64,000 nt of DNA from Bacteroidota bacterium (GTDB taxonomy: Bacteria; Bacteroidota; Bacteroidia; Chitinophagales; BACL12): positions 466,030 to 530,029 of the forward strand of contig JADJIS010000003.1 of NCBI GenBank assembly GCA_016706865.1, written 5' to 3'. Shown piece after piece: positions 1 through 64,000 of the stretch; positions within the stretch are counted from its first letter, which is position 1; each line of letters opens with the position of its first letter. A program made the translations under genes and the position numbers. The notes beneath the pieces are model-generated. The model worked only from the letters and a program-made list of their open reading frames with translations. It was not told where the DNA came from and did not search any database.

Positions 1-149
1 AAACAGTAAATGTTATCAAGGTGAATAGAAAAGTAATTGCAAAATAATGTAAACCCCGCTTATGCAGGTGTAGTGGTTTTAGAATTTTCATTTGAATGGC
101 TGTTTTATTTAGAGGCTAAAGATATTAAAAACCGCGTAATAATGTAAAT

Positions 150-181
150 AAAAAAATCCCGCTTGTTTAAAAGCAGGATTT
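150..181 (-). terminator. Intrinsic terminator after the 214..684 gene
   Basis: Stem ATCCCGCTT (156-164) / AAGCAGGAT (171-179). On the minus strand it is followed by a T-run (A-run 150-156 on +). Confidence 0.6.
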
Positions 182-213
182 TTAATCAATGATTTTACTA
201 ATAAATGCTTTAC

Positions 214-684
214 CTAAACACTCTCCTCAGTTAATTTAGCATCAGTACCTTTTGTATCTTTTTCATTCAACCTCCATCCACACCTATCGTAATAGTAGCT
301 TTTAAACTTTTCTTTTTCTTCCGGAGTCATATGCTCCATTTTTTGTTCCATACGATGTTTCCAGTAGCTGCGGTCATACATTCCATGACCTTTCCAGGCG
401 TGTTTGCTTTTCCAGTTATGCCGACCCATTCCGCCGAATCCCGTGAGTAATTTTCCTAATGCGAGCAAACCAATAGCCTGCCAGAAAGTGACGGTAACTC
501 CGTTAAAAACTGCCGGTATAAGCCAGTTCCACAAATACATAGTTGCGAAACCCATTATAGTGATCATAAAAGCACCTGCAATTAACCAACCGATGCCGTA
601 TTTAATTTTTTTTGTGAATTTGTGTTTGAATTCTGCTTTGAATTCATCCTTAAATTCGTTTTTGTATCTGTTATTAGATTCCAT
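214..684 (-). CDS. Small membrane protein downstream of the ECF sigma factor (candidate anti-sigma/partner; family not recognised)
   Basis: 156-aa ORF with an ATG start 11 nt after the sigma stop. Two hydrophobic helices (GIGWLIAGAFMITIMGFATMYLW, FWQAIGLLALGKLL). Terminator immediately downstream. Confidence 0.7.
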   Translation of the reverse strand: MESNNRYKNEFKDEFKAEFKHKFTKKIKYGIGWLIAGAFMITIMGFATMYLWNWLIPAVFNGVTVTFWQAIGLLALGKLLTGFGGMGRHNWKSKHAWKGHGMYDRSYWKHRMEQKMEHMTPEEKEKFKSYYYDRCGWRLNEKDTKGTDAKLTEESV

Positions 685-695
685 AAAAATATTTT

Positions 696-1301
696 TTATT
701 CTAGTTCTTTATTAAAAAAATCGTCGTATAAACCTTGTAGTTTTTCGCGTAAATGCAAAACTGCATAACGTTTTCGCGATAAAAGCGTGTTAACGGAAAC
801 ACCTGTTTCTTCCGAAATCTCGTTGAAGCTTTTACTTTCCAATTCATGTAAAATAAAAACCTCGCGTTGTTCGGCAGGTAATTCGCTTAAGGCCTCATAC
901 ATGGTTTCCCATACCATCTGGCGTTCAAATACCTGATCGGGATTATCAGAATCGGAGGCAGAAATAGTGGATAATCCTGAAAAATATCCATCCTCCTCAT
1001 CATCACCATAAGCCGCTGAAGTGTCTATTGATTCTGTTTTGCGTTTGCGATACCAGTCTATGATCTTGTTTCTGGTAACCCTATAGAGCCACGAAGCCAT
1101 GTTCTCTATATTTTCTACCATACCGCGGTTTGAAGCTAACTGGTAAAAGACATCCTGAAGAATGTCGCGGGCATCTTCCTCATTTGCCACACGGGTCTTG
1201 ATAAACTGCAATAGCTTTTTGCGTTCATTTTTAACCGCTTGTTCAATAATGGCATTTTGTTGCTGAGTCATTAAGTTGCCCAAATGTAAACTATCGTCCA
1301 T
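696..1301 (-). CDS. RNA polymerase ECF-type sigma-70 family factor
   Basis: 201 aa. Region 2 motif DILQDVFYQL...WLYRVTRNKIIDWYRKR and region 4 HTH EVFILHELESKSFNEISEETGVSVNTLLSRKRYAV. Confidence 0.9.
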   Translation of the reverse strand: MDDSLHLGNLMTQQQNAIIEQAVKNERKKLLQFIKTRVANEEDARDILQDVFYQLASNRGMVENIENMASWLYRVTRNKIIDWYRKRKTESIDTSAAYGDDEEDGYFSGLSTISASDSDNPDQVFERQMVWETMYEALSELPAEQREVFILHELESKSFNEISEETGVSVNTLLSRKRYAVLHLREKLQGLYDDFFNKELE

Positions 1302-1369
1302 ACAGTTTGTATTGACGATTTCAGGTGTAAAGATATTTTAAAAGAAGAGAGAATTGTGGTGAGAGTCCG

Positions 1370-1781
1370 CAGTTAACAGTCAACAGTGGGCAGTTGGCAG
1401 TTTGACGGGAAGGAGGTTTTCGTAAGCCCATAACTTACAACTCAGAAAATATTGGGTCAATGGTGAGTAGTGAGTGTTGAGTTTGATCCGAGAGGGGATC
1501 GGACTCACCAAATGAGTAATGAGTAATGAGTGATGAGTTTGATCCGCGAACTAACTCAGAACCCAGAACTCCGAACTTAATGGGTGGGTGGTGAATGGTG
1601 AGGGGTGAGGAAACCCATCAAAAACCGAGAACTAACTCAGAACTCAGAACTCAGAACACAGAACACAGAACTCAGAACACAGAACTCAGAACACAGAACA
1701 CAAAACAAAAGACCTCCAAGTTTCATCCTGATCGCAATCCCGGCTGTTCAATTCTCAATTCTCAACTCTCAATTCTCAATT
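1370..1781. repeat. Seven consecutive blocks of different 7-bp tandem repeats
   Basis: Read directly: CAGTNNN x5 (1370-1404), GTGAGT-type x3 (1462-1482), ATGAGTR x4 (1512-1539), AGAACYC-type x4 (1551-1578), GGT-rich x5 (1579-1613), AGAACWC x10-12 (1625-1708), CTCAATT x5 (1747-1781, overlapping the stop at 1776-1778). Confidence 0.9.
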
Positions 1782-2579
1782 CTTTTGGAGCCATGCTGTA
1801 ACCGCTTCCCAATAATACTCATTCGCCGGATCGCTGCTCCAGAGCGCTTTTGAGCCGTGGGTGCCTTTGGTGTCGGGGTAGAATTGTGTTAATACATTTT
1901 CGGGAAGGTGTTTAAATGCTTTTTCAAGAGCACCGGCTTCTTTTTCGGTGGAGGTGATAAAAATTGGTTTGGTATTGTAGTTTTTGAAGTAATCTGCAGC
2001 GGAAGTTCCATCATCAAATTTAGCGATCGGACTGAATCCTATCACAGCCTTCACATGTTCATTATCCATGGCAACCTTTAAACATAAAGATGCCGAATAA
2101 CTGCTTCCCCAAAGGATCACGGGTTGACCCCAGGTTTCATATGCGAGATTTACACCTGCTTCAATATCGGGTAGCGAGGAGGGATAACTTGTAGCCTTAT
2201 TTGCAGCAAGTGCATTGGCATTTGTTTTATTGTCGTGTGCGTCAATTGCTCCGCCACTTCTTTGGTCCAATGCAAGGCAATTGTAACCCATGGCATTCAA
2301 TTTCGGTGCTATTTCTGCATATTCATAATTGTTCATTTTAGCCTGATGGCAAAGAACGATAACAGGTGAGGTGCTGTCGATGGAATACATCACAGCTCTC
2401 ATTGTTAACCCATCGGCGGAGGGAAATTCAATAGTATCCTGACGCATGCCGCTTACAGTAATGGGTTGTTGTTCAGGAATATCCGTTATAGTATCCTGTT
2501 CCGATTTATCTTTTTTCCCTTTACAGGCCATTAATAATGAACCTGTAAGTATTAATACAAGCAGTGAATAACCTTTCAT
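1776..2579 (-). CDS. Alpha/beta hydrolase lipoprotein (dienelactone-hydrolase-like)
   Basis: ORF 1776..2606. I prefer ATG 2579 (MKGYSLLVLILTGSLLMAC lipobox) over the GTG at 2606. GSSYSAS nucleophile-elbow-like motif and alpha/beta hydrolase-like length. Confidence 0.75.
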   Translation of the reverse strand: MKGYSLLVLILTGSLLMACKGKKDKSEQDTITDIPEQQPITVSGMRQDTIEFPSADGLTMRAVMYSIDSTSPVIVLCHQAKMNNYEYAEIAPKLNAMGYNCLALDQRSGGAIDAHDNKTNANALAANKATSYPSSLPDIEAGVNLAYETWGQPVILWGSSYSASLCLKVAMDNEHVKAVIGFSPIAKFDDGTSAADYFKNYNTKPIFITSTEKEAGALEKAFKHLPENVLTQFYPDTKGTHGSKALWSSDPANEYYWEAVTAWLQKN

Positions 2580-2710
2580 AAGATTTTTTTTGCGAAGATA
2601 AGGCACTTCGTAATTGTTAGAGAAATGTAAATTTTAAAAGCTATGTAAATATTTGGCTACCTTTGAAGCATAAACAAATCGTTTTTTGCGTTATCCCGCT
2701 AACTAAGATT

Positions 2711-4159
2711 ATGCATTTCAGAAAGATCCGGGTTCACCTCCTTTTAACCATTTCCGCAATCCTCATTTTATCGACACAAAGTTGTCGCAGAGATATATTT
2801 GTAACAGATGCAAACGCTAAACTGCAATTCAGTGAGGATACAGTGCATTTCGACACCGTTTTTACAACGGTTGGTTCCATCACCATCCCCCTTAAAATTT
2901 TTAATACCTATAACGATCCCATTTCCATATCCACTATCGAACTTTCCGGTGGTGAAGCTTCTCAATTTAGAATGAATGTGGATGGAGAATCAGGTGTTGT
3001 TTTTCACGATATTGAAATTCCCGGAAACGATAGTTTATATGTATTTATAGAGGTAACTGTTGATCCGAATGCAGACGCACTTCCATATATTATCGAAGAT
3101 TCAATACTTTTCGAAACAAATGAAAATTGGCAGAATGTGAAACTGATCGCACTTGGCCAAAATGCACATTTTCATTTTGGGGAAATTATTTGCGATACAA
3201 CCTGGACAGATGATCTGCCGCATGTAATTATCGGGTCTGTGTTAGTGGATAGTTTATGCACTCTCACTATAACAGAAGGAACGAATATACACATGCATGG
3301 AGGAAGTTATTTTTATGTGTTAGGAACATTAAATGTGATCGGAACAAAAGATAGTATAGTTTCTTTTCAGGGAGATAGATTGGAAGATTTTTATAAGGAT
3401 GTGCCGGGTCAATGGGAAGGAATTTATTATTTGCGCGGAAGTTTTACCAACACCATGATCTATGCCGAAATAAAAAACGCAAACGACGGAATTGCTCTTG
3501 GATACAGCACTACACCCGATCTGGAATATTATAAAGATTATTTACCGGAACTCACTATTTCCAATTCTATGATACACGATTGTCAGAATAACGGATTATT
3601 ATCTCTCAACAGTAAAATAAAAGCGACCAATGTTTTGATATATAATATCGGACTTAGTAATTGTGCTTTATTTATGGGTGGAGATTATGATTTCAGACAT
3701 TGCACATTCGCGAATTATAGTTCAACATATCTCGCACATCAAACTCCAATTTTAGGAATATTTGATTATTTTGCGTTCAATCAGGATAATATTATTCAGG
3801 ATGTTTTAACTAAAGCAAATTTTACAAACTGTATTGTTGAAGGGTCGATTGCAGAGGGCAATGAAATTGTTATTGATACTCTTAATGAAGGTGATCCCTT
3901 AAATTTTAATTTCGAATATTGTATTCTGCGCACCGATATCAATCAGGATCTCCTAAACGATGCAAATTGCATCTTTAATGAAAATGCTTCTTTTGCAAAT
4001 ATTGGAGAAAGAAATTATTGTCCGGGTGAATTTTCACCTGCACTCAATGCCGGAACATTTATTCTGGCTGACCCTGTTATTGATGATATCAGAGGTGAAG
4101 TGAGACCATTTGCCGGTACTTTACCCGACATTGGGGCATATGAAACTACTGCTGAGTAG
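2711..4159 (+). CDS. Hypothetical secreted protein, beta-helix-like repeats
   Basis: ORF 2663..4159 starts at a TTG. ATG 2711 gives the signal-like MHFRKIRVHLLLTISAILILSTQSC. Repetitive N/G/I-rich segments. Family not recognised. Confidence 0.7.
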   Translation: MHFRKIRVHLLLTISAILILSTQSCRRDIFVTDANAKLQFSEDTVHFDTVFTTVGSITIPLKIFNTYNDPISISTIELSGGEASQFRMNVDGESGVVFHDIEIPGNDSLYVFIEVTVDPNADALPYIIEDSILFETNENWQNVKLIALGQNAHFHFGEIICDTTWTDDLPHVIIGSVLVDSLCTLTITEGTNIHMHGGSYFYVLGTLNVIGTKDSIVSFQGDRLEDFYKDVPGQWEGIYYLRGSFTNTMIYAEIKNANDGIALGYSTTPDLEYYKDYLPELTISNSMIHDCQNNGLLSLNSKIKATNVLIYNIGLSNCALFMGGDYDFRHCTFANYSSTYLAHQTPILGIFDYFAFNQDNIIQDVLTKANFTNCIVEGSIAEGNEIVIDTLNEGDPLNFNFEYCILRTDINQDLLNDANCIFNENASFANIGERNYCPGEFSPALNAGTFILADPVIDDIRGEVRPFAGTLPDIGAYETTAE

Positions 4160-4260
4160 TTACCTTACATCAAATCTTTATTAAATTGTTGACATCTCTT
4201 TGGTTGTTTAGACATAGGTTTTCTATATTTGAATACATTTTTTAACCTAAAACCACAACT

Positions 4261-4884
4261 ATGTTTAAATTCAACATTACCCACCAGGAGTCGTACTCCC
4301 GCGGTGAATTATTACTCCGATCCTTTTTTGGATGGTTGTATATTCTGATACCGCATATGATATTGCTTTTATTTTACGGAATCTGGGTAGCCATTGCACA
4401 ATTTGTTGCATGGTGGATCATATTGTTTACCGGTAAAACACCTGAATTTTATTACACAGCCATGTTGGCATATACACGCTGGGGCTTAAGGCTCGGAGCA
4501 CGTCTTGTGAACTTAAGTGATGGTTATCCTTCTTTTGGGCCTAATGGTACCGACGACAAAACAGAGGTACATTTTGATCATAATAATATTGGCCGCGGAC
4601 AGCTATTATTGAGATCCTTTTTTGGATGGTTGTACGTTGGAATTCCTCATGGTTTTTGTTTGATGGTGAGAATGATCGGAGTTTATGTATTGGTTTTTCT
4701 CGCATGGTGGGTAGTTCTGTTTACAGGCAAATACCCTGCAGGCTGGCATAAGTTTAATGTAGGTACTTTTAGATGGGCTACAAGAGTGAATCTATATTTG
4801 TCATTTTTTCTTGATGTTTATCCTCCATTTAACGGCAAACCCGATGAAATGGAAGCAGAAGAAAAACCATTGGATCAAGTTTAA
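4261..4884 (+). CDS. DUF4389-like membrane protein (internal duplication)
   Basis: 207 aa. The motif LLLRSFFGWLY(I/V)xIPH ... LFTGK(T/Y)P occurs twice, which I recall as DUF4389. Confidence 0.7.
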   Translation: MFKFNITHQESYSRGELLLRSFFGWLYILIPHMILLLFYGIWVAIAQFVAWWIILFTGKTPEFYYTAMLAYTRWGLRLGARLVNLSDGYPSFGPNGTDDKTEVHFDHNNIGRGQLLLRSFFGWLYVGIPHGFCLMVRMIGVYVLVFLAWWVVLFTGKYPAGWHKFNVGTFRWATRVNLYLSFFLDVYPPFNGKPDEMEAEEKPLDQV

Positions 4885-4912
4885 TATTTGTTTAAATATT
4901 TTATATTTGTTA

Positions 4913-4951
4913 GAAACCGGCAGATTTGTTTTGCCGGTTTCTATTTTTTTT
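4913..4951 (+). terminator. Intrinsic terminator after the DUF4389 gene
   Basis: GAAACCGGCA ... TGCCGGTTTC stem (4913-4941) followed by a T-run (4943-4951). Confidence 0.75.
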
Positions 4952-4955
4952 GGAG

Positions 4956-5414
4956 ATGATAAACGATGTGATATATAATAAATTGCGACATTATTGTGCA
5001 TATCAGGAGCGATGTCATGAAGAGGTGCGCACAAAATTATTATCGCTGAAAATTTACGGTTCTGATCTGGAAGAAATAATTAATAAATTAATTGAAGATG
5101 ATTTTTTAAATGAGGAACGTTTTGCAAAAGCATATGCCGGTGGAAAATTCCGAATTAAAAAATGGGGCAGGGGAAAGATCATAAATGAATTAAAAAAACG
5201 CAAAGTTTCTGCCTATTGCATTAAAAAAGGAATGGAAGAAATAGGGGAGGAGGATTATTTAAATACCTTGAATAAACTTCTTTCCACCACCATAAAAAAA
5301 TACAAAACAAACAACGATTACGAAACAAAAAATAAAGTTGCACGATATCTAATTTCGAGAGGGTTTGAATCGGAGTTGGTTTGGGGGATGATAAATAATA
5401 AATTTAGTGATTGA
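4956..5414 (+). CDS. recX: Recombination regulator RecX
   Basis: ATG 4956 (the track start 4926 is a TTG inside the terminator). YCAYQERCHEEVRTKL...FLNEERFAKAYAGGKFRIKKWGRGKIINELKKRKVS is typical of RecX. Confidence 0.85.
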   Translation: MINDVIYNKLRHYCAYQERCHEEVRTKLLSLKIYGSDLEEIINKLIEDDFLNEERFAKAYAGGKFRIKKWGRGKIINELKKRKVSAYCIKKGMEEIGEEDYLNTLNKLLSTTIKKYKTNNDYETKNKVARYLISRGFESELVWGMINNKFSD

Positions 5415-5460
5415 TTGAAATGTAGAAACAGCCGGAACCCGCCAGTTGGCGGACAGGCGC

Positions 5461-5944
5461 GGATGACGCTGATTGGGCGGAAAAAAAAGGATAAAAAAAG
5501 TTGATATAGAAGTATAAACAATAATAATATTACCCTAGTTAAATTAATTCGACACGTTTAAGTCCTGAAAGGACGACACATCTTGTAACCACGGACTTCA
5601 GTCCGTGCGAATTAAAAAAGGGAACACGGATGACGCTGATTGGGCGAAAAAAAAAGGATAAAAAAAGTTGTTATAGAAGTATAAACAATAATAATATTAC
5701 CCTAGTTAAATTAATTCGACACATTTAAGTCCTGAAAGGACGACACATCTTGTAACCACGGACTTCAGTCCGTGCGAATTAAAAAAGGGAACACGGATGA
5801 CGCTGATTGGGCGAAAAAAAAAGGATAAAAAAAGTTGTTATAGAAGTATAAACAATAATAATATTACCCTAGTTAAATTAATTCGACACGTTTAAGTCCT
5901 GAAAGGACGACACATCTTGTAACCACGGACTTCAGTCCGTGCGA
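5461..5944. repeat. Tandem repeat, 2.9 copies of a 167-bp unit
   Basis: GGATGACGCTGATTGGGCG recurs at 5461, 5628 and 5795 (period 167). Each unit carries the hairpins GTCC-TGAAA-GGAC and CACGGAC-TTCA-GTCCGTG and A-runs. Two more TTTA-loop hairpins follow at about 5987-6007 and 6023-6037. Confidence 0.9.
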
Positions 5945-6121
5945 GGAAAACTGTAAGCACATACTTTAGGGCATAGATGAATAACCCCCGGCTTTAGCCG
6001 GTGGGAAAAGACGTAATAATGATCGGGCTTTAGCCCAAACGTCAATCATCAATGATAAGATATTGTAAAAATCGAATGAGAAAACAAAACCCATTCTACA
6101 AAAATTACATCAGTAAAATTT

Positions 6122-7663
6122 TCAATGCATAATAAATTTAGTAACGTAACTCTGATCCTCTGATACTACTTTTAAAAAATAATACCCTTGTTCTAAGTTT
6201 AAATCGCCAACAGTAAAATAATTTGATTCGGAATTATTACTGATCAATGTATTCTGATAAATAATTTGCCCTGTCGTATTAATTATTTCATATTCGAATT
6301 CTTCGGACTTATTGTTTGTAAAAACAAAGTGTAGCTCATCAGTGTTTGTAGGATTCGGAAAAATAGTTAATTTGTGATCAGTATCAGATAAATGTTCACC
6401 TGAATTCTTAAACAACGCCGGAGCCGGCGCCCACCAATTTCTGCTGATCACAATAAGGGATAATAATTTAATGGTATTACCATAATAACCATCGCGATTT
6501 AGGGAAACGGTTTTCATATAATTCCATAAACTATTTAGCCAAACCTGATTAGTATTATCAATCATAGCACTTACTGCAAATGGAGCTTGAAAGGAGAGGT
6601 CGTTGTAATTACTTCCGGGTAAAACAGTTCCGAGATCCAGGTCATATCCACTTTTAATATTTGCGGGAATGGAACCTGTTTTTGTTTTTATCCAGGCATT
6701 AATTGGCACTAATGCATTATAGGCACGTGCATCGCCATAAATTAAATAATCTGTTGCTGTGCGCCATGGGAAACGGCATGCATTGTAATTATAATCTCCA
6801 TCATAATCTGATTCTAAAAAATTTGGTGGGGCAGGATCGGGTGACGTATTGGTATGGCGGATAAAATCAGGCATTAATCCTGTAGCAGGAGAAAAATTTG
6901 TTCTGATGGAACTATTGATAGTATAACATCTGTCAATGGTGAGGTTCCAGTTATTATCACCAGTAGCCTCATAAAAACTTCTAAAATGGTCAGGCATAAA
7001 ATCGCTGGACCGTGTGGAATACGACATGGGTGAAGTGCTTCCGCTCACCCAATCGCCTAATTTAATTGTTTGATTATTGTGATTTATTTCTGAAGTATAA
7101 ATAGCATCAATTAATGTATTTGCTTCTGACAAATAATTAATAACTCCGGCGCTTCCCCATTGTGCATGCGCCAGCAATAATGCATAAGCAATATCCAGAT
7201 CGCCATCTGTTGCTGCATCCGCTCCGGGAACATCTTCACATCCTTCTATTTGCTGCCATGCCATTAAAGTGGGGTTAATTATACTTGGATGCGCTTTATA
7301 ATAATTATACAAACCGTCGAAATACAGTTTTGCATTCAGATCATACCCGGCCATTATTGCGGTGATCATCATTCCATAACCTTGTGCCTCGCTTACGCAT
7401 ATTGCATTGGATGGATCTGCACCTCCCTCGTAATTATAAAATACATAATATTGTTCAGGTTCGCAGCCATTTACCAAATAACGTGTTTTCCATTTATTAT
7501 AGAATTGTTTAACAACTTTATCTAATCCTGCTTGTGAAGCAACTGTGGGTTTGATGCTGCCTGCTGTGTAAGTTGTATGTTGTGGAAAGGGATATGCGGG
7601 GGATTGTGAATGTAATATTTGTATAAAAATTAAAGCTGTAAATATCAATACTATTTTCTTCAT
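6122..7663 (-). CDS. Glycoside hydrolase family 8 with T9SS C-terminal sorting domain
   Basis: 513 aa with a signal peptide. ATDGDLDIAYALLLAHAQW matches the GH8 signature A-[ST]-D-[AG]-D-x2-[IM]-A-x-[SA]-... . C-terminal IFPNPTNTDELHFVF...YYFLKVV. Confidence 0.9.
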   Translation of the reverse strand: MKKIVLIFTALIFIQILHSQSPAYPFPQHTTYTAGSIKPTVASQAGLDKVVKQFYNKWKTRYLVNGCEPEQYYVFYNYEGGADPSNAICVSEAQGYGMMITAIMAGYDLNAKLYFDGLYNYYKAHPSIINPTLMAWQQIEGCEDVPGADAATDGDLDIAYALLLAHAQWGSAGVINYLSEANTLIDAIYTSEINHNNQTIKLGDWVSGSTSPMSYSTRSSDFMPDHFRSFYEATGDNNWNLTIDRCYTINSSIRTNFSPATGLMPDFIRHTNTSPDPAPPNFLESDYDGDYNYNACRFPWRTATDYLIYGDARAYNALVPINAWIKTKTGSIPANIKSGYDLDLGTVLPGSNYNDLSFQAPFAVSAMIDNTNQVWLNSLWNYMKTVSLNRDGYYGNTIKLLSLIVISRNWWAPAPALFKNSGEHLSDTDHKLTIFPNPTNTDELHFVFTNNKSEEFEYEIINTTGQIIYQNTLISNNSESNYFTVGDLNLEQGYYFLKVVSEDQSYVTKFIMH

Positions 7664-7803
7664 AAAATTATTTATAAAATTAATTAATAATTAAGTTGCA
7701 GATCTTCCAACATCATTTTAAGAAAAACGGAATCCTCCTCAGGTTTCAAAATTCTGTTATATCCCGACGATTCTTTATATTCTCTTTTTACAGAATTTAT
7801 TTC

Positions 7804-8364
7804 TCATTGATTAAGAAGTTGATTTAATTCTGCCTGATCATAATATAATTCAAATGAAATAAAATGGTCTTTTTTATCCAAGGTTGAAACAGGGCGGCTA
7901 TATTCGTAAGTATTTGGATATAAGAAAATAGAATCGGAATTCATTCTTGCAACTCGTAAATAATAATACATAGAACTATTTTCTTCAGAACGCATGCAAT
8001 AAATATCCCCAACCTGTGGTGAAGCAACAAACGCGGATTTTTGTTTCGAAACATTTTGAGTATTAATAGTAATCCAGATGATCAAACATGCCACAAGCAA
8101 TAATCCTGAAAACAAATAGATTGGAGTATTGGTGGTAGCCTGGTAATTATCCAACCTGTCACTGGAATTATTGCCATGTCCGCACTTAGTGCATGTTACA
8201 ATGGTATCTTTTGAACCTAACGGAAAGAAGGGGATCCAAAAAATATGAAAATATTCTCTATACACTTCAAACTTCAAATCATGAGCACTACAGGTGGTGC
8301 ATCGCCCTGTATTGTCGTAATGTGTTTTGATCTTAGCCTTTTTTCTTCCGTAAATTAATAACAT
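7804..8364 (-). CDS. Zinc-ribbon membrane protein (hypothetical)
   Basis: ATG 8364 is preferred over the track start 8424. CTTCS...CTKCGH Cys pairs plus one TM helix (IYLFSGLLLVACLIIWITI). Confidence 0.65.
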   Translation of the reverse strand: MLLIYGRKKAKIKTHYDNTGRCTTCSAHDLKFEVYREYFHIFWIPFFPLGSKDTIVTCTKCGHGNNSSDRLDNYQATTNTPIYLFSGLLLVACLIIWITINTQNVSKQKSAFVASPQVGDIYCMRSEENSSMYYYLRVARMNSDSIFLYPNTYEYSRPVSTLDKKDHFISFELYYDQAELNQLLNQ

Positions 8365-8383
8365 GATGGAGATAAATTGTGGT

Positions 8384-8743
8384 TTAATTCCCAAATATAG
8401 AAATACTTGCCAAAATATTCTCAATTCTACTCTTCAATATCTCTATCAACTCCGGATCCAAATATTCGTACTCATCCTCAATATTAATATTTTCGATACG
8501 AGGAACGTTGGAAGTTCTGAATTGATCTTGTATCCGATTTTTCTGACTGTTATCCATTACAATTATCAGATCGGCCCATTCCACGAGTTTGGAATTTATT
8601 ACCACTTCACTTTGTGCACTTAATCCGGCACTTTTAATATTGAGTCTGCTGTCGTTTTTATATAAATACTCCGCCGTTCTGCTTCGCCTTTTATTGCGAC
8701 CGCAAACAACAAGTATATGGGGTTTAGTTTTGAATTCCGGCAT
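8384..8743 (-). CDS. Small low-molecular-weight protein-tyrosine-phosphatase-like protein
   Basis: ATG 8743 lies 5 nt after the upstream stop (the track start 8758 is a TTG). VVCGRNKRRS is a C-x5-R-S P-loop. Confidence 0.75.
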   Translation of the reverse strand: MPEFKTKPHILVVCGRNKRRSRTAEYLYKNDSRLNIKSAGLSAQSEVVINSKLVEWADLIIVMDNSQKNRIQDQFRTSNVPRIENINIEDEYEYLDPELIEILKSRIENILASISIFGN

Positions 8744-8747
8744 TGTT

Positions 8748-10118
8748 TTAATGAGCAATTACAATTTTATTTTTTAATATAACTCCAGATTCGGTTATTA
8801 TCTCTATAAAATATAAACCGGATTTCAGATCCCTAACATTAATTTTATTATAAGGATGAATTATCGAAATCGTTTTACTTCCGTGTAGATCGAATATGGA
8901 AAGAGAATAAATATTCTGATCCGATACATTTATAAATATTTCCTCAGAAGTTGGATTTGGGAAAACTTTGAGAACCATTTCTGCACCACCCGAAGTTATA
9001 TTAATAGGTGGGAAATTATTTTTTACATACCAGGGATCTGCATCGAAGCGGTCGTTCGGATTTGTTGTGTTTGTATTCTGGTAAGCTACCACAAAACTCA
9101 TATCCCCATTTGGTGCGAAGGAGGGCTCACCTAATGCAAGTGCATTCCCTTTTGAAATTACCATTTCTTCCTCTACCCAACTATCCCAATTGCCCGGTAT
9201 TGCCTGTCGCGAACGATATATATCAAAATTGCGACCATAATATAAATAGGTATTTAATCCGTCAAAATATAATTGAGGAGTTTCCAAATGTCCTGCATCA
9301 TTATTAAGAGAAGAAATAAGTGTAGGTTCATCCCATGTTAGCCCATCATCATAACTAAATACGTACATAAAATCCCGCAAAGCACCATCGGTATATTTTT
9401 CATAAATTAGTAAGAGTGTATCCGAATTATTTATTCTTTTTAATATGGGATTATCAGCAGAAAATTCATCCGAAGCTGGATTAATTGGTTCCGGAAGTCG
9501 AATGGCTGATGCTATATTTTCAGGATTTATACTTGTATTATTGATCATCCAGATATCATTATTACCTGTAAATAAAAAATGTTCAGCAACATTCGGATCT
9601 ACGGACGATTGTAAAGGAAACGGTCCTCCTTCTATAAAAGCGGGTCTTTGCATTCCGGATAATTCCCAGGATTCGAAATTTTCGTCCAAACTATTTCTAT
9701 GCGCATATAAAATATCAATATTTAATGCGGTATCACAACCAAAAATATTTGTTGTCATATCCATTCCATGATCATCTGCATAGGTTCGTAAAAATGCACC
9801 GGTACCAAATATATCGCAGGGTGGGAGAGCAATATTTAAATTGATATAATCGACCCAGGATAACAAATCGGCGGGGGCATATAATGCATAAAGATTTAGG
9901 CCATCAGACGAGATTTGCAATCCATCCTCCCATCCATAATCTGCCAAAGGCATTCGAAATGGAGTTTCGTACTGATCTGTAAAGGATCCAACAACAATAG
10001 GGTGCGTGTTGGTTTTCACAGAGTCCCAGATTTCGGATGGTATTGTCAATTGCGCTTGAATAGGGCTGCGCATTATTAGCAATACAATTACCAATATAAA
10101 AAGGTGTTTGAGCTTCAT
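8748..10118 (-). CDS. Secreted Asp-box (BNR)-containing protein with T9SS sorting domain
   Basis: 456 aa with a signal peptide. SYDDGLTWD matches the Asp-box S-x-D-x-G-x-T-W. C-terminal VFPNPTSEEIFINV...GLYFIEI. Confidence 0.8.
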   Translation of the reverse strand: MKLKHLFILVIVLLIMRSPIQAQLTIPSEIWDSVKTNTHPIVVGSFTDQYETPFRMPLADYGWEDGLQISSDGLNLYALYAPADLLSWVDYINLNIALPPCDIFGTGAFLRTYADDHGMDMTTNIFGCDTALNIDILYAHRNSLDENFESWELSGMQRPAFIEGGPFPLQSSVDPNVAEHFLFTGNNDIWMINNTSINPENIASAIRLPEPINPASDEFSADNPILKRINNSDTLLLIYEKYTDGALRDFMYVFSYDDGLTWDEPTLISSLNNDAGHLETPQLYFDGLNTYLYYGRNFDIYRSRQAIPGNWDSWVEEEMVISKGNALALGEPSFAPNGDMSFVVAYQNTNTTNPNDRFDADPWYVKNNFPPINITSGGAEMVLKVFPNPTSEEIFINVSDQNIYSLSIFDLHGSKTISIIHPYNKINVRDLKSGLYFIEIITESGVILKNKIVIAH

Positions 10119-10168
10119 TATTACCCGATTTGTATTTATTACAAAGTACTAAGGTAACAAATAGGGAC

Positions 10169-10199
10169 AAAAAAAGCCGGCAGATTGCGCTGCCGGCTT
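10169..10199 (-). terminator. Intrinsic terminator after the 10220..12088 gene
   Basis: GCCGGCAG-ATTGCG-CTGCCGGC (10176-10199), followed on the minus strand by a T7 run (A-run 10169-10175 on +). Confidence 0.8.
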
Positions 10200-10219
10200 C
10201 GTTAAACAAAATTTAAATA

Positions 10220-12088
10220 CTATTTTGTTATGAGTATTTTTTGTATGGATTGTTCAACTCCATTTGATACGGATATTAAATATAATCCAGATGATAATGA
10301 ATTTGTATTAATTATGATATTATTATCACCCTTAACTATTGATTTATTTATTAAAGGTAGAATTACTTTTCCAGTTATATCAAGAACTGAAATTACTGCA
10401 TCAAAACTTTCTGTTGCAATAACATTTGCATTAATAATATCAGTTGCAGGGTTAGGATAAATACTTATTGCATTAATACCTGTAAGGTCAGAAATTGCAA
10501 CAGAAAAATTAAGTTGCTGCTCCGAAACATTTACATCGGCACAAGTTCCTACTGCAGTTAATGCTACATTAAATATTCCAAGATCGGTATAGGTATACGT
10601 GGGGTTTGCATCAGTGCTGAAATCAAGATCAGATAATGGATCACCAAAATCCCATGTATAAGAAACTGCATTGGAGGAAGTATTTGCAAAGTTTACTGTA
10701 AGTCCTACATTGTCAAAAGTAAATGATGCAATAGCCGGTGCTATGGTTCCGGGAACTTCACCATAATTTGTATTTTGCGGATCCCAGTTTGCCCAACATG
10801 ATGTCCAATTCAATGTTCCGAATGCACCGCGATAAGCAACATTATTAAATCCGGCTAATTCGGGAGCAGCAAATGAAGCTCCTGTTAATAAAGGAGATCC
10901 AGCCATAGGAACACAATTTGGCGAGGTAACATTATATGCATCAGTTAGCATAAGGTCGCTGCTCAGATCATAAATTGTATTATTATAAGCAGGAGTATTA
11001 AACCATGCTGCAATGTCGAATGTACTTCCCACAGCTAATTCAAAATCATTATTATGACCTGCAATTATTGTGTTCTGAATTTTGAGTGTATTTGCTAAAG
11101 CGCTTGCTTCACATAATGCACCATCTATCATTATTCCACTTGGATAACCAACTATAACAGAATTAAAGATATCTGTAGATGTATTTCTGCGTAAATGTGC
11201 TCCGCGTTTATAATTAACATTAATGATATCACCTTCATTTTGAATTGCACCAATAACAGTGATATTACTGAAGGTAGGATTTGTTTGTGGTGAATTTGCG
11301 CTTCCTGTTGCATCATTATCACTTTCAAATCCATTTGAACCTGATACATCCGCAAAATTCGGGTCACGTTTCACTAAACCGAATTGAACTTTTCCGGAAA
11401 ATCCGAAATCCGTATCAAAATCATCGTCATAAGTATTGTGTGCAATTAAATAATTGGCATTAACTGTTCCGCCAAAAAATTCAAAGGCATCATCACCTGA
11501 GCGGCTCACCATAACATGATCTAATAAAGTTCCGTTACCAACACCTCCGCAAGTAAGGCCGTTGATCTCATTTCCCGGAACGAATGCAATACCAGGATAT
11601 TCAATTCGCACATATACCAGTGCTCCGGAATTATCAGATGCATTTGCACCACCATAAGAAGCATCGCCTTCCGGTGTATCAACTCCGCCTTCAATAACAG
11701 CAACACCTCCCGGAACGTTAATTGGTGCATCTCCTAAAATAATTAATCCACCCCAATCACCATAATTTCTGGTTCCTTCGGATTGATTACTTGTAAATAC
11801 GATCGGTTGATCCACAGTTCCATTTGCATAAATTTTTGAACCACGTGTAATAATTAAAGTACCTTTTGTATCCTTATCGCCACGTATAATGGTGCCTGGT
11901 TCTATATTTAAAGTTGCACCATCTTCCACGTATACGAATCCGTTTAAAATATAAACGGTATCATTCACGAGATTGCGTGTTACACCTGAAATTTCACCTG
12001 ATAAGGTGTGTGTTGGTAATTGTGCGTTTGTTAATGCTGTAATAAACAGCAAGGAGAAAATTGTTAATGTTAATTGCAGTTTTTTCAT
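10220..12088 (-). CDS. Secreted beta-helix-like protein with PKD domain and T9SS sorting domain; paralog of 15109..17481
   Basis: ATG 12088 (MKKLQLTLTIFSLLFITALTNAQ) lies 10 nt after the TonB-receptor stop, so the track extension to 12217 is rejected. It shares about 470 aa of near-colinear similarity with 15109..17481 (YGDWGG..ILG.APINVPGG...DDDFDTDFG...NGFESDNDATGS). PKD-like YTWDFGDP. C-terminal IYPNPATD. Confidence 0.85.
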   Translation of the reverse strand: MKKLQLTLTIFSLLFITALTNAQLPTHTLSGEISGVTRNLVNDTVYILNGFVYVEDGATLNIEPGTIIRGDKDTKGTLIITRGSKIYANGTVDQPIVFTSNQSEGTRNYGDWGGLIILGDAPINVPGGVAVIEGGVDTPEGDASYGGANASDNSGALVYVRIEYPGIAFVPGNEINGLTCGGVGNGTLLDHVMVSRSGDDAFEFFGGTVNANYLIAHNTYDDDFDTDFGFSGKVQFGLVKRDPNFADVSGSNGFESDNDATGSANSPQTNPTFSNITVIGAIQNEGDIINVNYKRGAHLRRNTSTDIFNSVIVGYPSGIMIDGALCEASALANTLKIQNTIIAGHNNDFELAVGSTFDIAAWFNTPAYNNTIYDLSSDLMLTDAYNVTSPNCVPMAGSPLLTGASFAAPELAGFNNVAYRGAFGTLNWTSCWANWDPQNTNYGEVPGTIAPAIASFTFDNVGLTVNFANTSSNAVSYTWDFGDPLSDLDFSTDANPTYTYTDLGIFNVALTAVGTCADVNVSEQQLNFSVAISDLTGINAISIYPNPATDIINANVIATESFDAVISVLDITGKVILPLINKSIVKGDNNIIINTNSLSSGLYLISVSNGVEQSIQKILITK

Positions 12089-12098
12089 AATACTAGTT

Positions 12099-14966
12099 TT
12101 AAAATTTGTAATTAATAGATAATGATACTTTAGCACCACCGTCGATGCTTCGTATTGTGTTGTCAAGTGTTTCATCATATTTTCCATTCTCATCGAGATC
12201 CTGATAAAAAATTGCATTTTTATTTAAAAGATCGCTCACATTAATTTTAACGGAACCTTTTTCTTTTAAGAATGGAATGGATACTTGTGCGTCAAAAAGG
12301 GGTCTTGGGTTTTCATAAATATTGTCGTATTGTGCATTGCCATATTCAGAAATTCTACGACCGATCTGATTAAATAAGGTAGTAATTGATAAACCTGTTT
12401 GGGGATTGATGTAGGTGATTCCGAAATTCATTACGTAATCAGACTGACCTTGTAATTGTCTTTCAGCAGTTCCGGCCAAAGCAGTATCTGCTATATGTAA
12501 TAAAGTATTCGAACGAATAAGGGATAGATTTGTGCTGAAAGTAAATTGTTCTAAAACTTTTGCACTGCGATTAATAAAAGCTAAATTTTTTCGCAACTCA
12601 AATTCAGCGCCATATACTGTTGCAACGGAATCATTTACCGGTTTTAATTCACGTGCAGTTCCAAAAAAGAATCGTTGTCCTATCGGATTAATAAATCTTT
12701 TATAAAATACACCTGCTGAAATAATTTGTCCTGCCCCAAAAAAATGTTCAACCTTGATATCACCGTTATAAATATCAGTTGCTAATAAAGATGGATTTCC
12801 AATTATACTTGAATTTGTTTCAATATCATAAAATCCGAAAGGTGCAAGTTCTCTTAATTCGGGACGTGCTACGGTTTTGTAACCGGATAAACGTAAATTA
12901 GACTTTTCATTTAAGGCATAGGTAATATTAATGGATGGTAAAAGATCAAATCTCAAACCAACACTATCCGTTTCTGCTGAATTTACTTCAATTGGTTCCG
13001 GATTTGGATTTGCTGTATATTCAAAAGAACTTAATGTCTGCACAAAAAATTCTGTTCTTACACCCCAAACAATACGCAGGTCTTTTCCAACTTTATTATC
13101 GAACATCGCATAGACCGATTTATTTGTTTGTTGAGCAGTGTAGCTATCGGAAGCGTTTGTAGTTTCATCTATATAATATAGGCTGTCGGAAAAATTTTCT
13201 GATGCAAATTGTTCAGCCGGTGTCATCGCAACAATTGCAAAATAATTTGGATTAAAGAATATTTCATTGGAAGTTGCAACACCCATGGTGCGGGCATCAA
13301 ATACACGGTCTTTCAACATATATCCTCCTCCAAAACCAAAGTTTTGTTTTGTTTCTCCGATTAGGAATGGATAGGTAAAATCTATGTTAGCCGAATAGGT
13401 TTGTTCATCCATGTAAGAATAAAATATTCCCATATTATCGGGAGATGCAAATGGAGAAGGAGAGGTTTGAAAAGAAGTATCTCCCTCAAATGCAGGTGTG
13501 ATATTTTTCAGATAATTTACCGTTCTGTAATTAGGCTGATCGCGAACTAAGGTATTTACACCTAAACCCCATTTTGCTTTTAATTTTGAACCCGGTAAAT
13601 AATGATCACCGCCCAATATTGTGGAGAATAATTGGTTAGAACTAAAATAATAATATTCATTTTGTACATATGCGGCTTTAGAATAATTAATTCCACTGCG
13701 CATTGTTGTAATATCTGTAGAGTTTACAGAATAAGAATTTTTTAATGTGAATTTATTGTTGTCGTTAGCTTTAAAGGAAAGATTTAATAATCCACCCCAT
13801 AAAATATTGTTTTTATATTGATTATCTTCATATTCATACAACGGGGTTATTTCATTATCAAAATCTTTACGTTCAGAAATATTGGTTACATAAGAATTGT
13901 TATAAGTTAGGGCACCTATCAACCCAAATTCACCGGCTCCTTTAAATTTTTGAATAATTCCGCCGGATAATTGATAACTCTGATCAACCGGAGCTGAAGG
14001 ATTACTATATGCTCCCCAAGGCGAAAAATCTTTTCCAAGATTTGCTTTTTCCTCTAACGGTATATCAATAAATTCATCACGGGTGGAGGGGAAAGCAGAG
14101 GGAAGTTGTCGTATTCCATCATCAATACCAAGCCAGTCAGTTTTTCCTCCTGTATAAGTATAATATTCTTTAAAAGTACTAACTGTATTATATCCTGCAC
14201 CAGCAGAAACCGAAAAAAAGTTTTGATCAGGAATATCTCTGGTATTCATGGAAATTATTCCTCCTGCAAAATCTCCGGGTAAATTTGGTTGTGCCGATTT
14301 ATATACAATTAAATTATCCAACATCGCCGAAGGAAAAAGATCAAATGCAAATGTTTTTCTGTCGGGTTCAGTACTTGGCAATAGATTTCCATTTACAAGT
14401 GCGAGATTATATCTATCACTTAAACCACGAATCACAACAAATTTTTGATCAACAATGGATGTTGCGCTCATCATTTTTAATGCATCGCCGGTTGTTTTGC
14501 CGGGTGAACGAGAAATCACATCTCTTGACAATACTTCCGAAGGCCCCATATTGTTTTTCTGTATGGTTAAAACCGATTGAATAGTTTCTTGTCCGGGTCT
14601 ACCTTTTATTATTAGTTGCAATGAATCTCCTAAAGCACTTCTGAACTCAGTATTTAATACTATATCTACTACAGTTACTTCATTATTTTCAACAGTAACA
14701 CCTTCTACTAATTTTGTCTCATAGGAAACGTAGGTAATCTTTAAAGTATAAGTACCAGGATTTAAACCCGAAATATTATATCTTCCATCAATATCTGTCC
14801 CCGTAATAAACCCTGCAGCATTTTCAACATTAACTGTAGCTCCAATTAACGTTTCAGAATTATCAGCATCAATAATAACTCCCGCAATAGTGCCCGACTG
14901 CGCATAAATAATGCTTGAAATACCTGAAATTAAAAGGAAAAATACTATTTTGAGATTTCTAAACAT
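12099..14966 (-). CDS. TonB-dependent receptor with N-terminal CarboxypepD_reg domain
   Basis: 955 aa with a signal peptide. N-terminal GTIAGVIIDADNSETLIGATVNV...DGRYNISGLNPGTYTLKITYVSYE, plug motif VVIRGLSDRYN, terminal ...SINYKF aromatic residue. Confidence 0.92.
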   Translation of the reverse strand: MFRNLKIVFFLLISGISSIIYAQSGTIAGVIIDADNSETLIGATVNVENAAGFITGTDIDGRYNISGLNPGTYTLKITYVSYETKLVEGVTVENNEVTVVDIVLNTEFRSALGDSLQLIIKGRPGQETIQSVLTIQKNNMGPSEVLSRDVISRSPGKTTGDALKMMSATSIVDQKFVVIRGLSDRYNLALVNGNLLPSTEPDRKTFAFDLFPSAMLDNLIVYKSAQPNLPGDFAGGIISMNTRDIPDQNFFSVSAGAGYNTVSTFKEYYTYTGGKTDWLGIDDGIRQLPSAFPSTRDEFIDIPLEEKANLGKDFSPWGAYSNPSAPVDQSYQLSGGIIQKFKGAGEFGLIGALTYNNSYVTNISERKDFDNEITPLYEYEDNQYKNNILWGGLLNLSFKANDNNKFTLKNSYSVNSTDITTMRSGINYSKAAYVQNEYYYFSSNQLFSTILGGDHYLPGSKLKAKWGLGVNTLVRDQPNYRTVNYLKNITPAFEGDTSFQTSPSPFASPDNMGIFYSYMDEQTYSANIDFTYPFLIGETKQNFGFGGGYMLKDRVFDARTMGVATSNEIFFNPNYFAIVAMTPAEQFASENFSDSLYYIDETTNASDSYTAQQTNKSVYAMFDNKVGKDLRIVWGVRTEFFVQTLSSFEYTANPNPEPIEVNSAETDSVGLRFDLLPSINITYALNEKSNLRLSGYKTVARPELRELAPFGFYDIETNSSIIGNPSLLATDIYNGDIKVEHFFGAGQIISAGVFYKRFINPIGQRFFFGTARELKPVNDSVATVYGAEFELRKNLAFINRSAKVLEQFTFSTNLSLIRSNTLLHIADTALAGTAERQLQGQSDYVMNFGITYINPQTGLSITTLFNQIGRRISEYGNAQYDNIYENPRPLFDAQVSIPFLKEKGSVKINVSDLLNKNAIFYQDLDENGKYDETLDNTIRSIDGGAKVSLSINYKF

Positions 14967-15053
14967 GTTGTTTAATATTTACATGCAAAGAACTCGCTTT
15001 AATGTTACCTAATCTTTATTGTAACATTAGTTAAACATAAATCGAATGTAAAC

Positions 15054-15083
15054 AAAAAAGCCTCCCGAACGAATTCGGGAGGC
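15054..15083 (-). terminator. Intrinsic terminator after the 15109..17481 gene
   Basis: GCCTCCCGAA-CGAA-TTCGGGAGGC (15060-15083), with a T-run on the minus strand (A-run 15054-15059 on +). Confidence 0.8.
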
Positions 15084-15108
15084 TTACAATCATACTGCAA
15101 TTAACATT

Positions 15109-17481
15109 TTATTTACTTATTACTAACTCTTTGGTAACATTAACATTTTCACCGTTAACATTTACTAAATATATTCCTGATTCTAAGTTGCTTACAGAAA
15201 GGTCGATTGTAGTAAATCCATCAACCAAAATATTATTATTTTCATACACAACTTGTCCAACCATATTTACGATAGATACATTAACTGTTCCATTTGCTTC
15301 AATTGTCAATTCTACATTTTCAGAAGCAGGGTTAGGGTTGATCTGAATTAAATTCTCGTCAACAATAACATTGTTTTCTAAACGCAAAGGTAGTGTGGTG
15401 AAAGAAATAAATGCTGTTGGAGTAGATGCTCCACCACCACAATTGGTTATTATGCGCACTTGATATACTGATGAAGCGAGCAAGCCTGTAATTGTTTTTG
15501 TGTTAGTAAAAGCAGTTGGAAGCGAAGTCCAAGGTTTAACCGGAAATTTGCGATATTGAACTGTATAATTATTTGTTCCACAAACGTCAGACCAATTTAT
15601 AATTGCTGAACTTGAAGTTATTCCTGTTGCAACAATACCTGTAACTTGGCTACAAAGAGCAGTTGTGGCAGTTTTTTTAGCCCATGCACTTTTTTCTGCA
15701 GTTGCACATTTCGATCTTATTTGAAAATCATAACTTGTGTTTGCTAATAAACCTGTAAAGGTAAAGTTTGTAACAGCACCAACATTCACTGGAGATGAAT
15801 AAGTTCCACCAGTAATTGCATAACGTACTTCATAAGTAGTAGCACCCGGCGCAGCATTCCAACTTATTTTAGCACTGCAATGCTTAATTTCAGTTGCTAC
15901 TAATGCAGTTGGTTTTTGAACAGTAACATCATTAACTGTGTATGTTGCAGATGCGGAACATCCATTACTTGTAACAGTAATTGTATAACTTCCTGCTGCT
16001 AAACCTGAACGGTCTTGCGTGGTTGGACCATCGCTCCAGGCATAAGTATAAATTCCAACTCCACCTGAAGGTGTTACATCAATTGAACCTGTATTTGGAC
16101 AAGTCATGCTGCTAACTGTACCTGCAATTGTCGGATTATTATTAATTCCGGGAGTTGAATATGGTGTTGATTGAGGATCAAAATTAACCCATGATTCATC
16201 CGTCCAGTTGTTGGTAGTTGAAAATGCACCAGCATAACTTGTGGCAGTGAAAAAAGGATCACTTAATAAACCTGCAAAATATGTTCCGATAGTTGTAGGA
16301 GCCGAGCCTGCAGTTGGACGTGGGTCAGGGTTTGATAAATTAAATGCATTAACCAAACCTACTCCTGAATTTAAAAGAATAGTTTGATTACCGTTTGAAG
16401 AACCATATGTGTCAATATTAAAACCTGCATCGCAAGTGGTGCATAAATAATCGTCACCATTGCCGGAAAGAATATTGTTTTTGAATTGTAAATTATCTGC
16501 AGCAGCATTTAATGAAGTGTTTGTTCCTTCAATTTTAAATCCAGCTTCAGGATAACCCATGATAATAGAATTATAAATAGATGTCATTGTATTTCTTCTT
16601 TGATGAGCACCTCTTTTATAGTTTACGTTTATTACATCTCCTGTATTTACTTTAGGACCTGCAATGGTGATATTTGAAAATAATCCTCTTGAGATGGGTG
16701 TATTTCCTGAACCAGTTGCATCATTATCAGATTCAAATCCATTTGAACCTGAAACATCTCCAACATTTGGATCACGTAAAACATAACCGAATTGTACTTT
16801 TCCGGAATAACCAAAGTCAGTATCAAAATCATCGTCAAATCCACGGTATGCAATTAAATATTTAGCATTTACAGATCCACCAAACCATTCAAATGAATCA
16901 TCACCTGAATAAGAAATTTGAATGTGATCAATAGTAGTTCCTGAACCAACTCCACCCATGGTTAAACCATTAATTTCATTACCCGGTACAAAAGGAATAC
17001 CTGCAAATTCGATACGCACATATTTAAAAGTACCACTGTTGTCGGATGCGTTTGCTCCGCCATAAGCGCCATCTCCTTCAGGTGTGTCAACTCCTCCTTC
17101 AATAATTGCACTTCCACCAGGTACATTGATCGGAGCTTCTCCTAAAATAATAACTCCACCCCAATCACCATAGGTTCTTGAACCCGCAGGTTCATTAGAA
17201 GTAAATACAATTGGCTCGCAAGAAGTACCTACTGCATTAATGTTTCCGGTTTTTGTGATAATTAAAGTTCCTTTAGTTGCCTTGTCTCCTTTAATAATAG
17301 TGCCTTCTTCAATAGTTAAGGTTGCACCATCTTCAACATAAACAAAACCATTTAATTGATAAATATTGTTGTTGGTCCACGTTGTGTTGGTCGTTATCTC
17401 GCCTGATACGAAAGTAACCTGAGCTTGCATCGCGGTGAATCCTGTCGCGACTGTCAGTAAACCTAGTAATAATTTTTTCAT
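15109..17481 (-). CDS. Secreted beta-helix-like protein with FN3 domains and T9SS sorting domain; paralog of 10220..12088
   Basis: 790 aa with a signal peptide (MKKLLLGLLTVATGFTAMQAQ). The conserved N-terminal about 470 aa is shared with 10220..12088. Two FN3-like segments (KISWNAAPGATTYEVRY; IINWSDVCGTNNYTVQY). C-terminal INPNPASENV...GIYLVNV. Confidence 0.88.
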   Translation of the reverse strand: MKKLLLGLLTVATGFTAMQAQVTFVSGEITTNTTWTNNNIYQLNGFVYVEDGATLTIEEGTIIKGDKATKGTLIITKTGNINAVGTSCEPIVFTSNEPAGSRTYGDWGGVIILGEAPINVPGGSAIIEGGVDTPEGDGAYGGANASDNSGTFKYVRIEFAGIPFVPGNEINGLTMGGVGSGTTIDHIQISYSGDDSFEWFGGSVNAKYLIAYRGFDDDFDTDFGYSGKVQFGYVLRDPNVGDVSGSNGFESDNDATGSGNTPISRGLFSNITIAGPKVNTGDVINVNYKRGAHQRRNTMTSIYNSIIMGYPEAGFKIEGTNTSLNAAADNLQFKNNILSGNGDDYLCTTCDAGFNIDTYGSSNGNQTILLNSGVGLVNAFNLSNPDPRPTAGSAPTTIGTYFAGLLSDPFFTATSYAGAFSTTNNWTDESWVNFDPQSTPYSTPGINNNPTIAGTVSSMTCPNTGSIDVTPSGGVGIYTYAWSDGPTTQDRSGLAAGSYTITVTSNGCSASATYTVNDVTVQKPTALVATEIKHCSAKISWNAAPGATTYEVRYAITGGTYSSPVNVGAVTNFTFTGLLANTSYDFQIRSKCATAEKSAWAKKTATTALCSQVTGIVATGITSSSAIINWSDVCGTNNYTVQYRKFPVKPWTSLPTAFTNTKTITGLLASSVYQVRIITNCGGGASTPTAFISFTTLPLRLENNVIVDENLIQINPNPASENVELTIEANGTVNVSIVNMVGQVVYENNNILVDGFTTIDLSVSNLESGIYLVNVNGENVNVTKELVISK

Positions 17482-17856
17482 TGTTTATTGCTTTTTAGTT
17501 AGAAATTAATGAGGGCAAAAGTAGAAGTGCAGTATTAATACCATTGTGATATTAAATTATAATAATCTGATTTAACTGTAAACTAAAATGTTGAAAATCA
17601 GGCGAGTGATAATAAATTGTAAAGTTAATGTGCCATTAAAAATGAAAGGTTGTATAACTGCTTACACAACCTTTCTACTAAACATATAATAATATGTAGA
17701 TCAAAAATAGGATTTCATTTATAAGGAAAGATAATTTCGATAATAAATTACATTAAAATAACATTTAATGCATATTAAATAAATATACTGATAAATATGT
17801 ACGAGAATATTACGAGGTGAATAAATTAAATGTAATAAATGATTGAGAAGATAAAT

Positions 17857-18258
17857 TTAAACCATTTGGAGTTCACCAACCATTTGTATACATTCTTTTT
17901 TGATTTCTTCTCTTACAATTCGAAAATCAGCCAATATCTTATCATAATCATTTGATTGCAATGGATCCGGGAACCTGAATTCTTTTATAATGGGAGAGCC
18001 TTCTATAGATTCATTTGGTGTGGAATTAATAAAGATCACCAGATCAGGAATAAATACACTTTTGGTTTTCTTATCCGTTTCATATTCAATTCCATCTTCT
18101 GATAAAACCTGTTCTGCCAATGGATGAATCACCCTTGTTTTACCTGATATTGATACATTGAACCTATTTTCGCTGTAAAATCTCAGATATCCACTCATGA
18201 TCTCTGCCAATCCCGATGTGGAATCGCTTTTGATCAATATATGGAGAGTCCCTGTCAT
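17857..18258 (-). CDS. ArsC/LMW-PTP-fold protein lacking the catalytic C-x5-R loop
   Basis: 133 aa. The C-terminal FRFPDP...DFRIVREEIKKECIQM aligns by eye with ArsC/LMW-PTP (WGFDDP...FQRVRDEIK). The P-loop position reads LIKSDSTSGL instead of CxGNxCRS. Confidence 0.6.
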   Translation of the reverse strand: MTGTLHILIKSDSTSGLAEIMSGYLRFYSENRFNVSISGKTRVIHPLAEQVLSEDGIEYETDKKTKSVFIPDLVIFINSTPNESIEGSPIIKEFRFPDPLQSNDYDKILADFRIVREEIKKECIQMVGELQMV

Positions 18259-18373
18259 GTTTGTGTATATTAATTTAACAACAAATTAATAGAACTGTTG
18301 ATTTATGCATGTAAAAATAAAATTATAATACTAAATTGCAAACTCTATTTTAAATAACCATTTCGCGAGAGTA

Positions 18374-19342
18374 ATGTTCAGAACCCAGTTTCCCATATTC
18401 CCTAACCCTGTAACCATTAGCCAGGAATCATCTGTGTTTTTGATCGGATCATGTTTTTCTGAACACATTTCTCAAAATCTGGCAAATTATAAATTTGATG
18501 TTTTGTCAAACCCTTTCGGTATTCTTTTTAATCCTGTTTCACTTGCCAATCAATTACGACGTCAAATGAAGGGAAATTGGGTGCAACCGGTAGAAATATT
18601 TGAAAATGTCAGTTTATTCAGATCCTTCGATTTTCACAGCAGTTGTACTCATCCCGATAAAGAGGAAGCAATAAGACGAATGAATGAGGCGATTCGCAGC
18701 GGCAAAATTTTTTTGGAAAAATGCACCCATCTTATAATTACCTTCGGAACTTCCCTGGTTTATTCATTAAAAAGTTCTGGTAGGGTAGTAGCAAATAATC
18801 ATAAAATGCCTTCTGCTTTGTTTGAAAAAAGACAATTATCGTCTGACGAAATTGTTGCAGATTGGTCAGATCTTATCACGGAATTAAAAATAAAATATCC
18901 GCGATTGCAAATTATTTTTACCTTAAGTCCGGTTCGGCATTTAAAGGATGGAGCGGTTGAAAATGCTTTAAGTAAGGCAGTTTTATTACAATCCATTCAT
19001 CAACTCAAAAATAAATTCCCGGATATATATTATTTCCCGGCTTATGAAATAATGATGGATGATCTGCGCGATTATCGTTTTTATACGAAAGACATGTTAC
19101 ATCCAAATGAAGTGGCAATTGATTATATCTGGAACATTTTTAAAAAAGTTTGTATAAATGAAAACTGTTATGATCTTATAGAACAATTAGATCAAATTCA
19201 CACAGCAATGTTCCACAAACCATTTTTTCCGGAACTAAAGGAGCACAAGGAATTTAAATTAAACATGTTCGATAAAATCGAAAAATTGCAAAAGGAATTT
19301 CCGAAGCTGAATTTAAGTGTGGAACGAAATTTTTTTACGTGA
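18374..19342 (+). CDS. GSCFA domain protein
   Basis: 322 aa. The eponymous motif IGSCFSEHI lies near the N-terminus, and the length is typical of the family. Confidence 0.85.
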   Translation: MFRTQFPIFPNPVTISQESSVFLIGSCFSEHISQNLANYKFDVLSNPFGILFNPVSLANQLRRQMKGNWVQPVEIFENVSLFRSFDFHSSCTHPDKEEAIRRMNEAIRSGKIFLEKCTHLIITFGTSLVYSLKSSGRVVANNHKMPSALFEKRQLSSDEIVADWSDLITELKIKYPRLQIIFTLSPVRHLKDGAVENALSKAVLLQSIHQLKNKFPDIYYFPAYEIMMDDLRDYRFYTKDMLHPNEVAIDYIWNIFKKVCINENCYDLIEQLDQIHTAMFHKPFFPELKEHKEFKLNMFDKIEKLQKEFPKLNLSVERNFFT

Positions 19343-19360
19343 ATCGTAATCAAATTTCAA

Positions 19361-19815
19361 CTCAGAACGTAGAACCTGAATGAAGTCGCAGTCACAGTCA
19401 CAGTATTCAGTTTTGACATGAGCAAAATTTTACTCCGAATAAAACAATTTCAAACGGTTGAACGATACGTCGATAATTAATCTTGAACACAGAACTCAGA
19501 ACCCAGAATAGAACTCATCCCTAAACTTTCAGCTCCGAATCCACAGCGTTCGCTACGCGTAACACTGTGGGGACACTTTATGGGGTGGTGAACTTAGAAC
19601 CTAGAACCTGCCAGACGCTGACACAGTCGCAGGCAGGCTCAGAACTAAAACATGTAGTGATCGACGAAGGAGATCTACTACATGTCAGAACCCAGAACAA
19701 TAATATCGAATAAAGAACAAGGAATAAAGAACAACAAACAAACCACACACGAGTGATTTTCCTCCGTCTTGAACCCAGAACGCAGAACCCAGAACCCAGA
19801 ACTCAGAACGAAGAA
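19361..19815. repeat. CAGAAC-type heptamer blocks interleaved with three unique hairpins
   Basis: Blocks at 19361-19380, 19481-19517, 19591-19606 and 19767-19815. A 6-mer run GTCACA lies at 19388-19405. Hairpins: CCACAG...CTGTGG (19541-19570), CCTGCC...GGCAGG (19607-19637), ACATGTAGT...ACTACATGT (19650-19685). Confidence 0.85.
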
Positions 19816-19818
19816 CAA

Positions 19819-21294
19819 TCAATCATCCTCAATCATCGCATCATTAATTATCGTCCCAGGCAAAACCTTTTTCCCTTGCACACCAAGTTTTCTTAATTTC
19901 TCTGCCTGACCAATAAGATTTCCGCTGCCGTCTTTTAATTGTTTCATGGCATCTTCATAACTTTTTTGTGATCTTCCGATATGGTCGCCAATATCTACTA
20001 GATTTTCCACAAAGCCGACAAATTTATCATACATGGCGGCACCTCTTTCTGCAATAGCAACAGCATTTTTATTTTGTTCTTCTTTTTTCCAGATCTCGGA
20101 GATAAGTTTTATTGCTGCAATTAAATTAGTCGGGGAGATGAGTATCACTCTTTTTTTATATGCATAATTCCACAGGTCAGCATCTTTTTGAATTGCTAAT
20201 AAATAGGCAGGTTCAATAGGAACGAACATCATGACAAAATCCAAACCTTTTACAAACTGTGAATAATTCCTTTTATTTAATTCATCCACATGATTGTATA
20301 TTGCAGCGATATGATTTTGCAAAGCTACCTTCTGTTCCATATCTTCTTCTGAAGAATTATATCTTTCATAAGCACTTAAAGAAACTTTACTATCTATTAT
20401 AACCTTTCGTTTATCGGGATATTGTAATATAAAATCCGGTTGCATTTTTTTTCCATCATCGTTCATGATGGTATTGCCTGCTTCGTCTTTAATAAATTCT
20501 TGTCTGAAATACTCCCTGCCTTCTGTTAATCCGCTTTCTTGTAAAATATTTTCTAAGATCATTTCTCCCCAGTCACCTTGTGTTTTTCGCTGACCTTTAA
20601 GTGCTTTGGTAAGATTATTGGCTTCTTCACTTATTTTCTGATTTAATACGACCAGATCTTTTATTTTTTCCTCCAAAGAGAACCGTTGTTTATTTTCTTT
20701 TTCATAGGTTTCTTCCACTTTCCTTTTAAAATCCTTGATATCATTATTAAGTGGCTCTAATATTAATTTGATATTTTTCTGATTTTCTTCAGTAAATCTT
20801 TTGCTTTTATCTTCTAAGATCTCATTCGCCAGGTTTTTAAACTGCGAAGTATATTTTTCACCTATTTCTTCAATCTCTTTTTTTATGGTATTGTTTTTTT
20901 CTTTTAATACTTCATTCTCCGATCTTATTTTGAGAATATAATCTTTTAATTCATTAGTTTGTGAAAGATTATTTTCCTGTATTGTTTTTAATTCCGTGTG
21001 ATCCTTTTCGAGTTTTTCTAAAGATGTTTGTGATGATGCTAATAAAAGATTATTTTTTTCTTTTTCCTCTACAGCGCGTTTTAAATCCAGTTCTGTATTT
21101 GTAACCAGCTGCTGTAAATCGTTGAGTTTTTCCTGCAAAAAAGTAAGTTTACTTTCGGCCTGAGTGAGTTGGTTGCGTTTATCCTCCAGGTCAGTTCTTC
21201 CGACCATGTTTTTTTCTGCAACCAATTTTCTTATAAACCAGGCCAGTATTGCACCTATTGCTAAACCCGCCAATATATAAACCAAGGGATCCAT
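19819..21294 (-). CDS. rmuC: DNA recombination protein RmuC
   Basis: ATG 21294 (MDPLVYILAGLAIGAILAWFIRK, TM anchor), a long coiled coil, then the RmuC core (GDWGEMILENILQESGL...). Confidence 0.88.
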   Translation of the reverse strand: MDPLVYILAGLAIGAILAWFIRKLVAEKNMVGRTDLEDKRNQLTQAESKLTFLQEKLNDLQQLVTNTELDLKRAVEEKEKNNLLLASSQTSLEKLEKDHTELKTIQENNLSQTNELKDYILKIRSENEVLKEKNNTIKKEIEEIGEKYTSQFKNLANEILEDKSKRFTEENQKNIKLILEPLNNDIKDFKRKVEETYEKENKQRFSLEEKIKDLVVLNQKISEEANNLTKALKGQRKTQGDWGEMILENILQESGLTEGREYFRQEFIKDEAGNTIMNDDGKKMQPDFILQYPDKRKVIIDSKVSLSAYERYNSSEEDMEQKVALQNHIAAIYNHVDELNKRNYSQFVKGLDFVMMFVPIEPAYLLAIQKDADLWNYAYKKRVILISPTNLIAAIKLISEIWKKEEQNKNAVAIAERGAAMYDKFVGFVENLVDIGDHIGRSQKSYEDAMKQLKDGSGNLIGQAEKLRKLGVQGKKVLPGTIINDAMIEDD

Positions 21295-21439
21295 GTTGTT
21301 AATTTGGGCATGAAGGTAATTAAAAAGTAGCGTTTTGCAGACCCGGTCATACAAAAAAGGTTTTTGATTAAAAGTTCGTATCTAAAGTTTGCCACTTTCT
21401 CGAATTATTCTCTACCTTGCATTTAAACTTTCAATCAAT

Positions 21440-22126
21440 ATGGAACAACAAAAGGATACGGGGTTGTTATACTTTATAAATAATATGCTTCCTATACATC
21501 GCTTGATAGTGAGTTTGGTAATTGCCATAATTACTTTTTTTTTATTTGCAAAAGGCACTGATCAATTAATGCGTTTTATGTTTTGCTGGATCGTCTTTTC
21601 AGCTGCATATCTAATTATAAGTTGGATCATTTTAATTAATAGAAAAGTAAAGGATATCCGTGTTCATGCAAACCTTGATGACGGCAGTAAATCATTTGTA
21701 TTTATTATGATTCTGTTATCCTCGTTTAGTGGAATGTTGATGGTTTTATTATTAATGATCTCCTCTGCATCGGAAGCCCAGGATAAATGGATCTTTTTAA
21801 TTATAGCCATATCAGGAATGTTATTATCCTGGATCATGGTGCATACTATTTTTACCTTTCACTATGCACATTTATATTACGACGATATTAATAAGGATAA
21901 TAAAAAAGTTGCGGAAGGATTAAATTTTCCCGAAACAAAAGAACCTGATTATATTGATTTTGCTTATTTTTCTTTTGTTATTGGGTGTACTTTTCAGGTT
22001 TCAGATGTTGTTATTACATCTCCAAAAATGAGGAGAATTGTTTTGTTGCATGGTTTACTTGCATTTGGGCTGAATACTTTTGTTGTAGCACTTACCATAA
22101 ATTTAGTTGCCGGATTAGGAAAATAA
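21440..22126 (+). CDS. DUF1345-like integral membrane protein
   Basis: ATG 21440. Multiple TM helices. FTFHYAHLYY and DFAYFSFVIGCTFQVSDV motifs, which I recall from DUF1345. Confidence 0.7.
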   Translation: MEQQKDTGLLYFINNMLPIHRLIVSLVIAIITFFLFAKGTDQLMRFMFCWIVFSAAYLIISWIILINRKVKDIRVHANLDDGSKSFVFIMILLSSFSGMLMVLLLMISSASEAQDKWIFLIIAISGMLLSWIMVHTIFTFHYAHLYYDDINKDNKKVAEGLNFPETKEPDYIDFAYFSFVIGCTFQVSDVVITSPKMRRIVLLHGLLAFGLNTFVVALTINLVAGLGK

Positions 22127-22128
22127 AA

Positions 22129-22228
22129 GTATTTGGTAATTTGGTAAGTGGATAATTTGGTAAATGTATAACCCGAAAAATTAAACCCATTTCTCGGAGC
22201 GAGATCGCCATTTGCTAATTTGCTAATC
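22129..22228 (+). repeat. Composite element copy D: AATTTGGT 8-mers, CTCG-GAG-CGAG hairpin, ATTTGCTA 8-mers
   Basis: The core at about 22169-22228 is roughly 85-90 percent identical by eye to 23291-23350. Confidence 0.8.
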
Positions 22229-22252
22229 TTGTTTACCTTCCATGAAAAGAAA

Positions 22253-22292
22253 AACCCATCCCCTAGAAATATTTTCAATTGGAGGATGGGTT
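22253..22292. terminator. Possible bidirectional terminator hairpin
   Basis: AACCCATCC (22253-22261) / GGATGGGTT (22284-22292). T-rich sequence follows on the minus strand. The large 22-nt loop lowers confidence. Confidence 0.4.
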
Positions 22293-22341
22293 CATTTGAT
22301 AATTTGCTAATCAACTGTTTTCAGTACAGTACATATTTAAA

Positions 22342-23121
22342 TTATAATGGAATATTAATAACCCCTATATTGGTAACATTACCTGTCTGCACATTTACAT
22401 CAGATACAGTAATTTCGGTATATCCAGCAACCGGTGAAAATGTTACATCATAATTTCCCGCCGGTACTCCACTAATTAAAAATGATCCATCATCCGCGAT
22501 CAATGTTCCAATAGTATCCGTTGGAGTAGTAGCCATTACATAAAATGCCGCATCAAAAGGATTTATAGTTCCGGATATTGCACCGGTTTCCGCCTGAGTA
22601 TAAACGTGGATTACCGGTTTGAGTGAATAATCTCCGTTACCTTTTTCTACTATCGATTGTTCTGCATCAAAATCCATCCATAATTCATAGGCAATTCCTG
22701 CTTCGAAAGTATAATGCACATTTAATTTTAAACCTGATGTTTCAGCAGATGGAGTTGCTAAGTCATGTATTACACCGTCAACAACAACACTATTATTATC
22801 CCCTAAAATCAACCTTATTTGAGAAATGGTTTGTGGGGCAATATCTTCATCAATGATGAGTGTATCAATTCCTGAATTAAATTTTAAAAGATCATAAATA
22901 CCGGGATTAATAACATTTAAGGTCCTCCAACCATCCGCATCCGAATGTATTTCCACTGATTGAACATCAATATAAACCGCATCATATTCGGCAGGAGCAT
23001 CCGTAAGATATATTTTTAATTGTGAAGTATCTCCATTGTTATTTCCGCCATCTTCCTTACATGATATTAATAGTGTTAAAACCAAGGCAAATATGCCCGA
23101 GGAAATGATAAACTTTCTCAT
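22342..23121 (-). CDS. DUF4382 lipoprotein with carboxypeptidase-regulatory-like C-terminal domain
   Basis: 259 aa. Lipobox LLISC, LKIYLTDAPAEYDAVYIDVQSVEIH (DUF4382-like), C-terminal GVPAGNYDVTFSP. Confidence 0.8.
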   Translation of the reverse strand: MRKFIISSGIFALVLTLLISCKEDGGNNNGDTSQLKIYLTDAPAEYDAVYIDVQSVEIHSDADGWRTLNVINPGIYDLLKFNSGIDTLIIDEDIAPQTISQIRLILGDNNSVVVDGVIHDLATPSAETSGLKLNVHYTFEAGIAYELWMDFDAEQSIVEKGNGDYSLKPVIHVYTQAETGAISGTINPFDAAFYVMATTPTDTIGTLIADDGSFLISGVPAGNYDVTFSPVAGYTEITVSDVNVQTGNVTNIGVINIPL

Positions 23122-23260
23122 ACTGCAAATTTTATCAATAATGGTTCAAATAGTGTTCCATTACTCCAAAGTCTTGCTCACCAGCTATTATCTCCCAAAG
23201 AAAAATTGAAGATCACCGGGATTTGGGGAAAATTCGCACAGTTGTACATACACATTTTTT

Positions 23261-23367
23261 AATTTGTTAAGTGCTTAATTTGATAATTGTACAACCCCGA
23301 AAATTAAACACATAGCTCGAAGCGAGATCCCCATTTGCTAATTTGCTAATTAGCTAATTTGCTAATC
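23261..23367 (+). repeat. Composite element copy E (same family as 22129..22228)
   Basis: AATTTGNT 8-mers, then AACCCCGAAAATTAAACACATAGCTCGAAGCGAGATCCCC, then ATTTGCTA/TAGCTA 8-mers. Confidence 0.8.
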
Positions 23368-23396
23368 ATTTTCATTTTTGTTTGATCAAACTGTAA

Positions 23397-23432
23397 TTAA
23401 AAAACCCAACTATCATTATCGATAATTGGGTT
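23397..23432 (-). terminator. Intrinsic terminator after tRNA-Met
   Basis: AACCCAA(c)TATC ... GATA(a)TTGGGTT stem (23403-23432), followed on the minus strand by a T-run (A-run 23399-23404 on +). Confidence 0.7.
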
Positions 23433-23438
23433 TATTCG

Positions 23439-23512
<74 letters not shown>

Positions 23513-23614
23513 ATTGTTTTAAGTGAAAAAAACCAAAATTTCAATCACTTCGGGCGGCAAAGATAATAATTTGTGAATTTAAATGAAAGAATGGGGATAA
23601 TACTTTAGCATATT

Positions 23615-24469
23615 TTAAAAAAGAGCAGTTACCGGAATCTCCGATAAGCTGTAAAATTCCTTTGGTCGAATGCCTTTATCTGTCATTTGCAGGGTGCAAC
23701 ATTCGTTAACGGCATCATGCTCAAAGAACAGGATATATTTTTTGTCATTAGCCTCCTTTAAAAAGCTCTCCTTTTCTTTAATCGAAACCAGTGGGCGAAT
23801 ATCGTAGCCCATAACGTAAGGGATAGGAATATGTGCATAGGATGGCAAAAGATCGGCGCAATACACAATGGTTTTATCCCTGAATTTAATTACCGGTAAC
23901 ATCATCGCTTCCGTATGTCCGTAGGTCCAGATGGTAGAAAAACCCGGAAATAATTCTTCGTGTTCCTCAATAAAATGAAGCACACCATGTTGTTGCAACG
24001 GTAAAATATTTTCCTTTAAAAAAGACGCTTTTTCACGTGAATTAGGATTTGTAGCCCAATTCCATTGTTTTTCATTGCTCCAATAGCGCGCATTTGGATA
24101 TGCCGGAACCAGTTTGCCTCTATCATCTTTTTTAACAGCGCCACCACAGTGATCAAAATGTAAATGGGTTAAAAAAACATCCGTAATATCTTCGGGTAAA
24201 ATGCCATTTTCTTTTAAATTACTATTTAGGGTAAAATCACCATGAGGTTCGTAATGACTGAAAAATTTTTCATCCTGTTTAGTTCCCATACCGCAATCGA
24301 TCAACACAACTTTTCCGGAAGCAACTACTACCAGATTGCGCATTGCCCAGGTGCATAAATTGTTTTCATCAGCAGGAATTAACTTATTCCAGATCTTTTT
24401 TGGCACCACGCCAAACATGGCACCACCATCTAATTTAAACATTCCAGAGTTTACCGATATGAGTTGCAT
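23615..24469 (-). CDS. MBL-fold metallo-hydrolase
   Basis: 284 aa with the LTHLHFDHCGG metal-binding motif. Confidence 0.88.
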   Translation of the reverse strand: MQLISVNSGMFKLDGGAMFGVVPKKIWNKLIPADENNLCTWAMRNLVVVASGKVVLIDCGMGTKQDEKFFSHYEPHGDFTLNSNLKENGILPEDITDVFLTHLHFDHCGGAVKKDDRGKLVPAYPNARYWSNEKQWNWATNPNSREKASFLKENILPLQQHGVLHFIEEHEELFPGFSTIWTYGHTEAMMLPVIKFRDKTIVYCADLLPSYAHIPIPYVMGYDIRPLVSIKEKESFLKEANDKKYILFFEHDAVNECCTLQMTDKGIRPKEFYSLSEIPVTALF

Positions 24470-24509
24470 AGGGCTAAAGTAATTAATTATTTGCTAATGC
24501 GTAATTTTC

Positions 24510-24697
24510 CAGCAGTTTCCTGATCAAATAAAACATTACATATCCGGGCAATCCCCGAAATCCATATTAATCCGTGATTCCAATGTTGTGGCTTCCCGAA
24601 GACCTCTCCATTGTGCAGCAGTTTCCTAATCAATTAAAACATTACAAATCCGCGCAATCCGCGAAATCCATAATAATCCGCGATTCCAATGTTGTGG
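24510..24697. repeat. Direct repeat, two 82-bp copies at a 106-bp period
   Basis: CAGCAGTTTCCTNATCAA...ATTCCAATGTTGTGG at 24510-24591 and 24616-24697, with internal AATCCGCG-type short repeats. Confidence 0.85.
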
Positions 24698-24717
24698 ATT
24701 CGCGCAATGTTTGCATG

Positions 24718-25209
24718 CTAAATCAACCTCTCACGAAGTGCAGCCATTTTGAGAGCTGTAACTGCTGACTCATCCCCCTTATTTCCATATTTGCCACCAG
24801 AGCGATCTAATGCCTGTTGTTCATCATTTGTAGTGAGCACACCGAAAATAACCGGTGTGGAATAATCAATACTTAAATTCATAATGCCATGCGCTACTGC
24901 AGCAGCAATATAATGATCGTGTGTAGTTTCCCCTTTAATGATGCAACCTAAACAAATAATTGCATCCAATTCCTGCGATTCCAATAATAATTGAGCAGCC
25001 TGAGGTAATTCAAAACTGCCCGGAACATACACCGTAATAATATTTTCCGACTTTGTATTATATTTTAATAATGAGGCGTGACAACCCTGATATAATTTTT
25101 CGGTGATCACAGAATTCCATTCAGAAACAACAATTCCGAAACGAAATTTTTCGCCAGAGGGAACTGTTTCTTCACGAATATGTGAAAGATTCTGATGTTT
25201 AGAGCCCAT
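24718..25209 (-). CDS. ribH: 6,7-dimethyl-8-ribityllumazine synthase
   Basis: 163 aa. FGIVVSEWNSVITEKL...VPGSFELPQAAQ...GVLT is typical of RibH. Confidence 0.93.
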   Translation of the reverse strand: MGSKHQNLSHIREETVPSGEKFRFGIVVSEWNSVITEKLYQGCHASLLKYNTKSENIITVYVPGSFELPQAAQLLLESQELDAIICLGCIIKGETTHDHYIAAAVAHGIMNLSIDYSTPVIFGVLTTNDEQQALDRSGGKYGNKGDESAVTALKMAALRERLI

Positions 25210-25215
25210 TATTAT

Positions 25216-25905
25216 TTATTCACCAAGTTTGGTTTCAGCATATGAAATATCGCTGTCGATATTCATTCCTTCCGGTGAAAGTGGATAGAGTTGTTTTATT
25301 TTTCTATACATTTCCAAAGCACCTTTTAAATCATTTTCCTCCGACATAAGATCGCCGGCGAATTTATAATATAAAGGACTTTGCAGATTATTATCCGCCG
25401 ATTCTCCGGCTTTAATATATAGATCAATTGCTTTTTTATATTCTTTTTTATCGGCATACATATGACCTAATAATTCATACGTTTTTCCTGCAATTTCGTC
25501 GGTGCCTGGTTTGTAGGCTTCCAGTTGTTTTATTGCATTGTCAATATCGTTATTTTTCATATAACAAACACCTGCATAATAATGAGCAAGATTTCCTGTA
25601 GGAGTATTACCATACTGATCAATTATACTCAAAAATCCCATTGTAGCACCATCGCCATTTAATGCGAGGTCGATGGAATCTTTCATAAAATAATTCTGTG
25701 CTCCGGAAATTGTATTCTGTGCATCAGCTACACGCGGCTCCATGTATAATTTTTTATAACCGAAATATCCGCCTATTCCAACAACAATAATGGCAAGTAC
25801 ACCAATTATCATATTGCGGTTCTTCATGAAGAAGTCTTCCACATTTAAATAGGTTCCCTTTTCTTCTGCGGGAGTTTCTTCAGTTATTTTTTTAATTTCT
25901 GCCAT
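25216..25905 (-). CDS. Membrane-anchored tetratricopeptide-repeat protein
   Basis: 229 aa. One TM helix (IIGVLAIIVVGIGGYFGY) and TPR-like helical repeats. The ribH start (25209) lies 6 nt downstream of its stop. Confidence 0.8.
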   Translation of the reverse strand: MAEIKKITEETPAEEKGTYLNVEDFFMKNRNMIIGVLAIIVVGIGGYFGYKKLYMEPRVADAQNTISGAQNYFMKDSIDLALNGDGATMGFLSIIDQYGNTPTGNLAHYYAGVCYMKNNDIDNAIKQLEAYKPGTDEIAGKTYELLGHMYADKKEYKKAIDLYIKAGESADNNLQSPLYYKFAGDLMSEENDLKGALEMYRKIKQLYPLSPEGMNIDSDISYAETKLGE

Positions 25906-25920
25906 AACGTATTTTATAAA

Positions 25921-26916
25921 TTAGTCTTTAATAAATGGGTAATCTTGTTGCATATAAATATCTTCAAATATCGCATCATCCTGCGGATATGGAGATTCTT
26001 CCGAAAACTTCACACATTCCTCAATTTCTTTTTCAATGCGTTCATGCATATCATCAATCTCTTTCTGATTTGCATATTTTTTATCCAATATTTTCTGCAA
26101 AGTAGTTTCCAAAGGATCGCGCATTTTATATTCTTCCACCTCTTCCTTTTTTCTGTATTTTGCAGGATCGCTCATGGAGTGACCGCGATATCTATATGTT
26201 CTTATTTCTAAAAATGTTGGACCTTCTCCGTTTCTCGCTCTTTCCACCGCTTCATAAATAGATGCGTGCACTGTTTCCGGTTGCATACCATCTACGGGAT
26301 AAGAAGGCATATCGTATGCAGCGCCAATTTTATACATGTCCAATTGATTTGTGGAACGTTCCAAAGAGGTTCCCATTGCATATCCGTTGTTTTCACAAAT
26401 AAATACTACGGGCAATTTCCACAACATCGCCATATTGAAGGTTTCATGCACAGAACCCTGACGAACTGCTCCATCTCCAAAATAACAGAGACAAACATTG
26501 CCACTTCCCTTATATTGCTCGGCAAATGCTATTCCGGCACCCATTGGAATTTGAGCTCCAACTATTCCATGTCCTCCAAAAAAATAATTTTCTTTTGAGA
26601 AAAAGTGCATAGATCCACCCTTTCCTTTGGTGCATCCGGTAACTTTTCCAAACAATTCTGCCATGGCCGCATTACAACTTATTCCTTTTGCAATCGCTAA
26701 TCCGTGGTCGCGGTAAGCAGTGATAATTGGATCTTCATGCTTAGTGGCACTAATGGTTCCGGCAGCAATTGCCTCCTGACCAATATATAAATGACAAAAC
26801 CCTCTGATCTTTTGCTGCCCGTACAATTGCCCTGCTTTTTCCTCAAAGCGACGCATTTTGTACATCAGTTCATACCATTCGAGGTAGGTTTCTTTTGTTA
26901 TTTTTGAGCGATCCAT
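25921..26916 (-). CDS. pdhA: Pyruvate dehydrogenase E1 component alpha subunit
   Basis: 331 aa with a TPP-binding region (GDGAVRQG...NNGYAMGT) and YRYRGHSMSDPAKYR. Confidence 0.92.
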   Translation of the reverse strand: MDRSKITKETYLEWYELMYKMRRFEEKAGQLYGQQKIRGFCHLYIGQEAIAAGTISATKHEDPIITAYRDHGLAIAKGISCNAAMAELFGKVTGCTKGKGGSMHFFSKENYFFGGHGIVGAQIPMGAGIAFAEQYKGSGNVCLCYFGDGAVRQGSVHETFNMAMLWKLPVVFICENNGYAMGTSLERSTNQLDMYKIGAAYDMPSYPVDGMQPETVHASIYEAVERARNGEGPTFLEIRTYRYRGHSMSDPAKYRKKEEVEEYKMRDPLETTLQKILDKKYANQKEIDDMHERIEKEIEECVKFSEESPYPQDDAIFEDIYMQQDYPFIKD

Positions 26917-26978
26917 GTATCTTCTTCGAAAATTCGAAGTGCAAAGGTAAGAAAAGCGGGTTACAATTTAAACAAACA

Positions 26979-28073
26979 GTGTTTTTAACAGGTATTCACA
27001 TCCTTCAATACAAGAACTACGGCGAGGTTTCCGTCAGTTTTGAGAACAAATTCTGCCTTATCAATGGTTTGAACGGCTCCGGCAAAACAAATCTCATTGA
27101 TGCAATTCACTATTTGTGTATGTGTAAAAGTTATTTTACCCGCTCCGATCTTAACGTTCTTAACCATGGATCGGAGTTTTTTCGTTTGGATGGTGATTTT
27201 ATGTTGGGGGATGAAAAAACCAGTATTACCTGCAAGTTCACGAAACAAAAAAAGGAATTTCTAAAAAACGGAGTTGTTTACGATAAACTCAGTGATCATA
27301 TAGGAAGTATTCCCGTGGTAATGGTGGCTCCCGATGATATTGGCATAATTAACGATGGGAGCGAGGAGAGGAGGCGATTTTTAGATGCTGCCATTGCACA
27401 GGTGAATAATATTTATTTGCAGAGATTAATCACCTATAATAAAATATTGCTACAGCGCAATTCGCTATTAAGAAATTTTGGTAACACAGAATTTCCCGAT
27501 GAAACTTTATTAAATGTTCTTAGCGGACAACTTGCAGGGCATGGTGATTTTATTTTTGAGGAAAGAAAAAAATATCTGGATGCATTTTTACCGGTATTTT
27601 CAAACTTATATGGATTGATTTCCGAAGAAAAAGAAGTAGGATCCATAGAATATATTTCCAATTTATCCATGGAAAATCATATACAATTATTAAGGGAAAG
27701 TTTGCGGGAGGATATAAATGCACAGCGCACCACAACCGGAATTCACAAAGATGATATTCGTTTTTCCATCAACGAAAATTTGTTGCGCGATATCGGCAGT
27801 CAGGGACAAATTAAATCATTTCTCATTGCGTTAAAATTGGCGCAATTTAAAATGATGTATTTGTTAACCGGAAAAAAAGCGATCTTGTTATTGGATGATG
27901 TTTTTGAAAAACTGGATAAACGCCGGCTCGAAATATTATTTAAAATTTTATCCACCGAAGAATTCGTTCAAATATTCATCACCGATGCCGATGAACACCG
28001 CAGCGTTGAGTTTTGTGAAGAACATTTGGAAATATTTGATCATTTTAACGTAGTTAACGGAACAATTCACTAA
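26979..28073 (+). CDS. recF: DNA replication and repair protein RecF
   Basis: Walker A GLNGSGKTNLIDAI, and an N-terminus IHILQYKNY that resembles the usual RecF start. I prefer GTG 26979 because the track start TTG 26895 would overlap pdhA by 22 nt. The start is uncertain. Confidence 0.85.
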   Translation: MFLTGIHILQYKNYGEVSVSFENKFCLINGLNGSGKTNLIDAIHYLCMCKSYFTRSDLNVLNHGSEFFRLDGDFMLGDEKTSITCKFTKQKKEFLKNGVVYDKLSDHIGSIPVVMVAPDDIGIINDGSEERRRFLDAAIAQVNNIYLQRLITYNKILLQRNSLLRNFGNTEFPDETLLNVLSGQLAGHGDFIFEERKKYLDAFLPVFSNLYGLISEEKEVGSIEYISNLSMENHIQLLRESLREDINAQRTTTGIHKDDIRFSINENLLRDIGSQGQIKSFLIALKLAQFKMMYLLTGKKAILLLDDVFEKLDKRRLEILFKILSTEEFVQIFITDADEHRSVEFCEEHLEIFDHFNVVNGTIH

Positions 28074-28082
28074 ATTTAATCT

Positions 28083-28373
28083 GTGAAAAAGGACAACGAA
28101 AAAGAAATAGGTAAAGAAATAAAACTTTTATTCAAAAGTTACCATCTCGACGAAAAGATCGCAGAAGTTCGTATTAAAGAACTATGGGAAACCATCATGG
28201 GTAAAAGCATAAAAAATTACACCACCGGTATGCATTTGTATAAAGGCGTATTAACAGTATTCATCGAATCAGCTCCCTTAAAACAAGACCTCAAATTTTC
28301 TAAAGAAAATATTATTGCACGCATTAATGAGGAGTTGGGGGAGAGGATGGTTAAGGACATAATCATAAAGTGA
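28083..28373 (+). CDS. DUF721 (DciA-like) protein downstream of recF
   Basis: 96 aa with a GTG start. It holds the conserved position after recF. The LWETIMGKSIKNYT...GVLTVFIESAPLKQDL pattern is typical of DUF721. Confidence 0.8.
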   Translation: MKKDNEKEIGKEIKLLFKSYHLDEKIAEVRIKELWETIMGKSIKNYTTGMHLYKGVLTVFIESAPLKQDLKFSKENIIARINEELGERMVKDIIIK

Positions 28374-28408
28374 GTATTTAGTATATAGTATTTAGTAGTT
28401 AGAGTTTA
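28372..28408 (+). repeat. TAGTATT-type heptamer block starting at the DUF721 stop codon
   Basis: GAGTATT TAGTATA TAGTATT TAGTAGT TAGAGTT. A weaker echo lies at 29208-29240 after the next gene. Confidence 0.75.
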
Positions 28409-28478
28409 CGCCAAGGAGATTTTAGATAGATGAAACTATTTTTACCTTCTAATAAATATCGTTAAATTCGTTTATCAC

Positions 28479-29210
28479 ATGAAGCTATACATTTTTCTTA
28501 TTCTTTTATTTCATACATTAAGTTCACATTCACAAATATTTAATGGTCCTGCTGATATGTATGGAGGCGATAAAAAACAAATAAAGGATTCATTAAAGGC
28601 AGTAGAAAAAAGCTCAAAATTATATGTGGTACCTGCAATTTATTTAGTGAATTCCAGCGATTTAACCAAACGTATTGAATTAGAATCAAATATTGGATTT
28701 AGTGTTGAATATGCAGAGGCTGTCAGCGATACTTTGTATAATATGAAAAAAACTGAAGTTGGAGGTTTTATTAAGTCGATTGATGATGATTTTTTTGTAA
28801 TGAATGTTACCAGTGTAACTTTTAATTATTTAGATACTGTTGATAACAATTATTATGATTATATCAGAACAGATCAGTATAATACTGTACTACCTGATTA
28901 TAGTCGTATTGATCTTTCAACTCAACCCATAATAACACGACAAAGTGGCTTCCAAATGGGAATGGAGAATTTTGCTGGTGCTGCATTAACAATTTCCTCT
29001 ATTTCGGCCCTTTTAATTTCTCCGTTAATCAGCATTCGTTATAAAGAAGGAGGATTTAATTCCAATCTCTATTTTAAAGCCGCAGGATTCAGTCTTCTAG
29101 GCGCAGCTTTAACAATCCCGCTATTTATTTATTCAAGGGAAAGGCATTATTTAATTCAGCCTAAAGGGACGGTTTCTAGCGGTGATTACTGGTATCTTGA
29201 GGAGCAGTAG
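28479..29210 (+). CDS. Hypothetical protein with signal peptide and C-terminal TM helices
   Basis: 243-aa ORF. The N-terminus MKLYIFLILLFHTLSSHSQ is signal-like. Two hydrophobic helices lie near the C-terminus. No recognised family. Confidence 0.65.
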   Translation: MKLYIFLILLFHTLSSHSQIFNGPADMYGGDKKQIKDSLKAVEKSSKLYVVPAIYLVNSSDLTKRIELESNIGFSVEYAEAVSDTLYNMKKTEVGGFIKSIDDDFFVMNVTSVTFNYLDTVDNNYYDYIRTDQYNTVLPDYSRIDLSTQPIITRQSGFQMGMENFAGAALTISSISALLISPLISIRYKEGGFNSNLYFKAAGFSLLGAALTIPLFIYSRERHYLIQPKGTVSSGDYWYLEEQ

Positions 29211-29312
29211 GTGTTACCTAGTTTATAGTATTTAGACCCAGGCCAAAATATTTTCCGATCAAATGTACTTATTTTACCCCATTTGCGCTAACACATTTCT
29301 TCTATACTTTTA

Positions 29313-29702
29313 TTAAACAAAACTATGTTTTTCTGCAACAAACTTAATAAACCAGATCGAAAAAATTATATAACTAATATTAATTATCGAATAAATTATC
29401 TTTCTACTTATGGATAATTTTTTGCAATTCGCAATGAAACGAAGGTCGCCGTCATTTTTACCATAAAATTTAATATTAAAAACGTAAATTGCTATGAATC
29501 CTAAAAAAAGTATTATTTTAAATTCTGACCCGAACTGAACTAAATAGAGAAAAAGGGTAAAAAGGTTTAATATCTGTGGGATCGTCAAAAAAAATATGGT
29601 TATGCTGGAATGACGATCCTTATCCATCCACCATATATTTTTAATGGGTACATAAAACATATAAAAATAAAATTCATACAATTCCTTTAATATATTTATC
29701 AT
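29313..29702 (-). CDS. Hypothetical small integral membrane protein
   Basis: 129-aa ORF with 3-4 hydrophobic segments. No recognised family. Confidence 0.5.
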   Translation of the reverse strand: MINILKELYEFYFYMFYVPIKNIWWMDKDRHSSITIFFLTIPQILNLFTLFLYLVQFGSEFKIILFLGFIAIYVFNIKFYGKNDGDLRFIANCKKLSISRKIIYSIINISYIIFSIWFIKFVAEKHSFV

Positions 29703-29775
29703 CAGAGGACATCCATTTAATTATATTCAAATTTTCATACGTATTGTAATAAAAGTTTAAAATAATATTTAAGTA

Positions 29776-29843
29776 TTAATTCGAAGCAATTCGCTTCAAT
29801 GTTTCAAACTGCCCACTGCCCACTGCTCACTGTTGACTTGTTA
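29776..29843 (+). repeat. Hairpin element TAATTCGAAGCAATTCGCTTCAATGTTTCAAA plus CTGCCCA heptamer block
   Basis: GAAGC-AATTC-GCTTC hairpin, then CTGCCCA CTGCCCA CTGCTCA CTGTTGA CTTGTTA (29809-29843). Same family as 46116-46378. Confidence 0.8.
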
Positions 29844-29958
29844 CATACTTCAAAAATGTGAAACCTTTGTTAACTATTACACCTTTATTACAAATATATG
29901 CAACATCCCACCCCTTTTTTCCGTAAATTAGCGTTTGATAAAGAACACAGCCGAAATT

Positions 29959-30726
29959 ATGGAGAATCTAACAATAGAAAAATTAACCCAGGACTATACA
30001 CAATACACCCCCGAACATTTTAAGGTTTGGGAAATACTATTCGATCGCCAAATGGCCTTGTTAAAAGATCGTGCGGCTCAGGTGTTTATGGATGGCATTG
30101 AAACCATTCACTTTACTGCCGACTCCATTCCGAAATTCGACGAATTTAATATCAGATTAGACACACTTACAGGATGGAATGCAGTTGTGGTGCCCGGACT
30201 CATCGGCAACAAAGAGTTTTTCGAATTACTAAAGAACCGAAAATTCCCTGCAAGCACCTGGTTGAGAACCATGGAGCAATTGGATTATCTGGAGGAACCT
30301 GATATGTTTCACGATGTATTTGCCCATCTTCCGCTTTTAACCAATAAGACATATTGTGCATATTTATACGGCTTGAGTAAAATAGCACTCAGTTATATCG
30401 ATAATCCCGTGGGAGTAGAACTTATTTCAAGAATCTACTGGTATACCGTGGAGTTCGGCTTAATTCGCGACAACGGATTGTTGCGCATTTATGGTTCCGG
30501 AATATTATCCTCCCAAGGCGAAAGTATTTATTGTTTAAAATCAGGAATTCCCTCCAAACGATTGGATTACAATCCCGATAAAATTTTAGATACTCCTTAT
30601 ATCAAGGATAAATTTCAGGCAACCTATTTTGTAATAGATTCCTGTCTCGATCTTTTCGAAAGTCTCCCCGACATTGAACAAGGAATTATCAAAAGAATCG
30701 AACATCCTGAACTCTTTATTCCCTGA
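29959..30726 (+). CDS. phhA: Phenylalanine 4-monooxygenase (aromatic amino acid hydroxylase)
   Basis: ATG 29959. Iron-ligand region PDMFHDVFAHLPLL and YWYTVEFGL. Confidence 0.9.
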   Translation: MENLTIEKLTQDYTQYTPEHFKVWEILFDRQMALLKDRAAQVFMDGIETIHFTADSIPKFDEFNIRLDTLTGWNAVVVPGLIGNKEFFELLKNRKFPASTWLRTMEQLDYLEEPDMFHDVFAHLPLLTNKTYCAYLYGLSKIALSYIDNPVGVELISRIYWYTVEFGLIRDNGLLRIYGSGILSSQGESIYCLKSGIPSKRLDYNPDKILDTPYIKDKFQATYFVIDSCLDLFESLPDIEQGIIKRIEHPELFIP

Positions 30727-30750
30727 ACATCCAATTTTTTTGGTGATGCG

Positions 30751-31268
30751 TGGTAAAAAATAATAACCACAAAGCACAATGGAACACACAAGGGACACAA
30801 AGTGTTATTTGTATTTATAGTGTTCTTTGTGGGTTTCCTTGTGTCCATTGTGGTAAAAAAAAATAACCACAAAGCGCACAATGGAACACACAAGGGACAC
30901 AAAGTGTTATTTGTATTCATAGTGTTCTTTGTGGGTTCCCTTGTGTCCTTGTGGTAAAAAAAATAACCACAAAGCGCACAATGGAACACACAATGGACAC
31001 AAAGTGTTATTTGTATTCATAGTGTTCTTTGTGGGTTTCCTTGTGTCCATTGTGGTAAAAAAAAATAACCACAAAGCGCACAATGGAACACACAAGGGAC
31101 ACAAAGTGTTATTTGTATTCATAGGGTTCTTTGTGGGTTCCCTTGTGTCCCTTGTGGTAAAAAAAAATAACCACAAAGAGCACAAGAGAACACACAAGGG
31201 ACACAAAGTGTTATTTGTATTCATAGTGTTCTTTGAGGGTTCCCTTGTGTCCCTTGTGGTAAAAAAAA
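30751..31268. repeat. Tandem array, 5 copies of an approximately 101-bp unit (long imperfect hairpin plus A8-9 run)
   Basis: TGGTAAAAAA recurs at 30751, 30851, 30952, 31053, 31155 and 31257. In each unit ACACAAGGGACACAAAG pairs with CTTTGTGGGTTCCCTTGTGT, and the outer ACCACAA pairs with TTGTGGT. Confidence 0.9.
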
Positions 31269-31530
31269 ATAACTCTATCGCATTTGAGCACACCGGTATC
31301 TTTTATTAAATTTGAGTTAGCACAATAATTTGGCACAAGATTTCGTATTTGTGTGTAATATGAATAAAAACCACGTTGCCGGATGTTTATAATACTGTAC
31401 ATCAGGCAATTACTTAACTAATAAGTTATACGATTATAGCCAATATCTCTACGCTTTTAGCTGTTTATTTGTATTTATAATTTAGGCAAGCTGAATCAAT
31501 ATTGTAAATTTATTTAAATAGATACTAATT

Positions 31531-32223
31531 ATGGTTTTATCATTCATTCTGCAGATACAAGACACAGCTGTGTCAACACTTACCACTCCCGCTGTTGAAC
31601 CAGTGGAAAAATTGAGAATATTTGAACTTCTTGCAAAGGGTGGTCCGGTAATGATACCGATCGCAATTTTGTTGGTGATCACAATTTATGTTTGGATATA
31701 TAAATTTATCACCATAAATGCACAATCAAAAATTGATAACAGATTAATTCCGCAGGTAAGAGATCAACTCGTTTTAGGAAATTTAAAGTCTGCAAAAGGA
31801 TATGTAGCAAATGTAAATACTTCCGTAGCCAGAGTTGTTGACACAGGTTTGGACATGGTTGGTAGTCCGATGAATGAAGTGGAATCCGGTTTGGAAACTG
31901 CTTCCAATATCGAAATTCTGGAAATGGAAAAACATATGGGTGTGTTGAGAATTGTTGCAGGTATAGCTCCCATGCTCGGATTTATAGGAACCATTGCCGG
32001 TGTTATCACTATCTTTTATGATATATCCACAACAAATGATATCAGTATCTCTGTAATCTCCGCAGGTTTATATCAGAAAATGATCACCAGCGGTTTCGGA
32101 TTGCTTACAGGTATTATCGCATATGGTGCATTTAATTTACTTACGATGAAAATTGAACGTTTTGCATTGAGATTGCAACGTGCAGCTTTCGATTTTATAC
32201 GTATCATTAATACTAAAGAATAA
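31531..32223 (+). CDS. exbB: MotA/TolQ/ExbB proton-channel family protein
   Basis: 230 aa with three TM helices and the conserved GIAPMLGFIGTIAGVI segment. It is followed by exbD with an overlapping start/stop. Confidence 0.9.
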   Translation: MVLSFILQIQDTAVSTLTTPAVEPVEKLRIFELLAKGGPVMIPIAILLVITIYVWIYKFITINAQSKIDNRLIPQVRDQLVLGNLKSAKGYVANVNTSVARVVDTGLDMVGSPMNEVESGLETASNIEILEMEKHMGVLRIVAGIAPMLGFIGTIAGVITIFYDISTTNDISISVISAGLYQKMITSGFGLLTGIIAYGAFNLLTMKIERFALRLQRAAFDFIRIINTKE

Positions 32224-32624
32224 TGAAAATAGGAAGAAAAAAACATTACGATCTCGAAGTGTTTTCATCAACGATGAACGATATCATGTTCTTCCTGATG
32301 TTATTCTTTTTGATCATTTCCACTTTGGCAAATCCCAATGTGATAAAAGTATTACTGCCGCAAAGCGGAACTACAGATACCTATAGCAAACAAGATGTAA
32401 CCCTCACCGTTAATGCTGCAAAAGAATATTTTATTGACGATCGCCAAGTGAGTTTCGACATGCTCGAAATGGAACTCAACAACGCAACAGCTAACTCTGC
32501 AGAAAAAGTAGTTGTACTTCGCGCAGATGCAACATTAACTATTCAGGATCTTGTGGATGTGCTTCAAATTGGAGCTAAGAATCATGTGAGGATTGTTATG
32601 GCTACGGATAAGAGTAATTTCTGA
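32223..32624 (+). CDS. exbD: Biopolymer transport protein ExbD/TolR
   Basis: 133 aa with an N-terminal TM (IMFFLMLFFLIISTL) and VVLRADATLTIQDLVDVL typical of ExbD. Confidence 0.88.
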   Translation: MKIGRKKHYDLEVFSSTMNDIMFFLMLFFLIISTLANPNVIKVLLPQSGTTDTYSKQDVTLTVNAAKEYFIDDRQVSFDMLEMELNNATANSAEKVVVLRADATLTIQDLVDVLQIGAKNHVRIVMATDKSNF

Positions 32625-32957
32625 GGGGAAATAGGAAGTAGGAAATAGGAAGTAGGACATAGGATTGACATAGGACATGGGAAATCGGACATAGGATTTG
32701 ATTTGATTTTAATTGAGAATTAATTTCTAATTGGAGATTTTTTTCAGGCCGTAAATTATGCCTCGGAGGAGTGAGGCTCTCGCTCTTCGCGAGGGTCTCA
32801 CTAAAGGTATAGAAAGCAGAAAGGACATGGGAAATCGGACATAGGATTTAATTTGATTTTAATTCAGAATTAATTTCTATTTGGAGATTTTTTTCAGGCC
32901 GTAAATTATTCATCGGAGGAGTGAGGCTCTCGCTCTTCGCGAGGGTCTCACTAAAGG
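32625..32957 (+). repeat. TAGGAAG/TAGGACA heptamer block followed by two 135-bp direct repeats, each with a 13-bp-stem hairpin
   Basis: The heptamers at 32625-32701 begin 1 nt after the exbD stop. Copies at 32673-32807 and 32823-32957 have a 150-bp period. Hairpins GTGAGGCTCTCGC-TCTTC-GCGAGGGTCTCAC lie at 32771-32801 and 32921-32951. Confidence 0.9.
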
Positions 32958-32997
32958 CATAACAATACAACATAGGGATAGAAAAAGACATGTCATA

Positions 32998-33215
32998 TCA
33001 AAATTTCGCCAGAAATTTAAACTCCTATTTTGGTATCAGGAATCAAGTATCAGGAAAACAAACTCAGTGATTTGAAAAAAAATCGAAGAAATTTCAACTC
33101 CTTTCTCATTTCTCATATTTTGGTATCAGGAATCAAGTATCAGGAAACACATAATAGTGTTTAGCAAAATTTCGCCAGAAATTTAATCTCCTTTCTCCTC
33201 TCTCCTCACTCCTTT
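32998..33215 (+). repeat. Three copies of the composite AAATTTCG-NN-AGAAATTT hairpin element
   Basis: Hairpins at 33001-33018, 33075-33094 (degenerate) and 33167-33184. GTATCAG heptamers lie at 33033-33060 and 33123-33150. CT-rich tails read AAACTCCT.../AATCTCCTTTCTCCTCTCTCC. Confidence 0.85.
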
Positions 33216-33292
33216 TTAAATTTGATCTAAATTACCGAAATTTGGTGAAAATTGACCAAACCCTCTTAACTATAACCTAAACCACACTACTC

Positions 33293-34210
33293 ATGAAATT
33301 TTCACTAAAATTTATTTGCATTATTTTTTTATTTTCTATTAATTTATTAGTGTATGGGCAAATAAAAGTTCATTATTATTCAAAATCAGTGTTTGCAGAA
33401 AACATTGAGACGTTAAAGAAAACTACTTTGGTTTTTGTGGTCACAGATAACTATAAAGATTCTTTAGATGTAATTGAAAAGGCCTTAGAAAAATCTTGGA
33501 CACTAACAAAGTACGAAGTGATCACATACGATGAGTTAAAATATTATGTGAATGAAGATGGATATTCTTACATGAAAATGCAAGGATTTCTTGCTACTCC
33601 CAAAATTTTATCAACTGTGTATTTTGAATTACAATTAAAAGTAGAAAACTCAGATAAGACTAAAATAACGTGGAAACCGATTGCTTACATGAACCTATAT
33701 ATTGATAGGACAAATAATACGGAAGGAATTGAAAAGGGAGAAGAATATCTTTATGAAATACAATATCATAATTATAATGCCGGTTTTTTAAAATTATTTG
33801 TGAAGACGATAAATGACTATATTCTTGCAGGAAAACCTATAGGCGAATTTGATACTGATATATCTATCCCTTCTGAGGTCGAAAAATTAAAAATGGATAC
33901 CTTATATATTCCGGACTACACATTGAAATTGTCTAAAAAATACGTAAGCGAAAGTAAATTTAAGGTCAGAAGTCACGAAGAATTTCTTGAGGATTATCCT
34001 TATGAGGCCACAATATTGAGCGCAGATGAGTTAGGTAATAAAATTTTAAATGGCTCTATTGACTATGCACTTATTTATACGAGTGATAGTGAATTAATTT
34101 CTTTTATGGTTTACAACGTTAAAACCGGTGAATTAATTTATGGAAAATTTTTAGAGTTTAAGGAAAATCTTAAATCGAAAGATCTTTTAGATATTTTTGA
34201 GGAAAATTAG
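33293..34210 (+). CDS. Hypothetical secreted protein
   Basis: 305-aa ORF with a signal peptide (MKFSLKFICIIFLFSINLLVYGQ). No recognised family. Confidence 0.7.
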   Translation: MKFSLKFICIIFLFSINLLVYGQIKVHYYSKSVFAENIETLKKTTLVFVVTDNYKDSLDVIEKALEKSWTLTKYEVITYDELKYYVNEDGYSYMKMQGFLATPKILSTVYFELQLKVENSDKTKITWKPIAYMNLYIDRTNNTEGIEKGEEYLYEIQYHNYNAGFLKLFVKTINDYILAGKPIGEFDTDISIPSEVEKLKMDTLYIPDYTLKLSKKYVSESKFKVRSHEEFLEDYPYEATILSADELGNKILNGSIDYALIYTSDSELISFMVYNVKTGELIYGKFLEFKENLKSKDLLDIFEEN

Positions 34211-34345
34211 AAGTAGGACATAGGACCTAGGACATAGGACCTAGGACCTAGAACATGACAAGGACATGACAAGGACATGACAAGGACATGACAAGGACAG
34301 AAAAGAGTGGGGTAAATTTCGCAAGAAATTTAAACTTCTTTTCCA
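34208..34345 (+). repeat. AGGACMT heptamers, 4 x 11-mer CATGACAAGGA, then AAATTTC-GCAA-GAAATTT hairpin element
   Basis: The heptamers at 34208-34256 start with the TAG stop itself. The 11-mer x4 lies at 34254-34297. The hairpin lies at 34314-34331 with tail AAACTTCTTTTCC. Confidence 0.88.
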
Positions 34346-34398
34346 ATATTCCTGCCTCTGAGTAGTAAGACATACACTTTAAATTATTCTACTTAAGC

Positions 34399-36543
34399 TT
34401 ATTGCTTCACAAATTTTTGCGACCATGAATTCATTCCATCTTCTATTTTAATTATATAAATACCACTTCCAACATTTTGCAAATCGATAATGAAACTGTT
34501 TTCAGATGTAATTATTGTTTGCAGAATTTGACCTATCGCATCGGTTAAATAAATTGATTTTTCGGTAGAGAAATCTGTTTCGATCGCGATGTAATTAAAT
34601 GCAGGATTTGGGTATATTGAAAAAGTATTTTCTACTGTATTGTTAGCTTCTCTGCATGGCACACTCACAGTAATTGTATTTGAATTTTTGAAACAACCGG
34701 TAGCTATTTTTGTTACACGGCATTTATAATTTCCGGTGGTAGTGGCTATATAGTTTGTTGATGTTGCACCGGATATTACTGATGCACCTTTGTACCATTG
34801 ATAGCTGCTTGCTCCTACAGGAACCTCGGTTAAGGTTACACTTCCTCCTGCACAAAAGGTAGTTGCACCCGTTGCGGTTATAGATGCACCGGGGTTTTTA
34901 TTTACAATTACTGGAATTAAAGTTGAAGTTGCTGTGCCACATATACTTGTTGTTTCACATGTATAATCCCCTTTTTTAGTAACTGTATACGAGGTACCGG
35001 TTGCACCTGCAATATTTACTCCGTTCTTTTTCCACTGGAGAGATGTGCCAGAATGTATTGCAGTTAAAACAACAGAACCTCCCTGACAAAACGTTGTAGC
35101 TCCGCCGGCAGAAATGGAAATGGTTAACACAACTCCATCATCAATTATTCCATTGCAATCATCATCCAAAGAATTACATGTTTCCGGAAAAGGTGTGCAA
35201 GCAGGTCCAACCAGTTTTACAACCCAATAATCACTACCACCTAAGTTTGCTTCGGTTTTATCACCGGAAATTCCGGATTGTGAGTATCCCCCGAGAATAT
35301 ATCCGCTATCAGTGGTTTGTTGGAGGGTAATCAGATAATCATAATGACTCCCTCCAATGGTATTCTGCCATTCGATGGCACCAATGCTGTTTATTTTCAC
35401 TACCCAATAATCATTAGCACCCAACAATGTTTCAGTTTTATCACCGGAAATACCAGAAAAGGAGTATCCCCCCATAATATATCCACCATCGGTGGTTTGT
35501 TCGATGGATATCAGAAAATCATTATTGTTCCCACCAATGGTATTTTGCCATTCGATTGCTCCGCTGCCGTTGAGTTTCACTACCCAATAATCATAATCAC
35601 CCAAGGAAGCTTCGGTTTTATCCCCGGAAATACCAGACCCAGAGTATCCCCCCAGAATATAACCGCCGTCGGTGGTTTGTTGAATGGAAAACAGCAAATC
35701 ATCACTGCTCCCCCCAATAGTATTCTGCCATTCGATTGTACCGCTGCTGTTGAGTTTGACTACCCAATAATCGGAAATACCACCCAAAAATGCTTCGGTT
35801 TTATCACCAGAAATTCCGGAATTAGAGTATCCACCAAGTATATATCCGCCATCGGTGGTTTCTTGTATAGGAAAAAGGAAATCATCACCGCTTCCCCCAA
35901 TTGTATTCTGCCATTCGATTGCGCCGATACTGTTTAATTTCACTACCCAATAATCATCAACACCCAACGATGCTTCGGTTTTATCCCCTGAATTACCGGA
36001 AGTGGAATATCCCCCCAGTATATATCCGCCATCTGTGGTTTGTCGGATTGAACGCAATTGATCATCATGACTACCTCCAATGGTATTCTGCCATTCGATC
36101 GTGCCGCTGCTATTTAGTTTCACTACCCAATAATCACCCAAACCCACTGAACCTTCGGTTTTATCGACCGAAATACCAGAATAGGAATATCCCCCTATTA
36201 TATATCCGCCATCGGTGGTTTGTTGGATGGTAGCCAGATAATCTCCAGCTCCTCCGCCTATAGTATTCTGCCACTCAATAGTGCCGCTACTGTTAAGTTT
36301 CACTACCCAATAATCATAACTACCTGATAAGAGTTCGGTTTTGTCACCGGAAATACCGGAGCTGGAGAATCCACCTAGTATATATCCGCCATCGGTGGTT
36401 TGTTGTAAAGACCGCAGATAATCAAAATTACTCCCTCCAATAGTATTCTGCCATTCGATTGCAGGTGCCTGTGCAAATAAGTAATTAGTAATAACTAAGA
36501 AGAAGGAAAAAATCAGCGGCGATATTAATTTCAGTTTATTCAT
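34399..36543 (-). CDS. Secreted repeat (propeller-like) protein with Cys-rich MopE-like motif, Ig-like domains and T9SS sorting domain
   Basis: 714 aa. Eight to nine repeats of about 47 aa (IEWQNTIGGS..D.L.SIQQTTDGGYILGGYS.SGISGDKTE...DYWVVKLNS.G). CNSLDDDCNGIIDDG. C-terminal IYPNPAFNYIAIE...GIYIIKI. Confidence 0.88.
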   Translation of the reverse strand: MNKLKLISPLIFSFFLVITNYLFAQAPAIEWQNTIGGSNFDYLRSLQQTTDGGYILGGFSSSGISGDKTELLSGSYDYWVVKLNSSGTIEWQNTIGGGAGDYLATIQQTTDGGYIIGGYSYSGISVDKTEGSVGLGDYWVVKLNSSGTIEWQNTIGGSHDDQLRSIRQTTDGGYILGGYSTSGNSGDKTEASLGVDDYWVVKLNSIGAIEWQNTIGGSGDDFLFPIQETTDGGYILGGYSNSGISGDKTEAFLGGISDYWVVKLNSSGTIEWQNTIGGSSDDLLFSIQQTTDGGYILGGYSGSGISGDKTEASLGDYDYWVVKLNGSGAIEWQNTIGGNNNDFLISIEQTTDGGYIMGGYSFSGISGDKTETLLGANDYWVVKINSIGAIEWQNTIGGSHYDYLITLQQTTDSGYILGGYSQSGISGDKTEANLGGSDYWVVKLVGPACTPFPETCNSLDDDCNGIIDDGVVLTISISAGGATTFCQGGSVVLTAIHSGTSLQWKKNGVNIAGATGTSYTVTKKGDYTCETTSICGTATSTLIPVIVNKNPGASITATGATTFCAGGSVTLTEVPVGASSYQWYKGASVISGATSTNYIATTTGNYKCRVTKIATGCFKNSNTITVSVPCREANNTVENTFSIYPNPAFNYIAIETDFSTEKSIYLTDAIGQILQTIITSENSFIIDLQNVGSGIYIIKIEDGMNSWSQKFVKQ

Positions 36544-36791
36544 GTGTTTTATTTTTTAGGTGGGAATATTTATTATTTAATAAATTTTTGACATATTCGT
36601 TATCATTAATGTTTATTTAAATATAAAACATGCAGATGCGAAATTGAATTTTATAATGCACTTCGGTTTAAAGACTGGATTTTAGACAAATATCGTTGTT
36701 TTTAAATTCCTGTGTAACTTTTTGATCATTCGTAGGTTAGCATAATATACTATTGAACATTCTTCACCCAATTTTCCCCTAACTTTACACC

Positions 36792-38060
36792 ATGTTATTC
36801 AACACAATTCCACTCGCCGAACGCCTTCGCCCCAAAAACCTCGATGAATTTATTGGGCAGCAGCATTTAGTGGGGGAGGGACAGGTTTTGCGGAGGATGA
36901 TACAAAGCGGAAAATTGGTTTCCATGATATTCTGGGGACCACCGGGAGTTGGAAAAACCACTCTCGCCAATATTATAGCAAGATCGGCAAACCTTCCGTT
37001 TTTTTCGCTGAGTGCAGTTTCTTCGGGGGTTAAGGATGTGAGGGAAGTAATTGAAAAAGGAGAACGTGGCGGAAAAATAGTTTTATTTATTGATGAGATA
37101 CATCGTTTTAATAAAGCACAACAGGATTCGTTGTTGGGTGCAGTGGAAAAAGGGACCATTTTATTAATTGGTGCCACTACGGAAAATCCTTCCTTTGAAG
37201 TTATTTCCGCATTATTGTCGAGAAGTCAGGTATTTGTATTAAAAGAATTTACCAAAGAAGACTTACAGCAATTAATTAAACGCGCAATTACGGAAGATGA
37301 AATATTATCCAAACGAAAAATAATTATTGAAGAAGAAGAGGCGCTTTTACAATTAAGTGGAGGTGATGCAAGAAAATTATTAAACCTGCTCGAATTAATT
37401 GAAGAATCTGTAGCCGAAGAAAAATTAATTATTACCAATGATCTCGTAAAACAAATTGCACAGAAAAAACTTGTTTTATACGATAAGAATGGCGAACAAC
37501 ATTACGATATCATTTCCGCATTTATAAAAAGTATGCGCGGAAGTGATCCTAATGCTGCGATATATTACATGGTGCGCATGATAGAAGGAGGGGAGGACCC
37601 GAAATTTATAGCCCGACGCATGTTGGTGCTTGCAAGTGAGGATATTGGAAATGCAAATCCCAACGCTTTATTATTAGCAACAAGTTGTTTTCAGGCAGTC
37701 ACCATGTTAGGTTATCCCGAATGCCGACTAACCCTCGCACAAACCGTTATTTATCTGGCAACCTCACCAAAAAGTAATGCCTCTTATGTCGCTTTACAAA
37801 ATGCCACCAATATTGTAAGAGAAAAAGGTGATCTGCAAATTCCTTTACCCATAAGAAATGCTCCCACCAAATTAATGAAGGAATTAAATTACGGTAAAGA
37901 ATATAAATACGCCCACGACTACGAAAATAATTTCACCGAAATGGAATTTCTCCCCGAAGAAATAAAAGGCACAAAAATTTTCGAACCCGGAAATAATGCG
38001 AAGGAGAATGAGATGAGGAGGTTTTTGAAAGAGCGCTGGGGGGATAAGTACGGTTATTGA
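36792..38060 (+). CDS. rarA: Replication-associated recombination protein A (MgsA/RarA AAA+ ATPase)
   Basis: 422 aa. Walker A GPPGVGKTTLA, Walker B LFIDEIHRFNK, and a conserved MgsA C-terminal region (HYDIISAFIKSMRGSDPNAAIYY). Confidence 0.93.
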   Translation: MLFNTIPLAERLRPKNLDEFIGQQHLVGEGQVLRRMIQSGKLVSMIFWGPPGVGKTTLANIIARSANLPFFSLSAVSSGVKDVREVIEKGERGGKIVLFIDEIHRFNKAQQDSLLGAVEKGTILLIGATTENPSFEVISALLSRSQVFVLKEFTKEDLQQLIKRAITEDEILSKRKIIIEEEEALLQLSGGDARKLLNLLELIEESVAEEKLIITNDLVKQIAQKKLVLYDKNGEQHYDIISAFIKSMRGSDPNAAIYYMVRMIEGGEDPKFIARRMLVLASEDIGNANPNALLLATSCFQAVTMLGYPECRLTLAQTVIYLATSPKSNASYVALQNATNIVREKGDLQIPLPIRNAPTKLMKELNYGKEYKYAHDYENNFTEMEFLPEEIKGTKIFEPGNNAKENEMRRFLKERWGDKYGY

Positions 38061-38358
38061 GACACGGGATATGGGACACGGGATATAGGACACGGGACAC
38101 GGGACACGGGACTGGACATAGGACATTGGAAATGTGACATAGGAATCCAAAATTGTATCGGGTATAATGTATCAGGAAAGCAATTGGTGGGATTTGCAAA
38201 AATTTCGCAAGAAATTTAAACTCCTTTCTTGTGAGTATCAAGTATCAGGTATCATGTATCAGGAAAACAAACGGTGGGATCAAATCAAATTTCGAAGAAA
38301 TTTAAACTCCTTTCTCCTTTCTCCTCTTTCCTTTCTCCTCTCTGCTCTCTCCTCTCTC
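38061..38358 (+). repeat. GACACGG/CATAGGA heptamers, two composite AAATTTCG..AGAAATTT hairpin elements, CCTYTCT heptamers
   Basis: The heptamers at 38061-38144 (12 units) start on the first nt after the rarA stop. Hairpins lie at 38200-38217 (GCAA loop) and 38287-38303. GTATC-type heptamers lie at 38233-38267. The CT block at 38307-38358 abuts the stop of the minus-strand gene. Confidence 0.9.
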
Positions 38359-39901
38359 ATTTTTGTTTTTTATTTATTATTTGTATATCATTATCTTCCA
38401 CAATATATTCCGGAAGTTTTTGACTGTCGAAGCTTTCAAATGCTCCAAGTTTGTAACCCATGTTTTTAAGTGAGTCGATAGTATTTTCTGGAGGAAACCA
38501 GGCATAAACATTTTTAGAGGAATAAAACATTGCATCTATTTCACACATCGATTTGCAATTAAAAATAATATCAACATCCGGGGCGATATTGTCGATCTCT
38601 CTATAAATTGCAGTGTTCCATAACTTCAAGTCCTTTTCGTTTTCAGTATACATGCTTTTGCCTTTAACATGGGAGAATTTGATGTCTCTAAATGAAATGA
38701 TATATGCAGAAATTCCAAATAAGGTGACAAATAAAAATGCATACTTAATATAATTTTGTTTAAAAAAATCTGAGATATAATCAATCACTACAATGAGTCC
38801 CTTGCTGAAGATCAAAATTATTAGTGGAGCAATATAGTATACATAGGAATATGATTTGGACTTCGCAATGCTAAAAACAACATATACGATTATTATGCAA
38901 GTAATAAATGAAATCCATAATGTTTTATTTTGCCCCTTTCTGAAAATGAATATTAACCCTAGAATAAGTAATAGTATGGAAAATTGTCCATACTGCTGTA
39001 AATATAAATTTAAATAATGATACCATTCTCCGGAATGTCCTTCCAAAACTTCCGTGAAATGTCTTTTATTAAATTCGTATTCATAAGCACTTTCTAATGG
39101 CCATTTTTTCCAAACGTAAATCTGCCACGGCATAAATGTCAGGAAACTAAGCAATAATGCACCTGTAATTTTAAGATATTCTATATTTTTATGTATAATT
39201 AATCTATCGAGAAGCGAATGAATTCCCCAAACACCAAATATGAACAATCCCGGAAGCCATTTATTTAATATCGCAATTCCGGAAAATACGCCAATTCCCA
39301 CAACATAAATAATACTCCCTTGTTTCAAATATTTTAAATAACACCAAATACTTAAAGTGGTATAGAACATAAATGATATATCATTATGATCCATGCCAAT
39401 TACTCCGGCCGTTTGTTCTAACTGGTAAAATGAAAAACAAAACATCAGAGCGGCAGCAAATCCCACCTTTTTATTAAATAAATAGGTCCCCATGCTTAAA
39501 ATAAGAATAGTAGCGAGCGCTCCCATGATTACACTAGGCAACCTTACGGCAAATTCAGTTGGACCTAGTAATTTAATACTCGCAGCAATTTGCCATAAAA
39601 AGAAAGGTTGTTTGTGTACCCAAATGTGATTTCCTGTCCACGAAGTATAATCATATGGTAAGACCGGTTCAGTTCTTAACATGGGTTTAAATGGATGTTC
39701 AGCCATGTTTTTACCAACAAGAGCATGATATCTTTCGTCATAATTATGTAAATAATTATCCTGCTCCGCAATAAACACTCTAATAAGAAAGGCACTTGTA
39801 AAAAGAAATAAATACATACCTGCTTTTATGTTTTTCAACATAAAAATAAATGCGATCATGCCTGATAAAAATGATAAATATATTAAATAGTCCTTTTCCA
39901 T
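38357..39901 (-). CDS. Glycosyltransferase family 39 / ArnT-like polytopic membrane protein
   Basis: 514 aa with more than 10 TM helices. The N-terminal loop DERYHALVGKNMAEHPFKPML is typical of PMT/ArnT-type glycosyltransferases. Confidence 0.75.
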   Translation of the reverse strand: MEKDYLIYLSFLSGMIAFIFMLKNIKAGMYLFLFTSAFLIRVFIAEQDNYLHNYDERYHALVGKNMAEHPFKPMLRTEPVLPYDYTSWTGNHIWVHKQPFFLWQIAASIKLLGPTEFAVRLPSVIMGALATILILSMGTYLFNKKVGFAAALMFCFSFYQLEQTAGVIGMDHNDISFMFYTTLSIWCYLKYLKQGSIIYVVGIGVFSGIAILNKWLPGLFIFGVWGIHSLLDRLIIHKNIEYLKITGALLLSFLTFMPWQIYVWKKWPLESAYEYEFNKRHFTEVLEGHSGEWYHYLNLYLQQYGQFSILLLILGLIFIFRKGQNKTLWISFITCIIIVYVVFSIAKSKSYSYVYYIAPLIILIFSKGLIVVIDYISDFFKQNYIKYAFLFVTLFGISAYIISFRDIKFSHVKGKSMYTENEKDLKLWNTAIYREIDNIAPDVDIIFNCKSMCEIDAMFYSSKNVYAWFPPENTIDSLKNMGYKLGAFESFDSQKLPEYIVEDNDIQIINKKQK

Positions 39902-40181
39902 TAATTTTTATTGTATTAAAATTGGATGTTCCCAATTCTAAATGCGGGTAATGCTATAAAATATTTCAATTTGTAAAATTACAAAATAAGATTTGAAGGA
40001 AAACCTGAGCGCCCTAGCAACTGCATTTTTAACATGAATAAAAGTCTGCTAAACTGCATGTGATTAAAAACTAGATTACACCAATATGTATATTTTTTAC
40101 TACACTGTATAAATACTACTTTTTTTCTTTTAGAATGTTTGATTATCTTTAATTGAATTAATTAATATTAAAGTGAGACCT

Positions 40182-42398
40182 ATGAAACTCCAGTTTTTAA
40201 TTCTTCTTCTTTTTTATCCTTTGTTTTCCTTCACTCAATGTAAGTTGGATTACAGTGGTTGGGGAACTCCGGTTTTTGAGGACGATTTTAATTATACCTC
40301 TATATCAGAATTATCACCCAAGTGGCTTTTTGAATACTATGGGGGAATTAGAACTCTTAATTATGATAGTGAATGGGGAAACATAGAAGATGAATTGTAT
40401 TTTCCAGATCAATTTGAATTACCCGGTGATGGAACTGTTAAAATAATTGCGGAAAAACTGGATACTCAGGAACCCTATTTTTGGGATGGCAATTTTCTAG
40501 GTTTCTATCATTATCATTCAGGATTACTTCGTGCAAATTATGCTAATAACGCGTGCAGTGGTTATGGACAAACACATGGTTTTAATTATGGTTTATATGA
40601 GATAAGATGTAAAATGCCCTCTCAGTCGGGCATGTGGGCAGCATTTTGGCTGCAATGGGGCCCCACTGAATTTGATATTGTAGAGTTATTTAATGAAGAA
40701 ACATTTACCGCAAGAAGGTTTCTTTCCAATGTATTTAATCATAATGAGTCTTATAGTTCTAGTGTTAATTTTTTATATGGTGCTGATGATGATCTATCAG
40801 ATGATTTTCATACTTATTCCTTAGTTTGGATTCCTGCCATTGGTGCAAATCCACCACAAGCAACGTTCTTTTTTGATGGTTATGAATTATATACTGTAAG
40901 GGCTCCGGAAGTTCCCGGAAATGTTTGCCCTTTAGATATGCATATTAACCTTGCTGTACACAGAGATAATGATCCGGCCGATTATGGAGATTTTATAATT
41001 GATTATGTTAGGGTTTACCAAAAAACGGATTATTCAGCGCCATACAAGGAAGAAGAAACATACATGAGTGCTCCGCTTGATTATTCATTTAATCCTGGAA
41101 GAGCAGCTTTTAACGGTAAAAATACTATTGCCGTAAATTCTAACGATACCAGGGTTTATTACAGAGGTATTGATAATAAGATGCATTTATATACCTGGTT
41201 AAATGCAACCAATAGTTGGCAAAATAGTTTACTTTACCTTGCAGATGTATCGGAAGATCAGAAAATTTCAGGTGATATTGTTGCCTCAGGAACTAATACC
41301 GTATTCTATAGGGGAGAGGATGAATATTTACAAAGTTATAGTAAAGTTGATGGTGCTTGGAAGCATACTTTTTTAGGAGTGTCAGACTCAGACCCCTTAA
41401 CACATAGAGTATCTTCTTCTAACAAATCAATATCAATGGGACCAGATGGGAATGTTTATTATAGAGGAGCAGATAATAAAATTCATAGATATTATTATAC
41501 TGATGGAATTTGGGAGCATGAATGGATCGACAACACCGTTCCCACTTTAGAAAGAGTTTCTGGTGATATCGCAGTGGCGCCGGATGGAAAGATATTTTAT
41601 CGCGGTAATGATGGTTTTATTCAATACTACTCATTTAATGGTACGATATGGCAACATTTTTGGATCGAATCAAATACAGCTGATGTTTCAACAAAAATAT
41701 CAAGTGAACCTAATTCCCTTGCAATTTCAAATGACAATAAAGTTTGTTATCGCGGCACGAATAATAAAATACACAGATATATTAATTCTGGTGATGCCTA
41801 TGTTCATTCGCAAATTACAGTACCATTTGTTGATTATCAAGTAAAGGGCAATTTACAATTAGGTAATAACGGGGAAATTTATTTTTTAAATGACGAAAAT
41901 TATATTCGTTATGTAAAACCTGGTCTGGTTGTTTGGAAAATGTATGAAATTGAAAATAAAACTTGGTATGATCCAAGGATATCACCCTATTTTACTGCTG
42001 CCGGAGTAGGTAATAAAATTTATTGGCGACATGAAGATGGTGACATTTTTAATTATTATTTTGATGTATGTGAAAATTTAAATCCCGTTGAACAAACCTG
42101 GATCTGCGAACCCTATTGCGAACCAATATTTAAACATGCGAATACCAGTTTCAACAAAGACTTGCAAATTGAGATTTATCCAAACCCAAGTTCAAATTTT
42201 TTAAATGTTGAATTTACCCAATTAATGCCGGAAATGATAGTAAATATATACGGTTTGAACGGTGAAAAAATTTATTCGCTTTCATACAACAATATCTACA
42301 ACCTGACAATAGATGTATCTGCAATTTCTAATGGTGTTTATTTTATTGAATTTATTACTAATGAAAACACAATAGTTAAAAAGTTTATTAAAGAATAG
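40182..42398 (+). CDS. Glycoside hydrolase family 16 fused to a repeat (propeller/lectin-like) region and T9SS sorting domain
   Basis: ATG 40182. GH16 catalytic motif WGPTEFDIVE (E-x-D-x-x-E). About 8 repeats of the (V/F)YYRG.DNK(I/M)H.Y type. C-terminal IYPNPSSNFLNVEF...GVYFIEF. Confidence 0.88.
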   Translation: MKLQFLILLLFYPLFSFTQCKLDYSGWGTPVFEDDFNYTSISELSPKWLFEYYGGIRTLNYDSEWGNIEDELYFPDQFELPGDGTVKIIAEKLDTQEPYFWDGNFLGFYHYHSGLLRANYANNACSGYGQTHGFNYGLYEIRCKMPSQSGMWAAFWLQWGPTEFDIVELFNEETFTARRFLSNVFNHNESYSSSVNFLYGADDDLSDDFHTYSLVWIPAIGANPPQATFFFDGYELYTVRAPEVPGNVCPLDMHINLAVHRDNDPADYGDFIIDYVRVYQKTDYSAPYKEEETYMSAPLDYSFNPGRAAFNGKNTIAVNSNDTRVYYRGIDNKMHLYTWLNATNSWQNSLLYLADVSEDQKISGDIVASGTNTVFYRGEDEYLQSYSKVDGAWKHTFLGVSDSDPLTHRVSSSNKSISMGPDGNVYYRGADNKIHRYYYTDGIWEHEWIDNTVPTLERVSGDIAVAPDGKIFYRGNDGFIQYYSFNGTIWQHFWIESNTADVSTKISSEPNSLAISNDNKVCYRGTNNKIHRYINSGDAYVHSQITVPFVDYQVKGNLQLGNNGEIYFLNDENYIRYVKPGLVVWKMYEIENKTWYDPRISPYFTAAGVGNKIYWRHEDGDIFNYYFDVCENLNPVEQTWICEPYCEPIFKHANTSFNKDLQIEIYPNPSSNFLNVEFTQLMPEMIVNIYGLNGEKIYSLSYNNIYNLTIDVSAISNGVYFIEFITNENTIVKKFIKE

Positions 42399-42408
42399 GG
42401 GGGAAAGG

Positions 42409-42494
42409 GGAAATAGGAAGTAGGAAGTAGGAAATAGGACTTACTTATCTTAGGTCCTACGTCTTCCTACTTCCTACTTCCTACTTCCTATTTC
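42409..42494. repeat. Long inverted repeat built from TAGGAAG heptamers (about 31-bp arms)
   Basis: Left arm GAAATAGGAAGTAGGAAGTAGGAAATAGGAC (42409-42440), right arm GTCCTACGTCTTCCTACTTCCTACTTCCTACTTCCTATTTC (42454-42494). It starts 11 nt after the GH16 stop. Confidence 0.9.
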
Positions 42495-42531
42495 ACATTT
42501 TTCCTTACCTTTAACCTAAATTCATAATCAA

Positions 42532-42864
42532 ATGCAACCAAACCTCGACGACAAACTCTGGAAAATGGCGCAAAAACGCGTTTCATTTCGCAGACATAGA
42601 ATTGTATTTATACTTGTGAATATTGCATTGGCAGTAATTTGGTATTTAAGTTGGGATCAGACCGCTGAAAGGGGACCACTCACATATTGGTTTTTGTATA
42701 CTTTATGTGGATGGGGAATTGGTCTAGTGATCCATTATTGGAATGCATATCATGATGATGAAAGTTCTGTTGAACGCGAATACAATAAACTCAAGGAAAA
42801 TAAAATAATAGAACCTGAAAAAAAACCTGCTGAGCAAATTAAATCAGTAAACGAAAATCAATAA
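42532..42864 (+). CDS. 2TM domain-containing protein
   Basis: 110 aa. KRVSFRRHRIVFILVNIALAVIWYL plus a second helix YTLCGWGIGLVIHYW, as in the 2TM family. Confidence 0.75.
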   Translation: MQPNLDDKLWKMAQKRVSFRRHRIVFILVNIALAVIWYLSWDQTAERGPLTYWFLYTLCGWGIGLVIHYWNAYHDDESSVEREYNKLKENKIIEPEKKPAEQIKSVNENQ

Positions 42865-42868
42865 TTTT

Positions 42869-44218
42869 TCAGGGATTTAATTCTACATCGTAGTCTTTTA
42901 AATAAAAATTTCCGCTGACTGGACCTCTTTCAGTTTGGGCAACAAATACATACATTCCTTCCGGATAATTTTCAACATTTAAAAGGAATTTATTAGTTTG
43001 GAGCGTATTAATATTTTCTGATAATATTTTTTCTCCTTCCAAATTATAAATAACACAAGAGAGTTCATTTTGTTTTATACCGGGAATTTCTATGGTAATT
43101 CCATCCATTGTTTTTGCAGGATAAAATTTAATTGCTTGTTCCACAGGATCGCGATAATTTAATTTATTGTTCTCAAAATATCCGGTGGTATCGTTTTCAC
43201 ATGCTTCCCATTGTGCGCCTGCTTTATACCACCAGCTTGCAACAGTATCGGTCTCGAAAAAATTGATCAGCATTTTTGCTTCCTTATATTTACCGATCTC
43301 CTCTAAATGAAATCCACCTCCGGTGTCGTCATCCCTGTAATCTTCGCATGGCCAGGTGAGAAAATCTCCACCTCTCGGATTAACACCATCCGCCCAAAAA
43401 TATGGTCCCCAATTTACATAAGGTGCAACACGTCCTTCTCCCTCAAAATCCAATAAAGGATCTCCATTTATCTGCCGTTCAATTAATTCTTTTATTGCAA
43501 GATTTCCCCAATAACCTTTAGGCTCCACAAGAAAATCATATAACTCATGTTCGGGATGTGTGTATCCGGTGTAATGAAATCCGCTTAAATACACCATTTT
43601 TAAATTGGGCATACTATCGAGCATAACATGCATAAGGGTAGTGTATTGATCGGCAACATAATCAATATAATATGCAATATCGGGTGTATCTAATTCACTC
43701 TGTTCGAGGATCCAAACAATCTGCACCTGTTCCCAGGTATCATTGCGATTAAATAAACGACCTTGAAGCTCGTCCCAATAAAAAGTTGAAGTAGTATCTA
43801 TCATATCGTGCAGATCCTTGCCGCCATAAAAAAGCCCTTTCACGTTCATACACTGACTGGTTCCTTTCCAATCGTAATGTTTCATAGTATCAATAAACAT
43901 ATTATAGGCATTGGACGCGTTGGAACCACCCATTCCTATAAAAAGAACTTGGCCGTTATCATAACTCACTGTTCCTGCATCATTTAAAGGTTCGATGGTA
44001 TGTGATATGTCAATGCCTTTTTGTTGGTGCACAGCAGGTCGCGTATTGCTGCCACCCGGATATAATCCTCCCTGTATACCTTCGTAAAACCCTGTCCCTA
44101 GGTCGGTTAGCGGAATAAGTCCTGAGTTATCGTTCCCGCAATTTAAAGTTAACTGCGCATGGGAATACGGAGGAAATGCCAATACCAATAGTATGGTGAT
44201 GATCCTGATATTTTTCAT
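42869..44218 (-). CDS. Hypothetical secreted protein with probable (divergent) T9SS sorting domain
   Basis: 449 aa with a signal peptide (MKNIRIITILLVLAFPPYSHAQ). The C-terminal about 90 aa has a CTD-like pattern (KFYPAKT...GMYVFVAQT). The catalytic family is not recognised. Confidence 0.7.
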   Translation of the reverse strand: MKNIRIITILLVLAFPPYSHAQLTLNCGNDNSGLIPLTDLGTGFYEGIQGGLYPGGSNTRPAVHQQKGIDISHTIEPLNDAGTVSYDNGQVLFIGMGGSNASNAYNMFIDTMKHYDWKGTSQCMNVKGLFYGGKDLHDMIDTTSTFYWDELQGRLFNRNDTWEQVQIVWILEQSELDTPDIAYYIDYVADQYTTLMHVMLDSMPNLKMVYLSGFHYTGYTHPEHELYDFLVEPKGYWGNLAIKELIERQINGDPLLDFEGEGRVAPYVNWGPYFWADGVNPRGGDFLTWPCEDYRDDDTGGGFHLEEIGKYKEAKMLINFFETDTVASWWYKAGAQWEACENDTTGYFENNKLNYRDPVEQAIKFYPAKTMDGITIEIPGIKQNELSCVIYNLEGEKILSENINTLQTNKFLLNVENYPEGMYVFVAQTERGPVSGNFYLKDYDVELNP

Positions 44219-44287
44219 GTGTGTGTATGCAAGGCAAATGTAATATTTTTATTGAATTTCGGAAAGGCAATTTAGGTAAAATACAAT

Positions 44288-45706
44288 TTACACCTGCTTA
44301 AGGAACCATTCTTTCATAAGAAATTCACTTTCAAGAATTTCCTTCCTGAGTTTATCCGCATTTTTTTGATCAGGATCTAATTTAAGTTTAATCATCAAAT
44401 TCATTAATTTACAAAATGTAAGTCCCGACGTTTTAATAACACCTTCAATAGTCTCAGAATTGTAATTAATAAAATGTTTAAAACTGTCAATATAGGAATG
44501 CAATACCTGGAATTCACCCTTCTCAAAATAAATCATGGCCTGCAAAGTGCGTAAGCTGTATTTGATCACAATATTTTCTGATTCTATAGGAATTAAATAT
44601 TGGTGAGCAGCTTCAGCTTCTCCTTTATAAAAACTTATCCAGGCATTACATAAATTAATAATATGACTGCGGACTGAAGCAGATATCAGCGGGCCATATT
44701 TTTCGATTACTTCCTCAGCATATTGTATTTTACCCAGGATCAATGACGTTTGTATGATATTTAATAATGAGGTGTAAGCAAAATCAGCATGTAATTTCCA
44801 GAAATTTTTATTTAATCGGAAGTCATATATCTCAAACATTTCATTTAACCATTTTCTTTCTCCGGTTTCGCCTCTCGGGAAAACAAAATCAATTAATACA
44901 ACAAATAAATTGGCGCTATCGTTGGCCGGCAATGACTGATCATCCTCAAATAGAATTTCTTTTAATTTGAAATAGAATTCCTCATTCCCTGTAATGGCTA
45001 TTTTTGTCGCAAGGTAATATGCATTAACAAAGCTATCGTTGCTAGTTAATCCTTTCTCATAAATATATAAATAATGTTCTACAAAACTGTAATCAAATTT
45101 TTCTTTTACAATCTTACTTGCTCTAATATGATTCAAAATATGAAGTAAAGATTTACCTAATGCATAATCCATTATTTTTTTTGGTCGATCAACATCTAAC
45201 ATCAGTTTAGTGATATTTTCATGTTTGTTTCGGTTCCTTCTGATATGCAAATTGATGGTATAATCATCTATCCGTATTTTCTGATATAATTTTTTGGGAT
45301 GTGGCAACTGCGATTTGTCAATTAAAAGATCCGTTTGTTTAATATTTTTTTCTAAAAGATTAAATAATCCTGCTTTTAATAATGCCTCGTTCCTGAATTG
45401 CGCAATATCATGAGGTGCATTATGAAATTCTTCCTCCGCCAAATAATTAATTACAATTTCCAACATATCAGAACATAAATTTCTGTAATAGGAATCACTA
45501 AAATTTTTTCCCGATATTTTTTCACAAATTTGTTGTTTCTGAAGTTCACTTATTTCAAAATCCGGTGCAAATTCCTTTATCTCCTCCCAAAAACTTAAAA
45601 GAGTTATTTTTTTAGTGAAATACGGTGACCTCAAGTAATCTGAAAACGTTTTCAGGTCCTTTTTCATGAACTTCTGCAACACTTCCTGTAACTGCGTATT
45701 TTGCAT
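44288..45706 (-). CDS. Hypothetical all-helical (TPR-like) protein
   Basis: ATG 45706 (MQNTQLQEVLQKF). The track extension to 45826 translates the heptamer block (MSYVLFPISY) and is rejected. Confidence 0.7.
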   Translation of the reverse strand: MQNTQLQEVLQKFMKKDLKTFSDYLRSPYFTKKITLLSFWEEIKEFAPDFEISELQKQQICEKISGKNFSDSYYRNLCSDMLEIVINYLAEEEFHNAPHDIAQFRNEALLKAGLFNLLEKNIKQTDLLIDKSQLPHPKKLYQKIRIDDYTINLHIRRNRNKHENITKLMLDVDRPKKIMDYALGKSLLHILNHIRASKIVKEKFDYSFVEHYLYIYEKGLTSNDSFVNAYYLATKIAITGNEEFYFKLKEILFEDDQSLPANDSANLFVVLIDFVFPRGETGERKWLNEMFEIYDFRLNKNFWKLHADFAYTSLLNIIQTSLILGKIQYAEEVIEKYGPLISASVRSHIINLCNAWISFYKGEAEAAHQYLIPIESENIVIKYSLRTLQAMIYFEKGEFQVLHSYIDSFKHFINYNSETIEGVIKTSGLTFCKLMNLMIKLKLDPDQKNADKLRKEILESEFLMKEWFLKQV

Positions 45707-45773
45707 ATACGAATATAAAACGTTTTCTGGAAAGATAGAAAAATTTATAATTTGATAGTAGGCGGCACCCGTG

Positions 45774-46000
45774 AGATATGATATAGGAAATAGGACATAG
45801 GACATATGACATAGGACACAGAACATAGGAAAACAAAGGGTGGAGTTTGCAATAATACTTACTCCTTGAAGCTCTCGCTCGCATCGAGGTTTTCACTAAT
45901 GAAAATGTCCATCACCAGTAAGGCTCTCGCCATTAGGGGGTCTCACTAATGATAATCTCCATCACCAGTGAGGCTCTCGCTCCCGCCGAGGTCTCTGCTT
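45774..46000 (+). repeat. ACATAGG heptamer block followed by three tandem AGGCTCTCGC...GAGGTCTCAC hairpins (period about 50 bp)
   Basis: Heptamers at 45774-45836. Hairpins at 45867-45897, 45918-45947 and 45968-45996, the same family as 32771-32801. Further hairpins are TTCGC-TAAGAGA-GCGAA (about 46024-46040) and CTTTAGTTTA-CAAGTA-TAAACTAAAG (about 46067-46092). Confidence 0.85.
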
Positions 46001-46115
46001 TGTCTTTTACCTTTATTGAGACCTTCGCTAAGAGAGCGAAAGCCTCAAAACTCCCGCCGGATGGGACTTTAGTTTACAAGTATAAACTAAAGGAAGTTAT
46101 ATATAAAGACAAATT

Positions 46116-46378
46116 ATAATTCGAAGCAATTTGCTTCAATATTACAAACTGCGACTGCGACGGGCCCCCTGCCCCAAAGGGGAGTTAAGTTTTTCAAAAA
46201 TTAAAAATATAATTTCGAAGCGAAAATCTCCAATGTTACAAACTGCCCACTGCCCACTGTTGACTGTTTACTGCCCCAAAGGGGAGTTAAGTTTTTCAAA
46301 AATTAAAAATATAATTTCGAAGCGAAAATCTCCAATGTTACACACTGCCCACTGCCCACTGCTCACTACCCCTACTAC
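46116..46378 (+). repeat. About 2.7 tandem copies (93-102 bp) of the element ATAATTYCGAAGC...CAATRTTACAAA + CTGCCCA heptamers + CCCC-AAA-GGGG hairpin
   Basis: Unit starts at 46116, 46209 and 46311. CTGCCCA blocks at 46243-46277 and 46345-46372. CCCCAAAGGGG at about 46172-46182 and 46274-46284. Confidence 0.88.
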
Positions 46379-46452
46379 AATCTCCATTTTTTCTCCTTGC
46401 CCGATTCATTAAAAATGAGTCAATTTGCAGTATAAAATTTCAAACCTTTTAT

Positions 46453-48072
46453 ATGAAAAAAATATTACTCATCGCGATCTGTATTAGTACAGGATTGCAC
46501 GCCCAATACACACTGGAGCTGATTAAGGACCTTAATCCAGGGGAACCGAACAGTGACCCCGGCTGGTTCGTGGAGATAAATGATGTAGTTTATTTCCCTG
46601 CTAACGACGGCACAAATGGAATTGAGCTATGGCGGACCGATGCTACTGAGGCCGGAACTTCGATGGTTAAAAACATTGGCACCGGCGCCAGTTCCATGTG
46701 CGAATCGGTGTATGGTTGCGGAAGCGAACATATAGTGATGAACGATATTTTGTATTTCAGGGCGACAGATAATGTGCATGGAGCGGAGATCTGGAGAAGT
46801 GATGGAACGGATGCCGGAACTTATATGGTAAAGGATATAAACCCGGGACTAGGTGATAACTCCAATTCGATATTTATGTCGGCGCAATATTTTGCCGAAA
46901 TGAACGATGTTTTATATTTCGCTGCCGATGGTGGTGGAAATAATATTGAACTATGGAGAAGCGATGGAACAGAGGCAGGAACATATCTTGTGAAAGATCT
47001 TGCATTGGGTGGTAGTAGCGTTCCGGAATTTATAACTGCAATAGAAAATAATATTTATTTCAGGTGCAAAAACGACGATGGTGAATCTGAATTATGGAAA
47101 AGCGACGGCACCGAAGCAGGAACAATTTTATTAAAACAAATGTGGGTTACTGCCACAGAATATCAGAATATGTTTATCGCATACGATGGTTTTATTTATT
47201 TTAGGGGAGGAGTTGGAGATCCTTATGATCAGGAATTATGGCGCACAGATGGAACTCCTGCGGGAACAGAATTATTCATGAATATAAATGAAGACGATGG
47301 AGATGGGTCAGATCCAAAACAATTTTTTATATTAAATGATAAATTGTTTTTTGTGGCAGATAATGGTGATGATGATTTTATTTTCACCAGTGATGGAACA
47401 GTTGCAGGCACACAAAAATTATTGGACGAAAATGGTGATGATGTTTTACCCGGAAATTACGCATTTCTTCCCTCAGAAAATAAAATATATTTTTCTGCAA
47501 CTAATGCTGATTTTGATGATGGTTTATGGGTGACTGATGGTACGAATGCAGGCACTAAATTTTTATCGGAATATGGTTCCGGTGCATTTGATGCATCAAC
47601 CGCAACTGTGGTAAACGGCAATAATATTGTTTACAGTGGTTATGATGATGACAATGGTTGCACTACTGTTTTTCAAAGCAATGGCACTGTAGCCGGCACT
47701 TTTCAGTTATTGGAATGCGATGAGTTGAGTTATCCATATTCGATGATCACCTACAACGGAATGGCAATCTTAAATGGCAATGCAGATGCAGTAGGAGCGG
47801 AGCTATGGAAATTGGAAACGGAATTTGAAGTGGGTTTGGAGGAGAATAATAAACTGTCGAATATTAATATCTTCCCAAATCCAGCCGCAGATATTTTGCA
47901 TATAAATAGTCGGAATGCGGAATTTGCAATATCTGAAATACAAATTTTTACGATTGACGGAAAATGTTTATTGCAAACAAAAGGAACTTCCCAATTAAAT
48001 ATTTCTGCATTTCCTGCCGGACTTTACTTCATCAGGATTTTAGATGCTTTTTATCAATTTGAAAAAATGTAG
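46453..48072 (+). CDS. ELWxxDGT-repeat protein with T9SS sorting domain
   Basis: 539 aa. Repeated ELWR(T/S)DGTEAGT motifs (at least 6 copies). C-terminal IFPNPAADILHIN...GLYFIRI. Confidence 0.88.
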   Translation: MKKILLIAICISTGLHAQYTLELIKDLNPGEPNSDPGWFVEINDVVYFPANDGTNGIELWRTDATEAGTSMVKNIGTGASSMCESVYGCGSEHIVMNDILYFRATDNVHGAEIWRSDGTDAGTYMVKDINPGLGDNSNSIFMSAQYFAEMNDVLYFAADGGGNNIELWRSDGTEAGTYLVKDLALGGSSVPEFITAIENNIYFRCKNDDGESELWKSDGTEAGTILLKQMWVTATEYQNMFIAYDGFIYFRGGVGDPYDQELWRTDGTPAGTELFMNINEDDGDGSDPKQFFILNDKLFFVADNGDDDFIFTSDGTVAGTQKLLDENGDDVLPGNYAFLPSENKIYFSATNADFDDGLWVTDGTNAGTKFLSEYGSGAFDASTATVVNGNNIVYSGYDDDNGCTTVFQSNGTVAGTFQLLECDELSYPYSMITYNGMAILNGNADAVGAELWKLETEFEVGLEENNKLSNINIFPNPAADILHINSRNAEFAISEIQIFTIDGKCLLQTKGTSQLNISAFPAGLYFIRILDAFYQFEKM

Positions 48073-48126
48073 ATTTCGGCAACAGCACCGATCAATAAAT
48101 TAAAACCCTTATAAACAGGCTGTTAT

Positions 48127-48185
48127 AAGTCATAAAAAGTTATGTAACCGTTTGGTTTCATAACTTTTTTATGACTTTTTGTTTT
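48127..48185 (+). terminator. Intrinsic terminator after the ELWxxDGT gene
   Basis: 18-bp stem AAGTCATAAAAAGTTATG / CATAACTTTTT(T)ATGACTT, followed by TTTGTTTT. Confidence 0.75.
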
Positions 48186-48282
48186 ATTAAAACTTTCAGA
48201 TACAAATTGAAAATTTTCTCTTTTATATCCTTTGCAATTCTCTGTTTTTTTGTCCTATTATTTTAACCTAAAAATTAATATT

Positions 48283-49782
48283 ATGAAAAATCGAATCTAT
48301 CTTTTTACGGCAATACTTATTTGTATTTCTGTTCAGCTAAAGGCACAAACAAATACATTTCCATTATCGGGAAGTGTGGGAGTTGGAACTCTTTCACCAA
48401 ATGGATCTGCAGCAGTTGAAGTAGTATCAACTACCCAAGGATTGCTTGCCCCGAGAATGACCAAAGTGCAACGTGATGCAATTGTAGCACCTGCTACTGG
48501 TTTGTTAATATTTCAAACAAACGCCACTCCCGGATTTTACTTTTATACCGGTGCTGCATGGACACCAATTTCAAGCAAAGGAGCTAATACAAGTTTATCC
48601 AATTTGGTAAGCACTGCAATAAACCAGGCATTACTACCTAATGCTACCGGAACTCTTGATCTTGGAAGCTCTGCCATGCGTTGGGATGAAGGTTATATTA
48701 ACACTTTGCGCTTTTCTGATGGAACATCCATGAACACAGCTGCAGTTGGCGGTGGAGGCGGAGTAGGAGGAAGTGGCACAACCAATTATCTTCCAAAATT
48801 TACCGGAACTACAACACTAGGTAATTCAGCTATTTACGAAAGTGCAGGATCAATTGGAATTGGAACTACATCTCCTTCCTACAAAGTAGATGTAAGAACT
48901 ACAGGAACTTCCACTTTAATGAATATATCAAAAGCATGGACCGGAACAGGGACTACAAACTTTCCTCTTTTATTGGTAGGTAATACTTATACATTTGGAT
49001 ATGGAACTGGTATTCAGGCTGGTGGAGGCCAAACAGGTGTTAAAGGAACGGCATCGAATGGTGATCAAACCGGTTATGGTATTTACGGTCTAGGTTTTGG
49101 AGCTACGGGTGATACTTATGGTGTTTACGGAACGGCATCAACAACAGCAGGAACATCCTACGGTGTTTATGGAACCGTTACTGCCGGTTCAGGATGGGCT
49201 GGTTATTTTGTGGGAAAAGGATATTTTAGTGGTAATCTTGGATTAGGGGTTACATCTGCTGCCACAAGATTGCAAATAGACGGCGGAACTGACGCAGGTT
49301 TAGGATCTGGTGGATTTATTACAAATGGTTTAACAACCTCAACAAATCTTGTTCTCGACAACAATGAAATAATGGCGAGAAATAATGGTGCTGCTTCCAC
49401 ACTTTATTTAAATAATGATGGAGGAAATATCAGCATGTGTTATTCAAGTGGAAGTGTAATGATAGGTGCATCAGTTCCTGCAACAGGATATTTGTTCAGT
49501 GTGGATGGAAAGATCATGTGCGAAGAATTAAAAGTGCAAATGAGCGAAAGCTGGCCTGATTATGTTTTTGCAGATGAATATAAATTACCCTCTCTTTATG
49601 AACTGGAAAAACAAATTAAATTAAATAAACATTTACCCGGAATTCCTTCCGCAAAAGAAGTGGAAGCAAATGGATTTGAAGTTGGCGAAATGCAGGCAAA
49701 CATGATGGAGAAAATTGAAGAACTTACACTTTACATCATCCAATTGCAAAAACAAATAGACCAATTAAAAGATCAGCAATAA
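48283..49782 (+). CDS. Cell-surface tail-fibre-like protein, Gly/Thr-rich, with conserved C-terminal coiled-coil domain
   Basis: ATG 48283 (MKNRIYLFTAILICISVQLKAQ). N-terminal LLAPRMTKVQRDAI..ATGLLIFQTN motif, GT-rich repeats, C-terminal WPDYVFADEYKLPSLYELEKQIKLNKHLPGIPSAKEVE...EELTLYIIQLQKQI. No T9SS CTD. Confidence 0.8.
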   Translation: MKNRIYLFTAILICISVQLKAQTNTFPLSGSVGVGTLSPNGSAAVEVVSTTQGLLAPRMTKVQRDAIVAPATGLLIFQTNATPGFYFYTGAAWTPISSKGANTSLSNLVSTAINQALLPNATGTLDLGSSAMRWDEGYINTLRFSDGTSMNTAAVGGGGGVGGSGTTNYLPKFTGTTTLGNSAIYESAGSIGIGTTSPSYKVDVRTTGTSTLMNISKAWTGTGTTNFPLLLVGNTYTFGYGTGIQAGGGQTGVKGTASNGDQTGYGIYGLGFGATGDTYGVYGTASTTAGTSYGVYGTVTAGSGWAGYFVGKGYFSGNLGLGVTSAATRLQIDGGTDAGLGSGGFITNGLTTSTNLVLDNNEIMARNNGAASTLYLNNDGGNISMCYSSGSVMIGASVPATGYLFSVDGKIMCEELKVQMSESWPDYVFADEYKLPSLYELEKQIKLNKHLPGIPSAKEVEANGFEVGEMQANMMEKIEELTLYIIQLQKQIDQLKDQQ

Positions 49783-49809
49783 TTTGAATTCATCTTTAAA
49801 CTTTATCTT

Positions 49810-52116
49810 ATGAAAAAGTTATTAATAACAGGATGTTTTTTGTTGGTCTGTATCATAACATCAACAAAAGCACAAAATGTATCCAGAGAAGATCTGCAGA
49901 ATAAAAAATACAGCTTGTATCTTCATCCGGAAAGCACACCAGGCTGGATAGAATTCAGGAGGGATGCACCCTACACGGCAGATGCACTATTTAAACAACA
50001 ACCTGATATGTTTGGTATGAAGGGCGACGATGAAATGCGTATACTTAAAACCAATACCGATCTTGCCGGAAATAAACACTATAAATACGCGCAATTTTAT
50101 AAAGGAATTCGTGTGGAAGGTATAGAACATATCACCCACGAAAGAAATGGAAAAATTCACCTCGCAAATGGTTATTTTGTAAACGATCTGCAATTAAATG
50201 TAAGTCCGGATATTTCTTCCCAGCGCGCCATTGAAATTGCATTGGCAAATTTTCCCGCAGAAAAATATATGTGGCAGGATGCTGAAAAAGAAAATTCTTT
50301 TAAAACAAAAAAGAAAGATGTCAATGCAACACTTTATCCAACTCCGGAATTATTGATCGTGAAAAAAAATGTGAAAGGAGAAATGAAAGCGGATAATTAT
50401 GTATTGGCGTATCGCATGTATGTTTTTGCCATTCTGCCATATATTGCAGAGTATGTTTATGTGGATGCACATAGTGGTGAAATTATCAGAACAAAAAGTT
50501 TGGATGTAACATGTAATCCATCAACAATAGGAACAACTTTTAATGGCGATCAAACTGTAAATACAGATTATAGAACAGAAGATTGCGGAAGTGGTGGTGA
50601 TGAAAGTACAGATTATTTTTCCATCGATGACTGTAATCCTTCTACGGAAATTAAAAGTTATTATTCTGCCTCCTATGGTACGTTTTATTATGGTGATGAT
50701 TGGCTAATATGCGATAACGATAATGATTGGGAAGATTGGGTATCCGGTTCTAATAGGATGGTGCTCACTACATTATGGTCGGTTAAACGAGCATATACCT
50801 ATTACGTAAATAATCATGGTCATTACAGTTTCGATGGCAGCGACGGATTAATTGATGCATTTAATAATAAAACATATTTTGATGATGACGATAATCCGTA
50901 TTGCACCAATGCAAATTATACGAATATCATTGATAACCTGAATTTCGGGAGCGGAAACGATTGTGAGGAAGGATCATCTGATGATTATAATACACTCGAT
51001 ATTGTAGGACATGAATATACGCATGGAGTAATTGAATACGCACATTTTGATGCATTGGATTATTCGGAAGAAAGTGGTGCATTAAACGAATCGTTTGCAG
51101 ATATTTTCGGTGAAATGGTGGAATATTATGTGGAAGGTGGAACATTAAGTTGGTTAATGGCTGAAGACAGAGGTGCAATTCGTTCTTATTCTGATCCTAA
51201 TGATTATGGTGATCCTGATACGTATTTAGGTGATAATTGGGCAAGTTTAGATGGTGATGATAATGGAGGAGTGCACACAAATAGCGGTGTTCAAAATCAT
51301 ATGTTTTATTTGTTGAGTGAAGGTGGTGAAGGTACAAATGATCATGGTGTTGATTATCTGGTGGAAGGAATTGGTTATGATCATGCACGTGATATTGCCT
51401 GGCATGCGATGATGAATTATTTAAACAGTGATGATGGTTATTTAATTGCGAGAAGCGCGTGGATACAATCTGCTATTGATCTTTTTGGCAGTTGTTCTCA
51501 AGAGGTGATTTCTGTGGGCCAAGCATTTCAGGCAGTGGGTGTAACTTATTATACAAGTTATGATCTGGCGCAAATGTGTGGTACGTATATTTTATCCGGA
51601 TTTATTGATGCTACTTATGGAATTGAAAATTCAACATTGTTCTTTGGAGGTTTTATCGGCGATTGTGTAACTACAGTGAATTCAACAGCAATAGTAACTT
51701 TAGAATCCGGATATTATGTAAATCTCAATCCCGGTTTTGAAGCCAAATCAGGTTGCACATTTGTAGCAATGATCGATGAATGTGAAGTAAGTGAATATGA
51801 TCCGGATGATCTGAGAACTGCTTCAGAACAAACACCTGAAACAGAAAGTGAAGAATTATCATCCATTAATATTTATCCAAATCCTGCAAATACAGAAATA
51901 AAAATTGAATTTGATCTTGCTGATCTATCTGCAGTTGATATCACCTTATTTGATATTTCCGGAAGACAGATCGCAATTTGGAAACAAAATGAAATATTGG
52001 ATGCAGGGAATCATAATTTTGAATTTAACACCTCCGAATTATTATCCGGTATTTATTTCTGCAGCATAAAAACAAATGATGGTATTTCAACAAACAAATT
52101 TGTAATACAACATTGA
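49810..52116 (+). CDS. M4 (thermolysin-like) zinc metallopeptidase with T9SS sorting domain
   Basis: 768 aa. HEXXH as VGHEYTHGV, third ligand region GALNESFADIFGE. C-terminal IYPNPANTEIKIEF...GIYFCSI. Confidence 0.92.
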   Translation: MKKLLITGCFLLVCIITSTKAQNVSREDLQNKKYSLYLHPESTPGWIEFRRDAPYTADALFKQQPDMFGMKGDDEMRILKTNTDLAGNKHYKYAQFYKGIRVEGIEHITHERNGKIHLANGYFVNDLQLNVSPDISSQRAIEIALANFPAEKYMWQDAEKENSFKTKKKDVNATLYPTPELLIVKKNVKGEMKADNYVLAYRMYVFAILPYIAEYVYVDAHSGEIIRTKSLDVTCNPSTIGTTFNGDQTVNTDYRTEDCGSGGDESTDYFSIDDCNPSTEIKSYYSASYGTFYYGDDWLICDNDNDWEDWVSGSNRMVLTTLWSVKRAYTYYVNNHGHYSFDGSDGLIDAFNNKTYFDDDDNPYCTNANYTNIIDNLNFGSGNDCEEGSSDDYNTLDIVGHEYTHGVIEYAHFDALDYSEESGALNESFADIFGEMVEYYVEGGTLSWLMAEDRGAIRSYSDPNDYGDPDTYLGDNWASLDGDDNGGVHTNSGVQNHMFYLLSEGGEGTNDHGVDYLVEGIGYDHARDIAWHAMMNYLNSDDGYLIARSAWIQSAIDLFGSCSQEVISVGQAFQAVGVTYYTSYDLAQMCGTYILSGFIDATYGIENSTLFFGGFIGDCVTTVNSTAIVTLESGYYVNLNPGFEAKSGCTFVAMIDECEVSEYDPDDLRTASEQTPETESEELSSINIYPNPANTEIKIEFDLADLSAVDITLFDISGRQIAIWKQNEILDAGNHNFEFNTSELLSGIYFCSIKTNDGISTNKFVIQH

Positions 52117-52161
52117 TCACACCTTAATGATATTCGCCCAATAAGCGGATAGGTTTGAAAT

Positions 52162-52192
52162 CCTGCCTCGTTAGTTCGGGGCAGGTTTTTTT
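52162..52192 (+). terminator. Intrinsic terminator after the M4 peptidase gene
   Basis: CCTGCCTCG-TTAGTT-CGGGGCAGG followed by a T7 run. Confidence 0.85.
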
Positions 52193-52194
52193 GT

Positions 52195-52278
52195 GGAAAT
52201 AGGAAGTAGGACATAGGAAATAGGATACAGGATGTTGGACTTGATATGGGACATTGGAAAAATGATATAGGACTTAGA
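52195..52278 (+). repeat. GGAARTA/GGACATA heptamer block (12 units)
   Basis: GGAAATA GGAAGTA GGACATA GGAAATA GGATACA GGATGTT GGACTTG ..., directly after the terminator T-run. Confidence 0.85.
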
Positions 52279-52524
52279 TTGATTTTACCTCAAAGTATTC
52301 ATACGGTCTTAAATTGCCAATCATTTTATTAACTTGTCTTTTATATTTTACCATATAGACCCAAGTTGATTTTGAAATTATCATCCTATTTGTATCATTT
52401 CATCAATATTTTTTATCTTTTAAATCCACCCGATCCATGTCGTAGTAGGTTGGGTAAATAAAAACCCGGCTCCATCTAGCGACTTTACCGGGTATCCCCA
52501 TGAAAACACAATCTTTATAATAAT

Positions 52525-54888
52525 TTATTCTTTTACAAATTTTACACTTACATCTCCATCTTGCGTTTTAATTTTCAACAAATAAATACCAGATGTAAAT
52601 ATACTTACATCAATTTCTACTGGTGATGTTACGCTATCATCCATCCACAAAATTTGCCCCGAAATATTCATGATCACAATAGTCGATTTCTCATATCCCG
52701 TATATTCAACAAATAAAATATTCTCCGTCGGATTCGGATAAACTTTGATCGAATTTAAAATAGTTTCGTTTATCGCCAATCCCTCGTCAATCAATTCATT
52801 ACAATCATCATCAATACCATTTAGTATCTCTTCTGCACCGGGATAAACGAAAGGATTGGTGTCATCGCAGTCAGAATCATCATCCACAAAACCATCTGGA
52901 ATTTCGCAGGAGAGTGAATCAACGTTTATGTTTCCATAATTATCTGAATCAGCATCTTCGAAAGAATGAATATATGAGAGATTGTCGTCAATAATTCCAT
53001 CACAATCATTGTCAAGATAGTCGCAGATTTCTATTGCGCCCGGGTAAATTAGATTGTTGGTATCATTGCAGTCGGTTGAATCAAAAACGTATCCTGCAAT
53101 TATTTCTAAACAAGAAATGATAAATATATCTGCATTGCCAAAATTATCTGCATCTGCATCCACATAAAAGGTGTTGACCGTTAATCCCTCATCAATAGCC
53201 AGATTGCAGTTGTCATCAATATCGTTGCATATCTCGATTGCAAGAGGGTTTATTTCTGCATTCATATCATTGCAGTCTGTATTGTCGATCACATATCCGA
53301 TTAAAGTATAACATGATAATGAATCAAGAAAGGGATCGCCAAATTCATCAGAATCGTTATCTAAATACCAGGTTGCAAATATTGCATCTTCATCAATTAA
53401 ACCATTGCAATTATCATCCATTGTATTACAGATGTCTGTTGCGAAGGGAAATATTAATTCGTTTGTATCATCGCAATCGGTACTGTCTGAAACGTATCCA
53501 ATTGGCAAACTGCATGCGAGTGAGTCATTAAATACATCTCCAAAACCATCTAAATCATTATCCGCGAAGTATATTTGTTCAATACAATTTCCTTCTAATT
53601 TAACCACCCAAAAATCTGATTCCCCATGATTAAAGGTTACATCAAAATCATCGGAATATGCAAAGCCAGCTATTATAATTCCATCATCGGAGGTAATTTC
53701 AATACTTTTGGGAATTTCCGTTTTAGTTCCACCCAATGTTTTTTCCCATATTATTTCACCTGCAGTATCAATATTGCATAACCAATAATCAGCATAAAAA
53801 TAGCTTCCATGATGAAGCGTTACATTTCCATCGCTGGATCCAGAAGATCCTGAAACGATATAATTACCATCTATCAACTGCTTTAATGAAAAGCCTTGAT
53901 CAGTTTTTGAACCTCCATAAGTCTTTTGCCACACTATTTCACCCAAAGTATTAGTTTTGACCACCCAATAGTCTGAAAACCCTCCATGAAAACTGCTTAC
54001 ATCACCATTATTTGAGCGAGTCCACCCACAGATAATGAAACCATTATCTTGAGTTTGCAGGCATGATTGTCCATAGTCCTCCTCAGAACCTCCACAAGAA
54101 TTTTCCCATTCAATTTCACCTTCCGGATTTAATTTTAAGAGCCAGAAATCGGATAAACCTTGATTAGTGCTAACATCGAAATTATTTGAAAATGAATGTC
54201 CAATTACAATATATCCGCCATCTATAGTTTGTTTAATATCTTTCGCTTCATCGTCCAATGTACCTCCATAGGAACTCTCCCATTCCAGATTACCAATGTT
54301 GTCCATTTTTATTACCCATAAATCACTTGTACTGGCTGGACCATGATGGTTAGAAATATCACCATCATTAGATCGGGAATCACCAGCAAGAATAAAACCA
54401 CCATCACTGCTTTGTAATATACTAGCTCCAATATCAGGCCCAGATCCGCCAAACGAACTTTCCCATTCTATATTCCCATTCTCATCAAGTTTAACGACCC
54501 AACAATCAGCGCCACCATTATTTATCGTCACGTCCCCATCATTTGAATAAGTATATCCTGTAAAAATATATCCACCGTCATTAGTTAAGGCAATAGATCT
54601 TGCATATTCACTCAAACTGCCACCATACGATTTTTCCCACTCAATAATGCCTAAATTGTCAACTTTTACAACCCAACAATCTGAGTTTCCATAATTTATA
54701 CTGACATCACCATCAGTTGAGCTACTAGATCCAAATATTACATAGCCACCATCATTTGTTTGTTTAATACAATTGGTATCTTCAAAATCACTTCCACCAT
54801 ATGTTGCTTGCCATTCTATTTCGGGGGCCTGAGCAGGGGCATAAATAAAGAAAAGTAATGAACCTAAAACTAATAAAATTTTATGCAT
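52525..54888 (-). CDS. Secreted repeat (propeller-like) protein with tandem MopE-type Cys/Asp-rich metal-binding motifs and T9SS sorting domain
   Basis: 787 aa. About 9 repeats (IEWE.SYGGS...DGGYI..G.S.S.DGDVS...G..D.WVVK) related to 34399..36543. Four to five modules of D.D.DGFG...C..TDCDDTN..I.P.A.E.CN..DDNCNG.IDE. C-terminal VYPNPTENILFVEY...GIYLLKI. Confidence 0.88.
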   Translation of the reverse strand: MHKILLVLGSLLFFIYAPAQAPEIEWQATYGGSDFEDTNCIKQTNDGGYVIFGSSSSTDGDVSINYGNSDCWVVKVDNLGIIEWEKSYGGSLSEYARSIALTNDGGYIFTGYTYSNDGDVTINNGGADCWVVKLDENGNIEWESSFGGSGPDIGASILQSSDGGFILAGDSRSNDGDISNHHGPASTSDLWVIKMDNIGNLEWESSYGGTLDDEAKDIKQTIDGGYIVIGHSFSNNFDVSTNQGLSDFWLLKLNPEGEIEWENSCGGSEEDYGQSCLQTQDNGFIICGWTRSNNGDVSSFHGGFSDYWVVKTNTLGEIVWQKTYGGSKTDQGFSLKQLIDGNYIVSGSSGSSDGNVTLHHGSYFYADYWLCNIDTAGEIIWEKTLGGTKTEIPKSIEITSDDGIIIAGFAYSDDFDVTFNHGESDFWVVKLEGNCIEQIYFADNDLDGFGDVFNDSLACSLPIGYVSDSTDCDDTNELIFPFATDICNTMDDNCNGLIDEDAIFATWYLDNDSDEFGDPFLDSLSCYTLIGYVIDNTDCNDMNAEINPLAIEICNDIDDNCNLAIDEGLTVNTFYVDADADNFGNADIFIISCLEIIAGYVFDSTDCNDTNNLIYPGAIEICDYLDNDCDGIIDDNLSYIHSFEDADSDNYGNINVDSLSCEIPDGFVDDDSDCDDTNPFVYPGAEEILNGIDDDCNELIDEGLAINETILNSIKVYPNPTENILFVEYTGYEKSTIVIMNISGQILWMDDSVTSPVEIDVSIFTSGIYLLKIKTQDGDVSVKFVKE

Positions 54889-55137
54889 AATAAGTGGTTT
54901 AAGAGTAATAAAATTACAGACCTTTAGTGATATTTCCTAATAAAATAATTGGTTTTTTATTTTTCGATAAGGAATTTAATATAATTTTCTAGTTAAAAAT
55001 TTGGAATTTAAAATTAAAAATACTAGATTTCGTTTTAATTGGAACCAATTCCCATATTCCCGATCTAGACGAGACTTTCCTTGTTCCAATTCGTAATCTA
55101 TTAAACTCACTCACCATATGGTGGTAAATGACTTATT

Positions 55138-57948
55138 ATGAAAAACTCTAAAATTGAGTTTTGGAGCCTCAGTGCTACCCAAGCTCGTTTAATTACAATT
55201 TCGCTGTTGTTATTTTTAATGCTTAATATAACTGCAAATAGTAAACACTTTATTGTTGGTGACAATAATGTATTATCTATTATACCTTTACCTGATACTT
55301 TATATGAAGATTCAACGGCTGCTTTTATTTCAGGTGATACTGTTGAGACATATTTGGATGGGCCTAATGAAGTCCATGTTTTGTTTAGTGATACAATCAC
55401 AATTCCAGACAGTTTGGTGGAAAATCTGTGGTTATTTACTGATAACCAACCCTTGATAAGGATTGAGTTAGCCCATAATAATGGTGAGGTGGAAAAAGGG
55501 TTATTTGGAATAAATATTTCTGGAATGTTTGAAGAAGGGTTAGCAAAGCCTGGTGATTTAACTAAGTATGATTTAGATCCTGATCCTTGGGATTATTTGA
55601 GTGATTTAAAACCATCGGTTCTGAGATTTCCAAGTGGCGCCGGAAGTAAGTTTATGCAACTGCTAGGAGTTAGTGCTGGCGGAACCAATGTTTTTAAAGG
55701 ATATGGTTATGATATAGATGAAATTCTTCCGTACTATGATAAAACTAACCTCTTTATGAATGAAGTCCTCTATTCTGAAATCTTAGATGATTTAGATGAT
55801 AATGGACTGTGCGATGCTTGTGGAGAGTGGATGGACCTAACTTTTAAAAAAGATTTAGAAGGCGTTTTTAAAAAATGGGACGAACAAGAATTTTTTAATG
55901 CCTCTGGACTTGCTCTTTGGCAGCAAAATGATTTGGCCATAAACCAGTTCATTGATTTAATTGATAAAATCGAAACTGATAATATTGCCACCGGCCACAT
56001 AGTGGATGTTATTGTATGCTTAGATATATTGAACACCACAGCAACTGAGGCAGTGGAGATAGTTGAATATTTACGTAGTAACAATAAGCATAATGTAAAT
56101 GTAGTTGCGGTTGAATTAGGGAATGAGGTTATGGCAAAATTCTTCCGGCAAGCTATGTTTTTTAAGGGATTTGACTACTATTATGATTATATAAATGGTG
56201 GTAATTACTCGGGCCTTCCTGGTACTTTCGATATTTCTGATGCGGTTCCTACCGATGTATTAGGAGATCATAATTTTATTAGTGCACTAAAATCTGCATC
56301 GAGTATAAATGACATAGTAAAAATAGGCTTACCAGGTGCAAATTTACCAAATTGCGGTTTTTATCCATTTAAAACGGATCCTGAAGAAACGGATCAGGAC
56401 GTATTTGAGATGTTAGGAATTGGTGACCCTTGTACATATCCTGAATGGAACACAGATATGCTTGATAATTACGATGACGTAATTACTACGGATTTTGTTT
56501 CCAGATATGCGTTTGATGCAATTGTAATACACCCATACTACACTGCAACAAATACACATGATCCAATTGAATTTATTAATACTAATTGGGGAGGAATATT
56601 GATACCAGAATATCCCGAGGTTTGTTTAGATGGTAATGATGGAACTGAAATATTAAATTATTATATAGGACAAGATCCATGGGATTATGTCACTATGGAC
56701 ACCAGATTACAATGTGCCTTTGAAGGATTAGTCGGGGTGGGTTTATTAGATGGCAACTTTAAAGAGTTTATTAAAATCCGCTACAACGATGCATATGAAA
56801 AACATGCAGAGGAACTTTTATTCGAGGATACGGATACCGATCCGGATAATAAGGAAATTTGGACTACTGAATGGAATTTTCAGGACAGCGAAGAAAATGC
56901 GACTGGAATTGAAAAAGATTTTTATGGGGTGGCGACCAACAGCTTTGTTCACGCGGAGTTGTTGCAGGAATGGTTTTTAAAAAATGTTAAAGCAAACTTT
57001 GACCCGCATTTCAGAGACAATTTTTTCACATATGCCACATTACAAAATTACATGGGAACTACGGGTATTAGTTTGCTAACTCCATCCAAATTGCGCGATC
57101 AAGTTGAATTAGGGCTAGAGGACGTTGTAGACTGCGACGATGATGAATTGGGAAATTATTATGTTCCTAAAACAACATATCATGAAATGGATCTATTAAA
57201 AGAAATTTCAAGTAATGATCTAAATTTCCTAAAATCCACAACAACAATGTACTCAGGAAATATAAATCAACCACCAACAGTATTTATTCCAGGCCCTGCG
57301 CCAGCTTTAGCTAATCAAGATGTTTATGTGTATTTTACTAATGTTAAAGATGACTATCAAATTTATTGCATTGATCCGGGTACTTTAGGACAAATATTCA
57401 CTCCAGATTTGGAAATTGAATTAGATTTTGATGATATAACAGTTTTTTCAATTGAAGCAGATCAGCTGTATTCAAATTCTGGGACCAGTACACTATTTTC
57501 TATTAATGATCACTATGATGTTTGTGATGAATTAGAACCAAACATGTTTGAAATTAATGGCCTAACATCTTATGTTGGAAACGTAAGTTGTCCTGGTGGA
57601 TGGGGTGTGGATGGTGGTGTTTGCGTTAGAGTAAATGCTTATAGCACAGGATATTTCATTATTCCATATGATGCTGAACTAAGAATAGGTGAGGTGCAGG
57701 ATTTATTTATGATTTACCCTAACCCTGCTTCCACACATTTTATTGTTCAGCAGATGGATATTGAAATACAAGATCTGCAAAGCATGCAGGTTGAAATATA
57801 TAACATCTATGGTGGGTTAATTCAAAAAGTTACTGCTGAGGAAGGTCAATCAATAGATATATCTCAACTACCTGTGGGAGTGTATACAGTTTTAATTGGA
57901 AGTGAAGGAAATAACCCTGAAACTGAAACTTTAATTAAAATGAAATAG
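55138..57948 (+). CDS. Large secreted protein with clan GH-A-like (TIM-barrel glycosidase) motifs and T9SS sorting domain
   Basis: 936 aa. VVAVELGNEV (acid/base-like NE) and IWTTEWNF (nucleophile-like TE) about 240 aa apart. C-terminal IYPNPASTHFIVQ...GVYTVLI. The family assignment is by motif only. Confidence 0.8.
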   Translation: MKNSKIEFWSLSATQARLITISLLLFLMLNITANSKHFIVGDNNVLSIIPLPDTLYEDSTAAFISGDTVETYLDGPNEVHVLFSDTITIPDSLVENLWLFTDNQPLIRIELAHNNGEVEKGLFGINISGMFEEGLAKPGDLTKYDLDPDPWDYLSDLKPSVLRFPSGAGSKFMQLLGVSAGGTNVFKGYGYDIDEILPYYDKTNLFMNEVLYSEILDDLDDNGLCDACGEWMDLTFKKDLEGVFKKWDEQEFFNASGLALWQQNDLAINQFIDLIDKIETDNIATGHIVDVIVCLDILNTTATEAVEIVEYLRSNNKHNVNVVAVELGNEVMAKFFRQAMFFKGFDYYYDYINGGNYSGLPGTFDISDAVPTDVLGDHNFISALKSASSINDIVKIGLPGANLPNCGFYPFKTDPEETDQDVFEMLGIGDPCTYPEWNTDMLDNYDDVITTDFVSRYAFDAIVIHPYYTATNTHDPIEFINTNWGGILIPEYPEVCLDGNDGTEILNYYIGQDPWDYVTMDTRLQCAFEGLVGVGLLDGNFKEFIKIRYNDAYEKHAEELLFEDTDTDPDNKEIWTTEWNFQDSEENATGIEKDFYGVATNSFVHAELLQEWFLKNVKANFDPHFRDNFFTYATLQNYMGTTGISLLTPSKLRDQVELGLEDVVDCDDDELGNYYVPKTTYHEMDLLKEISSNDLNFLKSTTTMYSGNINQPPTVFIPGPAPALANQDVYVYFTNVKDDYQIYCIDPGTLGQIFTPDLEIELDFDDITVFSIEADQLYSNSGTSTLFSINDHYDVCDELEPNMFEINGLTSYVGNVSCPGGWGVDGGVCVRVNAYSTGYFIIPYDAELRIGEVQDLFMIYPNPASTHFIVQQMDIEIQDLQSMQVEIYNIYGGLIQKVTAEEGQSIDISQLPVGVYTVLIGSEGNNPETETLIKMK

Positions 57949-57975
57949 AAGAATAAATTTGATAAATCAAAAACA

Positions 57976-58020
57976 TTCAACAACCCGCTAAATTTTAAAG
58001 GCGGGTTGTTGAATAATTTA
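57976..58020 (+). terminator. Probable terminator hairpin after the 936-aa gene
   Basis: 13-bp stem TTCAACAACCCGC / GCGGGTTGTTGAA. The downstream T-run is weak (TAATTT). Confidence 0.45.
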
Positions 58021-58231
58021 AAAAAAATCCTTTTGGGAGGAAGATGAATATAAATCCCAGATTTATTTTAGGACATATAAAATCTACATGAAATCATAGT
58101 TGAATCCCAAAACGATCAATCTGCAACTATTTTTAGTTTTTTATCAAATGCAATTTTAGAATTGAATCAAGTTAAAACTATAAGGCCGACTTTATTTAAG
58201 AAATCAGTTGAAACTTAATTATTAAATTTGT

Positions 58232-58546
58232 TCATGTTGATGTAAATTGAAATCGTTCGATTTGTTCAATACAATTTTTATAAAGTCTTCCAGACAATTC
58301 ATTATTCTGAAATGGAAATGCAGGAAGAAGAAACCATTCAGCATCAATTTTAGCTTTTGCAAGCGCCATTCTAGACTCATCTATGTATTCACGTATGATT
58401 TGGAGATAAGTAACCCAATAAATAAGTAAAACTGGATAGAGAGGTAGAAACTCAATATTTATAGGGGTAAATTCTGCTTTATAAATTCCCTTTTCAAACT
58501 CAACAATTCTATCACTGTGAAATATTGCAGTATTAATTGTTATCAA
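58232..58546 (-). CDS. Hypothetical small protein (weak call)
   Basis: 104-aa ORF in an otherwise empty 850-bp gap. One hydrophobic segment and no recognised family. Confidence 0.35.
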   Translation of the reverse strand: MITINTAIFHSDRIVEFEKGIYKAEFTPINIEFLPLYPVLLIYWVTYLQIIREYIDESRMALAKAKIDAEWFLLPAFPFQNNELSGRLYKNCIEQIERFQFTST

Positions 58547-58801
58547 ACCAAAAGACTTTGGTTCTTCGTCAAAATAAAGCTGTTCAAATGCTTTATTGTG
58601 AGATCCATATATCCAAATCTTCGAATTTTCGCACTTCTCTCCCCCCTAAAACCTTCATTTATGTCAGAGTTTTTCCTAGAAAAGCTATTTTTCTGAAATT
58701 TTGTCTGACCTTTGCGCCTCAATTAGCAAAAATGCCCTGTGGCACAATATCTGACAGGCGGGCGGTAACACAAAACTTACTTAATCAACAAAAAATCAAA
58801 T

Positions 58802-59110
58802 ATGGCGAAGAAAATCGAAACGGCTAAGGCCAAAGTGAACATCACGATCAAACCTTTGGCTGATCGGGTATTGGTATTACCTGCGGAAGCAGAAACCGTT
58901 ACTAAAGGTGGTATCATAATTCCCGATACTGCAAAAGAAAAACCACAAAAAGGCACTATAGTAGCTGCAGGTCCGGGTAAAAAAGATGAACCTGTAACTG
59001 TAAAAGTTGGCGATTCCGTTCTCTACGGAAAATATGCCGGAACTGAAATAAGTGTTGATGGAAAAGAATACCTAATCATGCGCGAATCTGACATTTTTGC
59101 CATTCTTTAA
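58802..59110 (+). CDS. groES: Co-chaperonin GroES
   Basis: 102 aa with [44 protein letters not shown]. Confidence 0.95.
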
Positions 59111-59166
59111 TGGTCGGAACGTCACTCAATTATCAAATTAATAAACTAACAAATTACCAAATATAA

Positions 59167-60804
<1,638 letters not shown>

Positions 60805-60805
60805 G

Positions 60806-60864
60806 ATGGTGAGTGGGGAGTGGTGAGTAGTGAGTAGGGTGGTGAGTAGAAAGTAGTGAGTGGG
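60806..60864 (+). repeat. GGTGAGT-type heptamer block starting 2 nt after the groEL stop
   Basis: ATGGTGA GTGGGGA GTGGTGA GTAGTGA GTAGGGT GGTGAGT AGAAAGT AGTGAGT. Confidence 0.85.
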
Positions 60865-60914
60865 ATCGAAACCCGAAAAGCATCGCTTCGAATTTATACT
60901 TTAATGAAATTAAA

Positions 60915-60947
60915 ACCTTTCTGGAGTTTTTCAGGAAGGTTTTTTTA
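60915..60947 (+). terminator. Intrinsic terminator of groESL
   Basis: ACCTTTCTG-GAGTTTTT-CAGGAAGGT followed by a T7 run (60941-60947). Confidence 0.8.
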
Positions 60948-60985
60948 TGAATGAGTAATGAGTTATGAGTAATGAGTTTGATCCT
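60947..60985 (+). repeat. ATGAGTR heptamers ending in GAGTTTGATCC
   Basis: ATGAATG AGTAATG AGTTATG AGTAATG AGTTTGATCC. The same module occurs at 1462-1489 and 1512-1545. Confidence 0.85.
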
Positions 60986-61037
60986 GCTCACATTGGTGCT
61001 TTGAATTCCTTTTTGAAAATTTTGCTAACCTGATGCT

Positions 61038-61191
61038 CAGAACCCAGAACTCAGAACCCAGAACTCAGAACCCAGAACTCAGAACCCAGAACTCAGAACC
61101 CAGAACTCAGAACCCAGAACTCAGAACCCAGAACTCAGAACCCAGAACTCAGAACCCAGAACTCAGAACCCAGAACTCAGAACCCAGAACT
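61038..61191 (+). repeat. Perfect tandem array (CAGAACC CAGAACT) x 11, i.e. 22 heptamers in 154 bp
   Basis: Counted directly. There are no mismatches and the two units alternate strictly. The array ends 19 bp before ATG 61210. Confidence 0.97.
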
Positions 61192-61194
61192 CAT

Positions 61195-61202
61195 TACCTT
61201 TG
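61195..61202 (+). promoter_or_regulatory. Candidate Bacteroidota -7 promoter box (TAnnTTTG)
   Basis: TACCTTTG lies 7 nt upstream of ATG 61210, which would imply a leaderless or very short-leader mRNA. No TTG -33 element is visible inside the repeat. Confidence 0.3.
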
Positions 61203-61209
61203 CAATCCA

Positions 61210-63405
61210 ATGACCTCCGTCTTTTTATTCACCCCACCCTTCACCCAACTCAATACCCCTTATCCTGGTACCGTTTATTTAAAAGGCTTTTTAAATACAC
61301 GCAATATTTCCTGTTATCAGGCGGATCTTGGAATTGAAGTTACAGACACCATTTTTTCAAAACAGGGTTTGATCAATTTATTTGAAGCAGTAAATACAAC
61401 GGCCGAAAACATATCAGAAAATTCCTCAAGAATTATTGCTCTTAAAGAAGATTATATCAATACAATTGATCATGTAATGCATTTTTTGCGTGGGAAAAAT
61501 CCTTCTTTAGCTCATGTAATTTGTTTAGGTGATTTTTTGCCTGAAGCATCGCGATTCGAACAGATTGAAGATCTCGAATGGGCTTTCGGAACCATGGGAA
61601 AACAAGACCAGGCGAAATATCTTTCAACTATGTATCTGGAAGATATTTCAGACCTTATCCGTGAATGCGTGGATCCCTTTTTTGGATTTAGCAGGTACGC
61701 AGAGAAACTTGGTAGATCGGCAAACAGTTTCGATGAACTATACGAGTTATTGCAGGGCCCAAATACCTATGTTGACGGCATTTTACTAAACATCTTAAAA
61801 CAAAATTTGGACAATGTCCAAATTTCTATAGTTGGTATTTCCGTTCCTTTTCCGGGAAATTTATATTCCTCATTCCGATGCGCGCAATTCATCAAAAAAC
61901 ATTACCCGCATATAAAAATTATTATGGGAGGAGGATTTCCAAACACCGAATTGCGATCTCTTTCCGACCCGCGTGTTTTTGAATTTTATGATTTTATTTG
62001 TCTGGATGACGGCGAAGCACCTCTTGAAAATATAATTAAATTTTCGAAAGGGGAGATACAACTAAACGAATTAAAAAGAACATTTACCTTAATTGATGGA
62101 GTGGTTACCTATATTAATAATCCGGCAACTAAAGATTATAAACAAGGGGAGATAGGTACACCGGATTACAGTGATCTGTTTCTGGATAAATATATTTCGG
62201 CAATTGAGATCATGAATCCCATGCACAGTTTATGGAGCGATGGACGCTGGAATAAGCTTACCATGGCGCATGGATGTTATTGGGGTAAATGTACTTTCTG
62301 TGATATTTCATTGGATTATATAAAACTCTACGAACCTGTTGCAGCATCGCTTTTAGCCGATAGAGTAGAGGAACTAATTAAACAAACAGGACAATCCGGA
62401 TTTCATTTCGTAGATGAAGCAGCACCACCGGCATTAATGCGTGCATTTGCCATTGAAATTATTCGACGCAACATTAAAATAAGTTGGTGGACGAATATTC
62501 GTTTCGAAAAAAGTTTTACAAAAGACCTTTGTATTTTATTAAAAGCAAGTGGATGTATTGCAGTGTCGGGAGGATTGGAAGTTGCCTCCGACAGATTATT
62601 GGAATTAATTCAGAAAGGTGTGACTGTCGCACAAGTTGCAAAGGTTAATCGCAATTTTACGGAAGCGGGAATTATGGTACATGCATATTTAATGTACGGT
62701 TTTCCCACTCAAACTACGCAGGAAACTATTGATGCACTTGAAATGGTGCGACAACTATTTTCTGCGGGAATAATGCAATCGGGGTTTTGGCATCAGTTCG
62801 CAATGACTGCCCACAGTCCTGTCGGATTAGATCCATCATTTTTCAAAGTAAAAAAAATAAATGATACTATTGGAACCTTTGCTAATAACGACATCGAATT
62901 TATAGATGATACAAGAACCGACCATGAAAAATTCAGTTTCGGATTAAAAAAATCGTTGCTTAATTACATGCATGGAATTGGGTTGGAAGATGATCTTCAA
63001 AATTGGTTTGATTTTAAAATACCGAAAACTTTAATTCCACCTAATTATATTAAAAGAGTTTTAACGGAAAAGGATTTTAAGGATATTAATCCCTCAACAA
63101 AAATTATCTGGTTGGGAAATCCGCCTGTAATGGAAAATGTATCATCAACAAAAAAACCATCCGATATTGAAATGGTCAGACTTTTGTTTGTTGATAAAAC
63201 AACAGAATTCAATATTTTATTACAAAAAGATCATGGATTGTGGCTGACTAAAGTTTTGCCAAAACTTTCCGTAAATAATTCCTTAATAATGACATTAAAA
63301 GAACTACAGGAAACTTATACTACCGCTGGCCTGACTCAATTTGAACAATTCATTAACAGCAAGCCTATGGCGGGTTTGTTCGATAATGGATTATTACTCC
63401 TATAA
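61210..63405 (+). CDS. B12-binding-domain radical SAM protein
   Basis: ATG 61210 (MTSVFLFTPPFTQLNTPYPG). Cys cluster MAHGCYWGKCTFCD. An N-terminal Rossmann-like B12-binding-type region. The track start 61033 translates the heptamer array. Confidence 0.88.
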   Translation: MTSVFLFTPPFTQLNTPYPGTVYLKGFLNTRNISCYQADLGIEVTDTIFSKQGLINLFEAVNTTAENISENSSRIIALKEDYINTIDHVMHFLRGKNPSLAHVICLGDFLPEASRFEQIEDLEWAFGTMGKQDQAKYLSTMYLEDISDLIRECVDPFFGFSRYAEKLGRSANSFDELYELLQGPNTYVDGILLNILKQNLDNVQISIVGISVPFPGNLYSSFRCAQFIKKHYPHIKIIMGGGFPNTELRSLSDPRVFEFYDFICLDDGEAPLENIIKFSKGEIQLNELKRTFTLIDGVVTYINNPATKDYKQGEIGTPDYSDLFLDKYISAIEIMNPMHSLWSDGRWNKLTMAHGCYWGKCTFCDISLDYIKLYEPVAASLLADRVEELIKQTGQSGFHFVDEAAPPALMRAFAIEIIRRNIKISWWTNIRFEKSFTKDLCILLKASGCIAVSGGLEVASDRLLELIQKGVTVAQVAKVNRNFTEAGIMVHAYLMYGFPTQTTQETIDALEMVRQLFSAGIMQSGFWHQFAMTAHSPVGLDPSFFKVKKINDTIGTFANNDIEFIDDTRTDHEKFSFGLKKSLLNYMHGIGLEDDLQNWFDFKIPKTLIPPNYIKRVLTEKDFKDINPSTKIIWLGNPPVMENVSSTKKPSDIEMVRLLFVDKTTEFNILLQKDHGLWLTKVLPKLSVNNSLIMTLKELQETYTTAGLTQFEQFINSKPMAGLFDNGLLLL

Positions 63406-64000
63406 TTTTTCGAAATAATAATTTTGAGATAAACCATTTATTTCAATTCGAATCAAATAAATTCCTGGAAGTAATTCCGATGTATTTATTGAATTGCCAT
63501 TTAAAAGTATTTCGTTTTTAATACAAGTTCCATCAATTGCAAAGATGGAAAAATTAATATCTGTTAAAACATCAGGATTCTTTATAAAAAGTTGATCCGT
63601 CGCCGGATTAGGATATAAAATAAACGTTTGATCTGATATATTATGTTCATCAAGCGAAGTTATTACTTCATTTTTATAGGCTACTCCTACAAATCCGTTT
63701 GCATAAACAAAGGCTCCATCATATTCCAAATTAGTAATTTTATATGGAGTAATAAGATCCTGAATCCAATCGGCACCACCATTTGTAGTTTTGTAAATAA
63801 TAGTATCATTTGATACTATGAATCCATTATTTTCGGTGGTGAAAACTATTGCTTCTATATCTGTATGTCCTACATTCTCCACGAAATTCCACATATCCCC
63901 GCCATCAGAAGTTTTAAATAATAAACCATCTGCAGAAATTACAAAACCAATTTCTGTATCTACAAAACTCATATCTGTAAAGGGAAAATTGGATAAAGTA
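63400..64000 (-). CDS. Secreted Asp-box/Ycf48-like repeat protein with T9SS sorting domain (5-prime end beyond the window)
   Basis: The frame stays open to nt 64000 (upstream codons read ...TLSNFPFTD before the M at 63972). Motifs KTSDGGDMW and KTTNGGADW. C-terminal LYPNPATDQLFIKN...GIYLIRI. Confidence 0.8.
   Translation of the reverse strand, partial: TLSNFPFTDMSFVDTEIGFVISADGLLFKTSDGGDMWNFVENVGHTDIEAIVFTTENNGFIVSNDTIIYKTTNGGADWIQDLITPYKITNLEYDGAFVYANGFVGVAYKNEVITSLDEHNISDQTFILYPNPATDQLFIKNPDVLTDINFSIFAIDGTCIKNEILLNGNSINTSELLPGIYLIRIEINGLSQNYYFEKL

Follow-up and report, generated by a model that had tools for sequence, protein, structure and literature searches.

Heptamer tandem repeats have been found in several bacteria, with the cyanobacterial STRR repeats being a related kind, and the heptanucleotide ‘long SSRs’ reportedly described by Mrazek et al. 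in 2007 being broader kin of the arrays considered here. In Neisseria meningitidis, a (TAAA)n tract lies upstream of the -35 element of the adhesin gene nadA, between the NadR/IHF sites and the promoter. Intergenic heptameric SSRs of the GGGNATC type occur in Xanthomonas and Nostoc (Rehm et al. 2015, PMC4692102), with the G-rich strand being the coding strand within ~50 bp after stop codons, and the non-coding strand just upstream of ORFs. TAACTGA heptamer direct repeats are found between genes in Beggiatoaceae, Cyanobacteria, and a few Bacteroidetes (MacGregor 2015, PMC4679880). Heptamer arrays in published genomes lie between the same genes in related species and are highly variable in length and sequence, show no link to a gene class, and were judged unlikely to mediate phase variation (PMC4692102; PMC4679880). 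Graded control is known for the (ATCTTTC)n repeat upstream of Haemophilus influenzae hmw1A/hmw2A, with the number of units varying between isolates and grading expression; this repeat lies in the 5'-UTR of a surface adhesin gene, where it folds into a hairpin that has one G-rich arm and is processed by RNase III (PMC12721329). For Chitinophagales, Saprospiraceae, and Flavobacteriia, our literature search returned nothing specific on heptamer repeats.

Here we describe a perfect heptamer array abutting the start of a radical SAM gene, within a 64-kb stretch of DNA (the window, analysed in full) from an uncultured Chitinophagales lineage of wastewater and activated sludge. The array had been proposed to form a contingency (phase-variable) locus. 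We consider it probable that the array is instead a slippage-driven, fast-evolving intergenic satellite, which affects its neighbour quantitatively at most and has no role as an ON/OFF switch.

The focal array and its neighbourhood

The focal array, (CAGAACC CAGAACT)x11 at 61038-61191 on the + strand, consists on direct reading of 22 strictly alternating units over 154 bp with 0 mismatches. Tandem Repeats Finder reports the array at 61036-61193 (period 14, 11.3 copies, 100% matches, 0 indels) with a score of 316, the highest among the short-period (7-21 bp) arrays of the window. Both readings confirm the flawless alternating 22-unit array described near the radical SAM start in the original prediction, and the accompanying statement on the degeneracy of the remaining heptamer blocks largely holds, with the other period-7 arrays being 69-96% matched or perfect over 2-3 units only. 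Two other short-period repeats are perfect, one at 34253-34299, where an 11-mer is repeated 4.3 times, and one immediately beyond the window, where TCGCAG hexamers form an array of ~ten units. The base composition of the focal array (A67 C57 G22 T13) is C-rich and G-poor on the sense strand, every T precedes C, leaving the + strand free of stop codons in all frames, and the array is unstructured as RNA (fold z = +0.59). The array is followed by CAT (61192-61194), then by the sequence TACCTTTG (61195-61202), and then by the ATG at 61210, with 3 bp separating the end of the array from TACCTTTG and 16-18 nt separating it from the ATG.

The upstream neighbour is groEL (Cpn60; 59170-60804, + strand), a 544-aa ORF matching PF00118 in the called genes. 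Directly after its stop codon lies a degenerate G-rich heptamer array (GGTGAGT / GGGGAGT / AGTGAGT; 60806-60863, + strand), identified both by a period-7 scan and by Tandem Repeats Finder (60807-60863, period 7, 8.4 copies), followed by a dispersed TTCGAAGC box (AATTCGAAGCGA; 60883-60894, - strand) of a kind that elsewhere adjoins heptamer arrays. A pattern search for this box gave 7 matches against 2.2 expected, including those at 29778, 46118, 46212, 46314, and 60883(-), with blastn tying the copy at 60883-60894 to 29767-29787, 46200-46223, and 46302-46325. The groESL intrinsic terminator, a hairpin formed by AAAACCTTTCTG and CAGGAAGGTTTT and followed by T7 (60912-60947, + strand; inverted repeat I4, 12 nt, 92% complementary), separates groEL from the focal array, and the RNA fold across the terminator region (60805-60960) has an energy of -39 kcal/mol (z = -3.28). 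A scan for consensus sigma-70 promoters and terminators gave no match, missing even this evident terminator, and a search of Rfam gave nothing beyond sub-threshold chance matches.

Beyond the terminator lies an array of four AATGAGT heptamers (60950-60978, + strand), detected by Tandem Repeats Finder, which recurs imperfectly and in inverted orientation at the 3' end of the focal array (inverted repeats I1, I2, and I6 with 61167-61197), with a 10-nt core that is 100% complementary. The remaining unique spacer (60979-61037, + strand), evident from the ORF list and from the upstream sequences of relatives placed side by side, contains a chance ATG at 61033 and shares homology with a 60-bp palindrome of the relatives L169 and L005, matching its left arm. 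An upstream promoter at AAAATTTTG (61017-61025), which would drive leaderless expression from ATG 61033, was rejected as a candidate: it is without the invariant T, its TTTG is too close for a -33/-7 pair, and the segment belongs to the region homologous to the palindrome arm. The focal array fills the stretch between the groESL terminator and the core promoter used by the radical SAM gene, where transcription is improbable.

An intergenic family of heptamer arrays and its polarity

The window contains 23 period-7 arrays, compared with 0, 0, 1, 0, 0, and 1 arrays of periods 5, 6, 8, 9, 10, and 11, respectively. Coding sequence makes up 85% of the window, yet all 23 arrays lie between genes, and their density of 36 per 100 kb compares with 3-5 per 100 kb in distant Bacteroidota loci, counts that cover 64 kb and a few related loci rather than a whole genome. 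The units are diverse (CAGAACY, GGAARTA, GGTGAGT/AATGAGT, ACTGCCC, CTCCTYT, and AGTATCA), such that the lineage possesses a dense, period-7-specific, and strictly intergenic set of arrays, of which the focal array is probably the youngest and purest member. Any view of the array as specific to the radical SAM gene does not hold, as similar arrays flank unrelated genes across the window, indicating that the presence of an array is a property of the genome. Furthermore, a period-7 array lies upstream of the radical SAM orthologue at just 4 of 156 loci, and the array is therefore not a conserved regulatory feature of this gene.

The arrays follow a significant polarity rule, being G-rich after stop codons and C-rich before starts in 21 of the 23 cases. 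The rule holds for all 12 arrays that have a gene end ≤ 60 nt away and for three of three further arrays in L004 and L169, and the focal array, C-rich on the sense strand before a start, obeys it. Non-array intergenic DNA is skewed in the same direction but more weakly (C>G upstream of 24 of 33 genes, G>C downstream of 18 of 29), which weakens array polarity as proof of function. Even so, the polarity rule, together with the persistence of an array at the promoter box of the radical SAM gene (see below), hints at constraint or function beyond neutrality.

One such function, speculative and rather unlikely, is that of a selected, length-tolerant Rho-loading guard or insulator behind the groEL terminator, with a C-rich, G-poor, and unstructured transcript. 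Polymerase reading through from groESL would be released by Rho before occluding the leaderless radical SAM promoter, G-rich arrays past stop codons would act likewise on antisense transcripts, and the number of units would tune insulation with no gene being switched. The criteria for rut sites derived from E. coli are a C>G bubble of > 78 bp and at least four repeats of [(YC)N9-13] (Nadiras et al. 2018, PMC6144790). At the focal locus, a + strand C>G bubble at 60967-61336 (370 nt, area 6083 %*bp) includes the array and holds the strongest + strand 78-nt C-minus-G window of the whole 64 kb, with the array itself providing eleven YC dimers spaced 14 nt as 11 consecutive (YC)N12 units. The array thus combines a bubble of at least ~80 nt, four or more [(YC)N9-13] repeats, and low structure, however these criteria were established in E. 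coli and Salmonella rather than for the Rho of Bacteroidota, and C>G bubbles are common and poor predictors alone (PMC6144790). The strongest - strand C>G window lies opposite the array that follows the groEL stop, and the polarity rule amounts to RNA directed towards the adjacent gene being C-rich in the same 21 arrays, in all of those close to a gene end, and in the three from L004 and L169. In contrast, the weaker skew of non-array intergenic DNA suggests that arrays may merely amplify local composition, and the position of the focal array behind an intrinsic terminator means that read-through RNA alone would cross it. A literature search for tandem repeats acting as Rho sites found nothing specific. 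The wider proposal, that the focal array and its genome-wide relatives are all selected guard tracts, each oriented to give a C-rich, G-poor transcript towards the adjacent gene, is unlikely; if true, it would give heptamer SSR families a function and explain their polarity, including that seen in Xanthomonas and Nostoc.

Promoter box, start codon, and array variation

The gene downstream of the array (61210-63405, + strand) encodes a B12-binding (class B) radical SAM enzyme of 731 aa, assigned by Pfam (PF04055, with a weak match to PF02310), with sub-threshold matches in NCBIfam to B12-rSAM methyltransferase families and no match in a sequence search of the PDB. Orthologues number at least ~600 per collection, with 63-89% identity across Bacteroidota and alignments that begin at residue 1-8, and the best 120 database matches are 728-748 aa in length with 99-100% coverage. 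A protein-based scan of metagenome contigs, used for the start codon and the promoter box, returned at least 600 matches to distant orthologues, none of the matches listed exceeding 68% identity. Judged by its sequence, the product is a conserved cytoplasmic, housekeeping-type enzyme, and does not belong to the surface, host-interaction, or restriction-modification classes.

The sequence TACCTTTG(CA) at 61195-61202 (+ strand), 7 nt before the start codon, had been reported to match the Bacteroidota -7 consensus, and comparison of orthologues bears this out. Of 156 orthologous loci, 112 have a TAnnTTTG box ≤ 70 nt upstream, compared with 1 of 156 coding control segments, with extended conservation of TTTGC(A), and L005, L169, L170, and L178 share both the box and the 7-nt spacing seen in the window. 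Whilst a lone TAnnTTTG match in the window is not significant (74 found against 93 expected), this conservation makes it very likely that TACCTTTG is the genuine -7 box from which the radical SAM gene is expressed. Transcription of the gene would then proceed from this box to give the 731-aa product, and the spacing of 7 nt would imply a leaderless or near-leaderless mRNA. No -33 TTTG element is present ~19-21 bp upstream of the box, a region that consists of array sequence without TTG; the original prediction had rightly placed the array across the -33 and upstream region. The orthologue family likewise has no conserved -33 element and no information content at that position. Orthologues do, however, carry an A/T-rich ‘AATAT’ element just upstream of the box, which in the source lineage is replaced by the focal array, and the strength of the promoter could therefore depend on the array.

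Trustworthy array lengths come from three assemblies only, the long contigs of which carry 22, 22, and 21 units, and the consensus sequences of these assemblies mask length heterogeneity within populations. In a 22-kb comparison with the JGI strain L002, the array is the only indel in the near-identical part, with two other small indels located in SNP-dense divergent patches; in L003, the focal array is again the only indel. The array has precisely the same length, 22 units, in two strains separated by 19 SNPs over 22 kb, and is changed by a single unit in a strain of greater divergence. In a sister lineage with a left flank of ~99% identity, the array has a 35-bp higher-order organisation that includes CAAAACC units, whereas L005 and L178 each carry 15 units in a different order, L169 carries (CTCATTC)x4 at the position of the focal array, and L170 retains 3 decayed units. 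An array is present in the groEL-radical SAM spacer of the window, L002, the P0004 lineage, L005, L178, L169, and L170, and all lineages examined, the most distant of them at 83% protein identity, have a heptamer array abutting the -7 box. The lengths seen in short-read assemblies (8 units in L003 and L166, 10 in L165, and 12 in the P0004 lineage) were rejected as evidence of variation, being k-mer collapses that give lower bounds only; 56, 70, and 84 bp are the shortest arrays allowed by k = 55, by k ~57-67, and by the 35-bp higher-order period at k = 55, respectively. The composition and order of units in these assemblies are still informative. An exact-flank search of metagenome contigs for further alleles gave 0 matches.

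The comparison with related genomes called for by the original prediction therefore reveals an array that changes between strains, in unit number among close relatives and in unit order in sister lineages, and supports its suggestion of recent or ongoing expansion by slippage, with an array that is recently homogenised and slippage-prone. The locus offers a natural allelic series of 22, 21, ≥ 12, and 15 units and one replaced array. We propose that the array grows and shrinks in steps of 7 bp or 14 bp, probably through strand slippage or unequal exchange, with selection on the -7 box likely holding its 3' edge in place. The last four units beside the box are identical in all variants, save for one C-to-T change in the sister lineage, and the array lies wholly upstream of the box rather than between two promoter elements, such that unit changes cannot alter the spacing of the core promoter and can only shift far-upstream DNA, where sites for a factor may lie. 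With no -33 TTG in the array or the orthologue family either, the proposed switch in promoter geometry is not supported. As the box and the start codon are both independent of the number of units, an ON/OFF switch by phase variation is not expected, and an effect of the array on radical SAM expression is most likely at most quantitative. Of the proposed contingency locus, the long perfect tract stands, and the three long contigs differ by one unit, but the array lies neither within the true coding sequence nor between promoter elements, and the gene is not of a fitting class. Its failure as a candidate phase-variation switch spares follow-up effort.

A softened version of the original promoter model, in which the array is a contingency locus acting as a ‘volume control’, is quite unlikely. 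Here, the number of units would grade expression by altering how far the core promoter lies from upstream DNA or a bound factor, or their relative phase, with the (ATCTTTC)n repeat at hmw1A and the (TAAA)n tract at nadA as parallels. The model draws on the position of a strain-polymorphic array against a well-supported -7 box in place of the usual A/T-rich upstream element, and on the precedent of hmw1A, where the length of a heptamer SSR grades expression (PMC12721329). However, the hmw1A repeat is transcribed within a 5'-UTR hairpin, whereas here the array precedes the box and is unstructured as RNA. The array does not lie between promoter elements, and the proximal promoter sequence is unaffected by copy number. 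Furthermore, retention of 22 units across 19 SNPs in 22 kb, with a change of one unit in a more diverged strain, is slow for a contingency locus, the gene controlled would be a conserved cytoplasmic enzyme, and comparable arrays lie beside unrelated genes.

Translational phase variation, with ATG 61033 as the real start and an RTQNSEP/RTQNPEL extension switched by unit changes, is close to refuted. The ORF from ATG 61033 does read in frame through the stop-free 22-unit array into the radical SAM CDS, giving 790 aa (731 + 59), and one annotation pipeline called this 790-aa form whilst another called a 762-aa form on a 10-unit contig. However, the extension is present in no orthologue, and with orthologues of 728-748 aa aligned from residue 1-8, all of which match a start at ATG 61210, the 59-aa repeat-encoded extension is a gene-calling artefact, and the 790-aa ORF is a by-product of an array without stop codons. 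The earlier description of a stop-free, in-frame array adding 59 aa was accurate, but the extension itself was not borne out. The stop-free state is due to unit composition, and the chance of an in-frame array is one in three. ATG 61033 is in frame with 22 or 10 units and, as had been anticipated for changes in unit number, out of frame in the 21-, 12-, and 8-unit versions, yet in these the native ATG and promoter are intact, and thus nothing is switched off. In L005, the equivalent ATG begins an ORF of 16 codons, which stops short of the array, and the conserved promoter box lies downstream of ATG 61033. The 790-aa and 762-aa ‘proteins’ expose a repeated annotation error, arising from read-through of a stop-free repeat. 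Creation of the perfect array or its length by the assembler has a negligible probability, as although short-read assemblies giving 8 and 10 units show that assemblers distort the array, these are collapses of a longer array at the minimum for their k-mer (56 bp at k = 55, and 70 bp at k ~57-67), and an identical 22 units are carried by two independent long contigs (1.43 Mb and 226 kb), including that of the independent assembly GCA_016708595.1, with 21 on a third (253 kb).

Comparison with known repeat systems

The focal array resembles the hmw1A/hmw2A repeats in having a 7-bp unit, in preceding a gene as a long perfect tract, and in varying in unit number between strains, but differs from them in lying upstream of a -7 box, in its unstructured RNA, in adjoining the gene of a cytoplasmic enzyme, and in varying between strains at an apparently slow rate. 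Similar to the tract at nadA, it is an SSR situated upstream of a core promoter and not within it, however no regulator sites such as those for NadR/IHF are evident at the focal locus. The likeness to rut sites (PMC6144790) lies in a C-rich, G-poor, and unstructured tract of > 78 nt, with YC dimers 9-13 nt apart in at least four repeats, although natural rut sites are not tandem repeats, and the likeness is one of sequence, judged by enterobacterial criteria.

The TAACTGA repeats are likewise intergenic heptamer direct repeats that often lie immediately before start codons, but have a different unit sequence, and the focal array is positioned upstream of a promoter box instead of in the 5'-UTR. 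The Xanthomonas and Nostoc SSRs share with the arrays of the window the 7-nt unit, the presence of many arrays, a strong non-coding bias, the same polarity, retention with variation between the same genes in relatives, and no association with surface or virulence genes. In contrast to the one dominant motif of those SSRs, the window contains many unrelated units and lacks G-tracts capable of forming G-quadruplexes, the focal array shows a strict two-unit (14-bp) alternation, and the host is an AT-rich Chitinophagales (Bacteroidota) MAG. The recurrence of this polarity in a different phylum and with many units points to heptamer arrays having a cause that is general, whether mutational or transcription-linked. 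By its unit, period-7 excess, intergenic confinement, polarity, and retention, the family to which the focal array belongs is of the heptanucleotide LSSR/STRR-like kind.

The array, the start codon and the promoter box

The spacer between groEL and the radical SAM gene (60805-61209) begins with the groEL stop codon, followed by a degenerate G-rich, GGTGAGT-like array (60806-60863), a dispersed TTCGAAGC box on the minus strand (60883-60894), the groESL terminator formed by a strong hairpin and T7 (60912-60947, z = -3.28), (AATGAGT)x4 (60950-60978) and 59 bp of unique sequence, with the (CAGAACC CAGAACT)x11 array and a -7 box occupying its 3' end. Direct reading gives 22 strictly alternating CAGAACC/CAGAACT units at 61038-61191, with Tandem Repeats Finder reporting 61036-61193 (period 14, 11.3 copies, 100% matches, score 316), and the array is followed by CAT, TACCTTTG (61195-61202), 7 bases and ATG 61210. 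No stop codon is possible on the plus strand of the array because C follows every T, and ATG 61033 opens an ORF of 790 aa in frame with the downstream gene, compared with 731 aa for the gene itself. Together with the ORF list, these analyses agree with every descriptive statement on the array in the original prediction. Folding gave no structure for RNA of the array region (z = +0.59), and an Rfam search returned no match. The DNA derives from a wastewater Chitinophagales MAG, with “Chitinophagales bacterium” MAGs as its nearest named relatives.

The product of the downstream gene is a B12-binding (class B) radical SAM enzyme (PF04055 above threshold, PF02310 weak), with matches to the B12-rSAM methyltransferase families below threshold and no match found among solved structures searched by sequence. 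Orthologues are spread throughout Bacteroidota, with two collection scans each giving at least about 600 confirmed relatives (63-88% identity among the matches listed). Alignments of the listed relatives in both scans all begin at query residue 1-8, and the best 120 of 8000 protein-database matches are 728-748 aa long with 99-100% query coverage; the start is therefore ATG 61210, and the 59-aa repeat-encoded extension proposed from ATG 61033 falls away. Furthermore, ATG 61033 lies 177 nt in frame from ATG 61210 in the window, with the corresponding distances in other alleles being 170, 107 and 79 nt (out of frame) and 93 nt (in frame), so the upstream frame is not conserved, and its loss leaves the native start and promoter unaffected. 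The 790-aa product called in GCA_963852155.1 (window 61033-63405) and the 762-aa product called in ERZ964754 (151-2439 of the 10-unit contig) are gene-caller artefacts of reading through a stop-free repeat, with other pipelines calling the 731-aa form on identical DNA.

As the window is AT-rich, one TAnnTTTG match carries no meaning (74 found, 93 expected). Decisive evidence for a predicted promoter box comes instead from the orthologue comparison, with TAnnTTTG present in the 70 nt preceding the start in 112 of 156 orthologous loci, mostly 18-23 nt from it, and in 1 of 156 coding control segments. Alignment of the boxes also shows conservation of TTTGC(A) and of an A/T-rich AATAT immediately 5' of them, with no information content at -33. 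The gap from box to ATG is 7 nt across the clade (the window and the related loci L005, L169, L170 and L178), which would imply a leaderless or near-leaderless mRNA. With its near edge 3 bp from the box, the array occupies the -33 region, as originally proposed, and extends to about -175. Beyond it there is no second promoter element, and the four units nearest the box do not differ between alleles, bar a single C-to-T in the sister lineage; gain or loss of units is therefore unable to alter core-promoter spacing, contrary to the change of promoter geometry that had been predicted.

Variation between strains and turnover of the site

Other assemblies carrying the locus were found by exact look-up of the 731-aa protein. 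The window (1.43-Mb contig) and GCA_016708595.1 (226-kb contig; 19 SNPs and 3 indels relative to the window over 22 kb) each have 22 units, and the more diverged strain JGI 3300056825 (253-kb contig) has 21, with one CAGAACT missing and the alternation broken. In JGI 3300056825, the only indel in the near-identical stretch of the 22 kb is the array, which is also the sole indel overall in the short-read contig L003. The short-read values of 8 (SPAdes) and 10 units (MEGAHIT) were rejected as true lengths and treated as de Bruijn minimum lengths, because 56 and 70 bp are the shortest right-phase outputs at k = 55 and k ~57-67 for a longer perfect repeat. The comparison of related genomes called for by the original prediction thus reveals length variation among long contigs and reordering in sister lineages, but a shared length in strains ~0.1% apart. 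Degenerate arrays in the compared 22 kb show no indels, and a perfect (TCGCAG)n array of ~10 units, ~2.5 kb past the window end (~15446-15510 of L004, a locus extending beyond the window), is 8 bp shorter in GCA_016708595.1, making it a second perfect SSR polymorphic between strains; this contrast would be expected if purer arrays are less stable.

The sister lineage represented by protein P0004 (seven samples) has a left flank ~99% identical and a radical SAM gene only 88% identical, a contrast that indicates a putative mosaic or recombinant history. Its array, of at least 12 units, reads (CAGAACC CAGAACT CAAAACC CAGAACT CAGAACT) twice plus two units. L005 and L178 (88%) each have 15 units of CAGAACC, CAGAACT and CCGAACY in differing orders, L169 (84%) has another heptamer array at the same spot, and L170 (83%) retains three decayed units; the site is therefore held by turning-over heptamer arrays throughout the clade, with no change in the ATG, the box or the 7 nt between them. 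Among more distant orthologous loci, 4 of 156 have an array. Comparison of window 58700-63400 with the sister-lineage locus L172 shows 98-100% identity in the groEL 3' end and spacer up to the array and 73-97% per 100 bp in the radical SAM gene beyond it, which suggests that a recombination boundary may lie at or close to the array.

The AATGAGT array forms an imperfect inverted pair with the 3' end of the focal array (24 nt pairing at 83%), with a 100% complementary core, GTAATGAGTT / AACTCATTAC. The L169 array is (CTCATTC)x4, the complement of GAATGAG, and CAGAACT rotated to ACTCAGA agrees with ACTCATT at 5/7 positions; from these likenesses, the focal array may plausibly have descended from an AATGAGT-type partner array. 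Between the two arrays, relatives carry a ~60-bp palindrome, GAAATTTTGGTTAATTGTAGAGACGCAATGCATTGCGTCTCTACAATTAACCAAAATTTC, near-perfect in L169 (~2740-2800) and imperfect in L005 (upstream of the array), of which the window lineage retains only the left arm, GAAAATTTTGCTAACC (61015-61030). Composite modules of ~100 bp, in which a heptamer array is combined with a TTCGAAGC-type box, A/T-rich DNA and a GC hairpin (e.g. CCCCAAAGGGG), are dispersed and in tandem in both orientations (window 46169-46361, 29760-29840 and 60806-60947; L004 15000-15450), with the groEL terminator region sharing this layout. The module may represent a terminator-like cassette that moves or duplicates.

Heptamer arrays and other repeats in the window

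A period scan found 23 period-7 arrays, compared with 0, 0, 1, 0, 0 and 1 at periods 5, 6, 8, 9, 10 and 11, all 23 of them intergenic (1375-61194) in a window that is 85% coding. Their density per 100 kb is 36 in the window, 22 in close relatives and 3-5 in distant Bacteroidota loci. CAGAACY units recur at 1553-1714 and 19360-19818, and other recurring families are GGAARTA/GGACATA, GGTGAGT/AATGAGT, ACTGCCC, CTCCTYT and AGTATCA. Many arrays adjoin stop codons or promoters, with the 12 nearest a stop G-rich and the 9 nearest a start C-rich on the sense strand, a polarity kept by 21 of 23 (binomial P for ≥21/23 = 3.3e-5), including the focal array. Both exceptions lie >90 nt from a gene end, with all 12 arrays within 60 nt and 3/3 additional arrays in L004 and L169 conforming. 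As the rule is true for genes of both strands, polarity follows gene orientation and not replication; the GGGNATC heptamers of Xanthomonas and Nostoc are reported to share this polarity (PMC4692102). A weaker skew of the same kind in non-array intergenic DNA (C>G upstream of 24/33 genes, G>C downstream of 18/29) suggests that the arrays may reflect a general compositional rule, which they amplify or by which they are filtered, and not a function of their own.

Apart from the focal array, the only flawless multi-copy short repeat in the window is a perfect 11-mer, ACATGACAAGG x4.3 (34253-34299, 100% matches), directly 3' of a heptamer array. The palindromic box AAATTTCG-NN-AGAAATTT occurs four times on the plus strand (33001-33018, 33167-33184, 34314-34331 and 38200-38217; 0.58 expected), each copy followed by AAACTCCTTTC-type pyrimidine heptamer arrays. 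At 42399-42501, a stop-to-next-start spacer is filled by a long, imperfect inverted pair of (GGAAGTA)n with its complement (TACTTCC)n, a potential long hairpin or terminator made of two arrays. Octamer arrays (ATTTGGTA / ATTTGCTA) around a common core, CCGAAAATTAAAC...CTCGAAGCGAGATC, lie in neighbouring spacers (22131-22227 and 23254-23366), one of which holds a tRNA-Met (23438-23512, minus strand). Large intergenic tandem repeats lie at 5460-5944 (167 bp x2.9, 98%), 30750-31273 (102 bp x5.2, 95%), 32672-32961 (150 bp x1.9) and 24510-24701 (106 bp x1.8). A 180-bp repeat (35213-36463, x6.9, 77% identity) lies inside a 714-aa ORF (34399-36543, minus strand), whose product is a repetitive protein, probably of a secreted or T9SS-type repeat kind.

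Interpretation and comparison with known systems

On balance, we favour the array being a slippage-driven satellite, with the highest purity in its family and presumably the most recent origin, rather than a device for switching the gene. It would occupy a probably untranscribed spacer, limited by unique sequence on the left and by selection on the promoter box on the right, and would change by 7-bp and 14-bp steps, faster than flank substitutions and slowly enough for equal lengths in strains ~0.1% apart.

An unlikely alternative is a Rho-loading guard or insulator. The plus strand C>G bubble at 60967-61336 (370 nt, area 6083 %*bp) holds the strongest plus strand 78-nt window of the 64 kb, the array has 11 consecutive (YC)N12, beyond the enterobacterial criteria of Nadiras et al. 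(PMC6144790), and the array 3' of groEL gives, as its complement, the strongest minus strand bubble; the polarity rule and these bubbles suggest tracts that could stop transcription toward genes. However, the criteria come from another phylum, and no literature support was found for a Rho-loading role of tandem arrays. Somewhat more doubtful still is graded “volume control” of the promoter, which is conceivable given that the array takes the place of the A/T-rich element normally found upstream, but spacing between defined elements is unchanged, the gene is of an atypical class and change between strains is slow. Translational switching through an N-terminal extension is highly improbable given the orthologous start at ATG 61210 and a native start and promoter that survive frame loss, and an assembly artefact, the least credible reading, is ruled out by the agreement between long contigs.

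Of moderate interest is a lineage-wide, polar, heptamer-specific system of arrays built from many different unit sequences, in a phylum with previously only scattered cases, and the groEL-radical SAM spacer offers a natural allelic series. Compared with contingency loci, the array differs in its position relative to the ORF and promoter elements and in the class of gene it adjoins. Among functional analogues with 7-nt units the closest is H. influenzae hmw1A, in which the repeat is transcribed and acts through a 5'-UTR hairpin cut by RNase III (PMC12721329), an arrangement absent here. The array instead behaves like the genome-wide intergenic heptanucleotide SSR families, sharing the features by which these are recognised (Rehm 2015, PMC4692102; MacGregor 2015, PMC4679880), and resembles the families of Mrazek 2007 as summarised in PMC4679880; viewed in this context, the locus is ordinary.
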